A stretch of DNA of 64,000 nt. Source: Acidimicrobiia bacterium (GTDB lineage: Bacteria > Actinomycetota > Acidimicrobiia > Spongiisociales > SHLN01). The first letter of the stretch is position 1. Each line of letters starts with the position of its first letter. The notes under the pieces are model-generated. The model was not told the origin of the DNA. It ran no database searches and saw only the letters and a program-made list of their open reading frames with translations. Shown piece after piece: positions 1 through 64,000 of the stretch. The stretch is from positions 787-64,786 of the forward strand of contig JBFKDW010000004.1 of NCBI GenBank assembly GCA_041619515.1, read 5' to 3'. The position numbers and the translations under genes are program-made.

Positions 1-830
1 ATGGCGACCCGGCCGTGCGCGGCCAGCCGGGCGCGGATCGTCGCAAACAGGTCCGGCCACTGAAGCTCGTCGATGGATTCGATCATCTCGACCGACACAA
101 TCCGGTCATACGTGCCGGTCGTCTCGCGGAAATCCTCGACCCGGACGTCCACCAGATGGCTCAGGCCCTGCCTCGCCATGCGCTTGCGAGCGTAGGTCGC
201 CATCTCCCCGGAGAGGGTGACGGCGGTCACGGGACAGCCCAGCTCCCCGGCGGCGTACTCGGCGAATCCGCCCCAGCCGCATCCGATCTCCAGGACGCGC
301 TCGCCGGGACGGATATCGGCCAGCCTCGCCAGTGCTTGGTACTTGTCGTGCTGAGCGGCCGAAAGGGCTTGTGAGGGATGGGAGAAGCGGGCTGAGGAGT
401 AGCTCATCGTCTCGTCGAGCCAGGCTTCGTAGAAGTCGTTCCCGAGGTCGTAGTGGTCGGTGGTCGAGCCGACGTTGCGATGGCGGATATCGCCGGCCAG
501 ACGCTGCCAGAGGTGGCGGGCCCGGCCGAAGAATTGGTTGCCGAGACGTCCCGAGCGCCATGCCTCCTGGTTGCGGGCACCCCAGAGGAAGAACTCGGTC
601 AGGTCGGGAGTGTCGGCTTCCCCGAGCATGTAGGCCTCGGCAAAACCGAGGGCTCCGCCCCGCAGGATTCTCAGCCAGGCTCGCTGCGACCGCACCACCA
701 ACTCAGCCGCCGGACCGACGTGCGCTCCCCGCAACTCGCGTCGGGAGCCGTCCGGGCCGATGATGCTGAGGGTTCCCACCCGCACCAGGCGGGAAAGCCC
801 CCGCCGGGTGGCGAGGTCGGTCGTGGTCAT
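1..830 (-). CDS. cfa: Cyclopropane-fatty-acyl-phospholipid synthase family methyltransferase (3' end runs off the window)
   Basis: Not in the ORF track. Manual minus-strand translation gives DHYDLGNDFYEAWLDETMSYSSARF, a hallmark of the family. ATG at 830 overlaps the stop of the upstream DUF1365 gene (ATGA). Confidence 0.88.
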   Translation of the reverse strand, partial: MTTTDLATRRGLSRLVRVGTLSIIGPDGSRRELRGAHVGPAAELVVRSQRAWLRILRGGALGFAEAYMLGEADTPDLTEFFLWGARNQEAWRSGRLGNQFFGRARHLWQRLAGDIRHRNVGSTTDHYDLGNDFYEAWLDETMSYSSARFSHPSQALSAAQHDKYQALARLADIRPGERVLEIGCGWGGFAEYAAGELGCPVTAVTLSGEMATYARKRMARQGLSHLVDVRVEDFRETTGTYDRIVSVEMIESIDELQWPDLFATIRARLAAHGRVA

Positions 831-1609
831 CGTGCGTCGGCCGGAGATGGGGTGACGACGGTAACGGGATGAGGCGGTGGCGCCGGACGCCGGCGATACG
901 GGGCGCCCTTGCGCCAGAGTCGGAACCCCTGCCAATGGATGGCAGCGATGACTTTGAGCGTGAGCAGCGGGTGAGTGACGAACAATCGCATGAGGTTTCG
1001 GTCGGAAAGCTGCAGTCTCGACGCTCGGATCGAAGCTCGCAACAAGTCTCCGTCGTCGTCGGACTGGGTGATGCCGACCGAAAGACGCTCACCGGGAACG
1101 CTCATGGCGAAGGCGTAGGTGGCCTCCATGTCCATGAACGGCGACACGAAGAACTCTTTGGCGAATCGGTGGCTCAGATCCTCATCGACACGAATGAGAT
1201 AGGTGTGCTGCTCGCCGAAGGTGTTTTTCACCTCGTGGAGGACGGCTCTCAGCGACCCATCGGCGTGGTAGCAGTACCAGATGGTGAGGGGATCGAAGGT
1301 GTAGCCGAGCACCCGGGGAAAGCTGAGGAGCCGCACCGGCCCCCCCGCCAGGTCCACCCCGGCCGCGTCCAGCTGTTCATCCACCCACGCCCGCAGCCCG
1401 GTCCCATCCCGGGCGCCGTGGTCCCGATCGGCGAGTCCGAACAGGTTGAATCGGTTGTGGCCGAACAGGCGCAGGGACCGGCTCACCTCGGGGAGCTCGT
1501 CGAGATCGAGCAGCAGCGTGTACACGCGATACTCGAATCCATGGCGAAAGGGCCGCAGCCTGGTGTGGCCGACCTTTCCGACGTAGAGGGCGGATTGCCA
1601 GTCGGTCAT
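827..1609 (-). CDS. DUF1365 family protein
   Basis: Motifs ALYVGKVGHTR, HGFEYRV, PRVLGYTFDPLTIWYC, EVKNTFGEQHTY, KEFFVSPF; usual position between the FAD oxidoreductase and cfa. Confidence 0.9.
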   Translation of the reverse strand: MTDWQSALYVGKVGHTRLRPFRHGFEYRVYTLLLDLDELPEVSRSLRLFGHNRFNLFGLADRDHGARDGTGLRAWVDEQLDAAGVDLAGGPVRLLSFPRVLGYTFDPLTIWYCYHADGSLRAVLHEVKNTFGEQHTYLIRVDEDLSHRFAKEFFVSPFMDMEATYAFAMSVPGERLSVGITQSDDDGDLLRASIRASRLQLSDRNLMRLFVTHPLLTLKVIAAIHWQGFRLWRKGAPYRRRPAPPPHPVTVVTPSPADAR

Positions 1610-2910
1610 GCCGGCAACGGTACCGATGGGGCTGCACTACTGACCGGCTCGACCTGGCGGTGCCAAGGGGCGTGGCAGCCGAGAGCGGCTGCCACGTTGA
1701 GGCCGGATTGCAGCCCGTCCTCGTGGAACCCGTATCCGAGGTACGCCCCCGCGAACCACGTGCGATTGGATCCCTGCAGCCGGCCGATCTGCTCTTGCGC
1801 GTCGCGGGCAGCCTGATCGAACTGGGGGTGGGCGTACTCGAACTCGTCGATGACGAGGCCCGGATCCGGCTCCACGATCGGGTTGAGGGTGAGGAGGATC
1901 GGCTGGTTGCGCGGGAGGGACTGGAGTTTGTTCAGCCAATAGGTCACCGAGGCCTGGCGATGGTGGCGGTCGTTCGAAGTGGTCCGGTAATTCCAGCTCG
2001 ACCACACCCGCCGTCTGCGCGGCATGAGCGAGCGGTCGCGGTGAAGGACCGCCCGGTTTTGCTCGTAGCGGAGGGCGCCGAGAACCTTGCGTTCCATCGG
2101 GGTGGCGGTGGTGCCGAGCACTGCCAGCGTCTGGTCGCTGTGCGAGGCGAACACCACCTGATCGAATTCCTCGGCGGTGCCGTCGATGAGCCGGAGGCGA
2201 ACACCGTCGTGATAGCGATGAATTCCGGTCACCGGCTCGTTCAGCCGGATGTGATGGCGGAATGGCCTGCTCATGGCCTCGACGTACCGGCGGCTGCCGC
2301 CGGTGACCGTGCGCCACTGCGGGCGGCCGCTGATGGAGATGAGGCCGTGGTTGGCGAAGAACTGGAGGAAGGTGCGGGCCGGGAACCGGCGCGCATCCTG
2401 CATGCGGGCCGACCAGATGGCTGCTGCCATCGGCAGCAGGTAATCGTTCTGGAAAGCCGGGGAGAACCGGTAGCGGTCGAGGAGATCGCCGAGCGGTCCG
2501 TCGTCGGCATTCGCCAGCATCTCCTCGCCGAGGGTGCGAAACCGGAGGATGTCGGAAGCCATCTGCCAGTGGCGGCGTCTGAACAGGTTCCGGCCCTGAG
2601 CGAAGAACCCGGCCGCGCTGCCGGCGTACTCCAGGTGATCGTCGAGCGTGAACGAGAAGGACATGTCGCTCGGCTGTGTCTCCACGCCGAGATAGGAGAA
2701 CAGGCGGGTGAGGTGCGGATAGGTGTGCTCGTTGTACACGAGAAAGCCGGTGTCGACCGGCATGGTTTGGCCCGCGGCTGGAACGTCGACCGTGTGGGCG
2801 TGCCCACCCAGCCAGTCGCTCGCCTCGAACAGCGTGATGTCGTGAGCGCGGTTCAAGGCCCAGGCCGCGCCGAGGCCGGCGATTCCACCGCCGACGATGG
2901 CAATTCTCAT
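1606..2910 (-). CDS. FAD-dependent oxidoreductase (amine oxidase/desaturase-like), cfa-associated
   Basis: N-terminal IAIVGGGIAGL Rossmann motif, VDTGFLVYN, GYGFHEDG; RBS GAGGAG. Confidence 0.9.
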   Translation of the reverse strand: MRIAIVGGGIAGLGAAWALNRAHDITLFEASDWLGGHAHTVDVPAAGQTMPVDTGFLVYNEHTYPHLTRLFSYLGVETQPSDMSFSFTLDDHLEYAGSAAGFFAQGRNLFRRRHWQMASDILRFRTLGEEMLANADDGPLGDLLDRYRFSPAFQNDYLLPMAAAIWSARMQDARRFPARTFLQFFANHGLISISGRPQWRTVTGGSRRYVEAMSRPFRHHIRLNEPVTGIHRYHDGVRLRLIDGTAEEFDQVVFASHSDQTLAVLGTTATPMERKVLGALRYEQNRAVLHRDRSLMPRRRRVWSSWNYRTTSNDRHHRQASVTYWLNKLQSLPRNQPILLTLNPIVEPDPGLVIDEFEYAHPQFDQAARDAQEQIGRLQGSNRTWFAGAYLGYGFHEDGLQSGLNVAAALGCHAPWHRQVEPVSSAAPSVPLPA

Positions 2911-3005
2911 CCGTGTCCTCCTCGGCGACTATACGGTGCCGGGAGTCGCCCGGATGAGGGCGAGACGGGCCGGGAGCCGCTCGGGCTCCCGGCCCGGCCT
3001 CCTAC

Positions 3006-5726
<2,721 letters not shown>

Positions 5727-5833
5727 GTCGTTCCCCATTGTCGTTGGACGCTTACGGGCATTGTGGTCAGTTCCGTTCCGGCTCCCTAGGGCCGTGGGTC
5801 ACACCGATTCTGCCGGTTGCCGGTAGCGGCGGA

Positions 5834-6463
5834 TCAGCCTACGCCAGGGCTGAGGGCCGCCGCTTCCTCCCAGTGCTCCCATCCCTCGCGAAACGCGATG
5901 ACGGCGATGAGGAATGCGGCGGCAGGATCCGCCCACCACCACTCCAGCGCGGCATTCAGTACTAGGGAAAGCAGCACCGAGAGCGCCAGGAAGGCGTCCA
6001 GGTAGGTGACGGTGGCCTCAGCGCGGAGGGGGTCGCTTTGCAGGGCTGCTCCCGTCTGCTGTTTGAGGACGGCGAGCGCGAGCATCACGACGGCGGTGGC
6101 GCCGAGGTAGATGACGCCGAACGGTGACTCGTCGGGCACGGTGCCGCTGAAGACCCGCAGGGCGGCCCCGGCCACGAGGACGATGCCGAGAACGACGAAG
6201 GCCACCGAGATGAGACGCAGCGATCGTGCGGTTCGCCCGGTCTCCTCCATCACCAGCAGATCGCGGCTGTGCCAGACCACGACGAGTGAGGCGAATACCT
6301 CCACCATCGAGTCGGTCCCGAAAGCCACCAGCGCGATCGAGCCGGCTGCCACTCCGAGCCCGATCGTGATGAACACCTCGAAGATGTTCCACACGATGGT
6401 CACCCAAACCAGCCGAACCCCGCGCTTTCGGAGCGCTTCGGAGTCGGCGCGGGCCGGCGTCAA
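5834..6463 (-). CDS. Cation diffusion facilitator-like membrane protein (TM domain only)
   Basis: About six hydrophobic segments, GSIALVAFGTDS, WWWADPAAA. Confidence 0.75.
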   Translation of the reverse strand: MTPARADSEALRKRGVRLVWVTIVWNIFEVFITIGLGVAAGSIALVAFGTDSMVEVFASLVVVWHSRDLLVMEETGRTARSLRLISVAFVVLGIVLVAGAALRVFSGTVPDESPFGVIYLGATAVVMLALAVLKQQTGAALQSDPLRAEATVTYLDAFLALSVLLSLVLNAALEWWWADPAAAFLIAVIAFREGWEHWEEAAALSPGVG

Positions 6464-6750
6464 GCGCCCGCGTCGGAGGAGTCCGGCTGGTCCGGGCTCT
6501 CGTCGAGCTCCGAGACCGCTTCCGGCTCTGCGGATGCTCCGCGCACGCGGTCGGCCAGCTCTTCGAAGCGCGCGTCATCGGCCTGCTGCTCCTCGAGGAT
6601 CATGTCGATGCGCTCCTCTGGGGTGGCGGCCAGTTCTCGTTCTTTGCGCGCCAGCTCGGCGTCCAGCGACTTGCCGACGGTGCGCAGGCCCTCGCCCACG
6701 TCTGCGGCCTCGGAACGGAAGATCGCCGTGAAGCGTTTCCACCACGTCAT
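6460..6750 (-). CDS. Small acidic/coiled-coil hypothetical protein
   Basis: Clean ORF overlapping the next gene by 4 nt; TAACGT -10-like hexamer 6 nt before the ATG. Confidence 0.7.
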   Translation of the reverse strand: MTWWKRFTAIFRSEAADVGEGLRTVGKSLDAELARKERELAATPEERIDMILEEQQADDARFEELADRVRGASAEPEAVSELDESPDQPDSSDAGA

Positions 6751-6954
6751 GCCGTCACGTTACCTGCTGCCGGCCGCGCTGCGGTCAGGATCGGCATCCG
6801 GCTATCCTGGGTAGTCGGAGATCCGCTCCGTCCGTGTTTCCCGTTCCCCTCCCGGCGTAGCGCTGCGAGGTGGCGGGTCGGCGGGGTGGAGTTCCGTGTT
6901 GACGAAAAAGGAGCCTGTCCGCGGCGTCGCCCCGGACAGGCACAGGTGAATCAA

Positions 6955-7179
6955 TTGGCAAATTCAGACGACGTATTCAGAGCACAGGGCGAAGTTCTCG
7001 CCACTCTTCGCAACGCGAGCTTTCGCGTCCGGCTCGATTCCGGTCACGAGGTGATGGCAAGAGCCGCCGGGAAGATGCGGCGGGGACGCCTCATCAAGAT
7101 CCTGCCCGGGGATCGGGTTGAGCTCGAGGTGTCCACCTACGACCCGACCAAGGGTCGAATCGTGTGGCGCTACCGGTAG
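6955..7179 (+). CDS. infA: Translation initiation factor IF-1
   Basis: GEVLATLRNASFRVRLDSGHEVMARAAGKMR...IKILPGDRVELEVSTYDPTKGRIVWRYR. TTG start with AGGTG upstream; GTG at 6946 is an alternative. Confidence 0.92.
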   Translation: MANSDDVFRAQGEVLATLRNASFRVRLDSGHEVMARAAGKMRRGRLIKILPGDRVELEVSTYDPTKGRIVWRYR

Positions 7180-7203
7180 GGTTCCCGGCATCCAGCGCCG
7201 GAC

Positions 7204-7629
7204 ATGGCTGAGGATTCCGGCTTCGGCCGGCTCGACCGTGTGCCCGGAAATGACCCCAATCGCCGGGCGCTGCAATCGATCGACGCGGTCCATTCGGCCG
7301 AGCCCGGCCTGCTCAACGAACCGGTCGCACGCCTGCGGCGGTTCGTCCGTATCCGACGGGTCCTCTACTACTCGATTCTGGCTCCGTTCGGAGCCGTCAG
7401 CCGCATCTCGGCCGCCCTTGTCCTCGCCAGTGGCGCCGCCGCCGTCATCGGGAGCCTCGTGGCCATCTTTGCGGACGCCCACCCGGCCGTGACCGGGCTG
7501 CTCATGTTCTGGGGACTTGGGGCGCTGTCCTATCACGCCCTGTCCGTCCGCTTGGCGGCATTGATGGCAGATGCAGCCGCGTCGGTCGGGGTGAGCCCTG
7601 CGGAGGTGCTGGAACGCTGGAAGCGGTGA
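7204..7629 (+). CDS. Hypothetical membrane protein (about 2 TM)
   Basis: ORF fills the gap between infA and the convergent antiporter; two hydrophobic stretches. Confidence 0.55.
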   Translation: MAEDSGFGRLDRVPGNDPNRRALQSIDAVHSAEPGLLNEPVARLRRFVRIRRVLYYSILAPFGAVSRISAALVLASGAAAVIGSLVAIFADAHPAVTGLLMFWGLGALSYHALSVRLAALMADAAASVGVSPAEVLERWKR

Positions 7630-7631
7630 GG

Positions 7632-8888
7632 TCAGCGGCGGGTCGGCATTTCGTCGACGGCGATCGCCTCCCGCATGTGCTCCCGGCCGTGGGCTTCGAA
7701 CCAGTTTGCATAGCGCTGTGAAAACCACAGTGATGTGGCGCCGTGCAGCATCACGCTGGCGAGCACGGTCCAGATGACCACCCCGAAGACATCGGCACCC
7801 ATCGGCAACTCGGCTTCCTCCAGGATGAACAAACCGAACAGGATGGAGGCGAGGCCGCGGGGACCGAACCATCCGAAGTAGGCGACGGTCGGGACCTTGA
7901 GGCCGGCGCCGAGCAGGCTCACGGCCACCGGGATCATTCGAACCACGGTCAGGCTCACGAGGGCGTAGGCGGCAATCCGCCAGGACAGATCGGTGAGCGC
8001 CGGTCCGGCCAGCGCTGCTCCGAAGAAGAGAAACGTCAGCAGCGCCAGCAACTGTCCCTCGTCCTCGGTGAAGTCGTACACGCCGCCGCAGTAGTCCCGT
8101 GCCGCTGCTCCGAAGGCCAATCCGGCCACGAAGGCAGCCACAAATCCGTTCCCACCCACGGCCTCGGCCAGCGCAAAGGTACCGACCCCTACTGCCAGGG
8201 TGGCGAGCTGGCGGAACGCGCCATCCATCCAGCCGCGTCCCGCGAAGGAGCGAATGAGGCGCCCGCCCAGGTACCCGCCCGCCATGCCTACCAGGACGCC
8301 GTATCCGACCTGCTCGGCCGTGAACCCGGTCCAGTAGCCCGGTGTCTCGACGTCGAGGTCCACGGCCGCCAATGCCAGCAGGAGCGTTATGACCGGCAGC
8401 ATGATCCCGTCGTTCAGTCCGCTCTCGACGTTGAGCGCCTGACGCACGCGGATCGGGACTCGCGTGTTGGTTACGACGGCGCTACCCAGGGCGGCGTCGG
8501 TCGGGGACAGGATGGCCGCGAGCAGAGCCGCCTCCCAAATCCCCAGGTCGGGGATGAGCAGGAGGGCGGCGCCGGTTCCGGCGACAACCGTGAGCGGGAG
8601 GCCGATCCCGAGCAGCCGGGCGGGGAGCTGAACCTGGTCGCGCAGCCTGCGCAGGTCGATCCGGATGGCATCCGTGAAGAGGAGCAGCACCAGGGTGATT
8701 TCCGCGAGCGTCCGCACACCGGCCTCGTTGATGCCGAGATCGATGATGTCGAGCCCGCCGGAACCGACCAGCATCCCGAAGCCGACGAACACCATCGGGC
8801 CCGTGACCGGCGTGGTCTCGAGGCGGCGGGATACGAGAGCGTAGGCCAGCACGAAACCGGCGATGATGGCGACGGCCCGAAACTCCAT
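7632..8888 (-). CDS. CPA1/NhaP-type cation:proton antiporter
   Basis: LSPTDAALG, LNVESGLNDG, WFGPRGLASI motifs; many TM helices. Confidence 0.92.
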   Translation of the reverse strand: MEFRAVAIIAGFVLAYALVSRRLETTPVTGPMVFVGFGMLVGSGGLDIIDLGINEAGVRTLAEITLVLLLFTDAIRIDLRRLRDQVQLPARLLGIGLPLTVVAGTGAALLLIPDLGIWEAALLAAILSPTDAALGSAVVTNTRVPIRVRQALNVESGLNDGIMLPVITLLLALAAVDLDVETPGYWTGFTAEQVGYGVLVGMAGGYLGGRLIRSFAGRGWMDGAFRQLATLAVGVGTFALAEAVGGNGFVAAFVAGLAFGAAARDYCGGVYDFTEDEGQLLALLTFLFFGAALAGPALTDLSWRIAAYALVSLTVVRMIPVAVSLLGAGLKVPTVAYFGWFGPRGLASILFGLFILEEAELPMGADVFGVVIWTVLASVMLHGATSLWFSQRYANWFEAHGREHMREAIAVDEMPTRR

Positions 8889-9090
8889 GGGATCCCTACT
8901 CGGGGCCTCGGTGCCGGGCCGGGGCACGCAGCCGGCCGGTGATGGCCGGCTCGGAGAGCTCGAACGTCAACCTGCTTCCATGGTGCCCGGTTGGTTCCCG
9001 GCGTCCGCCCCGCTCCGCATGCAGCATGCACGCGACCCTAGGCGATGGCGGTGCATCATGACCGGCGCAGCCCTTGATAGCCTCGGCTGC

Positions 9091-10419
9091 ATGTATGAGG
9101 ACCTCGTGTCGGCGGTGGATGACCAGTTCCCGTCGACCCGGCGCGATCTCGAAGATCTCATCCGGATCCCATCGGTCAGCGCACCCGGGTTTGACCCCGC
9201 AGAAGTGCGGCGCTCGGCCCAAGCGACCTCCGAGCTGCTGGAGGCTTCCGGCCTGCAGCGGGTGCGGCTGCTCGAGCTCAAAGGTGCCCATCCGGCTGTG
9301 TACGGCGAGATCCCCGCTCCGCCGGGTGCCCCCACCGTTCTCCTGTACGCCCATCACGACGTCCAGCCACCGGGTGACGGCTGGTCGACGGACCCGTTCG
9401 AACCGTCCGAGCGGTCCGGCCGGGTGTATGGGCGGGGGGCGTCGGATGACAAATGTGGCGTCGTGGTGCACACGGCCGCTCTTCGGGCGCTCGACGGCGG
9501 GGTGCCGGTTGGGGTCAAGGTCTTCGTAGAAGGTGAAGAGGAAATCGGTTCACTTCATCTCGACGAGTTCCTGGCTGCTCACGGCGAGGGGCTGCGGGCC
9601 GACGTCATCGTGATCGCCGACTCCAGCAATTGGCGGAAAGGCGTCCCGTCGTTCACGACCTCCTTGCGCGGCCTCGTCGATTGCGAGGTCGAAGTGCGCA
9701 CCAAACGACATGCGGTTCACAGCGGGATGTACGGCGGCGTGTTCCCTGATGCCCTCACGGTCCTGGCGCGGCTGCTCGCCACCCTGCACGACGAGGACGG
9801 GCGGGTGGCGATCGCCCGCCTCGTGGCCGAAGACGCCGATCCGCTCGACCTCACCGAGGAAGAGCTCCGCGCCCAGGTTGCCGCTCACGACACGTTGGAG
9901 CTCATCGGCTCCGGAACCCTCACCTCCCGGTTGTGGCGCCAGCCCGCCCTCGCCGTTCTGGCGATCGATGCCCCCAGGGTCAGCGAAGCGGCCAATGCGC
10001 TCGTGCCGGTTGCGACTGCCAAGGTGAGCCTGCGGCTTGCGCCCGGCCAAGACCCCGACCACGCCATGAGGGCTTTGGCCGATCATCTGACGAAACGGGC
10101 TCCGTGGGGCGCCCAGGTCACGGTTACTCCTGGAAGCTCGGGACACGCCTTCACGCTCCGGACGGGCGGCCCCGGGTATGCGGCCTTTGCGACCGGGTTC
10201 CGGCGGGCCTGGGACCGGGAGCCGGTCGAGGTGGGTCAGGGCGGATCCATTCCCTTCGTGGCCGCCTTCTCGAATGCCTTTCCGGCCGCCGAGATCCTGT
10301 TGACGGGTGTCGCCGACGAAAACAGTCGGGCACATGGGCCCGACGAGAGCCTCGACCTGGGGGAGCTCCGGCGCGGTTGCCTCGCTGAGGCGATCGCCCT
10401 CGTCGAGCTGGGTCAGTGA
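9091..10419 (+). CDS. M20/M25/M40 family metallopeptidase (dipeptidase)
   Basis: LYAHHDVQP, GRGASDDK, EGEEEIGS, GGSIP, AHGPDES. Confidence 0.92.
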   Translation: MYEDLVSAVDDQFPSTRRDLEDLIRIPSVSAPGFDPAEVRRSAQATSELLEASGLQRVRLLELKGAHPAVYGEIPAPPGAPTVLLYAHHDVQPPGDGWSTDPFEPSERSGRVYGRGASDDKCGVVVHTAALRALDGGVPVGVKVFVEGEEEIGSLHLDEFLAAHGEGLRADVIVIADSSNWRKGVPSFTTSLRGLVDCEVEVRTKRHAVHSGMYGGVFPDALTVLARLLATLHDEDGRVAIARLVAEDADPLDLTEEELRAQVAAHDTLELIGSGTLTSRLWRQPALAVLAIDAPRVSEAANALVPVATAKVSLRLAPGQDPDHAMRALADHLTKRAPWGAQVTVTPGSSGHAFTLRTGGPGYAAFATGFRRAWDREPVEVGQGGSIPFVAAFSNAFPAAEILLTGVADENSRAHGPDESLDLGELRRGCLAEAIALVELGQ

Positions 10420-11471
10420 CGGGCGCCCCAGCCGGGTCAGCCAAGAGGGGACCAGCCGGTGATTGGAAGCGCTGGGCGGGCGGGGCGGTGTCTGTTGCGA
10501 TCGCGGTCGGCCTCCTCGCCGGGGTCCTGCCTGCGATGGCCAACATCGGCGAGGTCTGGCAGTCGATCCAAACGCTCACCTGGCTCGAATCCGCCGGCCT
10601 GCTGGCGCTGGCCGTCTGGAACATCGTGACCTACCAGCTCGTGATCATGTCGGCGCTCCCGGGGCTCACCCTCGGCCGGGCCTTCGTGGTTGGACAGATC
10701 TCAACCGCGGTCACGAACACGCTTCCCGCCGGCAGCGCCGTCGGGGTTGGCATCACCTATGCGATGTTCTCCAGTTTTGGCTTCGACGCCGGATCCATTG
10801 CCATCGCGTCGGTGGTCACCGGCCTGTGGAACACGTTCGTCAAGCTCGGCCTTCCCATCGTGGCTCTTGCCATACTGAGCTTCCAGGGGCAGGGCAACGC
10901 CGCGTTGCAGTCTGCGGCCATCTCCGGCCTGCTCATCCTGGTGGCGGCGGTGGGGGCGCTGGCGCTCACCCTCGCCCGGGAATCCTTTGCTTTCAAAACA
11001 GGGGAGCGGATCGGCAAGGTCGCCAGCGCGGTGGCTCGTCGCATCCGACGAGGCCCGTTCACAGGGTGGGGCGAGCGGCTGGTCGCCTTTCGGTTGCAGA
11101 GCATCGACCTGCTCAGGCGCCGCTGGCATTGGGTGACGCTGGCGACCATCGTGAGTCATCTATCGCTGTTCGCGTTGCTGCTCACCTCACTGCGGCACAT
11201 GGGGGTCTCTGCCGAATCGGTGACAGGTGCCGAGGCGCTTGCGGTGTTCGCCATCGTCCGGCTGCTGACCGCGTTGCCGATAACCCCGGGTGGGCTGGGA
11301 GTGGTGGAGGTGGGCTATACCACCGCCCTGGTGGTGGCAGGCGGAGATGAGGAGCTGGTACTGGCGGCAGTGCTCATCTACCGCGCTCTCAGCTATTTGC
11401 TCCAGGTCCCCCTGGGGATCCTCGCCTACGTCATCTGGCGAACTCGAAGCGATTGGCGAATCACCTACTGA
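10416..11471 (+). CDS. Lysylphosphatidylglycerol synthase TM / YbhN (UPF0104) flippase-like membrane protein
   Basis: Multi-TM; LPITPGGLGVVE and AAVLIYRALSY motifs; GTGA overlap with the peptidase gene. Confidence 0.85.
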   Translation: MTGAPAGSAKRGPAGDWKRWAGGAVSVAIAVGLLAGVLPAMANIGEVWQSIQTLTWLESAGLLALAVWNIVTYQLVIMSALPGLTLGRAFVVGQISTAVTNTLPAGSAVGVGITYAMFSSFGFDAGSIAIASVVTGLWNTFVKLGLPIVALAILSFQGQGNAALQSAAISGLLILVAAVGALALTLARESFAFKTGERIGKVASAVARRIRRGPFTGWGERLVAFRLQSIDLLRRRWHWVTLATIVSHLSLFALLLTSLRHMGVSAESVTGAEALAVFAIVRLLTALPITPGGLGVVEVGYTTALVVAGGDEELVLAAVLIYRALSYLLQVPLGILAYVIWRTRSDWRITY

Positions 11472-11545
11472 AAAAATGGCGGCTCCTCGCTCCATCGAGG
11501 GGACACCGGTACATGTCCTCGAAGGAGCGAGGGTACCCCGCCGCC
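11471..11545 (-). terminator. Long imperfect hairpin with U-tract; likely intrinsic terminator of the peptide gene, possibly bidirectional
   Basis: GGCGGC(11478-83)/GCCGCC(11540-45), CCTCGCTCC(11485-93)/GGAGCGAGG(11524-32), GGACA/TGTCC. A6 at 11471-76 reads U6 on the minus strand; TTTCT follows on the plus strand. Confidence 0.75.
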
Positions 11546-11577
11546 TTTCTGCCCCGCTGAACGGGGAGATCTGCTGG

Positions 11578-11670
11578 TTAACTCCCCCAGTTCCCGTTGG
11601 CGAGAGCTGGCGCCGAAACGGCCAGGAACGTCAGCAAGCTGACGGAAAAAACGTAGATGCGCCTGCGCAT
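11578..11670 (-). CDS. 30-aa secreted pro-peptide MRRRIYVFSVSLLTFLAVSAPALANGNWGS (candidate signalling peptide precursor)
   Basis: Manual translation (below the ORF-track cutoff). AGGAGG RBS shortly before the ATG, basic N-region, hydrophobic H-region, A-L-A cleavage motif, TAA stop and a downstream terminator. Confidence 0.8.
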   Translation of the reverse strand: MRRRIYVFSVSLLTFLAVSAPALANGNWGS

Positions 11671-11763
11671 GGGGCTGCCTCCTGTATCGGGTACCGCACA
11701 GGTATCCCACAAGGGTGTCTGCGGTCTATCTCAGATCGCAGCCGGCAGGGGCCTACCTTGCGC

Positions 11764-14700
11764 TCATCCGGGCCGGCCCCGGGTGCGAATGGTGTGGCCG
11801 GCTCGCCGGAGAGTGTCGATGTCGCGGCGCACGGTGGCGGTACTTACCCCGAGGGCCTCTGCCAGGTCGGCGATGGTGGGGGCGGCCCCGGCGGCGGCGG
11901 CTTCGCTGGTGAGGCGCAGAATTTGCTGTCCCCGAACGGCGGGGCCGCCCTCGAGCGTGTCGTCGAGCGGATGGTTGATCGTCCAGGTAACGTCGATGAG
12001 CTCCCGAGCGCTGATGGGACGCCCGGTGGGAGTCCCTGCCGCTGCCAGGCGCACGGTGATTTGATAGGGGCGCGCCGCCTGCCAGGCGTCGGCGAGCGTA
12101 CGGTGGAGCGGCACCCGGGTCAGGCTGCGATTGACCTCCTCGGGCCCGAGCCCTTTCAGCTGCCGGAGCATGGCCGCATGCGCCGCGTCCAGCGTTGCGT
12201 ATGCTGCCGAGTAGTCGCCGAGCATTTCCTGGGCACGCATTCGCCAATAGAGGAGGTCGGCCTCCTGTGCCCAGCCACGCCAGTCTTCGGTCGCAGCAAG
12301 TGCTCCGGCTGGGTCGCCGTTGAGCACCAGCGCCCTGGCATAGGGGACGTTCAGGTCGGGCAGCAGCCATTCGGTGCCCGAGGCGGTGCACGCCGCCCGT
12401 CCTTCCCTGGCAACCCGCAGGCCCGCCTGCAATTCTCCAGCGTCGAGGTGGAGATGAGCCGCAGTCCGGAGCAGCTGCAGCCTGGCGTTGGTTGCTTCCG
12501 GGCCCGAGGCCTTGGAAAGCCCGGCGGCCAGCTCGGCATGCGCCAGGATCGAGTCACCATCGCGCCTGGCGATCTCTGCCAGGGTCCCGTGGCACAGCGC
12601 GGCCCCCGAGGCATGTCCCAGCGAATCGAAGATCGCCAGCGCCTCGTTGCTCAGTCGCTTGGCCGCTTCGTCGTCCCCGAGGGCATGGTGGAGGCTGGCC
12701 ATGTTGGCGGTGGCCATGGCGAGGCCCCTGCGGCTGTCCATGGCCTGGAACACGCCCCGGCTTCGCTCGGCCGGGGTCATTGCCCGGGCCGCCTTGCCCG
12801 AGATCGTGTAGTGATGACCGAGGTTGAGCGCGTTGATCGCAACGCCGTAGCGGTAGCCGATCTCCTCACACAGGCCGGCGGCCCGCAGCAGCGTCGACTC
12901 CACCAGCGTGTCTTCCCCCCTCTGTCCGTACATGACGGCGAACGATCCCAGGATCCCGGCCAGCCCCCGCTGATCCCGGTGCTTCTCGTAAATGGCCTGG
13001 GCCGCGGCCAGGTGCCGCTCCGCCTCCTCGAAGCGATTCAGGTGGAGCAACGCATCCGCGAGAGCGTTGCGGATGCTTGCCTCGAGGACGGCCTCACCGG
13101 AGGCAAGGCGGAGCCCGGACTCCAGCCATTCGACTGCATCGACATGGCGTGATCCCCACATTGCGATGGTGCCCAGCACTTGCAGGTCGCGAGCCTGGCC
13201 CTCGGCATCGGCCAGTTCGGTGTGTCGTTCCAGGGCTGCGACCGCCAGGCGTTCGGCTTCGTCGAGCCGGGAGGTCGAGGCCAGCAGCCAGGCACGCCGG
13301 TGCGTGAGCTCGGCGGCCAGCACCGGGTCGTCTTTCGCCGAAGCATGCAATTGGTCCAGCAGCGTCTGCTGGCCGTCACGATCGGCCAGCACTTCCAGAA
13401 TCTGCTCGAGTGCCAGCCGCAGGCGGGACTGGTCGGCCATGCCCCAACCGGCAGACTCCGCCGCCTCCAGCGCTTCGTGGTAGCGATCCCGGGCGGCTGC
13501 GTAGGCGCTGAGCGATCGGGCTTCCTGGGCCGCCTGCTCGAGGTAGTCGGCGGCCTCGTCCGGCACACCGCCGAGGCGGAAATGGTGGCCGAGGTGAGCC
13601 GGGTCGATGATTCCGGCGCGCTTCATCTGCCAGGCAACCCGCCGGTGGAGGTTGGGCCGCTCGTCCGCCGGCATCGAATCGTATGCCACCTGGGCGAGCT
13701 GATCGTGGGCAAGGGCGTACCGTTCGGTCGCCGTTGAGATCATTCCCGCCCGGATGAGGTAGTCGACCGCATCCAGCACCTGTGGCCTCGGAATCTCGCA
13801 CACTTCCGCCAGAGCGTCGATGTCCATGCCCGACCCGCTCACCGCCAGCGCCCTGGCGGCGTGCCGGGGCTCGCCCGGCAGCGCGTCGAGCCGGTTGGAT
13901 ATCAGCTCGAAAACGGTGCCGGACACCGGCAGTTGCTCCATGTCAACGGCCGGGACGCCGAGCGGGGGCTTGAGCGCCTCGCTCACGTTGCGCTCGTGGA
14001 TGGCGCGCAGCGTTTCCAGCATGAACAACGCGTTGCCGCCGGTAGCAGCGTGAATCCGGCTCACGAGCGTCCCGGTCGAGCCTTCCGGCATCAGCCTGCG
14101 GACGAGTTCACCCGTCTCGGATGCGGTCAGCGGCTCGAGCAGTATGCGCGTCTGCCGGCCAGACCGGTCGAGTGCCCGCACCGTCTGCCACTGGCCGGGC
14201 TGTGCCTCGAGCTCGAGACGGCGGTAGGCCACGCATATGAGCAGCGGCGTGTCGGCCAGATCGGCGGCGAGGGCTTCCAATGCCCACAAAGTGTCCTCGT
14301 CGATCCGATGGAGGTCATCGAGGATCAGCATGGTGGGTGTGAGCTGGGCGAGCGCTACGAAGGTGCGATGGAACGCTTCCCGGACCCGGTCTCGCTCCTC
14401 CGACCCGTCCCTCAGCGCCACGCCGCCTGCAAGATCTGGTGCCCAGCGCCCCACCGCCGGCAGGAGTGGCGCGAGCGCCCGCAGCCATACGCCGTCCATT
14501 CGCTCGACCAGCTGACGGATCCGCAGTTCGGTCAGACCGTCTTCGAGGGAGCGCCTGAGTCCTTCGAAGGGTGTGGTTACCCCGGAAGAGGTAGGCCCGC
14601 CCCACAGCACGCTGAGGCCGCGCCAGTTTGCGTCCTCGGCACACTCGGTGAGGAGCCGGGTCTTGCCCACTCCCGGTTCACCTTCCAGCAGCACGACGCC

Positions 14701-15585
14701 GCCTCGCCCCGCCAGAGCATCCTCCATGCGGGCGATGATCTCGTGGCGCTCGGCGGCGCGTCCGACCAGCGGGGTCGCGTCTGCCTCGAACAGACGGGAA
14801 CGGCTGTTCTCTGCGAGAGGGACGATCGGTGTGTGTCGACCGATCACGATCTCCTCGCGCAGGGCGTCGGTCTCGGCGGCAGGTGCGGCGCCGATTTCCG
14901 TGGCGAGAATCGAGGCGCAGCGCTCGTACTGAGCCAAGGCCTCGTTGGGGCGTCCGAGCAGGTAGCACAGGCGCATGACTTCCCGGTGGGCCTCCTCGTG
15001 AAGGGGATCGAGCAGCGCCAGCCGGCGAGCGTAGACCAGCGCCTGGTCGAAATCACCCCAGCTCTTGCTCAAGCGGACGATGTGGTTGAGGACCGCGAAC
15101 AGGGCCTGGCGAAGACGCTCCTGCTCGACCAATATCCAGTCGTCGTAGAAACCCGCCAGGAAATCCCCGGCGTACAGCCGCACTGCCTCCATGAGGCTGT
15201 CGAGAGCTGCGGCATGGTCCGGCGTGTCGTCGCTCTTGAGCATCGCAACGGCCGACTCGAAGACATCGACGTCAACCCACGCTCCAGCGTCGGCGTTGAA
15301 TCGGATGGTGGTGGGGCTCGTCTGGATGTACCCGTCGAGGTCGGCGGCCTCGCTGAGCACCGATTGGATCTGCCAGAGCGCGTGGCTCAACCGCCGCCGG
15401 GCCTGGGTCTCGGGCATGTCGGGCCAGAACAAGCCGGCCAGGAGGTCGCGGGTCGGGGCAGTGTGACGGTTGGCGACCAGGTACGCGAGCAGCGAGCGGC
15501 CGGCGCGGGAAGCTATCGGCGGCAACGGCTCGCCCCTCGCTTCCAGCGTGAGGCCGCCAAACATGCGGATTCGCAGCCCGTTCAC
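11764..15585 (-). CDS. Large SARP/AfsR-like regulator: wHTH + BTAD + STAND/AAA NTPase + TPRs + C-terminal DUF1670-like HTH
   Basis: LRIRMFGGL, RDLLAGLFWPD, LDPLHEEAHREVMR (BTAD), GEPGVGKT (Walker A), LILDDLH (Walker B), TPR-like helices, LAEALGVSTATVRRDIDTLR...TRG. GTG 15585 chosen because TACCTT lies 6 nt upstream. Confidence 0.9.
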   Translation of the reverse strand: MNGLRIRMFGGLTLEARGEPLPPIASRAGRSLLAYLVANRHTAPTRDLLAGLFWPDMPETQARRRLSHALWQIQSVLSEAADLDGYIQTSPTTIRFNADAGAWVDVDVFESAVAMLKSDDTPDHAAALDSLMEAVRLYAGDFLAGFYDDWILVEQERLRQALFAVLNHIVRLSKSWGDFDQALVYARRLALLDPLHEEAHREVMRLCYLLGRPNEALAQYERCASILATEIGAAPAAETDALREEIVIGRHTPIVPLAENSRSRLFEADATPLVGRAAERHEIIARMEDALAGRGGVVLLEGEPGVGKTRLLTECAEDANWRGLSVLWGGPTSSGVTTPFEGLRRSLEDGLTELRIRQLVERMDGVWLRALAPLLPAVGRWAPDLAGGVALRDGSEERDRVREAFHRTFVALAQLTPTMLILDDLHRIDEDTLWALEALAADLADTPLLICVAYRRLELEAQPGQWQTVRALDRSGRQTRILLEPLTASETGELVRRLMPEGSTGTLVSRIHAATGGNALFMLETLRAIHERNVSEALKPPLGVPAVDMEQLPVSGTVFELISNRLDALPGEPRHAARALAVSGSGMDIDALAEVCEIPRPQVLDAVDYLIRAGMISTATERYALAHDQLAQVAYDSMPADERPNLHRRVAWQMKRAGIIDPAHLGHHFRLGGVPDEAADYLEQAAQEARSLSAYAAARDRYHEALEAAESAGWGMADQSRLRLALEQILEVLADRDGQQTLLDQLHASAKDDPVLAAELTHRRAWLLASTSRLDEAERLAVAALERHTELADAEGQARDLQVLGTIAMWGSRHVDAVEWLESGLRLASGEAVLEASIRNALADALLHLNRFEEAERHLAAAQAIYEKHRDQRGLAGILGSFAVMYGQRGEDTLVESTLLRAAGLCEEIGYRYGVAINALNLGHHYTISGKAARAMTPAERSRGVFQAMDSRRGLAMATANMASLHHALGDDEAAKRLSNEALAIFDSLGHASGAALCHGTLAEIARRDGDSILAHAELAAGLSKASGPEATNARLQLLRTAAHLHLDAGELQAGLRVAREGRAACTASGTEWLLPDLNVPYARALVLNGDPAGALAATEDWRGWAQEADLLYWRMRAQEMLGDYSAAYATLDAAHAAMLRQLKGLGPEEVNRSLTRVPLHRTLADAWQAARPYQITVRLAAAGTPTGRPISARELIDVTWTINHPLDDTLEGGPAVRGQQILRLTSEAAAAGAAPTIADLAEALGVSTATVRRDIDTLRRAGHTIRTRGRPG

Positions 15586-15631
15586 CCCCTCAAGGTAGTC
15601 GATCCAGGAACTGGATATTCGGGAATCAGAG

Positions 15632-16321
15632 TCACAGGCCGCCGAGCAGTGCGGCAATGACCTCCGGCCGTTCCAGGACGAGGGCATGGCCCGCACCCGG
15701 GACGATCACGAGCTCCGAGCTCGGTCCGATGGCGGCCGCCGTCTCCCGGGCGATCCCGACGTATTCGTGATCGTGCTCACCCGCCACGACTTTCACCGGC
15801 ATCCGCAGTTCGGCGAGGCGTTCCCACAGCGGTTGCTGGGCGCCCTGTCCCAGCCGCCGCAGCTGATCGGCGAGCTGCGCCTCCGAGGTGAGGCGATGGC
15901 GGCGGGCGGAGATCGGGTCGAGACCGGCAAACATCGGCTGGGCGAGCCAGCGGTCGAGGAACGCATCGCAGCCGTTGCGTTCGATCCAATCAGCGAGTTG
16001 CTCGTCCCGTCGCTTCCGCTCCTCACGCTCGTCGGCATCGGCGACGCCGGGATTGGCCGAGATGAGCACGAGCGCGGCAACCCGCCCGGGGTGGTCGAGC
16101 GCCACCCGCAGCGCCAGTCGCCCACCAAGCGAGTATCCCGCCCACACCCCGACGTGCTCGCGTGCGAGGTCCCGGGCCGCGTCCACGAAGCCGATGCCGG
16201 ACGGAATGGTTACCGGCACCGCGCGAGCGGGCCGGGGGAGGGACTCGATTACGGCGCTCCAGGCATCCGCAGTCTGAGAGAACCCCGGCACCAGCAGGTA
16301 GCGAAGATGCTGTTCAATCAC
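15632..16321 (-). CDS. Alpha/beta hydrolase, MenH-like (SHCHC synthase)
   Basis: [40 protein letters not shown]. Confidence 0.8.
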
Positions 16322-17435
16322 CCAGGCTCATGCCGAGCTGGCGGGCCGTTTGGATCCACGGATGGTCGAGCGGTACGACGCGCCGGTGGCCGGCTACCTG
16401 TTCGAGCGGCACCCGCACCGCTTCGCCCCGCTGGGAGCCGATCATCATCCCGAAGTCCTCGTCCGCTACTGCTTGGGTCGCCTCGGCACCCAGGCGGGTG
16501 GCGAGAAGCCGATCGATGTGGGTGGGAGTTCCGCCCCGCTGGACGTGGCCGAGGATGGTGACCCGTGATTCGAGACCGGTGATCTCCTGCAGTTGCCGGG
16601 CGATGCGTGCCGTATGGTCCTGACGCCCCTCGTCGAACGAGTCGAGCGCCGCGGCGGCCTCTTGTTTTTCTTCGGGCGTGGCAGCAGCCGCCTTGGATGC
16701 CCTCAGCGCAGCCCTTGTTGCGGTGGCGTCCTTCGACATGGCACCTTCGGAGACCGCCACGATGCTGAAGCGGCTGCCGCCGGATTTGCGCTCCAGCAGC
16801 GAGTTGGCCACGAGATTCACGTCGAAGGGGATCTCGGGAATGAGGACGACATCGGCTCCGCCGGCAATGCCGGCCCCGAGTGCGAGCCATCCCGTGTTGT
16901 GGCCCATGATCTCAACCACCATGATCCGGTGATGGCTGTGGGCCGTTGAGTGGAGTCGATCGACCGCCTCGGTGGCGATCGCCAGCGCAGTGTCGAATCC
17001 GAAGGTGCGCTCGGTCATCGCCACGTCGTTGTCGATGGTCTTGGGAAGCGTGACGATCGGCATTCCCTTCTTCGAGAGCCGGAACGCGTTCTTCTGGGTG
17101 CCGCCCCCGCCGAGGCAGATGAGGGCGTGGATGCCCAGCTTCTGGCAGTTCTCGATCATTGCGTCGGTCATGTCGAGGACCTGCCCACCCACTTCCATGC
17201 GGTGCGGCTTGTCCCGGCTCGTCCCGAGGATGGTTCCGCCCTTGGTGAGGATCCCTGACAGTTTCTCTCCGTCGAGGCGAATGGTTCGGTTCTCCATCAC
17301 CCCGCGGAAGCCGTCGAGGAAGCCGAACACCTGCATGCCGTGGGCACGAAGTGCCGTCTTCCCGATGGCCCGGATGGCGGCGTTCAGGCCGGGGCTGTCG
17401 CCTCCGGCGGTCAGGATTCCAATTGTCTGGGGCAC
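16314..17435 (-). CDS. pfkA: 6-phosphofructokinase (actinobacterial type, probably ATP-dependent)
   Basis: [44 protein letters not shown] start with GGAGGAG RBS; the track's extension to 18314 is a shadow of galM. Confidence 0.93.
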
Positions 17436-17570
17436 GTGCTCCTCCCACCGCATGCCAGCGTGCATGGTAGGCCGGGCCGCCCGCTGCCCGTCGCCGCATC
17501 GGCTGTGGTCGCAGCGCTCCTCGAGCCCTCGTGCCGCCGTTCGGTCGCCGTTGGTCGGTACGGTTGGGGG

Positions 17571-18602
17571 ATGACCGTGGCACGAACCGGCGCCGGCCTG
17601 ACCGCAACGGGAGAGGCAGTCGAGCTGTTCACCTGCACGAACGCGACCGGCTGCACGCTGGAGTTGCTCAGCTGGGGCGCAACCGTCAAGTCCCTGTCGG
17701 TACCGGACAGGGAGGGACACCTCGGCGACGTGACGCTCGGGTTCCCCGACCTGTCCGGGTATCTCCAGCGTCATCCCTACTTCGGCTCCACGGTGGGCCG
17801 TTTCGCAAATCGCATAGCCGGTGCCAGGTTCACCCTCGACGGAGTTGGATACCGGCTGGCCGCCAACAACGGCGCCAATCACCTCCACGGTGGCGAGACG
17901 GGGTTCGACAGGGTGGTGTGGGACGCCGAGCCCTTCGAGGATCAGGATGCCTCCGGGGTCCGGTTCCGGTACCACAGCCGTGATCGGGAGGAGGGCTACC
18001 CCGGGAATCTGGAGGTCGAGGCGAGCTACGCCCTGACCGACAGCGATGCGCTGGTCATGGCCTTTCAGGCGACGGCCGACGCCCCCACGCCGGTGAACCT
18101 GACCAATCACACCTATTGGAACCTCGCCGGAGCGGGGCTCATCCTCGACCATGTGGTCGAAATCGAGGCCGACCGATACCTTCCCGTCGACGCCGGGCAG
18201 ATTCCGACGGGTGAGATCGCCGTCGTTGCCGGCACCCCAATGGACTTCACGAAGCCCAAACCGGTCGGGCGCGATCTCGATGCGATCCCGGGCACGCGCA
18301 CCGGCTACGACCATTGCTTCGTCCTACGGCACCGGTCGACCGTCGCCCGGGCGGCCCGCGTCGCCGAGCCCGGGTCGGGGCGCGTGATGGAGATCTTCAC
18401 GACGCAGCCCGCCCTCCAGTTCTACACGGGGAACAACCTCAGCGGCTTCGAGCCCCACGGTGGGTTTGGCCGGTTCGCGGGGTTGTGCCTGGAGACGCAG
18501 CATTTCCCCGATTCGCCGAATCAACCCCGATTCCCGGACACGATCTTGGCTCCCGGCGAACGGTACGCCCACGAGACGGTGCATCGGTTCTCGGTCGAAT
18601 AA
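17571..18602 (+). CDS. galM: Aldose 1-epimerase (galactose mutarotase)
   Basis: [55 protein letters not shown]. Confidence 0.95.
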
Positions 18603-18625
18603 GTCGCCGCCACTAGCGTATGGCA

Positions 18626-19645
18626 ATGGATCTAGGCGGGTTCATCCGCGGGCTGCCGAAGGCCGAGCTGCACGTGCACATCGAAGGGACGCTCGAGCCG
18701 GAGCTGGCCTTTGAGTTGGCCGTGCGCAACGGCGTTGGGCTGCCGTACTCGTCGGCTGCCGAGGTGCGGGCGGCCTATGAGTTTGCCGACCTCCAGTCGT
18801 TCCTGGACATCTATTACCTGGGTGCCGCCGTGCTCGTCACCCGGCAGGACTTTGGCGACCTCATGTCCGCGTATTTGGAGCGCGCCCACGCCGACGGTGT
18901 TCGCCACGCGGAAATCTTCTTCGACCCCCAGACCCACACCGGACGGGGGATCGGCTTTCCGGTCTTCATGGAGGGGTTCGCCGACGCCCAGAGGGAGGCT
19001 GAGCGTCGCCTCGGGATCACTTCCTCGCTCATCCTCTGCTTCCTGCGGCATCTGCCGGGGGAAGCGGCCGTCGAGACTCTCGAGGCGGCCGAGCCGTTCC
19101 TCGACAGGGTGGTGGCGGTCGGCCTCGATTCGGGCGAGGTAGGAAACCCGCCGGAGTTATTCGCCCAAGCATTCGCCGCCGCCCGGGCAAGGAATCTGCG
19201 GGCCGTTGCCCACGCCGGCGAGGAAGGCCCAGCTTCGTACGTGGCAGGTGCACTCGACGCCCTGGGAGTGGAGCGAATCGACCACGGCGTGAGAGCGGAG
19301 GAGGATGCGGGCCTCCTCGACCGTCTCGTCCGTGAATCGATTCCACTCACGATGTGCCCGCTGTCGAACATCAAACTGCGGGTGTTCGATTCGCTCGCGG
19401 ATCACAATCTCAAGCGGCTGCTCGAGCGCGGCGTGCGCGTCACCGTCAACTCCGACGATCCCGCCTACTTCGGCGGCTACGTTGCCGACAACTACCTGGC
19501 TGTGGCCGAGGCCCTCGATTTGAGCCGGGCCGACCTCGTGCAGCTGGCGAGGAATTCCCTCGAGGCCAGCTTTCTGCCGAACGGCCGCCGCGAGGAGCTC
19601 CTCGCCGAGCTGGACGAGTACGCCGGGTCGGTGAGCGAGCGGTAG
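18626..19645 (+). CDS. add: Adenosine/adenine deaminase
   Basis: LPKAELHVHIEGTLEP, VAHAGEEG, RIDHGV, CPLSN, NSDDPAYFGG. Start is 18620 or 18626. Confidence 0.93.
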   Translation: MDLGGFIRGLPKAELHVHIEGTLEPELAFELAVRNGVGLPYSSAAEVRAAYEFADLQSFLDIYYLGAAVLVTRQDFGDLMSAYLERAHADGVRHAEIFFDPQTHTGRGIGFPVFMEGFADAQREAERRLGITSSLILCFLRHLPGEAAVETLEAAEPFLDRVVAVGLDSGEVGNPPELFAQAFAAARARNLRAVAHAGEEGPASYVAGALDALGVERIDHGVRAEEDAGLLDRLVRESIPLTMCPLSNIKLRVFDSLADHNLKRLLERGVRVTVNSDDPAYFGGYVADNYLAVAEALDLSRADLVQLARNSLEASFLPNGRREELLAELDEYAGSVSER

Positions 19646-19747
19646 TCGCGGCGACCCGAGCGTCCGGGCCCCCTCGGTGGTGGAACGTTCCAAGCGTCGG
19701 GTGCAGGGTTCATCAAGGGCAGGGGACCGGGCGCCGAAAAACTAGGG

Positions 19748-24382
<4,635 letters not shown>

Positions 24383-24417
24383 GCGGGCCGCCTCTCGCAG
24401 GCGACCAGAATCACGGC

Positions 24418-25080
24418 ATGGATGTTGTAGGCGTCGACGGCTGGCGCAACGGCTGGGTTGGCATCACGCTGACAAACGGACGGTTTCGTGAGGCCTGGAT
24501 CGCCGCCGACGCCTCCGGTGTGCTCGAAGCGGCCGGGGCCGCCGACGTGATCGCCATCGACATCCCGATCGGCCTGTCGAACACCGGCACCCGGGCCTGT
24601 GACCGTCAGGCCAAGCAACGGCTGGGCCGGCAGGCGGCCCGTGTCTTCCTCACTCCTCCCCGGCCCGTCCTCGAGCTCGAGCCGTATGCGGTTGCCAACG
24701 CCGCCTGCCAGGAGCGGTTCGGGTTCGGGATATCCCGCCAGAGCTATGCGCTGCGAAGCAAGATCTTGCAGGTCGATGCCGTCGAAGACGGGAGGCTCCA
24801 CGAAGTCCATCCCGAGCTGGCTTTCCAAGCGATGGCGGGATCACCGCTTCCTTCCAAGAAGACTTGGGCGGGGGTGAGCGCCCGTCGAGCGGTGCTGGCG
24901 GCGGCGGGGATCGTGGTGGGTGAGGACCTCGGCGATGCCGGGGCGGTACCGGTCGATGATGTGTTGGACGCCGCCGCGGCGGCGTGGACGGCCCACCGGA
25001 TTGGGCGAGGTGACGCGGAGAAGGTGCCCGACACGCAGGAGCTCGACCACCTGGGCAGGCCGATGGCGATCTGGTTCTAG
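24418..25080 (+). CDS. DUF429 family protein (RNase H-like fold)
   Basis: VGVDGWRNGW, IDIPIGL, EVHPELAF, DDVLDA. Confidence 0.85.
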   Translation: MDVVGVDGWRNGWVGITLTNGRFREAWIAADASGVLEAAGAADVIAIDIPIGLSNTGTRACDRQAKQRLGRQAARVFLTPPRPVLELEPYAVANAACQERFGFGISRQSYALRSKILQVDAVEDGRLHEVHPELAFQAMAGSPLPSKKTWAGVSARRAVLAAAGIVVGEDLGDAGAVPVDDVLDAAAAAWTAHRIGRGDAEKVPDTQELDHLGRPMAIWF

Positions 25081-25125
25081 CTGCATCACCAGCGGCCGCG
25101 GGCTCGCCGGGTTTCGTCCGCCCGG

Positions 25126-25872
25126 CTACCGGTGCTCGGGGTTCTCGAAATCGAAGCGACAGCCGGCATCCCACAGCGAGCGCTGGTTGCCATGGGCAGG
25201 CATGCCCCCGGCGTCCTTGAGCATGCGCGCCAGGTGCATCAGGTTCCAGGTCATGAACGTCGTGTTGCGGTTGGTGAAGTCGTTCTCCGGTCCACCCGAG
25301 CCCTCATCGAGATAGCTCGGCCCGGGCCCGGCCTCGCCGACCCAGGCGGCATCGGCCTGCGGGGGGATGGCGTAGCCGAGGTGCTGAAGCGAGTAGAGGA
25401 CGTTCATGGCAACGTGTTTGGCGCCGTCCTCGTTTCCCGTGACCAGGCAGCCGCCGACCTTGCCGTAGTAGGCATACTGGCCCTCGTCGTTGAGCATCGA
25501 CGAGTTGCCGTACAGACGCTCGATGACCTGGGTGCACACCGAGGTCTTCTCTCCCAGCCAAATGGCAGACCCGAGCACCAGGATGTCGGCGGCCTGCACC
25601 TTCTCGTAGATGGCCGGCCACTCGTCGGACTCCCAACCGCGCTCGGACATGTCCGGCCACACGCCGAAAGCAATGTCGTGGTCGACGGCTCTGAGGTTCT
25701 CCACCTCGACCCCGTTTTTCTCCATGATCGAGATGGCGATGTCCATGAGCCCCTGGGTGTGGGAACGCTCCGGCGACTTCTTCAAGGTGCAGTTGATGAA
25801 CAGGGCCCGCAAATTTGAGAAGTCCCACGAGCTCTCCGTCGCCAGCTGCTCCAACCGATCCTTCATTGTCAT
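25126..25872 (-). CDS. Flavodoxin / NADPH-dependent FMN reductase family protein
   Basis: INCTLKKSPERSHT, ADILVLGSAIWLG, TGNEDGAKH; AGGAGG RBS. Confidence 0.85.
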   Translation of the reverse strand: MTMKDRLEQLATESSWDFSNLRALFINCTLKKSPERSHTQGLMDIAISIMEKNGVEVENLRAVDHDIAFGVWPDMSERGWESDEWPAIYEKVQAADILVLGSAIWLGEKTSVCTQVIERLYGNSSMLNDEGQYAYYGKVGGCLVTGNEDGAKHVAMNVLYSLQHLGYAIPPQADAAWVGEAGPGPSYLDEGSGGPENDFTNRNTTFMTWNLMHLARMLKDAGGMPAHGNQRSLWDAGCRFDFENPEHR

Positions 25873-25928
25873 GTCGACCTCCTGGTCACGGGACGCTACT
25901 CCCCGCCGCGCTCTCCGTAAACCCGCGC

Positions 25929-26798
25929 TCAGGCGGACATCGGAAGGAGCGCGAGAACGGTCAGTCCGAAGAGGGCAACGGCCCCGGCCGCCAGGATCGG
26001 ATCGCCGGCACGGTAGAAGGCGACCGTTTGCCACACTGCGAGCGGTACCAACGACACCAGCCAGCGAGCCTCCGAGAGCTCGAAGTAGCCCGCCGCCGGC
26101 CCCGCCAAGAGGATGGTGAAGGCACCGAGGATGAGCACGCCGTGGAGGATTCCGACACGGCCGGGCCCCAGCCGCACCGACAACGTGGTCTTCCCCGCCT
26201 GTTCGTCCGACTCACGATCGGGTCTCTCGAAGGCGAGCAGCATGGCGTGGTGCAGCAGGAAGAGCGGCGCCAGGGCGTAACCGAGCCGAATGGAGGGCGC
26301 CGAGCCGGCGAGGAGGGCGCCGGTGAGCGGGACGAGCACCGACACGACCAGAGAGGCGGATGTGATGCCCCACCATGTCGAAACCAGGCGGAGCGGAGGG
26401 GCCGAGTACCCCCAGGCTCCCGCCAGGCCGACCGCTCCCGCCGCGGCTGCCCAACCATCGACGGTGGCGACTGCCGCGATGGTCGCCATCGAAATACCCG
26501 TCGTGGCGAGCGCGGCCCGGTGCGCTACGTCCGGAGCCAGTTCGCCGGCAGCAAGAACCCCGCTCCCGCCCGAGAACCAGGTTCGTCGAGCACCGACGAG
26601 CCGGTCGGCCTCGAGATCGAAGTACTCGTTCGCATAGTGGGCGGTCAGCTGAATCGCGGTGACCATCGCCTGGCCCAGCGCGTACCGTTCCCAGGTAAGC
26701 GACCCGTCACCAAAGGTGGCCCCCAAAGCGAACAGCAGCGCGCCTCCCAGCAGGAAGAAGGGCCGGGTGAGCCGCAGGAACGCCGAGGCGGTTGCCAT
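25929..26798 (-). CDS. UbiA-family prenyltransferase (MenA-like)
   Basis: FLRLTRP, ANEYFDLEAD, SGGSG, YSAPPLRL, DRESDEQAGKTTL. Confidence 0.85.
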   Translation of the reverse strand: MATASAFLRLTRPFFLLGGALLFALGATFGDGSLTWERYALGQAMVTAIQLTAHYANEYFDLEADRLVGARRTWFSGGSGVLAAGELAPDVAHRAALATTGISMATIAAVATVDGWAAAAGAVGLAGAWGYSAPPLRLVSTWWGITSASLVVSVLVPLTGALLAGSAPSIRLGYALAPLFLLHHAMLLAFERPDRESDEQAGKTTLSVRLGPGRVGILHGVLILGAFTILLAGPAAGYFELSEARWLVSLVPLAVWQTVAFYRAGDPILAAGAVALFGLTVLALLPMSA

Positions 26799-26965
26799 GC
26801 GGGAAGGTTCGCACAGTCGCCGCCCGGCGACGAGCCTGTCGGGCGTTGCCGAACCCGAGGCGCCGGTAAAGGCCGCCGCTGCCGCCATGTCCTCGCCATG
26901 TTCCCAGTCAGGTCGGGGAGTGGCGGCGAACGATCTCTGAGGTCACACTCGCCGAGGAGAAGGGT

Positions 26966-28747
26966 TTACGACGCCTCGACCGTGAGTGTCTGGTTGACCG
27001 GCACGTCGTCGAGGATTGTGACTTCCCCGTTCGGCCACTCGATGCGGAGCTCATCGACCACCGTGGCGTCGCCGAGGCCGAAGTGGGCTGAAAGCTCGCT
27101 CGTCGAGTTGAAGTTGGAGCAGCCGTTGATGGCGCGGGTGTAGGTGGCGGCGCCAACGGTTGCGCGCACCATGGCTCCAATCCCGTTGGGAGCGAGCGTC
27201 GGGTCGGCCCCGGTTTCGAGAAACACCCGCAGCCAGCTGGTTGCCGGCCCCGACAGATCGTTGCGGTAGAGGCGGAACTCGTCGTTGCTGGCCGTGATGG
27301 CGATGTCCTGGTCGCCGTCACCTTCGAGATCGAAGTTCACGACGCCCAGACCGTGGAGGGTGTGGACCGGCCCGGCCTCTGAAGCCACCTCGGTGAAGCC
27401 GCCGGTGCCGTCGGCGATCCAGGTGCGAGCCGGGTCCCCGACATAGGAGGGCAGGTCCCAGCCGTTGGTCTCGATGAGGTCGAGCCAGCCGTCGTGGTTG
27501 ATGTCGACGGCGACCGTTCCCCACCCCCAGCCTCCGTCGTCGACACCCGCCTCGGCTGCGACTTCGTCGAAGCTGTGGCTGCCCTGGTTGAGATACAGCT
27601 TGTTGCCTACCCCCCGGCCGACGTCGTCGAGGTCGAAGATGGCTGTGGCATACCAGTCGAGCATGCCGTCGTTGTTGAAGTCACCGACGGCCGAACCCAT
27701 GCCGTCTTCCTCCCGGCCGGTTCCCGAGCCGTCGGTGTGCTCGACAAACCTGGGTGGCTCACCGCGGGGCTCAAATCCGTCCGGATACTCGAATCCGCTC
27801 CCGTCCCCGATGTTGGCAAAATACCGGCTCGTCGAGAAGTCGCCCACGAGCAGAAGCTCGGGGTAGAAGTCCCCGCTGGTGTCGACCAGGCAGGCAGCGA
27901 AGCCGCGCACCCCGTCGTCGATGATCCCGGCCTCGTCGGTGATGTCCGTGAAGGTGCCGTCTCCGTTGTTCTCGAACAGACGGTTCCCCCGCGAGTTCCT
28001 TTGCCATCCGGGTACGAAGAGATCGAGGTCGCCGTCGAGATCGATGTCCCCGAACGCCGGCCCGAACCCGTCGTGGTCCGTCCTCGAAGTGGTGGTCACA
28101 CCGGCTTGGGCAGCGACGTTGGTGAACGTGAGGTCACCGTTGTTGCGATAGAGGCGATGGTCCCCGGGCGCGGCGCCGGTTTCAACCGACCCGTGGCTGG
28201 CGACGAATATGTCGAGCCAACCGTCGCCGTCGTAGTCACCTACCGCCACCGCCGAGCCCAAATGCAGGTCGGCCAGGCCGGCCTCGACGGTCCGGTCGGC
28301 GAAGGTCCCATCGCCCTGGTTGATGAACAGCGAGTCGGGGTTACGGCCCCCGCCGAGGACGAAGAGGTCGGAGTCACCGTCGTTGTCGAAATCCCCGACG
28401 CCGGCGCCACCCATCATGACCGCCGTGTCCTTGGAGAGCTCGACCTCGAGTGCCGAGAGAAAGCTCACCGCCACACCGGCCTCCCGGGTCACATCGGTGA
28501 ACAAGACCGTCCTCCCGCCGCCATCGACCCAGCCGACCGCCGGGCCCGGTGCGGGGCGGGTGGGCGATGAGCCGGTCGGCGGTGTCTGACCATCCCCGGT
28601 CGGTTCGGTGCCCGTCCCGTCGTCGGTGTCTTCGATCTGGGCGGGATCGACGGGGCTCGGGTCGGCCGAGCGGGTCACGCAGGCAGACGCCAGCACGGCA
28701 AGGGCGAGCAGAACCAGTACCGGCCCCAGCCTCCTCAAACCATTCAC
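26966..28747 (-). CDS. FG-GAP/VCBS-repeat ASPIC/UnbV (CRTAC1-like) lipoprotein
   Basis: Lipobox LASAC; repeated GDxDxDGxxDL motifs; C-terminal NGIGAMV...HFGLG...IEWPNG; GGAGG RBS before GTG. Confidence 0.88.
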   Translation of the reverse strand: MNGLRRLGPVLVLLALAVLASACVTRSADPSPVDPAQIEDTDDGTGTEPTGDGQTPPTGSSPTRPAPGPAVGWVDGGGRTVLFTDVTREAGVAVSFLSALEVELSKDTAVMMGGAGVGDFDNDGDSDLFVLGGGRNPDSLFINQGDGTFADRTVEAGLADLHLGSAVAVGDYDGDGWLDIFVASHGSVETGAAPGDHRLYRNNGDLTFTNVAAQAGVTTTSRTDHDGFGPAFGDIDLDGDLDLFVPGWQRNSRGNRLFENNGDGTFTDITDEAGIIDDGVRGFAACLVDTSGDFYPELLLVGDFSTSRYFANIGDGSGFEYPDGFEPRGEPPRFVEHTDGSGTGREEDGMGSAVGDFNNDGMLDWYATAIFDLDDVGRGVGNKLYLNQGSHSFDEVAAEAGVDDGGWGWGTVAVDINHDGWLDLIETNGWDLPSYVGDPARTWIADGTGGFTEVASEAGPVHTLHGLGVVNFDLEGDGDQDIAITASNDEFRLYRNDLSGPATSWLRVFLETGADPTLAPNGIGAMVRATVGAATYTRAINGCSNFNSTSELSAHFGLGDATVVDELRIEWPNGEVTILDDVPVNQTLTVEAS

Positions 28748-28875
28748 GAGAGTGTTCCCTCCACGGTGCCACCTACAAACTACCCGGTATTGGAGAATCC
28801 ACCCGACACGGCGCCGACGCGTTCGGTAAGGTTGGCACCGCAAGTTGGCGCGTTGGTAATAGGGGAGGTTGCCCG

Positions 28876-30057
28876 ATGGGCTCGAAGACTCTGATTCGGT
28901 TTCTGCTGGTAGCGATGGTGGGGTTCTTGCTGATTCCCATCGGCGGTGTTTCTGCCGATGTTGTGATCAACGACGACCACATTGTGAGCGGCAGCCAATG
29001 CGTCGGCCTCGACTGCGTGAACGGTGAGAGCTTCGGGTTCGACACCTTGCGGCTCAAGGAGAACAACCTCCGCATCCACTTCGACGACACGTCGACGTCG
29101 GCGAGCTTCCCGAAGAACGACTGGCGGATCGTCGCCAACGATTCGAGCAACGGTGGGGCCAGCTATCTGGCGTTCGAGGACGCCACGGCCGGCCGGCAAG
29201 TGTTCCGGGTCGAGGCCGGGGCCCCCGCCAACGCCCTGAGGGTCGCCAGCTCCGGCAATGTCGGGCTCGGGACCGGCAGCCCGGTGGTCGAGCTGCACGT
29301 CCTGGACGGTGACACACCGACGGTGCGTCTCGAGCAGGACGGCTCGAGCGGCTTCACCCCGCAGACCTTCGACATCGCCGCCAACGAGACCAACTTCTTC
29401 ATTCGTGACGTGACCAACGCCTCCAGGCTGCCGTTCCGCATCCGGCCGGGCGCTCCTACCAGCTCGATCGACGTTGCGAACGACGGGGACATCGGGTTCG
29501 GCGTGCAGAGCCCGACTGCATCACTGCACCTCCAGCGCAGCAACGACACGGCGAAGCTGCTGATCAAGGACACCGGTACCGCCAACAACCACATTCAGAT
29601 CCAGCTCGAAGCTGTGAAGAATCCCCTGATTTCGTTCGTCGACACCGACAACGCTGTCACCTGGAACGCAGGGCAGACCGGCAATGGCTTGTTCGCCTTC
29701 AACCAGACGACCAACGCCGGAAACGAAGTGGTCTTCGACGGCAACGGCAACGTGACGATTCTCGGGACCCTCACGACAGGATCGTCCACCGTCTATCCCG
29801 ACTACGTCTTCGACCCCGACTACGACCTGTGGTCGCTCGACAAGCTGGCGGCCTTCATCGGGGCTGAAGGGCACCTGCCCGGCATCGCCACCGCCGAGGA
29901 CGTGGCGGCAGCCGGAGGGGTCAACATCAGCGAGCTGCAGATCCAGCTGCTCGAGAAGATCGAGGAGCTGACGCTGTACACCATCCAGCAGCAGGAGCAG
30001 ATCGACGATCTGGAAGCGAGACTGGCAGCGCTAGAGGCCGCCATCGCGGGCTCCTAG
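28876..30057 (+). CDS. Secreted protein with C-terminal tail-fibre chaperone (peptidase S74-like)/coiled-coil region
   Basis: Signal peptide ending VSA|D; GNVGLGT-type repeats; PDYVF...HLPGI...LLEKIEELTLYTI plus coiled coil; GGGGAGG RBS. Confidence 0.8.
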   Translation: MGSKTLIRFLLVAMVGFLLIPIGGVSADVVINDDHIVSGSQCVGLDCVNGESFGFDTLRLKENNLRIHFDDTSTSASFPKNDWRIVANDSSNGGASYLAFEDATAGRQVFRVEAGAPANALRVASSGNVGLGTGSPVVELHVLDGDTPTVRLEQDGSSGFTPQTFDIAANETNFFIRDVTNASRLPFRIRPGAPTSSIDVANDGDIGFGVQSPTASLHLQRSNDTAKLLIKDTGTANNHIQIQLEAVKNPLISFVDTDNAVTWNAGQTGNGLFAFNQTTNAGNEVVFDGNGNVTILGTLTTGSSTVYPDYVFDPDYDLWSLDKLAAFIGAEGHLPGIATAEDVAAAGGVNISELQIQLLEKIEELTLYTIQQQEQIDDLEARLAALEAAIAGS

Positions 30058-30147
30058 CTCGGTACGGGAGGGGGAAGAGGTGATCGGCATGACCACCGAT
30101 CTCAGGATCGTACCGAGCATCCCGCTCGCGGGACGAAAGGACCACAG

Positions 30148-33039
30148 ATGAGGCGGAAACTAGGACTTCTATTCAGCTCACCCTCCATCCGTCCCGGCGG
30201 GCACCCGGCTGCGGGTCCCCGCCGGAGATGGGGCTTGGTGTTCGCAGTCTCAATGGTGGCTGCGCTCCTCGTACCGATTTCGGGCGCGTTCTCGCAAACA
30301 CCGCCCCCACCGGAGTGCAACGGCCTTCCGGCCACGATCATCGGCACGGCGGGAGACGACAACCTCAGCGGAACCGCCGGCGATGACGTCATCGTCGGTC
30401 TTGGCGGTAACGACACCATCAGCGGCAAAGCGGGAGACGACACCATTTGCGGCGGTGACGGCGACGACAATCTCGATGGCAACGCCGGCAACGACTACAT
30501 CGCCGGTGGCGATGGTGATGACAACATCAACGGCAACAACGGCGACGACTACCTCGACGGTGGTGGTGACGATGACAAGATCAGTGGAAACAACGGAAGC
30601 GACACACTGATCGGACGCAGCGGCACCAACACGCTCGATGGTGGCAACGGGATCGATACCTGCGACGTCGGTGAGGACGGCACCGAGAGGCGGTGCGAGA
30701 ACGATCGTCCGGTGGCCAATCCGGTGAGCGTGGACGCAGTCGAGGACGGGCCGCCCGTGGACGGGAACTTCGACGGGAGCGACCCGGACGGGGTGGTCGT
30801 TACCTATTCCATCCTGACGGCTCCGGCCGAGGGCAGCGTCGTCAACAACAACGACGGCACGTTCACATTCGACCCGGGTGGCGACTTCCAGGATCTCATG
30901 GACGGTGAGACCCGGGACGTGAGCTTCGACTACGAGGCCGTGGATGTGCTCGGGGCCGCCAGCGACCCTGCCACTGTCACGGTGACGGTCACCGGTGTCG
31001 ACGACCTGGTCGATGCCGTCGACGACGCCTACAGCACCGACGAGGAGACCACCCTCGCGGTGCCAGCACCCGGTCTGCTGGCAAACGACGACCTCGGGGA
31101 CGGGACCGGTGCGGTCACCCCGGTTGTCGACGGCCAGACCTCGCTGGGCGGTGGGCTCGACGTGGCAGCCGATGGCTCCTTCACGTTCGATCCCGACGGG
31201 CAGTTCGAGTACCTGGCCGCGGGTGAGGGGGCCGACGCCACCTTCGAATACGAGCTCAGCGATACCGCCTCGTCGGACATCGCCACGGTGACGATCACCG
31301 TCGAGGGCGTCAACGACACCCCCACCGCCGACGGCCAGTTCGTGTCCAACACGGCGGCGACCTTCTCGATCACGCTGACCGGAAGCGACCCCGATTCGAG
31401 CGATGATCTCGATTTCTCGATCGTTTCGGGCCCGCCGGCGGGCGAAGGGACGCTCGGGGCAGTTGTCAATAGCAACGGGACGTGCGCGCCGGCGGGTAGC
31501 TGCACGGCGACGGACAAGAACTCGGCCACAGTGGAGTACACCAGGCCGGAGAACAGCGGCGCCGTGTTCACGACGTTCACCTTCGAAGTGGACGACACCA
31601 ACGGGGGCACCGCCACCGCCGTCGTGACGATCAACCCCGAGCTCGACCCGACGCCGGAGCCGAATGCGGACCCGCCCGGTGTGGAAGGTGTGGACGCGAC
31701 AGACGAGGACGTGGAGACGCTCACCGACGTTGCGGTGGATCTCATCGTGTCGGCAGCCACCGATGCTCCGGGCGACCTCCAGTTCGGCCTCGAATCGGGG
31801 CCGACCGGCGGGGTCCTGTCCGCCTTCACGCCGATCGACCCGGACGGGGCCGGCCCGTTGGCGGTGCGCAGCGCCTCTGCGACCTACACGCCGCCGACCG
31901 GTGCGACCGGCACGTTCTCGTTCGAGTTCCGGGCGGCCGAGGTCGGTAATCTCTCCAACTTCGACGTCGCCACGGTGACCATCAGGGTTGACGATCCTGC
32001 GCCGCCGGTGCCGCCCGTGCTGAGCTCTCAGCTGGCGACGACCCCGGTGGACACGGGAGTCGAGATCGACCTGGCGTCCGCTGCCACCCCACAGGCGGCC
32101 GAGCCCGATCTGCGGGGGACGCCGAGCGCCGGGCCGGACCTCGTGGTGGAGAGCCTGACCCATAGTCCGCTGCGGCCGCTCGACACCGATGAGATCACGT
32201 TCACCGTTGTGGTGAAGAACATCGGCGGGGCGACCACCGGGGTGGGTTCCACCCTTTCGTTGGAGATTCCAATCTCCAACCAAGGGTTCGGATATGTCGC
32301 AGGGACCACGCACCCGATCCCGGTCCTGGCAGCCGGGGCCTCGGAGACGATCGTACGGACGGTGACCGTCGCCGACGAGTGCTTCTCCCCGGGATTGTGC
32401 AATGCCCCGAGCTCGGCGTTTGCCTTCGCCGATATCGACAACGACGTAGCAGAGCTGGATGAGTCCAACAACGCGAAGTTCGACCCCTTCACCGTCTACG
32501 GGGCGGGCGATGTGGCGCAACCCGGGTTCCAGTACACCATCATCTCGCTGCCGGACGAGGGTCAGCTGCTGATCGACGGGGTTGCAGTCGTTTCGACGCC
32601 GGCGGTGGTGGACCGTGCGGTCGTCACCTACGACCCGCCGTCGGGCTTCGCCGGGACGGCGAGCTTCGAATACAGGCTGGAGGACCTGGCAAGTGAGCTG
32701 TCGGCCACGACCACCGTGTACGTCCAGGTTGGCGAAGTCGCCGGATTGGCGGCCAACCTCACCCTGGACTTCGTTGGGACCGGGACCGGCACGGTCACCA
32801 CGACCGGAAACCAGCAGTGCACCGGAAACGACCCCGTATTCGACCTGGACGGCAACCAGATCGGCGAGGTTCCGTGCTCGCTGGACTTCTCCGCCGGGGT
32901 GGTCACGCTCAACGCCCGGCCGGATCCGGGATGGGTGTTCAACGGATGGGGCGGCGACTGTGCCGGATTCGAGTTCCGGCTGCGCGTGCCTCTGCCCGCA
33001 GCCTGCACGGTGGAATTCGGCCCTCCGATAATCGGCTGA
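30148..33039 (+). CDS. Large secreted Ca-binding adhesin-like protein (RTX-type GGxGxD repeats, VCBS/cadherin-like, Ig-like, CARDB-like)
   Basis: CNGLPATIIGT, repeated GGDGDD/GxxGND, NNNDGTFTFDP...FQDL, AVDDAYSTDE, PDLVVESL...VAELDESNN, FNGWGGDC. Confidence 0.85.
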   Translation: MRRKLGLLFSSPSIRPGGHPAAGPRRRWGLVFAVSMVAALLVPISGAFSQTPPPPECNGLPATIIGTAGDDNLSGTAGDDVIVGLGGNDTISGKAGDDTICGGDGDDNLDGNAGNDYIAGGDGDDNINGNNGDDYLDGGGDDDKISGNNGSDTLIGRSGTNTLDGGNGIDTCDVGEDGTERRCENDRPVANPVSVDAVEDGPPVDGNFDGSDPDGVVVTYSILTAPAEGSVVNNNDGTFTFDPGGDFQDLMDGETRDVSFDYEAVDVLGAASDPATVTVTVTGVDDLVDAVDDAYSTDEETTLAVPAPGLLANDDLGDGTGAVTPVVDGQTSLGGGLDVAADGSFTFDPDGQFEYLAAGEGADATFEYELSDTASSDIATVTITVEGVNDTPTADGQFVSNTAATFSITLTGSDPDSSDDLDFSIVSGPPAGEGTLGAVVNSNGTCAPAGSCTATDKNSATVEYTRPENSGAVFTTFTFEVDDTNGGTATAVVTINPELDPTPEPNADPPGVEGVDATDEDVETLTDVAVDLIVSAATDAPGDLQFGLESGPTGGVLSAFTPIDPDGAGPLAVRSASATYTPPTGATGTFSFEFRAAEVGNLSNFDVATVTIRVDDPAPPVPPVLSSQLATTPVDTGVEIDLASAATPQAAEPDLRGTPSAGPDLVVESLTHSPLRPLDTDEITFTVVVKNIGGATTGVGSTLSLEIPISNQGFGYVAGTTHPIPVLAAGASETIVRTVTVADECFSPGLCNAPSSAFAFADIDNDVAELDESNNAKFDPFTVYGAGDVAQPGFQYTIISLPDEGQLLIDGVAVVSTPAVVDRAVVTYDPPSGFAGTASFEYRLEDLASELSATTTVYVQVGEVAGLAANLTLDFVGTGTGTVTTTGNQQCTGNDPVFDLDGNQIGEVPCSLDFSAGVVTLNARPDPGWVFNGWGGDCAGFEFRLRVPLPAACTVEFGPPIIG

Positions 33040-33045
33040 CGAGCG

Positions 33046-33071
33046 GGTGCCCGGGCTTCGGCCCGGGCACC
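33046..33071 (+). terminator. Perfect 11-bp GC hairpin with a UUCG tetraloop after the adhesin gene
   Basis: GGTGCCCGGGC-TTCG-GCCCGGGCACC, 6 nt after the stop; weak U-tract. Confidence 0.75.
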
Positions 33072-33156
33072 GTTCTCGTCATCGACCCGATCGCGATCCC
33101 GGGCGTCAGACGTATCCGGGTGGCCTATGCTTGGAAGACCCGACGAGAGGTTTCAC

Positions 33157-33339
33157 GTGATTGGCGCAGTAGTCGGCTGGCCCGAGATCATCATCATTCT
33201 CGTCGTCCTCCTCGTCTTGTTCGGCGCCAAGCGCCTGCCCGACCTAGCCCGTTCGCTCGGGTCCTCGGTGAAAGAGCTCCAGAAGGGCATGGAGGAGGGG
33301 CTGGCAGAAGACGAGGAGTCCGAGGAAACCAAGGGTTAG
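33157..33339 (+). CDS. tatA: Twin-arginine translocase TatA/TatE subunit
   Basis: GWPEIIIILVVLLVLFGAKRLPDLARSLG; GAGAGG RBS before GTG. Confidence 0.93.
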   Translation: MIGAVVGWPEIIIILVVLLVLFGAKRLPDLARSLGSSVKELQKGMEEGLAEDEESEETKG

Positions 33340-33516
33340 CAGCCGCCACCCAGACGCGACCGAGAGACGGGCCGTATGGGGAGGAGCCCGTCTCTCAGTT
33401 CGTCTCAGAACCCGATCAGGAGAGGATTCTCCATTGTTCCGAGTCGCCAACGGTGGCGATACGTGCACAAGTATCGGTCGCTCGCATGGTGCGTCCCAGG
33501 GCCGAAAGTCCCTGTC

Positions 33517-33996
33517 TCAGGTGAACAGCAGCTGGGCTCCTTCCGAGATCTCGATGAACTCGCCGGCCGAGATGACGGCTTCGACGCTCTCGTGGAAATC
33601 CTTCTCCTCGAGATCGAGCATGTCCACGGTCATCCGGCACGCCCACAGGTGGGCGCCCATGTCCGACAGCATCTCGACGAACTCCTCGATGTCGGGAACG
33701 TCGAGATCGTGAATCTTCTTCTTCATCATCCTGGTGGCGACCGGCTGCATGCCGGGCATGGGGGCGACGGCCTGGGGCATTCCCATCGACGGATTCCCGA
33801 CCGGCGTGACCGGAAGGTGGCCCATCTTCTTCTCCGTGATCACGTCGAGCCCCCAGAAGGTGAAGAAGAGGTGAGTCTCGATCCCTTCAGCGAGGGCGGC
33901 GTTTGCCATGATCAGGCTGGGGTACGCTCCATCCAGGGTGCCTTTGCTGACGATGATGCAGAGCTTGCGATCTGAGTCATCTGCGAACTTGTCCAT
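33517..33996 (-). CDS. DsrE2-like (DsrE/DsrF/DrsH family) sulfur carrier
   Basis: IIVSKGTLD, LFFTFWGLD, WACRMTVDM. Confidence 0.9.
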   Translation of the reverse strand: MDKFADDSDRKLCIIVSKGTLDGAYPSLIMANAALAEGIETHLFFTFWGLDVITEKKMGHLPVTPVGNPSMGMPQAVAPMPGMQPVATRMMKKKIHDLDVPDIEEFVEMLSDMGAHLWACRMTVDMLDLEEKDFHESVEAVISAGEFIEISEGAQLLFT

Positions 33997-34023
33997 TGCT
34001 TCTCCTCGCTCGTGGTCTCGCCG

Positions 34024-34341
34024 CTACACGCAGCCCTTTGGCTTGGGGACTCCGGCCACGTAGCTCATCTTCTTTGCCGGCTTCTTGGGGAACAGCTGAA
34101 ACAGCTGTTTGGTGGGTACGCCCGTCTCGGTGGAAACCCGGCGAAGGGTCGGGCTTTCGCCCTTGGTCGCGAAATCGGTGCGGCAGAACTTGATGACCGT
34201 CCAGTGGTCTTCGGTCAATTCGTCGACGCCGACCTGCGATGCCAGCTCCACCGCCATGTCCTCGGCCCAGGCACCCGGATTGAGGAAGAACCCCTCTTCA
34301 TCGACCTGAACGTCTTTGCCTGCGATTGTCTCGATTGCCAT
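34024..34341 (-). CDS. TusE/DsrC/DsvC family sulfur relay protein (single C-terminal Cys)
   Basis: VDEEGFF, LTEDHW, LFP, AGVPKPKGCV C-terminus. Confidence 0.92.
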   Translation of the reverse strand: MAIETIAGKDVQVDEEGFFLNPGAWAEDMAVELASQVGVDELTEDHWTVIKFCRTDFATKGESPTLRRVSTETGVPTKQLFQLFPKKPAKKMSYVAGVPKPKGCV

Positions 34342-34351
34342 CTGTCCCTCC

Positions 34352-35053
34352 TTAAGGGTGTTGTCGGCTGGTTGGTGGTTTGGGATCTTCGCCCCCCATG
34401 GTGCGGAGCACCCCGAGGAGGCGGGCCAGGCCGCGCTTGACCTCAGGGTCCCGCATCTGGCGGGCGATCCTGAACAGGGAGGCCGATTCGACGTCGGTTC
34501 GTTCGATCGAATCGACGGTCCGGCGCAGCATGGTCATGATCTCAGGCTGGGTCATCTGCTTGACCGTGTCGAGGATGAGCACGATGTTGTCCCCGAGCGC
34601 CCGGATGTCGTCCGCGTCGTAGGTGGTGACGACCCGGTCCACGACTCCGAGCCCTTCGCGGACGAACGTGAAGTACCCGCGATCTTCGAGCTCGGCCAGC
34701 TGCCGGATGATCGCCGCAACGGCGTCACCGCTGAGGGGCATGATGTCCTCCACCAGCCCGTGGGCCGATTGCAGCTGGGCCAGCGCGGAGTCGAGGACGG
34801 CGGCGCTCTCGGCGAGCCGTTTGAGCAACCGCGTCACCTCGGCCATGTCCAGATCGGTCGTGGACAGCTCGGCAGTCAGGGTCGCGACGGCTTCGGTGGC
34901 GACAGGGCTCAGGTCCACGATCAGCTCGCGCCACATCTCGCGCTGCTCGGCTTGTTCCTGGGCCCGGGCGGTGAGGTAGCCAACCTGCTCGGTCAAGCGG
35001 TCCAGCTTGGCGTCGAGCTCGGAGAGCCGGTCGGTGTCGAATGCGGTGGTCAT
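34352..35053 (-). CDS. DUF1641 domain-containing helical protein
   Basis: LEDRGYF, LGDNIVLILDTVK, MRDPEVKRGL; coupled to the SQR gene. Confidence 0.8.
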   Translation of the reverse strand: MTTAFDTDRLSELDAKLDRLTEQVGYLTARAQEQAEQREMWRELIVDLSPVATEAVATLTAELSTTDLDMAEVTRLLKRLAESAAVLDSALAQLQSAHGLVEDIMPLSGDAVAAIIRQLAELEDRGYFTFVREGLGVVDRVVTTYDADDIRALGDNIVLILDTVKQMTQPEIMTMLRRTVDSIERTDVESASLFRIARQMRDPEVKRGLARLLGVLRTMGGEDPKPPTSRQHP

Positions 35054-36291
35054 GCGCCCACCTCCTCCCGGATCTTGCCGGCCAGAGACATGCGGGCTTC
35101 CAGGGGCAGGTCACGTCCCGGGAGCAGCATGTTCCAATAGGTCCACTTGAACATCATCTTGCCCCAGTGGTTGGCTTCGGTCTCCTTGAGGAGCGAGAAC
35201 GGGCCGATTCCCGGGAGCGGGTACTTCCCGGGGAGGGGCTCGGTGTCGTAGTTGAAATCGATCAGGAGCCCCTTGCCGAACCCGGATTCGATGAAGCAGT
35301 TGGCATGCCCGTCGAACAGCTCGGTCATCGGCCGCCCTTCGATGTGATTGGGGAAGTTCGCGGCGAACATGTCGACCGCGAAGTGGGCAACCGAGCCCGC
35401 CTTCGAGGTCGGGAGGTCGGCGGCATCGCCGAGAGCGAAGATGTTGTCGTGGTCGTTGGACAAGAACGTGTGCTTGTCGACGGGGACGTGGTTCAGCTCG
35501 TCGCCCAGCCCAGACCGGGCAACGAAGTCGGCGCCCATGTTGACGGGAATCACGACCAGCAGGTCGTAGGGGATCTCGCGTTCGTCGTATGAGATGATCA
35601 CCTTGCGCTCTGGATCTACCCCCTCGGGGTAGTAGTCGGTCTCGACCGCGATGTTCTTGCTGTCGAGGACTCCGGACAGGTGCCTGGCAGCCACCGGTTT
35701 GGTGAATGCCTCGGAAGTGACCGTCGAGTACGTGATATCGACCTTGTCCCGGATGCCTTGCTCGTGGAAGTACCAGTCGGCCAGAAAGGTGAACTCGAGG
35801 GGGGCCACCGGGCATTTGAACGGAAGTTCCATCACGCTCACCACCAGCTTGCCGCCCTCCCAATTCTTGAGGGCCTCCGCCAGCGCGATGGCCCCGTCGA
35901 GGGTGTAGAAGTCGTGGACGCTGCTGCGCCACTCGCTGCCGATCAGCCCCGGGGTCATGTCGGGACGCGGCTCGGTGCCGGTGGCAATCACGAGCTGGTC
36001 GTATTCGAGGACATTCCCGCCGCCCAGGTGTACCCGGCCGGCCTCCGGATCGACCCGCTCGATTTCGGAGACTACGAGGTCGACCCCGGATGGGATGAAC
36101 CGCTTCTTCGGCTTGACCACGTCGCCCCGGCTGTAGATCCCGAACGGGATGAACAGGAAGCCGGGCTGGTAGTAGTGGATCTCATCCTGGTCGACGATCG
36201 TGATCTGCCATTCGTCACTCAGGACGGGACGCAGCTTGTTGACGACCATCGTTCCGGCGGTGCCGGCGCCGAGGACGACGAGTTTCTTCAC
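35050..36291 (-). CDS. sqr: Sulfide:quinone oxidoreductase (type III-like FAD oxidoreductase)
   Basis: VVLGAGTAG, YYQPGFLF, KCPVAPLE, GDAADLPTSKAGSVAH, FDGHANCFIE; AAAGGAG RBS before GTG. Confidence 0.88.
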   Translation of the reverse strand: MKKLVVLGAGTAGTMVVNKLRPVLSDEWQITIVDQDEIHYYQPGFLFIPFGIYSRGDVVKPKKRFIPSGVDLVVSEIERVDPEAGRVHLGGGNVLEYDQLVIATGTEPRPDMTPGLIGSEWRSSVHDFYTLDGAIALAEALKNWEGGKLVVSVMELPFKCPVAPLEFTFLADWYFHEQGIRDKVDITYSTVTSEAFTKPVAARHLSGVLDSKNIAVETDYYPEGVDPERKVIISYDEREIPYDLLVVIPVNMGADFVARSGLGDELNHVPVDKHTFLSNDHDNIFALGDAADLPTSKAGSVAHFAVDMFAANFPNHIEGRPMTELFDGHANCFIESGFGKGLLIDFNYDTEPLPGKYPLPGIGPFSLLKETEANHWGKMMFKWTYWNMLLPGRDLPLEARMSLAGKIREEVGA

Positions 36292-37049
36292 GTTGGCACT
36301 CCTTTGGTTGTCGTGCCCGCCAGCGAGGCGATGATCTCGAGACGATCGACGAGTCGCGCACGCTCACGGGCGATACGGGAAAACAGGCTGCTGATGGGGG
36401 AGAGGTACTCCAGGACCCAGGCCTGGTGGCTGCGGTCGAGGTAGAAGACCTCGTCTACGTGGTCGGACAGCTCATCGGCGGACACATTCAGCTGGCCGGC
36501 CATAGCCCGGACTTCGTCTGCAGTCGGGGGCCACTCGGCGGGAGCAATCCCGCCCATGATGACCATGCCCGTGACCTCCGGACCGACCCGGATGAACCCC
36601 CGGGCGCATTCGAAGCCAAGGGGGGTAGGCCGGAACCGCGGGAGACGATCCGGGTCGGTACCGAGGTCGCGCCAGGTCTCGGCGCACAGCGGACGGGTGG
36701 TGGGGTGTTCGTGAACGAACCGGAAGAGGCCGCAGGGGTTGGCGGGCTCGATGAGCGGATGGCCGTCGAGATCGGTGACCAGCACCATGACCCCGAAGAT
36801 GCCGGCCAGGAGGTTGGCGAGCGGCTTTGCAACGCCGGGGAGCAGCATGTCGGCGAGCTGGCCGAGCGGCGCTTCGGATTGCATGCGGGCACTCGAATGC
36901 TTTCCGGAGAGCCACCGTTCGATCTCCACAGCGGGGAACCGCCATTGGCGGCCGACCTTCACCGCCGGCAGCTTCCCCGATTCTGCCATGCGATAGATGG
37001 TTGATCGATCCACGTTGATGAGGGCCTGGACGTCTCTGGTTGTCAACAT
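36288..37049 (-). CDS. HTH_17 (excisionase/BldC-like) + PocR-like sensor domain regulator
   Basis: MLTTRDVQALINVDRSTIYRMAESGKLPAVKVGRQWRF, then VLVTDLDGHPL..NPCGLF..C..GFEC; GTGA overlap with sqr. Confidence 0.8.
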   Translation of the reverse strand: MLTTRDVQALINVDRSTIYRMAESGKLPAVKVGRQWRFPAVEIERWLSGKHSSARMQSEAPLGQLADMLLPGVAKPLANLLAGIFGVMVLVTDLDGHPLIEPANPCGLFRFVHEHPTTRPLCAETWRDLGTDPDRLPRFRPTPLGFECARGFIRVGPEVTGMVIMGGIAPAEWPPTADEVRAMAGQLNVSADELSDHVDEVFYLDRSHQAWVLEYLSPISSLFSRIARERARLVDRLEIIASLAGTTTKGVPT

Positions 37050-37073
37050 CGTGGTCACAGCCGGCCCCGCCCA

Positions 37074-37109
37074 TCTGCTGTACATGCGACTCTCTGCATA
37101 TTCTGCATA
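37074..37109. promoter_or_regulatory. Phased 9-10 bp direct repeats upstream of the HTH_17-PocR gene
   Basis: TCTGCATA at 37093 and 37102; TGC cores at 37076, 37085, 37095 and 37104. Confidence 0.5.
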
Positions 37110-37160
37110 CTGTGAGTATCGAACAGCTGCAGTGTGATGCACTAGGGCCAAAAGGCCCCC

Positions 37161-37178
37161 TTGTGAAAAGAATCACAA
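37161..37178. promoter_or_regulatory. Rex/CRP-like palindromic operator
   Basis: TTGTGAAAAGAATCACAA: exact TGTGA-N6-TCACA, one mismatch to TTGTGAA-N4-TTCACAA. Confidence 0.7.
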
Positions 37179-37229
37179 AGCGAGCGGGGCGGGCATCCGG
37201 CCCGCTTCGACCAGCCGGGGATGCGGTTG

Positions 37230-37886
37230 CTACCGGACCCGAATCAGGCTGAGTCCGTCGCCCACGGGCAGCATGACGGTTTCGACCCGGTCGTCTCCTG
37301 CCACCATGTCGTTGAATGCCGCGATCGCCCGCGTATCGGTATCGCCCTCGTCCGGGTCGAGCACCCGGCCGCTCCACAAGACGTTGTCCACCATGATGAG
37401 GCCGCCGGGGCGGACCACGCGCATGAGTTCTTGGTAGTACGACGCATAGTTCACCTTGTCGGCGTCGATGAACGCAAGGTCGAACGGGGGATCAGCAGGC
37501 AAGGCCTGCAGCGTATCGAGCGCCGGGCCCAGCCGAAGGTCGATCCGGTCGCTTAGACCAGACCGCTCCCAATGCCGGCGGGCGATGGACGTCCATTCCT
37601 CGCTCACGTCGCAGCACAGAAGCTGCCCGTCTGGCGGGAGTCCACGGGCGATGCTGAGGGCCGAATAGCCGGTGAAGGTGCCCACTTCTATGGCTCGCCG
37701 GGCTTGGGTCAGCCGGGTGACCATCGTCATGAAGGCCCCCTGCTCCGGTGCGATCTGCATGCCGGCGACCTCGCCCAGCTCGCCCGTGACCTCGATCAGG
37801 CTTCGCTGGACGGCGTCGAGCGGGGAGGAGTGGTCGACGAGATAGGCGGTCAGTTCCGCCGATAGCCCGATACTGGAGCGTGACAT
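37230..37886 (-). CDS. SAM-dependent O-methyltransferase (caffeoyl-CoA OMT-like)
   Basis: MQIAPEQG, IEVGTFTGYS, FDLAFIDADK, DNVLWSG, GDGL. Confidence 0.92.
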   Translation of the reverse strand: MSRSSIGLSAELTAYLVDHSSPLDAVQRSLIEVTGELGEVAGMQIAPEQGAFMTMVTRLTQARRAIEVGTFTGYSALSIARGLPPDGQLLCCDVSEEWTSIARRHWERSGLSDRIDLRLGPALDTLQALPADPPFDLAFIDADKVNYASYYQELMRVVRPGGLIMVDNVLWSGRVLDPDEGDTDTRAIAAFNDMVAGDDRVETVMLPVGDGLSLIRVR

Positions 37887-37897
37887 GGCCGACGAGT

Positions 37898-39406
37898 CTA
37901 CGCGTCGGCCGGCTCGGGGCGGCGGTCCCACCAGGGCCGGGCCGTCTCGAGCTGACCCGCCAGACCGAGCAGGGTCTCCTCATCACCGAAACGACCGAGG
38001 AAATGTGAGCCGATCGGGAGGCCGTCCTGGTTCCAGTGGAGGGGGACACTCATGGCGGGGAAGCCTGTGAAATTGGCGAGTGGAGTGAACGCCACGTATT
38101 CGACGAGCTGCTCGATGAGATCGTCCAGGCCGACGCTCTGGTCGATCTGGCCGGTTTTCACCGGGGGGGCTCCCAGCACCGGAGAGAGGAAGAGGTCGAC
38201 TCGCTCCAGGAAGTCGGCCACCTCGTAGGTGATGGCCTGCAGCTCGCCGTAGGCGATCGCCAGCTCGCCGGAATGGGTGGAATAGGCGCGCTTGGCCAGG
38301 CCCCAGGTGAAGGGCTCGAACGCCGGTTGGCGGGACTTGAGGCTGTCGATCCGGGCGATGATGCGCATGGCCCGCCAATCTCCCAGCTTGCGGAGCAACC
38401 GGCCGATGAGTCGTTCGCTTGCCTGCTCCAGGATGAGTTGGAAGACGCTCGCCGGCACGGCTTCCCACAGCAGCAGGAAGGCGGCGGCCATCTGGTCTCC
38501 GTCCACCGCAGGTCGGTCCTCGATCACTTCGTGTCCCAGCTCCTCGCAGAGCCGAGCGGTCGTCAGCACGGCGGCTGCCACCTCGGCGTGGACGCGGCGT
38601 CCGCCGAAATCGTGAATGCTGTAGGCGATGCGCAGCCGCTCCGGATGGTGACGTGCTGCCACCGCGAAGGATCCCGCCGGCGAAGGGGCATGCCACCGGT
38701 CGCCCTGTACGGCGCCGTGGACGGCGTCGAGCAAGTGGGCGCTGTCGCGAACGCTGCGGCTCACGCACAGCCCGACGGGGAGGCCGTCCGGGCCCGACAG
38801 GGGTCGCTGGGGAGTCCTGCCCCTGGTCGGTTTGAGCCCGAACAGGCCGCAGGCCGAGGCGGGGATGCGGATGGATCCGCCGCCGTCGCTGGCGTGCGCC
38901 ATCGGAACCATGCCGGCCGCCACCGCGGCTGCGGCCCCGCCGCTGGAGCCTCCCGGCGAATGATCGAGCCTCCAGGGGTTTCGGGTGGGCCCATAGAGCA
39001 CGGGCTCGGTGTTGGGCAGCAGCCCGAGCTCAGGGGTGTTGGTTCGTCCCAGGCTGATGAGGCCGGCGGCGCGAAATCGTTCCACCAGCGCCGAAGTCGT
39101 GTCGGCCCTGTAGTCGCGGAAGAACACCGAGCCGAACGCGGCCTGTTCACCGTCTTCGAAGGCGAGGTCCTTGATGAGGAACGGAACTCCCGCAAATGGT
39201 CCCTCTGGTAGGGGCCCCGCCGCCCGCCGGCGGGCATCGTCGAAGCGGCGGCGGATCACCGCGTTGATCCCGGGGTCGCGCCGTTCGATTCTCTGGATGG
39301 CAGCCTCGACGAGCTCGCCGCTCTGGACCTGACGGCGGGCGACGAGCTCGGCCAGGCCGACGGCGTCGTGCTGCTCGTACTCGGCAAACGGCTCGAACTG
39401 GGTCAC
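37898..39406 (-). CDS. Amidase signature family enzyme
   Basis: [35 protein letters not shown]. Confidence 0.93.
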
Positions 39407-39491
39407 GGGTGGAGCTTAGGATCGGGCGGGCTCCACAACGGTCTCGAAGCTCGGGACGACGGATGCCGGCTCGCGAACTGCGGCCGGAGCC

Positions 39492-39884
39492 TCAGCCCGC
39501 GGTTTCGACCGGGAGCCCGGAGGCCGCCCAGGCCCGGAACCCGCCGGCTACGTCGCCGGCACGGGCAAACCCCATCTTTGTGAGGTTGGCTGCCGCCAGG
39601 CTGGAGGAATACCCGTCGTTGCAGACGAGGATCAGGGTCGCCTCCCGGTCTGCGATCCGCTCGTCGCGGGATGCTGATGACGGATCGACCCGCCACGGCA
39701 CCACCGAGAGCGGAACGGCTATCGCCCCGGGGATGGCGCCCTCCGACTCCCGGTCGAAGGCACAGCGGAGGTCGATGAGGTGGCCACCGGCGGCCTGCGC
39801 CTCGAGAGCCTCCGAGGGGGTATATCTGCGGATGACCCGCCGGGCGGCTTCCAGCAGATCCTCGGCCGACAGGACTCTGTTCAT
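39492..39884 (-). CDS. Single-domain rhodanese-like protein
   Basis: LIDLR, GAIPGA, active loop CNDGYSS, AGGFRAW. Confidence 0.85.
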   Translation of the reverse strand: MNRVLSAEDLLEAARRVIRRYTPSEALEAQAAGGHLIDLRCAFDRESEGAIPGAIAVPLSVVPWRVDPSSASRDERIADREATLILVCNDGYSSSLAAANLTKMGFARAGDVAGGFRAWAASGLPVETAG

Positions 39885-39971
39885 CGCTCTACTGTATTCG
39901 ATCAGCCCGGCGGCGGGCGCGGCCATGTCGCCTAAAGTGGGGAAAACCGTGCTAGCACAGGAGGATGAGGC

Positions 39972-42026
39972 GTGGAACCCGAACGGATCCGCAATGTCGT
40001 ACTGGTAGGCCATAGCGGGTCCGGAAAGACGTCCCTCACCGAGGCCCTCGTGTACGCCGCCGGCGTGACCACTCGCCTCGGAACTGTGACCGACGGCAAC
40101 ACGGTCTCCGACTATGAGCCGGAGGAGGTCGGCCGCCAAAGCTCGATCAACCTGGCCGTCGCCCCCATCAATTGGCACGGGTACAAGATCAACGTCATCG
40201 ACACCCCCGGCTACTCCGACTTCGTCGGCGAGGTCCGCTCGGCGCTGCGGGCAGCCGATTTGGCGCTGTTTGTGGTGTCCGGCACCGACGGCGTCGAAGT
40301 CCAGACGGAGGTCATCTGGAAGCTGGCCGAGGAAGAGGGCATTGCCCGCGCCTTCTTCATCAACAAGCTCGACCGGGAACGGGCAAGCTACACCCGCGTG
40401 CTGACCGAGCTCAAGGCAGCATTCGGCACCGGCGTGGCACCGGTCGAGATGCCCGTCGGGTCAGAATCCGCCCTCCGAGGCGTGGCCGGGATCGTCTCCG
40501 AACATGCCTTCGTGTACGAGCCGGGCAACTGGAAGGGCAAAGAGGTGGATGTCCCCGAGGACATCGAAGACGAGATAGCAGAGGTGCGCACCGGGCTGGT
40601 TGAGGCAGTCGTCGAGAATGACGAGGCCTTGCTCGAGGCCTATTTCGAGGGCGTGATGCCGACTCAGGAACAGCTGGTTGACGGGCTGCGCCACGGCATC
40701 GCCGACCGGTCGATCTACCCGGTGTTGTGTGGCTCGGCCACCGCACTCATCGGCATCGATCGCCTGGCCGATCTGATCATCCGTGACGGGCCCTCGCCGC
40801 TCGATCGTCCGATGCCCCCCATCCAGGGTGAAGACGAGTTCGCCACCAATCCCGACGGGCCGGTCGAGGCGTACGTCTTCAAGACGATATCCGACCCCTA
40901 TCTGGGACGGATCTCGCTGTTCCGGCTGTTCTCCGGCACGATCAAGGCGGACGTGGTGCTCGAGAACCCACGAGTCAACGCCAACGGCAAGCTCCACAAC
41001 CTGTTCTTCATGCACGGCAAGGACCACGACGACACCAGCGAGGTCGGGTGCGGCGACATCGCGGCCGTTGCCAAGCTAGAGACCGTGCTATCGGGCGACA
41101 CCCTACGCGCCCCCGGCTCCGACGTGATCATCGATCCTGTCAAGATTCCCTCGCCGAACATGTGGCTGGCGGTCGAGCCCAAGACAGCCCACGACGAGGA
41201 GAAGCTGTCCACCGCTCTGGCCAAGGCCGTCGAGGAGGACACGGCGCTCATGATCGAACGCCGGGCCGAGACCAACCAGACTGTGCTGGCGGGGCAGGGC
41301 GACATTCACCTGGAAATGGCCCTCGCCAGGATGGCCCGCAAGTTCGGCGTCGAGGTGACTACTGAGGTACCGAAAGTCCCGTATCGAGAGTCGATTCGGG
41401 GTCGCGCCGACGTGGAGGGAAAGCACAAGAAGCAGTCGGGAGGGCGGGGCCAGTTCGGCGTCGCCTTCGTCAAATTCGAGCCACTCTCAAACGGAGAGGA
41501 GTACGAGTTCGTCGACGCAATCAAGGGCGGCTCCATTCCCAAAGCACTGATTCCGGCCGTTGACCGGGGAATCCAGGAGGCGCTCCAGCGCGGCCTCGTC
41601 GCCGGCTATCCGGTCGTGGGTGTTCGAGCGACTGCCTATGACGGGAAGTATCACTCGGTGGATTCCGATGAGATGTCTTTCCGGATGGCAGGTATCCAGG
41701 CAGTCAAGGCCGCCACGCCCAATCTGCAGCCGATTCTGCTCGAGCCCTACGTGACACTCCGGGTTACCGCACCCGATGCGTACATGGGTGACATCATCGG
41801 CGACCTCAACTCGAAGCGAGGCCGGGTGGGGGGCATGGATGCCCTCGGCACCATGCGGATCGTGACGGCGGAGGTGCCGCTCGGCGAGGTTCAGCGCTAC
41901 ACCATCGATCTTCGGTCGATAACCGGCGGTCGGGGAGCGTTCGAGCTCGAGTTCTCTCATTACGAGGAGATGCCTCCGCAGGAGGCACAGAAGGTGATCG
42001 CCGCCAGCGCGGCTGAGCGGGAATAG
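39972..42026 (+). CDS. fusA2: Elongation factor G-like protein (EF-G2 paralogue)
   Basis: GHSGSGKT, DTPG, NKLD, KKQSGGRGQF, HSVDS; G2 motif reads RQSSI rather than RGITI; not in an rpsL-rpsG-tuf context. Confidence 0.9.
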   Translation: MEPERIRNVVLVGHSGSGKTSLTEALVYAAGVTTRLGTVTDGNTVSDYEPEEVGRQSSINLAVAPINWHGYKINVIDTPGYSDFVGEVRSALRAADLALFVVSGTDGVEVQTEVIWKLAEEEGIARAFFINKLDRERASYTRVLTELKAAFGTGVAPVEMPVGSESALRGVAGIVSEHAFVYEPGNWKGKEVDVPEDIEDEIAEVRTGLVEAVVENDEALLEAYFEGVMPTQEQLVDGLRHGIADRSIYPVLCGSATALIGIDRLADLIIRDGPSPLDRPMPPIQGEDEFATNPDGPVEAYVFKTISDPYLGRISLFRLFSGTIKADVVLENPRVNANGKLHNLFFMHGKDHDDTSEVGCGDIAAVAKLETVLSGDTLRAPGSDVIIDPVKIPSPNMWLAVEPKTAHDEEKLSTALAKAVEEDTALMIERRAETNQTVLAGQGDIHLEMALARMARKFGVEVTTEVPKVPYRESIRGRADVEGKHKKQSGGRGQFGVAFVKFEPLSNGEEYEFVDAIKGGSIPKALIPAVDRGIQEALQRGLVAGYPVVGVRATAYDGKYHSVDSDEMSFRMAGIQAVKAATPNLQPILLEPYVTLRVTAPDAYMGDIIGDLNSKRGRVGGMDALGTMRIVTAEVPLGEVQRYTIDLRSITGGRGAFELEFSHYEEMPPQEAQKVIAASAAERE

Positions 42027-42069
42027 CCGCCCACCGCACGCGTCGGCCGAGTGCGGCCGCCCGATCCCG

Positions 42070-42759
42070 TCAGGTGTGTCCCGGGACGTCGACCATGATT
42101 GCCGAATGGTCCGAGCCCGGTACCGGAACGATCCAAAGGTCGGAGACCACCACCCTGTCGACGAACACGTGGTCGATGCGAAGCAACCTCGGCGATCCCG
42201 AGGTCGGGCCCCAGGTGCGGCGCGGCAGCCTTCCGAAGCGCTTGGCCGTGGTGCGGGCGGCATCCTCGAAGCGTGCCGACAGCCGGCGGTAGAGGGGCCA
42301 CAGAGGAGTGGAGTTCATGTCACCGATCACCATGCGGGGATGGTCGGGAGCCGACTCTAGATAGGCGTTGAAGGCGGCAAGCTGCCCGCGGCGCGCAGCA
42401 CGGGCCTGCACGGGTTGGCGGGGGCCGGGGGCCGCGAAGTGAAGGTTCACTATCTCGAGGGGCGCTTGCAGGGTCGGCCAGTCGGGCGGCTCGAGCACGG
42501 CAACCAGCCCATCTTTGTGGGGCAGCTCCAGCCTGGTGACCTTGGCCGGCCGGTTGAGGGCAATGCCCATGCCCGTGAAGTCGTGGGCGGGGTTGAGCTC
42601 GCCGAAGGAGTAGAGATCACCGAGCCGATCGGCCGCGGCATGGTTCAGCTCCTGAGTGCAGACGACGTCGGGGTCGAAGTGCTCGACCTGCTCGGCGAAC
42701 CCGGCTGCATCGACCCGGTCGGCCCATAGGTTGGCGGTCATGATGCGAAGGCGCTCCAT
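42070..42759 (-). CDS. Endonuclease/exonuclease/phosphatase family protein
   Basis: IMTANL, DVVCTQE, GDMNSTP, RIDHVFV, GSDH. Confidence 0.88.
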   Translation of the reverse strand: MERLRIMTANLWADRVDAAGFAEQVEHFDPDVVCTQELNHAAADRLGDLYSFGELNPAHDFTGMGIALNRPAKVTRLELPHKDGLVAVLEPPDWPTLQAPLEIVNLHFAAPGPRQPVQARAARRGQLAAFNAYLESAPDHPRMVIGDMNSTPLWPLYRRLSARFEDAARTTAKRFGRLPRRTWGPTSGSPRLLRIDHVFVDRVVVSDLWIVPVPGSDHSAIMVDVPGHT

Positions 42760-42809
42760 GACATCTCCCATCGGCACGAGGCACAGCCGCCCTGAGCCGT
42801 GCGTGCCGG

Positions 42810-43667
42810 CTAGAGAACGCCGGCAACGGGTCCGGCGACGAACCCGGCAGCAGCGAGGCCGTCGATGATGTCCTGGAGGGCGGCTGCATCCTGGGATGCT
42901 GAGCCGACGTGGAACAGGTAGATGGCGCCTGCTTCGGCCCGGCTGAGGCACCGCTCGGTGATTGCCGCCGCCGACAGCCCGTTCCACCCGAGGGAGTCGA
43001 CCGTCCAGTACAGGTTGTAGGTGTAGCCGCGGGCGTAGAGATCGGTGTTGACGGATGCGTCGTAGGCACCGAACGGGGGTCGAAACCACGGCTTGGTGGT
43101 GCTCCCCGTGATGGCAGAGATGGCGGCGTCGGTCCGGTCCAGTTGATCCCACCGCTGCTCGGTGGTCAGGGTCGTGAAATCGGCGTGGCTCCACGAGTGG
43201 TTGAAGATGTGGTGGCCTTCATCGGCGATTCGGGCAACCAGGTCGGGGTTGGCCTCGACCCAGGCGCCCGTCAATCCAAAGCTGGCTGCGATCCCGTTGG
43301 CGGCCAGTGTGTCGAGAATGTCGGCGGTGAATCCGCGGTCGGAGCCGGCGTCGAACGTGAGCGCCACCGTGTTGCGGTCAGCGACTCCCCGCACCAGGAC
43401 CTGAGCGGAGCCGGCCGGGGGGATCGTGCTCGTCGTGCTCGTCGTTGTGGGGGAAGCACCGGTCGTCGTCGTGGTCGGATGGAGTGTCGTCGCGGTGGTG
43501 GTGCTCGTGGTGCTCGTGGTGCTCGTCGTGCTCGTCGTGCTCGTCGTGCTTGTCGAGGTCGTGGCCGGAGCAGTCGTCTGGGACGTGGTGCCAGGAGTGG
43601 CTCCGGATCCACATGCGGCCGCCACCAGGGCGATGGTTGCGAACAGGCTTGCTGCACGCGGTCTCAT
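42810..43667 (-). CDS. Polysaccharide deacetylase (NodB/CE4) lipoprotein with Thr/Ser-rich linker
   Basis: Lipobox VAAAC; ALTFDAG, NHSWSH, FRPPFG, LFH. Confidence 0.9.
   Translation of the reverse strand: MRPRAASLFATIALVAAACGSGATPGTTSQTTAPATTSTSTTSTTSTTSTTSTTSTTTATTLHPTTTTTGASPTTTSTTSTIPPAGSAQVLVRGVADRNTVALTFDAGSDRGFTADILDTLAANGIAASFGLTGAWVEANPDLVARIADEGHHIFNHSWSHADFTTLTTEQRWDQLDRTDAAISAITGSTTKPWFRPPFGAYDASVNTDLYARGYTYNLYWTVDSLGWNGLSAAAITERCLSRAEAGAIYLFHVGSASQDAAALQDIIDGLAAAGFVAGPVAGVL
43501..43554. repeat. 9-bp tandem repeat (GTGCTCGTS x6) encoding Thr-Ser-Thr linker units
   Basis: gtgctcgtg x2, gtgctcgtc x3, gtgcttgtc; two more units at 43426-43443. Confidence 0.85.
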
Positions 43668-43841
43668 GATGTGTCTACGCGCAGTATCTGCCTGACGGGT
43701 CGCGAAATCAATGGGGTCTTGTGGCCGGTATCGGCCGCGGCTTTCGAGCCCCTGTGGTCAGGGCTTCGGTGGGCGGACGAGCCGGCGTCGGCCGTGGCCG
43801 GCGGTTTGCGTCGCCCGTGGCATTCGTGTTGGCTGGCGGCC

Positions 43842-44747
43842 GTGAAAGTCGGCATTCAACTCCCCGAGATCGAGCGCGAGGTTCGCTGGCCCGAGCTGCG
43901 GGACATGATTCGTCTCATCGAGGATGGCGGCTTTGATTCCATCTGGGTGGGCGACCATCTCCTCTACCGGGCGCCCCACATCGGGGTGGCCGGTCCGTGG
44001 GAGGCGTGGACGCAGCTGGCGGCCATCGCCGCTACGACCGAGCGTGTCGAGTTCGGGCCCCTCGTAGCGTCGACTTCCTTCCACAACCCGGCCATGATCG
44101 CCAAGAAGGCCGCCACCATCGACGAGATCAGCGGAGGTCGGCTGATACTCGGCCTCGGAGCGGGATGGAACGAGACCGAGTATCGGGCGTTCGGATTCCC
44201 CTACGACCATCGCGTGAGCCGGTTCGAGGAAGCGTTCACGATCATCCGGACGTTGCTGCGTGAGGGCGAGATCGACTTCGACGGCACCTATTACTCGGTG
44301 CGCGATTGCGAGATCCTTCCGCGTGGGCCCAGGCCCGAAGGGCCACCCCTGATGATCGGATCACACGGGGCACGAATGCTCTCCATTACCGCTCCGCACA
44401 TGGATGCGTGGAACGCCTGGCATGCCTGGTTCGGCAACGAACCCACCCGGCTCGATCCCTACCTCGGGCAGGTGGACGCCGCCGTCGCGGCCGCAGGCCG
44501 CAGGCCGTCGGAGGTGGACAAGACGGTGGCGGTCCTGGTGCAGTTCGGCGGGGGGTCGGGGCGGATAGCCGGCAATCCGGCCCGCGGCGTGTCGACACCG
44601 CTGACCGGCTCCCACGAGGAAATTGTTTCCAAATTGGGCGAATATCGCGATCTCGGAATAAAACACCTGCAAGTTGTGCTCGATCCGATTAGCCTCGCAT
44701 CGATTACAGAAATGGCGGAGATTCTGCCGGGCGTGAAATCGCTTTGA
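43842..44747 (+). CDS. LLM-class flavin-dependent oxidoreductase
   Basis: GFDSIWVGDH, ATIDEISGGRLILGLGAGW, PPLMIG. Confidence 0.92.
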   Translation: MKVGIQLPEIEREVRWPELRDMIRLIEDGGFDSIWVGDHLLYRAPHIGVAGPWEAWTQLAAIAATTERVEFGPLVASTSFHNPAMIAKKAATIDEISGGRLILGLGAGWNETEYRAFGFPYDHRVSRFEEAFTIIRTLLREGEIDFDGTYYSVRDCEILPRGPRPEGPPLMIGSHGARMLSITAPHMDAWNAWHAWFGNEPTRLDPYLGQVDAAVAAAGRRPSEVDKTVAVLVQFGGGSGRIAGNPARGVSTPLTGSHEEIVSKLGEYRDLGIKHLQVVLDPISLASITEMAEILPGVKSL

Positions 44748-44750
44748 TTG

Positions 44751-44776
44751 GGAACATTTTTCGCCCGCGAGCCGTT
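44751..44776 (+). promoter_or_regulatory. ECF sigma (SigH/SigE/SigR-type) promoter
   Basis: GGAAC-N17-CGTT upstream of the sigma-factor gene. Confidence 0.65.
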
Positions 44777-44792
44777 ATAAAGCGCGGATGCT

Positions 44793-44810
44793 ATGTGAAC
44801 TGATTCACAA
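44793..44810. promoter_or_regulatory. Rex/CRP-like palindromic operator
   Basis: ATGTGAACTGATTCACAA: exact TGTGA-N6-TCACA, one mismatch to the Rex consensus. Confidence 0.7.
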
Positions 44811-44852
44811 CCACGGTGCGTGAATACGGTTCGTCCGCCCGTAGGAGGGCCA

Positions 44853-45785
44853 ATGGTTACAGCTCAGCGACAGGTCAGCGGCGCGGTAGACGACGTCACG
44901 TACTACCTCAACAATATCGCGCGCCATGACCTGCTGACTGCCGAAGACGAAGTCATGCTGGCACAGGCGATCGAAGCCGGCCGGGAGGCCGCCGCGCGTC
45001 TCGAGACCGAAAAGAGGATTCCGCAGAAAGAACGGGTCCGTTTGCAACGAGAGGTGCGGGCCGCCGAGAACGCTCGCAACCGCTTTCTGAACTCCAACCT
45101 GCGTCTGGTGGTCGCCCACGCCCGCAAGTTCCGGGGGGCCGAGGGCATCGACTTCATCGACCTGATCCAGGAGGGCAACCTCGGCCTCATCCGGGCTGTG
45201 GAGAAGTTCGAGTGGCGCAAGGGATTCAAGTTCTCCACGTACGCCTCGTGGTGGATTCGCCAGGCGCTCAGCAGGGCCGTGACCGAGAAGTCGCGCACGA
45301 TCCGGGTGCCCGGGCGCCTCTCCGACGCCGCGGCCACCGTGCACGCCATCAAGAACCGGCTCCAGGCCGAGCTCGGTCGGGAGGCCTCGATCGTCGAGCT
45401 GGCCGAGGAGAGCGGGCTGAGCGAAGCCCACGTGCGCGAAGCGCTTGCGGTCAAGGACTCTGTGAGCCTGGAGAGCCCCGTCGGTGAAGACGGGGCGATG
45501 CTGGGTGATTTCGTCATGGTCGAAGACGACGACAACGACCCGGTCATCCGGGCCGAGAGCCTCGCCGTCGGCGAGGATCTGCGCCAGGCAATCAATCGCC
45601 TGCCCGCTCGGGAACGTCGCATCCTGCTGCTTCGCTACGGCTTCGTCGACGGTGAGCCCAAGGCGCTGCCAGACATCGGCGCCGAGCTCAACCTGACCCC
45701 CGAGCGGATTCGCCAGATCGAGAAGGTCGCCCTGTGCCGCCTCCGTCATCCCAGTTTCGGGATGAGCGAAGAGGCACTTCTCTAG
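44853..45785 (+). CDS. Sigma-70 family group-2 sigma factor (SigB/HrdD-like)
   Basis: NLRLVV, DLIQEGNLGLIRAVEKF, GFKFSTYASWWIRQA, ERIRQIE; no region 1.1; AGGAGG RBS. Confidence 0.92.
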   Translation: MVTAQRQVSGAVDDVTYYLNNIARHDLLTAEDEVMLAQAIEAGREAAARLETEKRIPQKERVRLQREVRAAENARNRFLNSNLRLVVAHARKFRGAEGIDFIDLIQEGNLGLIRAVEKFEWRKGFKFSTYASWWIRQALSRAVTEKSRTIRVPGRLSDAAATVHAIKNRLQAELGREASIVELAEESGLSEAHVREALAVKDSVSLESPVGEDGAMLGDFVMVEDDDNDPVIRAESLAVGEDLRQAINRLPARERRILLLRYGFVDGEPKALPDIGAELNLTPERIRQIEKVALCRLRHPSFGMSEEALL

Positions 45786-46042
45786 CGGGGATATTTCCCG
45801 GTCACGCCTCGGCCTGTTGCTGCGGGTGATGATGGATCCAATGCTCCCGCCTGACCCTCGTATGGGCGGCGCCCGGCGCCGCCGGCGCCGGTCCCAGCAG
45901 GAACCCCGGTGAGGCGTCGAGCGTTTTCTCGGTGACGGGATGCCCCGGGTTGCCCAAACAACTGGCAACGCCGTTGCCGGGCATAACGGGAGCGGACGGT
46001 ACGTTCCCTTAGGAGGGCGGAGAGTTCCGCCGAAGGAGAATC

Positions 46043-47179
46043 ATGCGATCGACATTCACGCTCGGCCGTATCGGCGGAGTCAAGGTTGGGATCAACTGGA
46101 CGGTGCTCGTCATCAGTGGTCTCATAACCCTGTCGCTCGCCGGCGGAATCCTGCCGGCGACGGTGGAGGGCCGTTCAGATGTCGAATACCTCATCGGGGG
46201 CATCGTCGGTGCCGCCGGTCTGCTGGGATCGATCCTCGCCCACGAGCTCGGTCATGCGCTCATGGGCCGCCGCCACGGGCTCAAGGTCGATTCAATAACC
46301 CTCTGGCTGTTCGGTGGCCTCGCCCAATTGGAGGGTGAGCTGCCCAGCGCCCGGGTGGAAGCCAAGGTGGCAGGCATCGGGCCCGCCATCAGCTTGTTCG
46401 CGGGCGTAGTGGGGGTTGGCGCCGCCTTTCTGGTCGGCACCTCCAGCCTCACCGGTACTCTGCTCGGCTGGCTCGGCCTCGTCAACCTCGTGCTGGCGGT
46501 GTTCAACCTGCTGCCCGGGGCGCCGCTCGACGGTGGGAGGCTCTTGCACGCATTCATCTGGGGCCGTACCGGCGACCGCCATCGGGCCACCCGTTCGGCC
46601 TCAAAGGCGGGCCGGTTCATCGGCTTTGGCCTGATGGGGATCGGCGTCTTCGAGTTCTTCATCGGCAGCGTCGTCGGCGGGTTGTGGACGGCGACGATCG
46701 GATGGATTCTCGTGGCCGCAGCCTCCAGTGAAGCCCGCCATAGCGAGGCCCAGGTGGGCCTGAGCGAGCTCACCATCGACCAGCTCATGGAGCCCATGAC
46801 GCCGGTTCCGGACTGGCTGGTCGTCGAAGAGTTCGTGCTCCGCTATGTGCTTCCCAACCGGCAGTCGCTGTTCGTGTTGCTCGGGTTCGACGGCCGGCCA
46901 AGCGGGTATGTGTCGATCCGGGATCTGAGCCAGGTTGGGTCGGACGACCGTCTCACCCAGCCGGTCCGTCGCTACGCCCGGCCTCTGGCCGGCGTGCCGG
47001 TGGTGGCGCCTCACGAGCCCGCTGCCGTCATTGCCGGCGGCCAACAGACGACTATCAGTCCGCTGCTTGCCCTGGTGGTGGACGGTGGCGAGCCGGTCGG
47101 TGTTGTCACCCGCAGCGGGATGGCGTCCGCCATCGAGCGGGCGAGGCTTCTCGGGCCCATCCGGCGCAGCCGCTCCTAG
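46043..47179 (+). CDS. Site-2 (M50) membrane zinc metalloprotease with degenerate CBS domains
   Basis: HELGH, LFGG, GP, FNLLPGAPLDGGR; AAGGAG RBS. Confidence 0.92.
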   Translation: MRSTFTLGRIGGVKVGINWTVLVISGLITLSLAGGILPATVEGRSDVEYLIGGIVGAAGLLGSILAHELGHALMGRRHGLKVDSITLWLFGGLAQLEGELPSARVEAKVAGIGPAISLFAGVVGVGAAFLVGTSSLTGTLLGWLGLVNLVLAVFNLLPGAPLDGGRLLHAFIWGRTGDRHRATRSASKAGRFIGFGLMGIGVFEFFIGSVVGGLWTATIGWILVAAASSEARHSEAQVGLSELTIDQLMEPMTPVPDWLVVEEFVLRYVLPNRQSLFVLLGFDGRPSGYVSIRDLSQVGSDDRLTQPVRRYARPLAGVPVVAPHEPAAVIAGGQQTTISPLLALVVDGGEPVGVVTRSGMASAIERARLLGPIRRSRS

Positions 47180-47203
47180 CGCGCCGGCGCGCGACAATGC
47201 CGT

Positions 47204-47770
47204 ATGGATAGCAAGCCGTGGTCGGGGCTCCGGGCCTGGATCTACTCGTTCATCTTTCGTGCTCCCAAGTCGAATCGACTGGTGGTCTCGCTGGCGGAAC
47301 TGTCTCCGTCGGACCGGGCCCTCGACATCGGGTGCGGGCCGGGGGCTGCGGTGCGCATGGCGGCAGACATCGTCGTCGAAGGCGAAGCGATTGGAGTCGA
47401 CCGGGCCCCGGCCATGATCGACATAGCCCGCAAGCGCTCCACTGCATTCCCCAACACTCGTTTCGAGGTCGGCTCAGCCGAGTCGCTGCCTTTTCCAGAC
47501 GGAGAGTTCACGGTCATCTGGACCGCCCACTCGTTCCACCACTGGGAGGACCGCCGGACCGGTCTTGCCGAGATGGTGCGGGTGCTGGCGGACGGGGGGC
47601 GGGCGCTGATACTCGAGCAGCACGGGAAGAAGCACGGCCTCACCGATGCTGAGGCCGAAGCGGTCACCGCCGAGCTGGAGACCGCCGGATTTAGCGACAT
47701 ATCTGTCGACAGAGTGGACAAGCAGGTGGTGATCTCCGCCGTGAACGGGTCACCTATCCTCGGCCGATGA
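47204..47770 (+). CDS. Class I SAM-dependent methyltransferase
   Basis: LDIGCGPG, AESLPFPDGEF, FHHW. Confidence 0.9.
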   Translation: MDSKPWSGLRAWIYSFIFRAPKSNRLVVSLAELSPSDRALDIGCGPGAAVRMAADIVVEGEAIGVDRAPAMIDIARKRSTAFPNTRFEVGSAESLPFPDGEFTVIWTAHSFHHWEDRRTGLAEMVRVLADGGRALILEQHGKKHGLTDAEAEAVTAELETAGFSDISVDRVDKQVVISAVNGSPILGR

Positions 47771-49152
47771 ACGTCGATGTGGTGCGAGGCATCTTCCCCA
47801 ACCGGACACTCAACCTGCGGTCGATCAAAGCCATCGGCTACGACATGGATTACACGCTCATCCACTACCGGACGGAGGACCTGGAGCGGCGAGCATACGA
47901 GTTGACTCGCGACCGGCTCGTCGCCGGCGGCTGGCCGGTTGGGGATCTGACGTTTGATCCCACCGGTGTCGTGCGGGGGCTGGCGCTCGACCTCGACCTC
48001 GGAAATCTCGTCAAGGCAACCCGCTTCGGCTATGTCATCCGTGCCTCGCACGGCACCCGCATGATGTCATACGAGGAGGTGCGAAACGCGTATGCGGGAA
48101 CGTTTATCGATCTGGCGGACAACAGGTACGAGTTCCTCAACACGCTCTATTCGCTGTCGGCCGGCAACCTGTTTGCTCAGCTCGTCGATTTGCTCGATGC
48201 CGGCCTTCTGCCCGGGGTGCGCGGCTACCACGAGATTGCCGGGGCCGTGACGCGCGCCCTGACCCGGACGCACATGGAGTCCACCCTCAAGGCCGAAATC
48301 CACGCCGACCCGGACCGCTATGTCGCTCCCGACCCCGAGGTGGTTCCCGCCTTGCTGGACCAACACACGGCCGGCAAGCACCTCATGCTGATCACAAACT
48401 CCAACTGGGAGTTCGCCGACCGGATGATGCGCCTGGCGATTGATCCGTACCTTCCGGGGACGATGACCTGGCGGGAGCTGTTTCCCACCATCATCGTGTC
48501 GGCGGGCAAGCCCGGCTTCTTCTCCCAGGACAACCCCTTCTATCGGGTCGTCGACGAGTCGAGAGCGTTGTTGCGGCCCCACAGCGGCAAGCTCGAGGAC
48601 GGTTCGGTCTTCTACGGTGGCAATGCCATGGCCCTCGAAGAGAGCCTCGGCCTGTCCGGTGACGAGATCCTGTACGTCGGGGATCACCTCTTCGGCGACG
48701 TGCACGTCTCCAAGTCGATGTTCCGGTGGCGAACCGCTCTCATCTTGCGGGAGCTCGAAGCCGAACTGCGTGCCGTGGTGGGCTTCCGGGAAACCGAGAA
48801 GGCCCTGGTCGCGCTCATGGCAGAGAAGAGCGAGCTGGAACACATGCGGGCACAGCTCCGCCTGGAGGCACTGCATCGCGACTCCGCCGGTGTAGACGAC
48901 GAATTGGCTGCGCTCCAGTCCATGATCGTGGCCCTCGACGATCGGATAGCTCCGATGGCCAGGGCGTCCGGGGAGCTCGGCAACGCCACCTGGGGCCCGA
49001 TCATGCGGGCCGGGAACGACAAGAGCTTGTTCGCCCGCCAGGTCGAGCGCTACGCCGACGTCTACACCTCGCGCGCCTCGAATTTCCTCTTCGAGACGCC
49101 CTTTGCCTTTCTGCGAGCTCCACGCGGGTCTCTGCCGCACGACCCGCTATAG
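47767..49152 (+). CDS. HAD-IG (cN-II-like) 5'-nucleotidase
   Basis: GYDMDYTL, LITNS, KPGFF, LYVGDHLFGD, WRTALI, RYADVYTSR. Confidence 0.9.
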   Translation: MNVDVVRGIFPNRTLNLRSIKAIGYDMDYTLIHYRTEDLERRAYELTRDRLVAGGWPVGDLTFDPTGVVRGLALDLDLGNLVKATRFGYVIRASHGTRMMSYEEVRNAYAGTFIDLADNRYEFLNTLYSLSAGNLFAQLVDLLDAGLLPGVRGYHEIAGAVTRALTRTHMESTLKAEIHADPDRYVAPDPEVVPALLDQHTAGKHLMLITNSNWEFADRMMRLAIDPYLPGTMTWRELFPTIIVSAGKPGFFSQDNPFYRVVDESRALLRPHSGKLEDGSVFYGGNAMALEESLGLSGDEILYVGDHLFGDVHVSKSMFRWRTALILRELEAELRAVVGFRETEKALVALMAEKSELEHMRAQLRLEALHRDSAGVDDELAALQSMIVALDDRIAPMARASGELGNATWGPIMRAGNDKSLFARQVERYADVYTSRASNFLFETPFAFLRAPRGSLPHDPL

Positions 49153-50844
49153 CTCGTCGGGTACCGGGAACCAGCGGAGGGCTTCGAAGCCGGGGCCCAG
49201 CTCGATGTGGGCGGCGGGCGGATGCTCGGCTTCGGCTCGCGTGAAGATCTGTTCGGCCTCGGCCAGATATCCGGCGAGTGCCTCTTCGCCGGCAACCTGC
49301 CGGGGGCGGGGGTACGTCAACGATCCATCCCGGTAGTCGATGTCGTGCAGGCTGAGCGGAGGCTCTGCCAGGCCGTCGCGATGGCGCCACAACGCCGAGG
49401 CGGGGTCGAAGGTGTAATACGGCAGCAGGGTCCAGCCCCGGTCGGCGATCATCTCGACCGCTCGGACGATGAACTCGAACATGTCTTCGGAGATGAAGTA
49501 GTTGAAGTTGACCCGCACCCAGCCCGGCTTGATGCCTTCGCAGCCGTGAAGGATCTCTTCTTCGTATTGATGGGAAGTCTCGAGGTCGATGCCCAGCAGG
49601 TTGTGGCCGTACGGCCCGGCGCACGAACAGCCCCCCCGGGCCTGGATTCCGAACACATCGTTCAGCAACGCCACCACATAGTTGTGGTGTAGATGGCGCG
49701 TGCCGAAGCGAACGACGAACGACACGATGCTGAGCCGCTCCGCATCCGGGTTGCCGAGCACCTCGATGTCGGGGTGGGCCCGCCAGCGGTCGATGGCCCG
49801 GCGAATGAAGCTCTCCTCGCAGGCGCGGATGGCGCCGGGGCCGACCCGTTGCTTCAGCTGGAATACGAGGCCGGCCCGGATCGACTCGATGATGGCAGGC
49901 GTTCCCCCCTCCTCCCGGTGCTCGGGATCCTCGAGGTACTTGTGCTCAACGGGGTTCACGAAGGCGACGGTGCCGCCCCCCACCACGGCCGGGACGGAGT
50001 TGTCGAGGAGTGCCCGGCGAATAACAAGCACGCCGGGAGTTCCCGGTCCGCCGATCAGCTTGTGGGGGGACAGGAAGAGGGCGTCCTTGAACGACACGTC
50101 ATCGTGCCCGCCCAGCATGTCGATTTCGACATACGGGGCGGCGGCGGCGAAGTCCCAGAACGAGAGCGCTCCGTGGGCGTGCAAGAGCCGGGCGATGTTG
50201 TGGGTATCCGACAGGATGCCCGTGACGTTCGAGGCGGCCGAGAAGGCCCCGATCTTGAGGGGGCGGTCGGCGTGGGCGGCAAGCTCGGAGGCCAGAACCT
50301 CCTGGTCGATGTGGCCGTCGTGGTCCTCGGGGATCCGTATGACGTCGGCGATCGACTCCCGCCACGGCAGCTCGTTTGAGTGATGCTCATAGGGCCCGAT
50401 GAACACCACCGGACGCTCGGCGGCCGGGATATGCTCGCTGAGGCCGTACCGAGCGTCCAGGTCGGCGGGGATGCGCAAGTTGAGGATTGCCACCAGCCGA
50501 TCAACCGCACCGGTGGTCCCGGATCCGCAGAATATGAGCGCGTGGTCGTCGGTGGCGCCGACACAGCGCTTGATGATGCTGCGGGCCTCTTCCCGAAACG
50601 CAGTCGTCTGCAGCCCGGTGCCCGACGACTCGGTGTGAGTGTTGGCGTACAGGGGGAGCACGGCCTGGCGGATGAAATCCTCGACGAAGCTGAGTGAGCG
50701 GCCCGAGGCTGTGTAGTCGGCGTAGGTGAGCCGGCGCCCGCCGAAGGGCCCGACCACGACTTCATCCTTGCCGATCACGGAGTCACGAACGGTGGCAATG
50801 AGTTGCTCGGCTTCGGCGGAAAGCGCGGTCGGATCCAGCAGCAT
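49147..50844 (-). CDS. Class V PLP aminotransferase / cysteine desulfurase-like protein
   Basis: YADYTASGR, EHHSN, ASNVTG, SPHK, RGGCSCAGPY; AGGAGG RBS. Confidence 0.9.
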   Translation of the reverse strand: MLLDPTALSAEAEQLIATVRDSVIGKDEVVVGPFGGRRLTYADYTASGRSLSFVEDFIRQAVLPLYANTHTESSGTGLQTTAFREEARSIIKRCVGATDDHALIFCGSGTTGAVDRLVAILNLRIPADLDARYGLSEHIPAAERPVVFIGPYEHHSNELPWRESIADVIRIPEDHDGHIDQEVLASELAAHADRPLKIGAFSAASNVTGILSDTHNIARLLHAHGALSFWDFAAAAPYVEIDMLGGHDDVSFKDALFLSPHKLIGGPGTPGVLVIRRALLDNSVPAVVGGGTVAFVNPVEHKYLEDPEHREEGGTPAIIESIRAGLVFQLKQRVGPGAIRACEESFIRRAIDRWRAHPDIEVLGNPDAERLSIVSFVVRFGTRHLHHNYVVALLNDVFGIQARGGCSCAGPYGHNLLGIDLETSHQYEEEILHGCEGIKPGWVRVNFNYFISEDMFEFIVRAVEMIADRGWTLLPYYTFDPASALWRHRDGLAEPPLSLHDIDYRDGSLTYPRPRQVAGEEALAGYLAEAEQIFTRAEAEHPPAAHIELGPGFEALRWFPVPDEL

Positions 50845-50904
50845 GCGTGCCTCCTGGCAATCAGAATACCCAACCCTTGGATTGGCGCTGTGTCAGAATC
50901 GCCC

Positions 50905-51495
50905 ATGGCCACCAACATCGGCGTCTTCGTGTTCGACGGCGCTGAGGAGCTCGACTGGGCCGGGCCGTGGGAGGTGCTCGCCGCCTGGGCTCAGCTGTAT
51001 CCGGCCGACGGCGTCGAGGTGTTCACACTCGCCCCCGCCGCCGCCACCATCACCTCGGCCAAGGGCCTGCAGGTGGTGCCCGACTACGCCTGGGAGACGG
51101 CCCCTCCCATCGATGTGCTCATCTACCCCGGCGGTGTGGGGAACAGGGCACATCTCGGCAACCAGGAGGTAGCAGATTGGCTGCTGGGCGTTGCCGCCAA
51201 CGCCGCAATCGTCACCAGTGTCTGCACCGGAGCCATGGTCCTGGCCGATGTCGGGCTGCTGGACGGGCGTCCGGCCACCACGCACTGGCAGTATCTCGAT
51301 GCGATGCGCGATCTCGGCAACAACATCGAGGTGAGGCCCGCCGACCGGTTCGTCGACGACGGTGACATCATCACCGCCGCCGGCGTCTCTGCCGGCATCG
51401 ACATGGCGCTCCACCTCATCGTCCGGCTCCATTCTGCAGAACGCGCCCGGGCGATACGGCGCTACATCCAGTACGACCCGCAACCCCCGGTGTAG
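50905..51495 (+). CDS. DJ-1/PfpI family protein
   Basis: EELDWAGPWEV, SVCTGA, ATTHW, AGVSAGIDMAL. Confidence 0.9.
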   Translation: MATNIGVFVFDGAEELDWAGPWEVLAAWAQLYPADGVEVFTLAPAAATITSAKGLQVVPDYAWETAPPIDVLIYPGGVGNRAHLGNQEVADWLLGVAANAAIVTSVCTGAMVLADVGLLDGRPATTHWQYLDAMRDLGNNIEVRPADRFVDDGDIITAAGVSAGIDMALHLIVRLHSAERARAIRRYIQYDPQPPV

Positions 51496-51516
51496 CGGCG
51501 CAGTCTCACACGGCGG

Positions 51517-52452
51517 CTAGGGGAGCCTGCCGATGCGGCTGGTAAGCAAGGCGAAGAAGCCGTCCACGTCGAGGTGGTGAAAGACGAGGCAATTTGCCTC
51601 CCGATCGGTGAGCTTCCACCAATCGACCACGGTCATTCCCATCGTGAGCTCGGAGGCGGTCTCGATCTGGACCGCGCAGTGGCGGCCGCCGAACAGATCC
51701 GGCTCGAGCAGATACGCAATGACCGTGGGGTCGTGGAGCGGGGCGCCTTCGGTTCCATAGCGTTCCATGTCGTAGCGCTCGAAGAACTCGAGCATGCCGG
51801 CGGTCGCCCGGCCGCAGTCGGTCCCGAGTTCTTCGAAAGCTGCGATGCGAGCGTCCGAGGTGAGCGCTTGATGGGTGACGTCCAGCGGCATCATGGCCAG
51901 CGGGACTCCGCTCCGGAAAACGATGTCGGCCGCATCCGGATCGACGTACATGTTGAACTCTGCGGCCGGCGTGGTGTTTCCCCCTTCGAAGAACCCGCCT
52001 CCCATGAGCACGACCTGACGAAGGTTGTCGACGATGTCGGGGGCCCGGTGCAGCGCGGTCCCGAGGTTGGTGAGGGGGCCGAGCGTGCACATGGTCAGCC
52101 CGGGAACGGCCCGGGCGGTTTCGATGATGAAATCGACCGCGTGCCCGGTGGCGGGGGGAGTGGTCGGCTCAGGAAGCTCCGCCCCGTCGATGCCGGACTT
52201 GCCGTGCACGTACTCGGCGGTGACGAGAGGCCGAACCATTGGCCGATCGCAACCTGCGTACACGGGAACCTCGGGCCGGCCCGCCAGCTCGACCATCATC
52301 AGAGCGTTGCGGGTGGTGAGCTCGAGGGGAACGTTGCCGGCAACCGTCGTGATGCCGAGGATCTCCAGCTCCTCCGGCACCGAAAGCGCAAGCAAGAGAG
52401 CGACGGCGTCGTCCTGTCCCGGGTCTGTGTCGATGAGGATCGGCCGCGGCAT
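51517..52452 (-). CDS. Inosine-uridine preferring nucleoside hydrolase
   Basis: IDTDPGQDDA, AEFNMYVDP, PLDVTH, LHDP. Confidence 0.93.
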   Translation of the reverse strand: MPRPILIDTDPGQDDAVALLLALSVPEELEILGITTVAGNVPLELTTRNALMMVELAGRPEVPVYAGCDRPMVRPLVTAEYVHGKSGIDGAELPEPTTPPATGHAVDFIIETARAVPGLTMCTLGPLTNLGTALHRAPDIVDNLRQVVLMGGGFFEGGNTTPAAEFNMYVDPDAADIVFRSGVPLAMMPLDVTHQALTSDARIAAFEELGTDCGRATAGMLEFFERYDMERYGTEGAPLHDPTVIAYLLEPDLFGGRHCAVQIETASELTMGMTVVDWWKLTDREANCLVFHHLDVDGFFALLTSRIGRLP

Positions 52453-52485
52453 GCGGCCATAGTAGATGCCGGTGCGTCGGTGGCT

Positions 52486-53379
52486 CTAGGTCAGTTGCTC
52501 GACTTCGGACCGGGTCGGCAGCGCAGCCTGAGCGCCCGGCCGGGTGGCCGTCACCGCACCAACGCGCACCCCCCAGCGGGCTGCCTCCAGCGGGCTGGCG
52601 CCACCGGCCATGGCATCGGCGAGGCCGGCACAGAAGGCATCGCCGGCTGCGGTCGCGTCGATGGCCTCGACGACCGGGGCCGGAACCTGTGTGACCTCCC
52701 CCTGTGCACGTACCAGGGCGCCGTCCGCCCCCAGAGTGACGATACCGGCGGCAACCGGCAGCACGTCGATCTGGGCGACTATCTCTTCGGTTGTCGTCGC
52801 AGGCTCGCCTCCGCTGAGCGTTGCCAGCTCGGTGCGGTTTGGTACCAGGATGTCGACGGCTTCGAGCAGCCCGGCCGGCAGCTCGGCAGCGGGGGCGGGA
52901 TTGAGGATCACGATCCCGCCGCAGAGGGCGGCGGCATGGTGCACGACCTCGAGTGGTATCTCGAGCTGGACGAGTAGGACGCGTGCCTCAGCGATCAGCT
53001 CGGCTGCTCGCTCTACGTCGAGGACGGTCAGGGTGGCATTGGCGCCCGGGCTGACGACGATGGTGTTCTCGCCGAAACCGTCGACCGTGATGAACGCCAT
53101 ACCCGTCGGGGCCGTGTCGTCGACGGACACAAGACCGACGTCGACGCCCTCGCTCTCCAGCCGGGTGGTGATGCGCTTCCCGGCCTCGTCGCTGCCGACC
53201 CGCCCGACCATGGCCACGCGGCGGCCGAGCCGGGCGGCCCCGACCGCTTGATTCGCTCCCTTGCCGCCGGTGTCGGTCCGGTGGGCGGTGCCGAGCACGG
53301 TCTCACCGGGACGGGGGAGCCGTCCCACCCTGGCGGTTGTGTCCAAGTTGAGCGATCCCACTACGACAATCTCAGCCAT
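52486..53379 (-). CDS. rbsK: Ribokinase
   Basis: VVGSLNLD, GGKGANQA, NPAPA, PNRTE, DATAAGDAF. Confidence 0.93.
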   Translation of the reverse strand: MAEIVVVGSLNLDTTARVGRLPRPGETVLGTAHRTDTGGKGANQAVGAARLGRRVAMVGRVGSDEAGKRITTRLESEGVDVGLVSVDDTAPTGMAFITVDGFGENTIVVSPGANATLTVLDVERAAELIAEARVLLVQLEIPLEVVHHAAALCGGIVILNPAPAAELPAGLLEAVDILVPNRTELATLSGGEPATTTEEIVAQIDVLPVAAGIVTLGADGALVRAQGEVTQVPAPVVEAIDATAAGDAFCAGLADAMAGGASPLEAARWGVRVGAVTATRPGAQAALPTRSEVEQLT

Positions 53380-53453
53380 CGGTCCACCTTTAGGTCGGGG
53401 AAGGTTCCCCGTACGATTGGGGTTGGAAGTTACGGTCTGTGCACGAGGAGCTC

Positions 53454-53849
53454 ATGGTCGACATTCTTACCCTTCTGGAAGCGCCCGACACCACGATCGC
53501 TCTCGTGGGCGCTACGGACAACCCCTCCAAATACGGGCACACCATCTACCACGATCTCAAGCGCAAAGGCTACCGGGTGACTCCGGTCAATCCGAGGCGC
53601 GACACCGTCGGCGGCGACAAGGCCTACCGCACCGTCGCCGAAGTTCCCGAGCGCCCCACCATCGTCAACTTCGTGATCCCGCCGAAGTCGACCCTCGATG
53701 TGCTCGAGCAGTGCCTGGAGCTCGGCCTGATGAACGTGTGGCTGCAGCCCGGAGCCGAGAGCCCCGCAGTCCTCGAGTTCATTCAGGAGCACGGGTTCAA
53801 CTATCTGGCAAACGCCTGCATCATGGTCGAAACCCGGTTGAAGGTGTGA
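53454..53849 (+). CDS. CoA-binding domain protein (YccU-like)
   Basis: IALVGATDNPSKYG, PVNP, VWLQPGAE, C-terminal CIMV; GAGGAG RBS. Confidence 0.9.
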   Translation: MVDILTLLEAPDTTIALVGATDNPSKYGHTIYHDLKRKGYRVTPVNPRRDTVGGDKAYRTVAEVPERPTIVNFVIPPKSTLDVLEQCLELGLMNVWLQPGAESPAVLEFIQEHGFNYLANACIMVETRLKV

Positions 53850-54163
53850 TCGGGACGCGGTGCCCCGTCTGTGGTGAGGATGAGCGGCTGTCCGGTGCGG
53901 CCGATGGCGACGTCATCCGCCTGCGGTGCATGGCCTGCGGCCATGCCTGGGATCGCGACCCGCACCCGAGCTGCAGGTCATGTGGCGGTCGAGACATGCA
54001 GGCGGTCCCGAAGGCGATCGTGGAGAAGAGCCGGGGCACCCAACTGTCGGTGGTCGGCACCCGCACGGTCCACCTGTGTAGTCACTGTGACAGAGCCACT
54101 CTCGAGCTCTACCACCGCAACCGGCCGAATCCCCTGATGCCGGACCAGTTGCCGAACTCATAG
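53846..54163 (+). CDS. Small Cys-rich protein with four CxxC motifs (double zinc ribbon)
   Basis: CPVC, CMAC, CRSC, CSHC; GTGA overlap with the CoA-binding gene. Confidence 0.75.
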   Translation: MIGTRCPVCGEDERLSGAADGDVIRLRCMACGHAWDRDPHPSCRSCGGRDMQAVPKAIVEKSRGTQLSVVGTRTVHLCSHCDRATLELYHRNRPNPLMPDQLPNS

Positions 54164-54191
54164 CCGCCCGGCAAGGGCGTAGTCTGCGCGC

Positions 54192-54992
54192 ATGTCCGAA
54201 ACCACACCCCGGCAGGTCTCGAAGGTCACGGCTGATGCCAGCACGCCCGGGTCTGATCACCTCGTGACCGAAGCGCCCCTCGAGATGCGGCTGGGGGACA
54301 CGGCGCTGGCAGTGCTGATGCGGACCCCGGGGGACGAGGAGGACCTGGTTCTGGGGTTTGCGATCACAGAGGGCATCGTGCTCGCTCCCGGGGAAGTGGC
54401 GGACGTGCGAGCAGTCCCCGGAGACCCCGAGCTCAACCGATGGAAGCTGATCCTGGCTGAGGGGGTGCGGGTGGATCCCGAGCAATTCAGGCGCAACCTC
54501 TACTCGTCTTCGTCATGCGGCGTGTGTGGCAAAGCCTCGATCGACGCGCTCAAGGTCGCCTCACCCGAGCCTCCGTCCGGTCCCCAGCTGGAGCCGAGCC
54601 TGGTGCTGGCTTTGCCCGGGCGGATGCGCCGGGCTCAGGAGACGTTCGACCTCACCGGCGGTCAGCACGCCGCCGCCATCTTCGACGGCGAAGGGAGCCT
54701 CCTGGCGGTGCGGGAAGACATCGGGCGCCACAACGCCGTCGACAAGGTCATCGGGGCGCTCGTCCGCACCCGCTGGCCGCTCGGCGAGGTGGTGCTGATC
54801 GTCTCCGGCCGGGTCTCGTTCGAAATAGCTCAAAAGGCCGCCGTCGCCGGTATCCCGGTGGTCGGGGGCGTGTCCGCCGCCTCGTCGCTGGCGGTGGAGC
54901 TGGCCGAAGAGCTGGGCTTGACACTGATCGGGTTCCTCCGGGATGACTCGTTCAACCTCTACGCGGGCGGCCGCAGGGTGAACGGCGCCTAG
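54192..54992 (+). CDS. fdhD: Formate dehydrogenase accessory sulfurtransferase
   Basis: MRTPG, SSCGVCGK, TGGQHAA, REDIGRHNAVDK, SGRVSFE. Confidence 0.95.
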   Translation: MSETTPRQVSKVTADASTPGSDHLVTEAPLEMRLGDTALAVLMRTPGDEEDLVLGFAITEGIVLAPGEVADVRAVPGDPELNRWKLILAEGVRVDPEQFRRNLYSSSSCGVCGKASIDALKVASPEPPSGPQLEPSLVLALPGRMRRAQETFDLTGGQHAAAIFDGEGSLLAVREDIGRHNAVDKVIGALVRTRWPLGEVVLIVSGRVSFEIAQKAAVAGIPVVGGVSAASSLAVELAEELGLTLIGFLRDDSFNLYAGGRRVNGA

Positions 54993-55041
54993 TCGACGTC
55001 CATCGGGTTAGCGTTAGCCGGTCAGCCAGAAAGGATTGCTC

Positions 55042-56739
55042 ATGCCGCTTCCGTCCGACCTCGAGATTGCCCGGGGGGCCTCGCTGCAGCCGATCGGCGA
55101 CATCGCCGCCTCGATCGGGATCGGGCCGCACCTGCTCGAGCAGTACGGCACGGCCGTCGCCAAAGTGAGCCTCGACGCAATCGACGAGCTGGCCGATCGG
55201 CCTCGCGCCAAATACATACTCGTCACTGCGATCACCCCGACACCCCTCGGTGAAGGCAAGACCACCACTGCGGTCGGCCTGGCGCAAGGCTTCGCCAAAG
55301 TCGGCAAGCGGGCGGTTCTCTCTCTTCGGCAGCCTTCGATGGGCCCAACCTTCGGGATCAAGGGCGGGGCTGCCGGCGGGGGGTACGCGCAGGTCGTCCC
55401 GATGGAGAACCTCAACCTTCACCTGACCGGTGACATGCATGCGGTGACGGCAGCTCACAACATGCTGGCGGCCATGATCGACAACAACATCTTTCGCCGG
55501 TCCGATGTCGGCCTGGATCCGCACCGGGTCACCTGGCGGCGGGTTCTGGACGTCAACGACCGGGCGCTGCGCAACATGGTGATCGGCCTGGGGGCTCGTC
55601 TCGACGGCGTCCCGCGCGAAACCGGGTTCGACATCACCGCCGCCTCAGAGGTGATGGCGGTGCTGGCGCTCGCTCAGTCTCTCCAGGACATGCGGGAGCG
55701 GATGGGGCGAATCGTGGTGGGGCAGAACTTCGACCGCAAACCGGTGACGGCTGAGGACCTGAGGACGGCGGGAGCCATGACGGTGATCATGAAGGATGCC
55801 ATCAAGCCGAACCTCATGCAGACGCTCGAGAACACCCCTGTGTTCATCCACGCCGGGCCCTTCGGCAACATTGCCCACGGCAACTCGTCGGTGGTGGCCG
55901 ACCTCATCGGCATCCACACCGGGGACTACCTCATCACCGAAGCAGGCTTTGGAGCCGACATGGGCGCCGAACGCTTCTTCAACATCAAGTGTCGCACCTC
56001 CGGCCTGGCTCCCGACGCCGCAGTCCTCGTCGCTACGGTGCGAGCACTCAAGGCGCACTCGGGGCGGTATCTCGTCAAGCCGGGCAAGCCGCTCCCACCG
56101 GAGATGCTCGAGGAGAATCCCGACGACGTCATGGAGGGAGCAGCCAACCTTCGCAAGCACATCGACAACATCCGGCTGCACGGCATCGAGCCGGTCGTCG
56201 CCATCAATGCGTTCCCGAGCGATTTCGACTCAGAGCACAAGACGATCCGCGAGATCGCAGCCGAAGAAGGCGTCAACGCCGCCGTCTCTACCCACTTCAG
56301 CGACGGGGGTGCCGGGGCCACCGAGCTGGCCGAGGCGGTTGAGGACGCAGCCGGACGGGCGGCCGGGTTTTCGTTTCTCTACCCCGACGACGCCACCCTC
56401 AAGGACAAGATCGAAGCAATCGCCACCAAGGTGTACGGGGCCGACGGCGTCAACTACGACCACGCAGCCGGCGCGGAGATCACGTTCCTCGAAGAACATG
56501 GGTTCGGGAACCTCCCCATCTGCATCGCCAAAACCCACCTGTCCATCTCCAGCGATCCCAACCTGCTGGGTGCGCCTACCGGCTGGACCCTGCCCGTCCG
56601 CCAGCTCCGAGGTGCGATCGGCGCCGGCTTCATCTATCCGATCTGCGGGGACATGCGCACCATGCCGGGCCTGTCTGGGGCACCGGCCGTCGAGCGCATC
56701 GACATCGACGACGACGGCCAGGTAGTCGGCCTCTCATAG
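55042..56739 (+). CDS. fhs: Formate--tetrahydrofolate ligase
   Basis: TPTPLGEGKTT, GIKGGAAGGGYAQ, GPFGNIAHG, TEAGFGAD, TMPGL. Confidence 0.97.
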   Translation: MPLPSDLEIARGASLQPIGDIAASIGIGPHLLEQYGTAVAKVSLDAIDELADRPRAKYILVTAITPTPLGEGKTTTAVGLAQGFAKVGKRAVLSLRQPSMGPTFGIKGGAAGGGYAQVVPMENLNLHLTGDMHAVTAAHNMLAAMIDNNIFRRSDVGLDPHRVTWRRVLDVNDRALRNMVIGLGARLDGVPRETGFDITAASEVMAVLALAQSLQDMRERMGRIVVGQNFDRKPVTAEDLRTAGAMTVIMKDAIKPNLMQTLENTPVFIHAGPFGNIAHGNSSVVADLIGIHTGDYLITEAGFGADMGAERFFNIKCRTSGLAPDAAVLVATVRALKAHSGRYLVKPGKPLPPEMLEENPDDVMEGAANLRKHIDNIRLHGIEPVVAINAFPSDFDSEHKTIREIAAEEGVNAAVSTHFSDGGAGATELAEAVEDAAGRAAGFSFLYPDDATLKDKIEAIATKVYGADGVNYDHAAGAEITFLEEHGFGNLPICIAKTHLSISSDPNLLGAPTGWTLPVRQLRGAIGAGFIYPICGDMRTMPGLSGAPAVERIDIDDDGQVVGLS

Positions 56740-56814
56740 GCCGGCCGATGCCTGCGTGCCACCCGGCTCGAGGGTCGGATTCGGTAGCCTCAGCCAAGCA
56801 AGAGGGGAGGTGAA

Positions 56815-58713
56815 ATGGAAAAGGGTCATGCCCGCCTCACCACGCCGCTGATTCGCCGAGATGGCGAGCTGCGGCCGGCCGCCTGGGATGAGGCCCTCGA
56901 TGAGGCCGCCGCCCGGTTCGCGGCGGTCACCGCCTCCCACCCCGGGTCGGCCTTCGGGATGTTCTCGTGCTCCAAGGCGACCAACGAGATGAACTACCTG
57001 GCGCAGAAGTTCGCGCGGGTGGTACTCGGCACGAACAACATCGACAGCTGCAACCGCACTTGACACGCTCCCAGCGTCGCCGGTCTGGCGGCAGTCTTCG
57101 GAGCAGGCGGCGGCACGAGCTCGTATCGCGAGATCGAGGAGACCGGGCTCATCATCCTATGGGGGTCGAATGCGCGTGACGCGCACCCGATCTTCTTTCA
57201 TCATCTCCTCAAAGGAGTCCGGAACGGGGCTCGGCTGTATGCCGTCGACCCGCGCCGCACCTCCTCGGCAGCCTGGGCCGACGTGTGGCTCGGCATCGAC
57301 GTCGGTTCGGACATCGCCCTCGCCAATGCCGTTGGGCGTGAGATCCTCGCCCAGGGCCTCGAAGATCGGGACTTCATCGATCGCGCCACCTCCGGGTTCG
57401 ACGCCTACGCCGAATGGGTTGATCGCTTCACGCTCGACTACGCCGAGACGATCACCGGCGTCCCCGCCGACGCCATCCGGCAGTTCGCCTTCGAGTACGC
57501 CACCGCCCCGACCGCGCAGTTGTGCTGGACCCTCGGAATCACCGAGCATCACAATGCCACCGACAACGTCCTCGCCCTCATCAACCTGGCGCTCCTCACC
57601 GGTCACGTCGGCCGCTGGGGCTCGGGCCTGGTCCCGATCCGCGGCCAGAACAACGTCCAGGGGGGCGGTGACATGGGTGCGCTGCCCAACAAGCTGCCCG
57701 GTTTTCAGGATGTCGAAGACGACGACGTACGGGGCAAATTCGAGGCTTCCTGGGGTGCAGGGATCCCCACCCCGGCCGGGTGGCACCTCTCGCTCATGTT
57801 CGAGGCGATGGAGCGGGGCGACCTGCGAGCACTCTATGTGATCGGCGAGAATCCAGCTCAGGCAGAAGCCGATGTCACCCGGGCCCGGCGCCTGTTGGGT
57901 GAGCTCGACCTTCTGGTGGTGCAGGACATCTTTCTCACCCGGACCGCACGGATGGCCGACATCGTGTTTCCCGCGGCCGCCGCCTGGGCAGAGACAGAGG
58001 GGACGGTGACCAACAGCGAACGGCGGGTGCAGCGCGTTCGCCGGGCGCTGATCCCGCCCGGCGAGGCCCGCGACGACATTGCCATCCTGTCCGACCTGGC
58101 CGCCCGCATGGGGCACAACTGGGGCTCGCCGACCGCCGAGGAGCTGTGGGATGAGCTGCGCAGCCTGTCGCCGATCCACGCCGGCATGTCCTATCGGCGG
58201 CTGGAGGAGCATCGCGGCTTGCAGTGGCCGTGCCTCGACGAGCAAGACCCGGGCAGCCCGTTCCTGCACGGACGGCTGTGGGCGGATGATCCCGCCGACC
58301 GGGGGAGGCCGGCTCCGTTCAGCCCCGTCGAGTACGTGCCGCCCGTCGACGAGCTGACCGACGAGTTTCCGATCCGCCTGACGACCGGGCGGCGCCTGGA
58401 CTCGTACAACACGGGGGTTCAATCCGGCGGATACACGTCGCCCAAACGCCACCGTGAATCCCTCGACCTCGACCCGGACGACGCCGACCGGCTGGGCGTC
58501 GCCGACGGCGATCGCGTCCGGGTCGTCTCCCGGCGGGGCGCGGTCGAAGCGCCGGTGCGGGTGGTGGGCGGGCTGCGGCCGGGACTTGCCTTCATGACGT
58601 TTCACTTCCCGGACCAGGTCGACGTGAACACCCTCACGATCGATGCCTGGGATCCGAAATCCGGGACCGCCGAGTTCAAGGCCACCGCCATCCGGGTGGA
58701 AAAGGTCGGCTAG
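56815..58713 (+). CDS. Selenocysteine-containing Mo/W-bisPGD formate dehydrogenase catalytic subunit (Sec at codon 83)
   Basis: Track ORFs 56815-57063 and 57283-58713 are in the same frame, joined through TGA 57061-63: NNIDSCNRT-U-HAPSVAGL. Also RGQNNVQG and VTNSERRVQ. Confidence 0.9.
57064..57104 (+). promoter_or_regulatory. Bacterial SECIS element
   Basis: GUCGCC-GGUCU-GGCGGC hairpin (57076-92) beginning 12 nt after the UGA; lower stem GCUCC/GGAGC. Confidence 0.78.
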
Positions 58714-60552
58714 ATGGACCTCCACCTGCTGGCCGAAGCTCCCACCGATGCCGAGCGCCTGGCCGTCGATGCGGTGCTGGGAGAGCCCGAATCTGCCCGG
58801 GACGGAGGCCGCCACCGGACGGCGGCCGAAGCGCACATCGCCTACGGGGGAGCGTCTGCTCGCGCCCGGCGTCGTGAGCTGCTGCCCGCGCTGCATGCGT
58901 TGCAGGACGCCGTCGGCTGGATCAGCCGCGGTGGGCTCAATTACGTGTGCAGGCGGCTGACGATCCCGCCCGCCGAGGCCTACGGCGTCGCCACCTTCTA
59001 CCACCTCCTCGCCACCGACGAGCCGGCTGCGGCGGTCGCGTACGTGTGCGACGACATCGCCTGCCGGGGCCGGGGCGCCGAGCACCTGGCGGCAGGCCTC
59101 GAGGATGCGCTCGGGCCGGCCGGAACGGGCCCGGGTGCCACCTGGAAGCCGAGCCCCTGCCTCGGCCGCTGCGAGGCAGCGCCGGCTGCGTACGTGCATG
59201 TGGCCGGAGACCCGCCGATGCGCCGGTCGCTTGCCCCCGTCGAGGCTCGGGCGGTCCTCGACGCGCTGGAGCGGCTCCCGGTCGACGTCTCCCCGGCCGC
59301 CTCCGCCCCGCAGGTGGAGGCGGGTGCAGCGGATCTGCGTCTGCTACGCCGGGTGGGACGGGTCGATCCCGCCAGCCTCGAGAGTTACCGCCGCCACGGC
59401 GGATACGCGGCTCTCGCCTGGGCGGCCGAGCTCGGCCCGGAGCAGGTGATCGCCGAGTTGGAGTCGTCCCGACTCATGGGCCGCGGTGGGGCCGCCTTCC
59501 CCACCGGAGTCAAATGGCGGGCCGTGGCCGAAGCCGCCGACGGCCCCCGCTACGTCATCTGCAATGCAGATGAATCCGAACCGGGCACCTTCAAGGATCG
59601 TCTGCTGATGGAGCGCGACCCGTTTGCGGTCGTCGAGGCGATGACGATCGCCGGCCTGGCAGTCGGAGCCGAACAGGGGTATCTATACGTTCGCGGGGAG
59701 TATCCGCAAGCCGAGGAGATCCTGGCCGGTGCCATCGACCAGGCGCGCGCCGCCGGCCTGCTCGGGGAGGTAGCCCTCGACGGGGGCTTCGAGTTCGACA
59801 TCGAGATCCGGCGGGGAGCGGGTGCCTATATCTGTGGAGAGGAGACCGCCCTCTTCAACTCCATCGAGGGGTATCGGGGCGAGCCGCGCCAGAAGCCACC
59901 CTTCCCCACTGAGGCCGGCCTGTTTGGTCGGCCGACGCTGGTCAACAACGTGGAGACGCTGTCCAACGTGCTGGATATTGTGCTGGAAGGCGGGTCCGCC
60001 TACGCCGGACTCGGGACCGAGGCGTCCACCGGCACAAAGCTGTTCTGCCTGTCGGGCGACGTGTCGACTCCGGGTGTGTACGAGTTTGCCTTCGGAGTGA
60101 CCCTCGGCGAGGTGCTGGACGCCGCCGGGGGAGTGCAGGGGGATCTGGCGGCGGTGCTCGTCGGTGGCGCCGCCGGCTCCTTCGTCGGCCCCGACCGGCT
60201 CGACGTGCCCCTGACCTTCGAGGGCGCCCGGGCGGCCGGGATCAGTTTGGGTTCGGGAGTCGTCATGCCGTTCAACACCGGCACCGATTTTGCCGACATC
60301 ACCCGGCGCATCGCCGAGTTCTTCAGAGATGAATCGTGTGGGCAATGTGTCCCGTGCCGGGTGGGCGCGGTACGCCAGGAAGAGGCGCTCGAGCGCCTCA
60401 CCGGCGGCGGGTCGGCGGAGGCTGAGATCTCGCTCATCGACGACATCGCCCGGGCGATGCGCGACGCCTCCATTTGCGGCCTCGGGCAAACCGCCTCCGG
60501 CGCCATTCAATCGGCGATTGCGCTCGGCCTGCTGAACGGGCGCCCGTCATGA
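58714..60552 (+). CDS. NuoE-NuoF-like fused diaphorase subunit (NAD-linked FDH)
   Basis: YGVATFY, CDDIAC, CLGRC, GRGGAAFPTG, NADESEPG, YICGEET, ESCGQCVPCR, SICGLG. Confidence 0.92.
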   Translation: MDLHLLAEAPTDAERLAVDAVLGEPESARDGGRHRTAAEAHIAYGGASARARRRELLPALHALQDAVGWISRGGLNYVCRRLTIPPAEAYGVATFYHLLATDEPAAAVAYVCDDIACRGRGAEHLAAGLEDALGPAGTGPGATWKPSPCLGRCEAAPAAYVHVAGDPPMRRSLAPVEARAVLDALERLPVDVSPAASAPQVEAGAADLRLLRRVGRVDPASLESYRRHGGYAALAWAAELGPEQVIAELESSRLMGRGGAAFPTGVKWRAVAEAADGPRYVICNADESEPGTFKDRLLMERDPFAVVEAMTIAGLAVGAEQGYLYVRGEYPQAEEILAGAIDQARAAGLLGEVALDGGFEFDIEIRRGAGAYICGEETALFNSIEGYRGEPRQKPPFPTEAGLFGRPTLVNNVETLSNVLDIVLEGGSAYAGLGTEASTGTKLFCLSGDVSTPGVYEFAFGVTLGEVLDAAGGVQGDLAAVLVGGAAGSFVGPDRLDVPLTFEGARAAGISLGSGVVMPFNTGTDFADITRRIAEFFRDESCGQCVPCRVGAVRQEEALERLTGGGSAEAEISLIDDIARAMRDASICGLGQTASGAIQSAIALGLLNGRPS

Positions 60553-61379
60553 CCTTCGAGATCACGGTCGACGGCCGCCCGGTCGAAGTGGCCGAGGGAT
60601 CGACCATCCTCGAGGCGCTTCGCCGCGACGGGATCGAAACGCCGACCCTGTGCTATGCCGAGAATCTCACGCCGGTGAATGCCTGTCGGGTGTGCATGGT
60701 GGAGGTGGAGGGCTCCCGCACGCTGGTGCCGGCCTGCTCGCGAGCAGCCGAGCCCGGCATGGTGGTAGGCACTTCCGGTGAGCGGGTGCGCCACAGCCGC
60801 CGCACCGTGCTCGAGTTTCTCGGATCGTCGGTCGATCTGTCCATCGCCCCGCATGTAGCGGAGTGGGTGGAGGAGTACGGGGCCGAGCTCGATCGGTTCG
60901 GGACGCGGGCTGCCACCGTCGCCCAGCCGGTCAAGGTGCAGGACGACCTGTACATCCGCGATTACGCCAAGTGCATCCTGTGCTACAAGTGCGTAGAAGC
61001 CTGCGGGGTCGACGCTCAGAACACGTTCGCCATCGCAGTGGCCGGGCGGAGCTTCGAGGCGACGATATCGACCGAGTTCGACGCCGTCCTTCCCGATTCG
61101 GCGTGCGTGTACTGCGGAAACTGTATCGGCGTCTGTCCCACGGGGGCCCTCATGTTCAAGAGCGAGTTCGACATGCGGCAGACGGGCACCTGGGACGAGT
61201 CGGCTCAGACGGTCACCGAAACCATCTGTTCCTTCTGCGGAGTCGGCTGCGCCCTCGAGCTGTACGTCCAGGACAACCGGATCGTCAAGGTGCTCTCACC
61301 CCTCGACCATGACGTGACGAGCGGGCACCTGTGCATCAAGGGTCGCTTCGGCTGGGAGCACATCCAGGGTCCCGGCTAG
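60549..61379 (+). CDS. Fe-S subunit (2Fe-2S + 2x4Fe-4S + Molybdop_Fe4S4), equivalent to the N-terminal part of FdhA/NuoG
   Basis: PTLC..CRVC..C, CILCYKCVEAC, CVYCGNCIGVCP, CSFCGVGC...LCIKGRFG; ATGA overlap. Confidence 0.92.
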   Translation: MTFEITVDGRPVEVAEGSTILEALRRDGIETPTLCYAENLTPVNACRVCMVEVEGSRTLVPACSRAAEPGMVVGTSGERVRHSRRTVLEFLGSSVDLSIAPHVAEWVEEYGAELDRFGTRAATVAQPVKVQDDLYIRDYAKCILCYKCVEACGVDAQNTFAIAVAGRSFEATISTEFDAVLPDSACVYCGNCIGVCPTGALMFKSEFDMRQTGTWDESAQTVTETICSFCGVGCALELYVQDNRIVKVLSPLDHDVTSGHLCIKGRFGWEHIQGPG

Positions 61380-61579
61380 GCCGCCTTCGGCCCCCGGGGG
61401 GAGTGATCGTGGGAACAGGCGACCGGAGTTGCCAGCCGCCAGAAGGTGTTCTCGTAGGGGTAATGCGGGCAGGCAGGGAGCCGCTGGCCCGCACACACCA
61501 GCACCATGTGGCCGTGCCGGTCCGACCAGTACCCGCCGGTTTCGACCGGTGCGCCGTTCAAATACGTGATTGTGGTCAT
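61376..61579 (-). CDS. Small hypothetical protein, possibly YjzC-like
   Basis: GAPVETGGY...GQRLPACP...W pattern; AGAGG upstream; convergent with the fdh operon. Confidence 0.55.
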   Translation of the reverse strand: MTTITYLNGAPVETGGYWSDRHGHMVLVCAGQRLPACPHYPYENTFWRLATPVACSHDHSPRGPKAA

Positions 61580-61666
61580 CTCTGCCTCTGCGGGCCGGTA
61601 GTGGAGCCGTCAGGGGTGATATCGGCGCCAACCGGAACCCCCTTTACCGGTCCCTGACCGCTCTAA

Positions 61667-61700
61667 TCTCAGTGGAATAGACTCATATTTTCTGCTGTTG
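61667..61700 (+). promoter_or_regulatory. SigR/SigH-type promoter overlapping a degenerate HAIR (HspR) repeat
   Basis: GGAAT(61674-78)-N18-GTTG(61697-700); TCTCAGT-N7-ACTCATA versus consensus CTTGAGT-N7-ACTCAAG. Confidence 0.65.
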
Positions 61701-61736
61701 ACGTGAATGACAACGATCTCACAAAGGAGAAACGCA

Positions 61737-62156
61737 ATGAGACTCGTACGTTTTGAGCCGTTTGGCCTGTCCCGCGATTTTGACCGGCTGTTTGCCGATT
61801 TCGGCGCCCGCTCGTTTCAGGGCGAGTGGGTTCCCAGCGTCGACGTCGTCGAGAAGGAGGACGCGCTGACGGTGCGGGTGGAGGCCCCCGGACTCGACCC
61901 GGGCTCGCTCGACATCACGGTCGAGGGAGACACGCTCGCCATCACCGGTTCTCGCCACTTCGAGGATGAGGTCAAAGAGGCCGGCTACCAGCGCAAGGAG
62001 CTGTTCGAGGGTGAGTTCACGCGCACCCTGGTGCTGCCCGAAGGCGTCGACGTCGAAGCCATCACGGCCACCAGCAAGGACGGCATCGTGACGGTGACGA
62101 TTCCCAAGAGCCCCGAGGTGCTCCCTCACAAAGTCAAGATCGCGATCGAGCAGTAA
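61737..62156 (+). CDS. Hsp20/alpha-crystallin small heat-shock protein
   Basis: WVPSVDV, EAPGL, GEFTRTLVLP, DGIVTVTIPK; AAAGGAGA RBS. Confidence 0.95.
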   Translation: MRLVRFEPFGLSRDFDRLFADFGARSFQGEWVPSVDVVEKEDALTVRVEAPGLDPGSLDITVEGDTLAITGSRHFEDEVKEAGYQRKELFEGEFTRTLVLPEGVDVEAITATSKDGIVTVTIPKSPEVLPHKVKIAIEQ

Positions 62157-62177
62157 AGCCTCGAACGCATCTGGTGC

Positions 62178-62205
62178 AAAGGCCCCGGCTTGGACCGGGG
62201 CCTTT
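62178..62205. terminator. Bidirectional intrinsic terminator
   Basis: AAAGGCCCCGG-CTTGGA-CCGGGGCCTTT between convergent genes. Confidence 0.85.
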
Positions 62206-62236
62206 CTCATTTCGGGACCAATTCGGCCTCGGGCCG

Positions 62237-63007
62237 CTACTCCACCACTACCAGCGGACAATCCCGGTGCGGATGATTCATGACCCGCATGCGCTGGTGG
62301 TACGTCTCGCTCAGCACATCCTCGTCGAGTACCTGGGCGGGCGATCCGATCGCCCGCACCCGGCCCTCGGACAGCAGAACCAGCCGGCCGGCGTAGGCGG
62401 CGGCCAGATTGAGGTCGTGCAGCACGGCCACGATCGCCGCCCCCCGGCGCGCCCGGTGACCGAGCAACTGCATCGTGTGTTCCTGATGGTGGACGTCGAG
62501 GGTGGTAGTCGGCTCGTCGAGCAGGATGATGGGCGTTTCCTGAGCGAGGATCCGGGCGAAGGCAACGCGGGTTTGCTCTCCACCCGACAGCGAAGGGAAG
62601 ATGCGGGTTTCCAGGTCGAGTGTGTGGGTGGCGGCCATGGCCGCCCGTGCCACCCCGAGATCGTGCTCGTGCGAGTTGTTCGGGTCCCCGTGGTGGGGGT
62701 GTCGGCCCATGAGCACGATGTCCCGGCTGGTGAACGGGAATTGAACGACCGTCTGCTGGGGGAGGACCGCTCGCATGCGGGCCAGCTCGGAGGGCCGGTA
62801 CTCGGCGATGGGCCGGCCGTCGAGGGTGACCGAACCGCGGGTGGGTGTGCGATCTCCCGCCATCAGCTGGAGCAAGGTCGACTTGCCGGCGCCGTTGGGT
62901 CCGACCACCCCGAGCAGCTCTCCCGGATGGGCGGTGAGCGAGACACCGTCGATCAGCACGCTCGAGCCGGCCGTGTAGCCGAGACTCTCGACTGCGAGGG
63001 TTGTCAT
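62237..63007 (-). CDS. Heme/iron-siderophore ABC transporter ATPase (HmuV-like)
   Basis: GPNGAGKST, LARMRAVLPQ, LSGGEQTRVAFARILAQ, LDEPT, LHDLNLA. Confidence 0.9.
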   Translation of the reverse strand: MTTLAVESLGYTAGSSVLIDGVSLTAHPGELLGVVGPNGAGKSTLLQLMAGDRTPTRGSVTLDGRPIAEYRPSELARMRAVLPQQTVVQFPFTSRDIVLMGRHPHHGDPNNSHEHDLGVARAAMAATHTLDLETRIFPSLSGGEQTRVAFARILAQETPIILLDEPTTTLDVHHQEHTMQLLGHRARRGAAIVAVLHDLNLAAAYAGRLVLLSEGRVRAIGSPAQVLDEDVLSETYHQRMRVMNHPHRDCPLVVVE

Positions 63008-64000
63008 CAGCCCCACGCTCCGTACTCGGCCCGGGTGCGGTGCAACAGCCACAGGAAGAAGGGCCCCCCCACCAGCGCAGTCAGGAGGCCGACGGGTATC
63101 TCGGTGGGCGACGCCAGCGTGCGGGCGGTCAGATCAGCGACCAGCACCAAGGTTCCGCCGGCCAGGGCGCTCGCAGGCAGCACCAGGCGGTGGTCGGGGC
63201 CCGCCAGCATGCGCACGGCGTGCGGCGCCAGCAGCCCCACGAACCCGATGATGCCGGCGGCGGCCACCGACGCTCCCACCCCGACCGAGACCAGCGCCAG
63301 CACGAGGGCGCGCGCTCGCTCGACGTCGACGCCGAGATGGCGGGCCTCGGACTCGCCCAGCAGCAGCAAGTTGAGCTGCCTGGAGAAGAGGGGAAGCAAC
63401 ACGACGCAGACACCGCCGAGCAGCACGGTCGGCCTGACCGCTTCCCAGGTGGCCAGAGTGAACGAGCCGAGGAACCAAAAGAGGGCTGTTTGCAGACGGC
63501 TGCTGTCGACGGCGAAGCTCAGGTAGCCAATGGCAGCCGAGGCCACAGCGCTGACGGCAACGCCGGTCAGCACCAGGTTGACCACCTCCGTGCGGCCTTC
63601 GTAGCGAGCGAGCGCATACACGATGGCCGCGGCCGCCAGGGCACCGGCGAAACCCCCGAGTGGGCCACCGAACGAGCCGAGCACGCCGGGCCCGGCGGCA
63701 AGCACCAGGCCGGCGCCCAGGGCGGCGCCGCTCGAGATCCCGATGATCTGGGGGTCGGCAAGGGGGTTGCGGAACAAGCCCTGGAGCGCGGCGCCGGCAA
63801 TCGCCAGCACCGCCCCCACCACGAAGGCCAGAATCAGCCTCGGGAGCCGAATCGACCACACGACGGAATCCTCCCGGGGGAGCACGTCGATGCCGAGGTC
63901 GAGCCCGGCATGGTCGAAGAGGATCGCGACGACTTTCAGCGGTCCCACATCGAATGCGCCCATTGCCAGGTTGGCGATAACCGCTGCGATGGCCGTGATG
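63007..64000 (-). CDS. FecCD/HmuU-family ABC permease (5' end outside the window)
   Basis: IRLPR, QGLFRNPLADP, LGESEARHLGV, GIIGFVGL, GGPFF; frame open to the window edge. Confidence 0.92.
   Translation of the reverse strand, partial: ITAIAAVIANLAMGAFDVGPLKVVAILFDHAGLDLGIDVLPREDSVVWSIRLPRLILAFVVGAVLAIAGAALQGLFRNPLADPQIIGISSGAALGAGLVLAAGPGVLGSFGGPLGGFAGALAAAAIVYALARYEGRTEVVNLVLTGVAVSAVASAAIGYLSFAVDSSRLQTALFWFLGSFTLATWEAVRPTVLLGGVCVVLLPLFSRQLNLLLLGESEARHLGVDVERARALVLALVSVGVGASVAAAGIIGFVGLLAPHAVRMLAGPDHRLVLPASALAGGTLVLVADLTARTLASPTEIPVGLLTALVGGPFFLWLLHRTRAEYGAWG

What the first reader, a model, noticed from the sequence alone, without database searches (positions are those of the whole stretch)
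11471..15597. Candidate new peptide-signalling system: TPR-STAND regulator followed by a secreted-hexapeptide gene (Rap-Phr/RRNPP-like layout in an actinobacterium-like genome)
Seen: 93 nt after the stop of the ~1270-aa regulator, on the same strand, is an unannotated 30-codon ORF (11670-11578), MRRRIYVFSVSLLTFLAVSAPALA-NGNWGS. It has an AGGAGG RBS, a TAA stop and a terminator. Its first 24 residues form a typical Sec signal peptide (RRR, hydrophobic core, A-x-A), so cleavage would release only NGNWGS. Established: Firmicute RRNPP systems (Rap-Phr, PlcR-PapR, NprR-NprX, AimR-AimP) put a TPR receptor gene directly before a short pre-peptide that is exported, processed to 5-10 aa, re-imported and bound by the TPRs. 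Inference: a SARP/BTAD-NTPase-TPR protein may be the receptor for NGNWGS, a receptor class I do not know to be paired with peptide pheromones. No peptide importer or target operon is evident in this window.
Basis: partly seen in the sequence, partly recalled or inferred. Interest (0 to 1): 0.92.

Follow-up and report, generated by a model that had tools for sequence, protein, structure and literature searches.

The report
Secreted hexapeptide gene beside AfsR-like regulator
A 30-codon gene for an exported six-residue peptide sits directly behind a large AfsR-type regulator, and this pairing recurs in over a hundred related uncultured actinobacterial sequences, which makes it a strong candidate for a peptide signalling system not described in this phylum.

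Summary
The 30-codon ORF (11670-11578, minus strand) encodes a Sec-type signal peptide plus NGNWGS, 93 nt after a 1266-aa SARP-NTPase-TPR-HTH regulator. Of 119 unique homologous loci (Acidimicrobiia and Nitriliruptorales MAGs and metagenome contigs), 107 carry the same kind of sORF. Three carry signal-peptide-less versions that keep the tail motif, four carry a different 92-aa gene, and five carry nothing. The window's own genome holds a second regulator paralogue with its own sORF (tail AVVNIR). The sORFs are under purifying selection (dN/dS 0.09-0.23).

New here: 85 of 105 sORFs are preceded by two heptamer direct repeats 11 nt apart. In 72 of those 85, a -10-like hexamer lies exactly 8 nt further on. 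This is the published SARP promoter rule, as for AfsR and afsS, so the regulator most likely activates the peptide gene.

It is not shown that the peptide is re-imported and sensed by the TPR domain. Support for that is indirect: the TPR core diverges faster where tails vary, and the tail is kept after loss of the signal peptide. I put a closed signalling loop at about 0.5 and an output-only peptide at about 0.3. My literature searches found no report of such a system.

The parts
11764..15564 (-). Regulator gene: 1266 aa from M45 of the open frame, TGA stop at 11766-11764. It is an AfsR-type large SARP with an extra C-terminal HTH.
   Evidence: Pfam hits: BTAD 7e-24, AAA_16 1e-21, HTH_11 1e-8, HTH_DeoR 6e-8. 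The profile hits AfsR structures 8k60/8jke (about 1e-25) and EmbR 2fez. No transmembrane segment.
14827..15564 (-). SARP domain (winged-helix DNA-binding part plus BTAD), residues 45-290 of the open frame.
   Evidence: BTAD at 141-283. (invariant RRRLS..LWQ block). (EmbR 2fez and the AfsR SARP structure 8hvr).
13477..14826 (-). STAND/NOD NTPase region, residues 291-740. Walker A GEPGVGKT at 339 and Walker B MLILDD at 456.
12112..13476 (-). TPR sensor region, residues about 741-1195. The core, 825-1064, is the part that diverges fastest in the clade with variable peptides.
   Evidence: AfsR TPR, LGN/Pins, kinesin light chain, PH0952 and RapJ 4gyo (1.7e-6).. Pfam TPR_12 scores 26.8 bits, below its 30.1 cut-off.
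11767..12111 (-). C-terminal region with a winged HTH (HTH_11 / DeoR-like / DUF1670-like), residues 1196-1310. AfsR does not have this.
   Evidence: It is conserved in the family alignments.
11755..11766 (-). Conserved 12-nt motif TGAGCGCAAGGT, at or overlapping the regulator's stop codon. Role unknown.
   Evidence: present in many clades, including loci where the real stop lies upstream of it; the exact match occurs once in the own genome.
11715..11732 (-). SARP-box-like tandem direct repeat GAGATAG-ACCG-CAGACAC, with an 11-nt period.
   Evidence: The box is in 85 of 105 sORF loci in sense orientation. It was in 0 of 68 loci in antisense (first set). The own genome has 13 hits in 6.2 Mb.
11701..11706 (-). 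-10-like hexamer GATACC, 8 nt after the second repeat. It has A at position 2 but no T at position 6.
   Evidence: NANNNT lies at exactly this offset in 72 of 85 box-bearing loci. This locus's hexamer is one of the 13 that lack the T. The rule is quoted in PMC10936776.
11678..11683 (-). Ribosome-binding site AGGAGG, 7 nt before the ATG.
   Evidence: An RBS-like site was required by the detector (63 of 76 loci).
11599..11670 (-). Codons 1-24 of the sORF: Sec-type signal peptide MRRRIYVFSVSLLTFLAVSAPALA.
   Evidence: Across 66 distinct prepeptides, position -1 is A in 66 of 66, -3 is A in 59 of 66, -4 is P in 56 of 66, and there are 2-3 R/K in the first six residues in 66 of 66.
11581..11598 (-). 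Codons 25-30: the predicted released hexapeptide NGNWGS.
   Evidence: The tail is 6 aa in 46, 7 aa in 16 and 5 aa in 4 of the 66 prepeptides. The tail motif is kept in three signal-peptide-less variants.
11578..11580 (-). TAA stop of the sORF.
11472..11569 (-). Two-hairpin 3' element ending in a U run. It is probably the terminator of the sORF transcript, but within the genus it is more conserved than the sORF coding sequence.
   Evidence: near-invariant across 7 genomes; -57.5 kcal/mol, z = -5.7; no Rfam family; single copy in the own genome.

Best explanation
This is a conserved two-gene module of uncultured Acidimicrobiia and Nitriliruptorales. It consists of a cytoplasmic AfsR-type regulator (SARP DNA-binding domain, STAND ATPase, TPR sensor, extra C-terminal HTH) and, directly downstream, a minimal prepeptide gene.

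Proposed mechanism, with my odds for each step:
1. The SARP domain binds the two 11-nt-spaced heptamer repeats that lie 8 nt upstream of the sORF's -10 element. It activates sORF transcription, as AfsR does at afsS. This is inferred from promoter anatomy (about 0.8).
2. The 30-aa product is exported by Sec and cut by signal peptidase I after P-A-L-A, which releases NGNWGS. This is inferred from sequence rules (about 0.8).
3. The hexapeptide is the functional unit. This is supported by three independent signal-peptide losses that keep the tail (about 0.85).
4. The peptide accumulates outside the cell and is taken up by an Opp/Dpp-type transporter. It then binds the TPR sensor of its own regulator and switches the STAND ATPase/oligomerisation state, so that the loop closes (autoinduction) and other SARP-box promoters fire. 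This is inference (about 0.5).

Each genome of the window's genus carries two such modules, with unrelated tails (xGxWGx and AVVNIR) and different promoters. That would give two orthogonal channels.
For: Conservation:
- A homologue of the regulator is found in 39 of 61 related genomes, and in all 13 of the other searched genomes of the window's family, mostly as two paralogues in its genus.
- Of 119 unique loci holding the regulator's end and at least 150 nt of downstream DNA, 107 have a signal-peptide sORF on the same strand. 105 came from the finder. L087 came, and L056, cut by the contig end.
- Controls: 0 of 76 on the reverse complement, and 6 hits in the 6.2 Mb own genome, of which two are the two modules.

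Coding: dN/dS is 0.09-0.23 in four clades, and third-position changes dominate.

Prepeptide anatomy is extremely uniform, while the tails are diverse: 52 distinct tails among 66 prepeptides.

Promoter:
- The box is present in 85 of 105 loci, and NANNNT lies exactly 8 nt after it in 72 of those 85. No other offset between 4 and 12 has more than 2.
- The rule and the AfsR/afsS precedent are in PMC10936776 (passages read).
- The box-plus-(-10) pattern gives 24 hits in 41 related genomes, against 3 for the reversed control.

Tail as the functional unit: L070 (MLRPGHGPS), L147 (MRNRLKVVAMWRPGH) and L160 (MRQ-NIEWLR-NIEWLR) have lost the signal peptide. They keep the box, the RBS and the tail motif of their sister loci, and each is sister to a different signal-peptide-bearing locus.

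Sensing by the TPR:
- In the same six genomes, the clade with variable tails diverges less than the constant-tail clade in the SARP domain (0.219 vs 0.242) and the NOD (0.269 vs 0.315). It diverges more in the TPR (0.461 vs 0.339).
- For the TPR core the ratio of ratios is 1.96, and 0 of 300 column permutations reach it.
- Among 41 independent nearest pairs, the TPR-core/rest divergence ratio has a median of 0.95 for the 12 same-tail pairs and 1.32 for the 29 different-tail pairs.

Machinery in the own genome: three SBP_bac_5 binding proteins and two S26 signal peptidases. The regulator has no membrane segment and has intact Walker motifs.
Against: - No experiment and no expression data exist. 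No RNA run holds the locus.
- Export and cleavage are rule-based predictions. SignalP was not available.
- The adjacency is explained by step 1 alone, so it is not evidence for sensing.
- One clade of the same regulator family (L052, L106, L169, L191) has the same box in front of an unrelated 92-aa cytoplasmic protein. In Streptomyces the neighbour is afsS. This shows that the family's downstream small gene can be a plain output.
- The co-divergence signal is not robust. With the first data set it was not significant (26 pairs, p = 0.25). In the larger set it depends on a lower distance bound that I changed after seeing the first result (p = 0.038, 0.002 and 0.0005 for bounds of 0.01, 0.05 and 0.10). 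It largely reflects one conservative clade: within-class permutation gives p = 0.58, 0.085 and 0.028.
- The window's own -10-like hexamer, GATACC, lacks the T at position 6.
- The second clade (AVVNIR and relatives, 13 loci in the first set) has no recognisable box.
- No importer gene and no conserved target gene lies next to the module.
Confidence: 0.5

Rival explanations
1. Output-only module, like AfsR-AfsS. The regulator activates the sORF through the SARP box. The secreted hexapeptide is only a product: either a signal read by a different receptor such as a membrane kinase, or a non-signalling extracellular peptide. The TPR/NOD senses something else, such as phosphorylation, nucleotides or a metabolite.
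For: - The SARP-box promoter fully explains the adjacency.
- AfsR activates the small gene afsS and is itself controlled by kinases and ATP (PMC10936776, passages read).
- One clade of the family has the same box before an unrelated 92-aa cytoplasmic protein.
- The co-divergence signal weakens once peptide class is controlled for.
Against: - Three independent losses of the signal peptide keep the tail, the RBS and the box. A purely extracellular product would be expected to decay once it could no longer be exported by Sec, although export by another route cannot be excluded.
- The TPR core is the fastest-evolving part in the variable-tail clade and the slowest in the constant-tail clade of the same genomes.
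- No second receptor gene is linked to the module.
Confidence: 0.32
2. Membrane micro-protein. The hydrophobic segment is not cleaved and acts as a signal anchor, so the 30-aa product works in the membrane, for example by modulating a transporter or kinase, or as a small toxin-like peptide.
For: The product is mostly one hydrophobic helix, and cleavage has not been shown. In four genomes of the same genus a box also precedes an MFS transporter. That is only a loose link to membrane processes.
Against: - Position -1 is A in 66 of 66 prepeptides, -3 is A in 59 of 66 and -4 is P in 56 of 66. The helix length is fixed at 24-25 residues in 62 of 66. This is the pattern of a cleavage site, not of an anchor.
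- The helix sequence itself is only loosely conserved between clades, whereas tails are conserved within clades.
- Three variants dispense with the helix altogether.
Confidence: 0.07
3. Precursor of a modified peptide (RiPP-like). The N-terminal part would be a leader for a modifying enzyme, and the tail would be modified or cyclised.
For: It is a short precursor with a variable C-terminal core, and some tails contain W, M or H.
Against: - No modifying, cyclising or dedicated export genes are conserved next to the module. Only an alpha/beta hydrolase is conserved upstream, and only in one clade.
- The N-terminal part has the full n/h/c anatomy of a Sec signal peptide.
- Only 2 of 66 prepeptides contain any Cys.
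Confidence: 0.03
4. Chance ORF in a GC-rich intergenic region, not a gene.
For: It is only 30 codons long, and there is no expression evidence.
Against:: conservation in 107 of 119 loci, dN/dS of 0.09-0.23, an RBS, and 0 of 76 in the reverse-strand control.
Confidence: 0.01

Closest known systems
AfsR-AfsS of Streptomyces (large SARP plus small target gene)
   Same: - The domain order SARP-NOD(STAND ATPase)-TPR is shared. A profile of the family hits the AfsR structures 8k60/8jke (about 1e-25) and 8hvr.
- The target promoter has two 11-nt direct repeats, and the 3' repeat lies 8 nt from a weak -10. This is the rule given in PMC10936776, met here.
- The target is a small gene. From recall, not from a call: afsS lies directly downstream of afsR and encodes a 63-aa non-secreted protein.
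   Different: - Here the small gene encodes a Sec signal peptide plus a 5-7 aa tail, not a cytoplasmic protein.
- The regulator has an extra C-terminal HTH and a longer TPR region.
- The hosts are Acidimicrobiia and Nitriliruptorales.
- I did not compare the sORF with AfsS by sequence, because no AfsS sequence was available from a tool.
RRNPP/RRNPPA systems of Bacillota and their phages (Rap-Phr, NprR-NprX, PlcR-PapR, AimR-AimP)
   Same: - A cytoplasmic TPR protein gene lies next to a small Sec-exported propeptide gene whose C-terminal 5-7 residues would be the signal.
- The tails are diverse (52 distinct tails), and one genome carries two modules.
- One variant has a tandem duplicated tail. 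A paper on Phr propeptide duplications appeared in my search listing (PMC11343458, listing only).
- There is a weak profile match to RapJ 4gyo over the TPRs (1.7e-6).
   Different: - The receptor is 1266 aa, against 250-500 aa (PMC10075063). It has SARP and STAND ATPase domains that no RRNPP receptor has.
- The propeptide is minimal, a signal peptide directly followed by the tail, so no extra extracellular processing is needed.
- The phylum is different.
- Peptide binding has not been shown.
Leaderless peptide systems of Bacillota (Rgg-SHP, RopB-LCP)
   Same: Three loci encode 9-15 aa peptides without a signal peptide next to the regulator. This resembles leaderless communication peptides (PMC10518010, abstract start only).
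   Different: Here they are derived variants of a signal-peptide-bearing gene, and the receptors are unrelated. Export of these variants is unknown.
Ligand-switched STAND regulators (MalT type; TPR sensor PH0952)
   Same: An ATPase module is followed by a repeat sensor domain that would bind a small ligand. The profile hits PH0952 (6mfv, 7e-14).
   Different: The ligand proposed here is a gene-encoded secreted peptide. The comparison with MalT is from recall.

Membership tests
RRNPP-type quorum-sensing system (signature of PMC10075063) | Propeptide is small (10-100 aa) | tested here: met
   30 aa here, and 29-34 aa in 105 loci.
RRNPP-type quorum-sensing system (signature of PMC10075063) | Propeptide secreted by Sec (SignalP-positive) | tested here: inconclusive
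   Rule-based n/h/c anatomy is met in 66 of 66 prepeptides, and S26 peptidases are present. SignalP was not available, and there is no experiment.
RRNPP-type quorum-sensing system (signature of PMC10075063) | Receptor 250-500 aa | tested here: not met
   The receptor is 1266 aa.
RRNPP-type quorum-sensing system (signature of PMC10075063) | Receptor carries TPRs | tested here: met
   Profile hits to TPR structures, including the AfsR TPR at about 1e-25. The single-sequence Pfam TPR_12 score is just below its cut-off.
RRNPP-type quorum-sensing system (signature of PMC10075063) | Receptor and propeptide genes are direct neighbours | tested here: met
   The gap is 93 nt on the same strand, and 56-265 nt in relatives.
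RRNPP-type quorum-sensing system (signature of PMC10075063) | Mature peptide binds the receptor's TPRs | not testable with these tools
   This needs binding assays. Only indirect comparative hints are available.
AfsR-type large SARP regulator | N-terminal SARP domain (OmpR-type DNA-binding part plus BTAD) | tested here: met
   BTAD 7e-24; EmbR 2fez and AfsR 8hvr hits.
AfsR-type large SARP regulator | Central NOD/STAND ATPase with Walker A and B | tested here: met
   AAA_16 1e-21; GEPGVGKT and MLILDD; the glycines, Walker B aspartates and neighbouring R are invariant and the Walker A lysine nearly so.
AfsR-type large SARP regulator | C-terminal TPR sensor domain | tested here: met
   The best-scoring stretch of the match aligns with AfsR residues 726-973. 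This protein has an additional HTH after the TPRs.
AfsR-type large SARP regulator | Target promoter with direct repeats 11 or 22 bp apart, the 3' repeat 8 bp from the -10 | tested here: met
   The box is in 85 of 105 loci, and the -10-like hexamer is at offset 8 in 72 of those 85. At this locus the box is present, but the hexamer GATACC lacks T at position 6. Binding itself was not tested.
AfsR-type large SARP regulator | Downstream partner homologous to AfsS | not tested
   No AfsS sequence was available from a tool. By recall, AfsS is a 63-aa non-secreted protein, so homology is unlikely.
Sec (type I) signal peptide | Positively charged n-region, uncharged hydrophobic h-region, small residues at -3 and -1, no lipobox Cys | tested here: met
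   2-3 R/K in 66 of 66; D/E inside the signal peptide in 2 of 66; A at -1 in 66 of 66; A at -3 in 59 of 66; no Cys at +1. Part of this follows from the rule I used to place the cleavage site.

The most novel reading that the evidence does not exclude
This would be the first gene-encoded peptide-pheromone system with a cytoplasmic receptor outside Bacillota. A Sec-released hexapeptide would be the ligand of the TPR sensor of an AfsR-type STAND activator. That activator in turn drives the peptide gene from a SARP box, giving a self-contained autoinducing switch. It would be present as two orthogonal channels per genome, with at least 52 different peptide 'words' across uncultured Acidimicrobiia and Nitriliruptorales. 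It would also give the first natural ligand class for the sensor domain of large SARPs.
Probability: 0.45. Interest if true: 0.93.

Novelty: new variant of a known kind. Interest (0 to 1): 0.86.

Why it matters
**A new phylum for peptide signalling.** Peptide signalling with cytoplasmic receptors is treated as a speciality of Bacillota and their phages. The large-scale detector for such systems accepts only receptors of 250-500 aa and was run on Firmicutes and viruses (PMC10075063, passages read). A review of actinobacterial quorum sensing lists no report for Acidimicrobiia or Nitriliruptoria (PMC4748050, passage read).

**A candidate ligand for large SARPs.** The passages I read describe AfsR's TPR only as a sensor domain and name no ligand for it (PMC10936776). 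A conserved, genetically encoded candidate ligand sitting next to more than a hundred AfsR-like regulators makes that question directly testable with synthetic peptides.

**Value of the module in either case.** Even if the peptide is only an output, the module is a clean natural example of a SARP-box promoter with exact spacing. It is also a family of minimal secreted peptides in abundant, uncultured marine and sediment actinobacteria.

Tried and rejected
- **Complex prediction** (TPR plus C-terminal region as an alignment, with the whole 30-aa prepeptide as partner; the tool asks for chains of 30 residues or more). The verdict was 'no answer', ipSAE 0.02 in two runs, and the controls were not run. 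This is not evidence either way.
- **The look-up of sequencing runs:** no RNA holder is listed. Six DNA runs from three studies (marine and one soil metagenome) hold the stretch, and four of them may be the source. Read laying was not used, because DNA contigs cannot show expression.
- **Rfam** on 11350-11850 gave only a chance miRNA-like hit (E = 5.7).
- **Own-genome targets.** The two other box-plus-(-10) sites precede a HEAT-repeat protein and a protein of over 725 aa without a Pfam match. Neither gene was found in 14 relatives, so conservation could not support them.
- **MFS_3 transporter.** It carries a box in four genomes of the genus but was not found in the window's genome by tblastn (where the script also ended with an index error because there was no hit).
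- **The motif TGAGCGCAAGGT as a dispersed element.** With one mismatch allowed there are 24 matches in the own genome, counting the exact one, against 15 for the control, so it is not dispersed.
- **Clade B promoter.** I saw CTGTGGT/CTGTAGT repeats but could not define a consistent box.
- **Twin-arginine export.** I consider it unlikely because RR is replaced by RK, KR or TK in many prepeptides. This is a judgement, not a test.
- **Literature.** Searches found no paper describing a SARP or STAND regulator paired with a secreted-peptide gene. Subscription journals are not covered, and supplements are closed.

Full report
**The observation**

On the minus strand, the ORF 11670-11578 reads MRRRIYVFSVSLLTFLAVSAPALANGNWGS and ends in TAA. 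AGGAGG lies 7 nt before its ATG, and it starts 93 nt after the TGA of a very long ORF. The long ORF is open from 15696. Alignment with relatives and the public gene call both put the start at M45 (15564), which gives 1266 aa. The protein has Walker A and B motifs and no membrane segment. A convergent gene (LPG_synthase_TM) ends at 11471. Between it and the sORF lies a very stable two-hairpin RNA structure ending in a U run (-57.5 kcal/mol, z = -5.7). Upstream of the regulator are an alpha/beta hydrolase and a phosphofructokinase gene.

**Is the small ORF a gene?**

The window's own genome (a 3.1 Mb MAG, 95.65% complete) holds a full-length paralogue of the regulator at 40% identity. It too is followed, 78 nt downstream, by a 30-codon ORF, MRRLVTFALALATAMALFAQSAFA-AVVNIR.

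In 61 related genomes, 39 have a homologue at E <= 1e-50. These include all 13 of the other searched genomes of the window's family, and most members of its genus have two paralogues. A scan of species-representative genomes found 183 relatives. The 80 best are nearly all MAGs labelled Acidimicrobiia, Nitriliruptorales or Actinomycetota. A metagenome scan found 184 more, of which 80 were kept.

After removing duplicates and loci without the regulator's end or without 150 nt of downstream DNA, 119 unique loci remain: 76 from genomes and 43 from metagenomes. 26 of the first 113 loci were skipped; of the 80 metagenome loci, 25 were skipped and 12 dropped as duplicates.

| Downstream of the regulator | Loci | Source |
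|---|---|---|
| Signal-peptide sORF found by the finder (same strand) | 105 | |
| Signal-peptide sORF from other checks (L087; L056, cut by the contig end) | 2 | |
| Short ORF without a signal peptide that keeps the tail motif | 3 | |
| Unrelated 92-aa ORF | 4 | |
| Nothing recognisable | 5 | |

Controls support this. A stricter detector that also asks for an RBS hits 63 of 76 loci and 0 of 76 reverse complements. In the whole own genome it finds 6 ORFs on both strands, and two of them are the two modules. dN/dS within four clades is 0.09-0.23, and most variable sites are at third codon positions. The gene is therefore real.

The exact 30-aa product is already in the public protein collection, without a name. 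The regulators are named only 'SARP family activator', 'AAA family ATPase', 'BTAD' or 'DUF1670'.

**Anatomy of the prepeptides**

These figures come, on the 66 distinct sequences of the first set.
- There are two or three R/K in the first six residues in 66 of 66.
- The hydrophobic stretch contains D/E in only 2 of 66.
- Position -4 is P in 56, -3 is A in 59 and -1 is A in 66.
- The signal peptide is 24-25 residues long in 62.
- The tail is 6 residues in 46, 7 in 16 and 5 in 4.

Part of this follows from the rule I used to place the cut, but the outcome is far narrower than the rule. There are 52 different tails, and they fall into clade-specific classes. Examples are xGxWGx, AV(V/L)N(I/M)x, SxSxMS, (I/T)(L/W)RPGH and GTxYMx. 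Two S26 signal peptidases and three family-5 solute-binding proteins are encoded elsewhere in the genome.

In the gap between regulator and sORF, 85 of 105 loci carry two heptamers 11 nt apart, with consensus GAGACAn-4 nt-GAGACAc. In 72 of these 85, a NANNNT hexamer (mostly CATnnT) begins exactly 8 nt after the second heptamer. No other offset from 4 to 12 has more than two. In the first set the box was never found on the opposite strand (0 of 68), and it occurs 13 times in the 6.2 Mb own genome, one of which is a chance match in 16S rRNA.

This matches the published rule for SARP promoters: direct repeats 11 or 22 bp apart, with the 3' repeat 8 bp from the -10. It also matches the way AfsR activates afsS from a 22-bp box with a poor -10 (PMC10936776, passages read).

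At the window's locus the box is GAGATAG-ACCG-CAGACAC (11732-11715). It is followed after 8 nt by GATACC (11706-11701), which has the A but not the final T. The AVVNIR clade has no recognisable box (13 loci in the first set). A profile of the family hits the AfsR structures (8k60, 8jke, 8hvr) and EmbR. The closest known system is therefore AfsR-AfsS rather than RRNPP.

**Is the peptide also the input?**

Three lines bear on this, and none is decisive.

1. *Loss of the signal peptide with the tail kept.* Three loci have lost the signal peptide but keep the box, the RBS and the tail motif:
   - L070 encodes MLRPGHGPS. Its sister L028 has ...PALA-ILRPGH.
   - L147 encodes MRNRLKVVAMWRPGH. Its sister L097 has ...PAMA-IWRPGHP.
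   - L160 encodes MRQ followed by NIEWLR twice. Its sister clade has TIEWAR and DIGWAR.

   On the regulator tree these are three separate events. This shows that the tail is the functional unit. It fits a target inside the cell, although export by another route cannot be excluded.

2. *A natural experiment.* In the same six genomes, the clade whose tails vary and the clade whose tail is always AVVNIR can be compared domain by domain:

   | Domain | Variable-tail clade | Constant-tail clade |
   |---|---|---|
   | SARP | 0.219 | 0.242 |
   | NOD | 0.269 | 0.315 |
   | TPR | 0.461 | 0.339 |

   The variable-tail clade is less diverged in the SARP and NOD domains and more diverged in the TPR region. 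For the TPR core (825-1064) the ratio of ratios is 1.96, reached by 0 of 300 permutations of columns. This is a single contrast.

3. *Independent nearest pairs.* With the first data set the test was not significant (26 pairs, p = 0.25). With 101 regulators and 41 pairs, the TPR-core/rest ratio has a median of 0.95 for same-tail pairs and 1.32 for different-tail pairs. I changed the lower distance bound after the first look. Across three bounds the p-value runs from 0.038 to 0.0005, and a permutation within peptide classes gives 0.58, 0.085 and 0.028. The signal is therefore mostly the difference between one conservative clade and the rest.

**Evidence against the loop**

The family's downstream small gene need not be a ligand. 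One clade, made up of Chloroflexota- or Anaerolineales-labelled MAGs and two metagenome contigs, has the same box and -10 in front of a 92-aa cytoplasmic protein without a Pfam match. No importer gene or target gene is linked to the module. Only the alpha/beta hydrolase upstream is conserved, and only in the window's clade.

**Regulon hints**

The box-plus-(-10) pattern gives 24 hits in 41 related genomes, against 3 for the reversed control. About ten of the hits are the sORF promoters. In four genomes of the window's genus, the box directly precedes a leaderless MFS_3/MFS_1 transporter gene. That gene was not found in the window's genome. The two extra sites in the own genome precede strain-specific genes of unknown function.

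**Comparison and novelty**

- The module meets four of the five signature criteria of RRNPP systems in PMC10075063 (small propeptide, Sec features, TPRs, adjacency).
- It fails the receptor-size criterion, and the receptor has an unrelated architecture.
- It meets every testable feature of an AfsR-type large SARP, including the promoter rule.
- It differs in the extra HTH and in the nature of the small gene.

Six literature searches found no description of such a pairing. A 2016 review states that there are no quorum-sensing reports for Acidimicrobiia or Nitriliruptoria. I therefore rate it a new variant of known kinds: an AfsR/AfsS-like cassette whose small gene has become a Phr-like secreted peptide.

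**Verdict**

- The regulator probably activates the peptide gene (about 0.8).
- A released hexapeptide is probably the active product (about 0.8).
- That the peptide is sensed by its own regulator is about even odds.

The decisive tests are therefore biochemical.

Noticed in passing
G000:C27:12555-16355 (-), locus L002; sORF at L002 1306-1398 (-): A second full-length regulator paralogue (40% identity) in the same genome has its own 30-codon signal-peptide sORF with tail AVVNIR. This tail is identical in six genomes of the genus. Its upstream region lacks the GAGACA box and has an RBS-sequestering inverted repeat (CTCCTC...GAGAGGAGG).
   Followed up: partly
window 11755-11766 (-): The 12-nt motif TGAGCGCAAGGT lies at the regulator's stop codon. 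It is conserved across distant clades, even where the real stop lies upstream of it, and it is unique in the own genome. It could be a site for the extra C-terminal HTH or an RNA signal. Its role is unexplained.
   Followed up: partly
window 11472-11569 (-): The two-hairpin element after the sORF is nearly invariant across seven genomes whose regulators are only 61-74% identical. It is more conserved than the sORF coding sequence. It has no Rfam match and is single-copy. GGTACCC occurs both here and just before the RBS.
   Followed up: partly
L052 6536-6814, L106 6513-6797 (+); also L169 and L191: In one clade of the regulator family (L052 and L106 are Anaerolineales- and Chloroflexota-labelled MAGs; L169 and L191 are unlabelled metagenome contigs), the same box and -10 precede a 92-94 aa cytoplasmic protein (shared block FVIRIWWEE...WRGWVQHV.SGE) with no Pfam family. 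It is an AfsS-like partner of another kind.
   Followed up: partly
L220 1540-2751 (+); also G001:C253, G003:C71 and G007:C187: In four genomes of the window's genus a SARP box lies directly before the ATG of an MFS_3/MFS_1 transporter, probably on a leaderless mRNA. It is a candidate regulon member. It was not found in the window's genome.
   Followed up: partly
G000:C14:4377-4408 (-) and G000:C105:2204-2235 (-): Two more box-plus-(-10) sites occur in the own genome. They lie upstream of a 256-aa HEAT-repeat protein and of a protein of over 725 aa without a Pfam match. Neither gene was found in 14 relatives.
   Followed up: partly
L017, L047, L070, L147 and other loci of the xRPGH clade: The 5' untranslated region holds a perfect inverted repeat (TCCTCCTG...CAGGAGGA) that would pair with the ribosome-binding site. 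This suggests translational control of the prepeptide.
   Followed up: no
window 15632-16321 (-): An alpha/beta hydrolase gene directly upstream of the regulator, about 67 nt from it, is conserved in all loci of the window's clade and nowhere else. It may be co-transcribed.
   Followed up: partly
L037/L043 and L038/L053 (record titles): The contigs holding both modules in two MAGs are labelled 'uncultured Gammaproteobacteria'. Others are labelled Acidobacteria. Their content matches Acidimicrobiia relatives, so these labels look wrong.
   Followed up: no
window 19748-24382 (+): A 1544-aa hybrid histidine kinase (GAF, several PAS, HisKA, HATPase, receiver, Hpt) lies 4 kb from the module. No link to it was found.
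   Followed up: no
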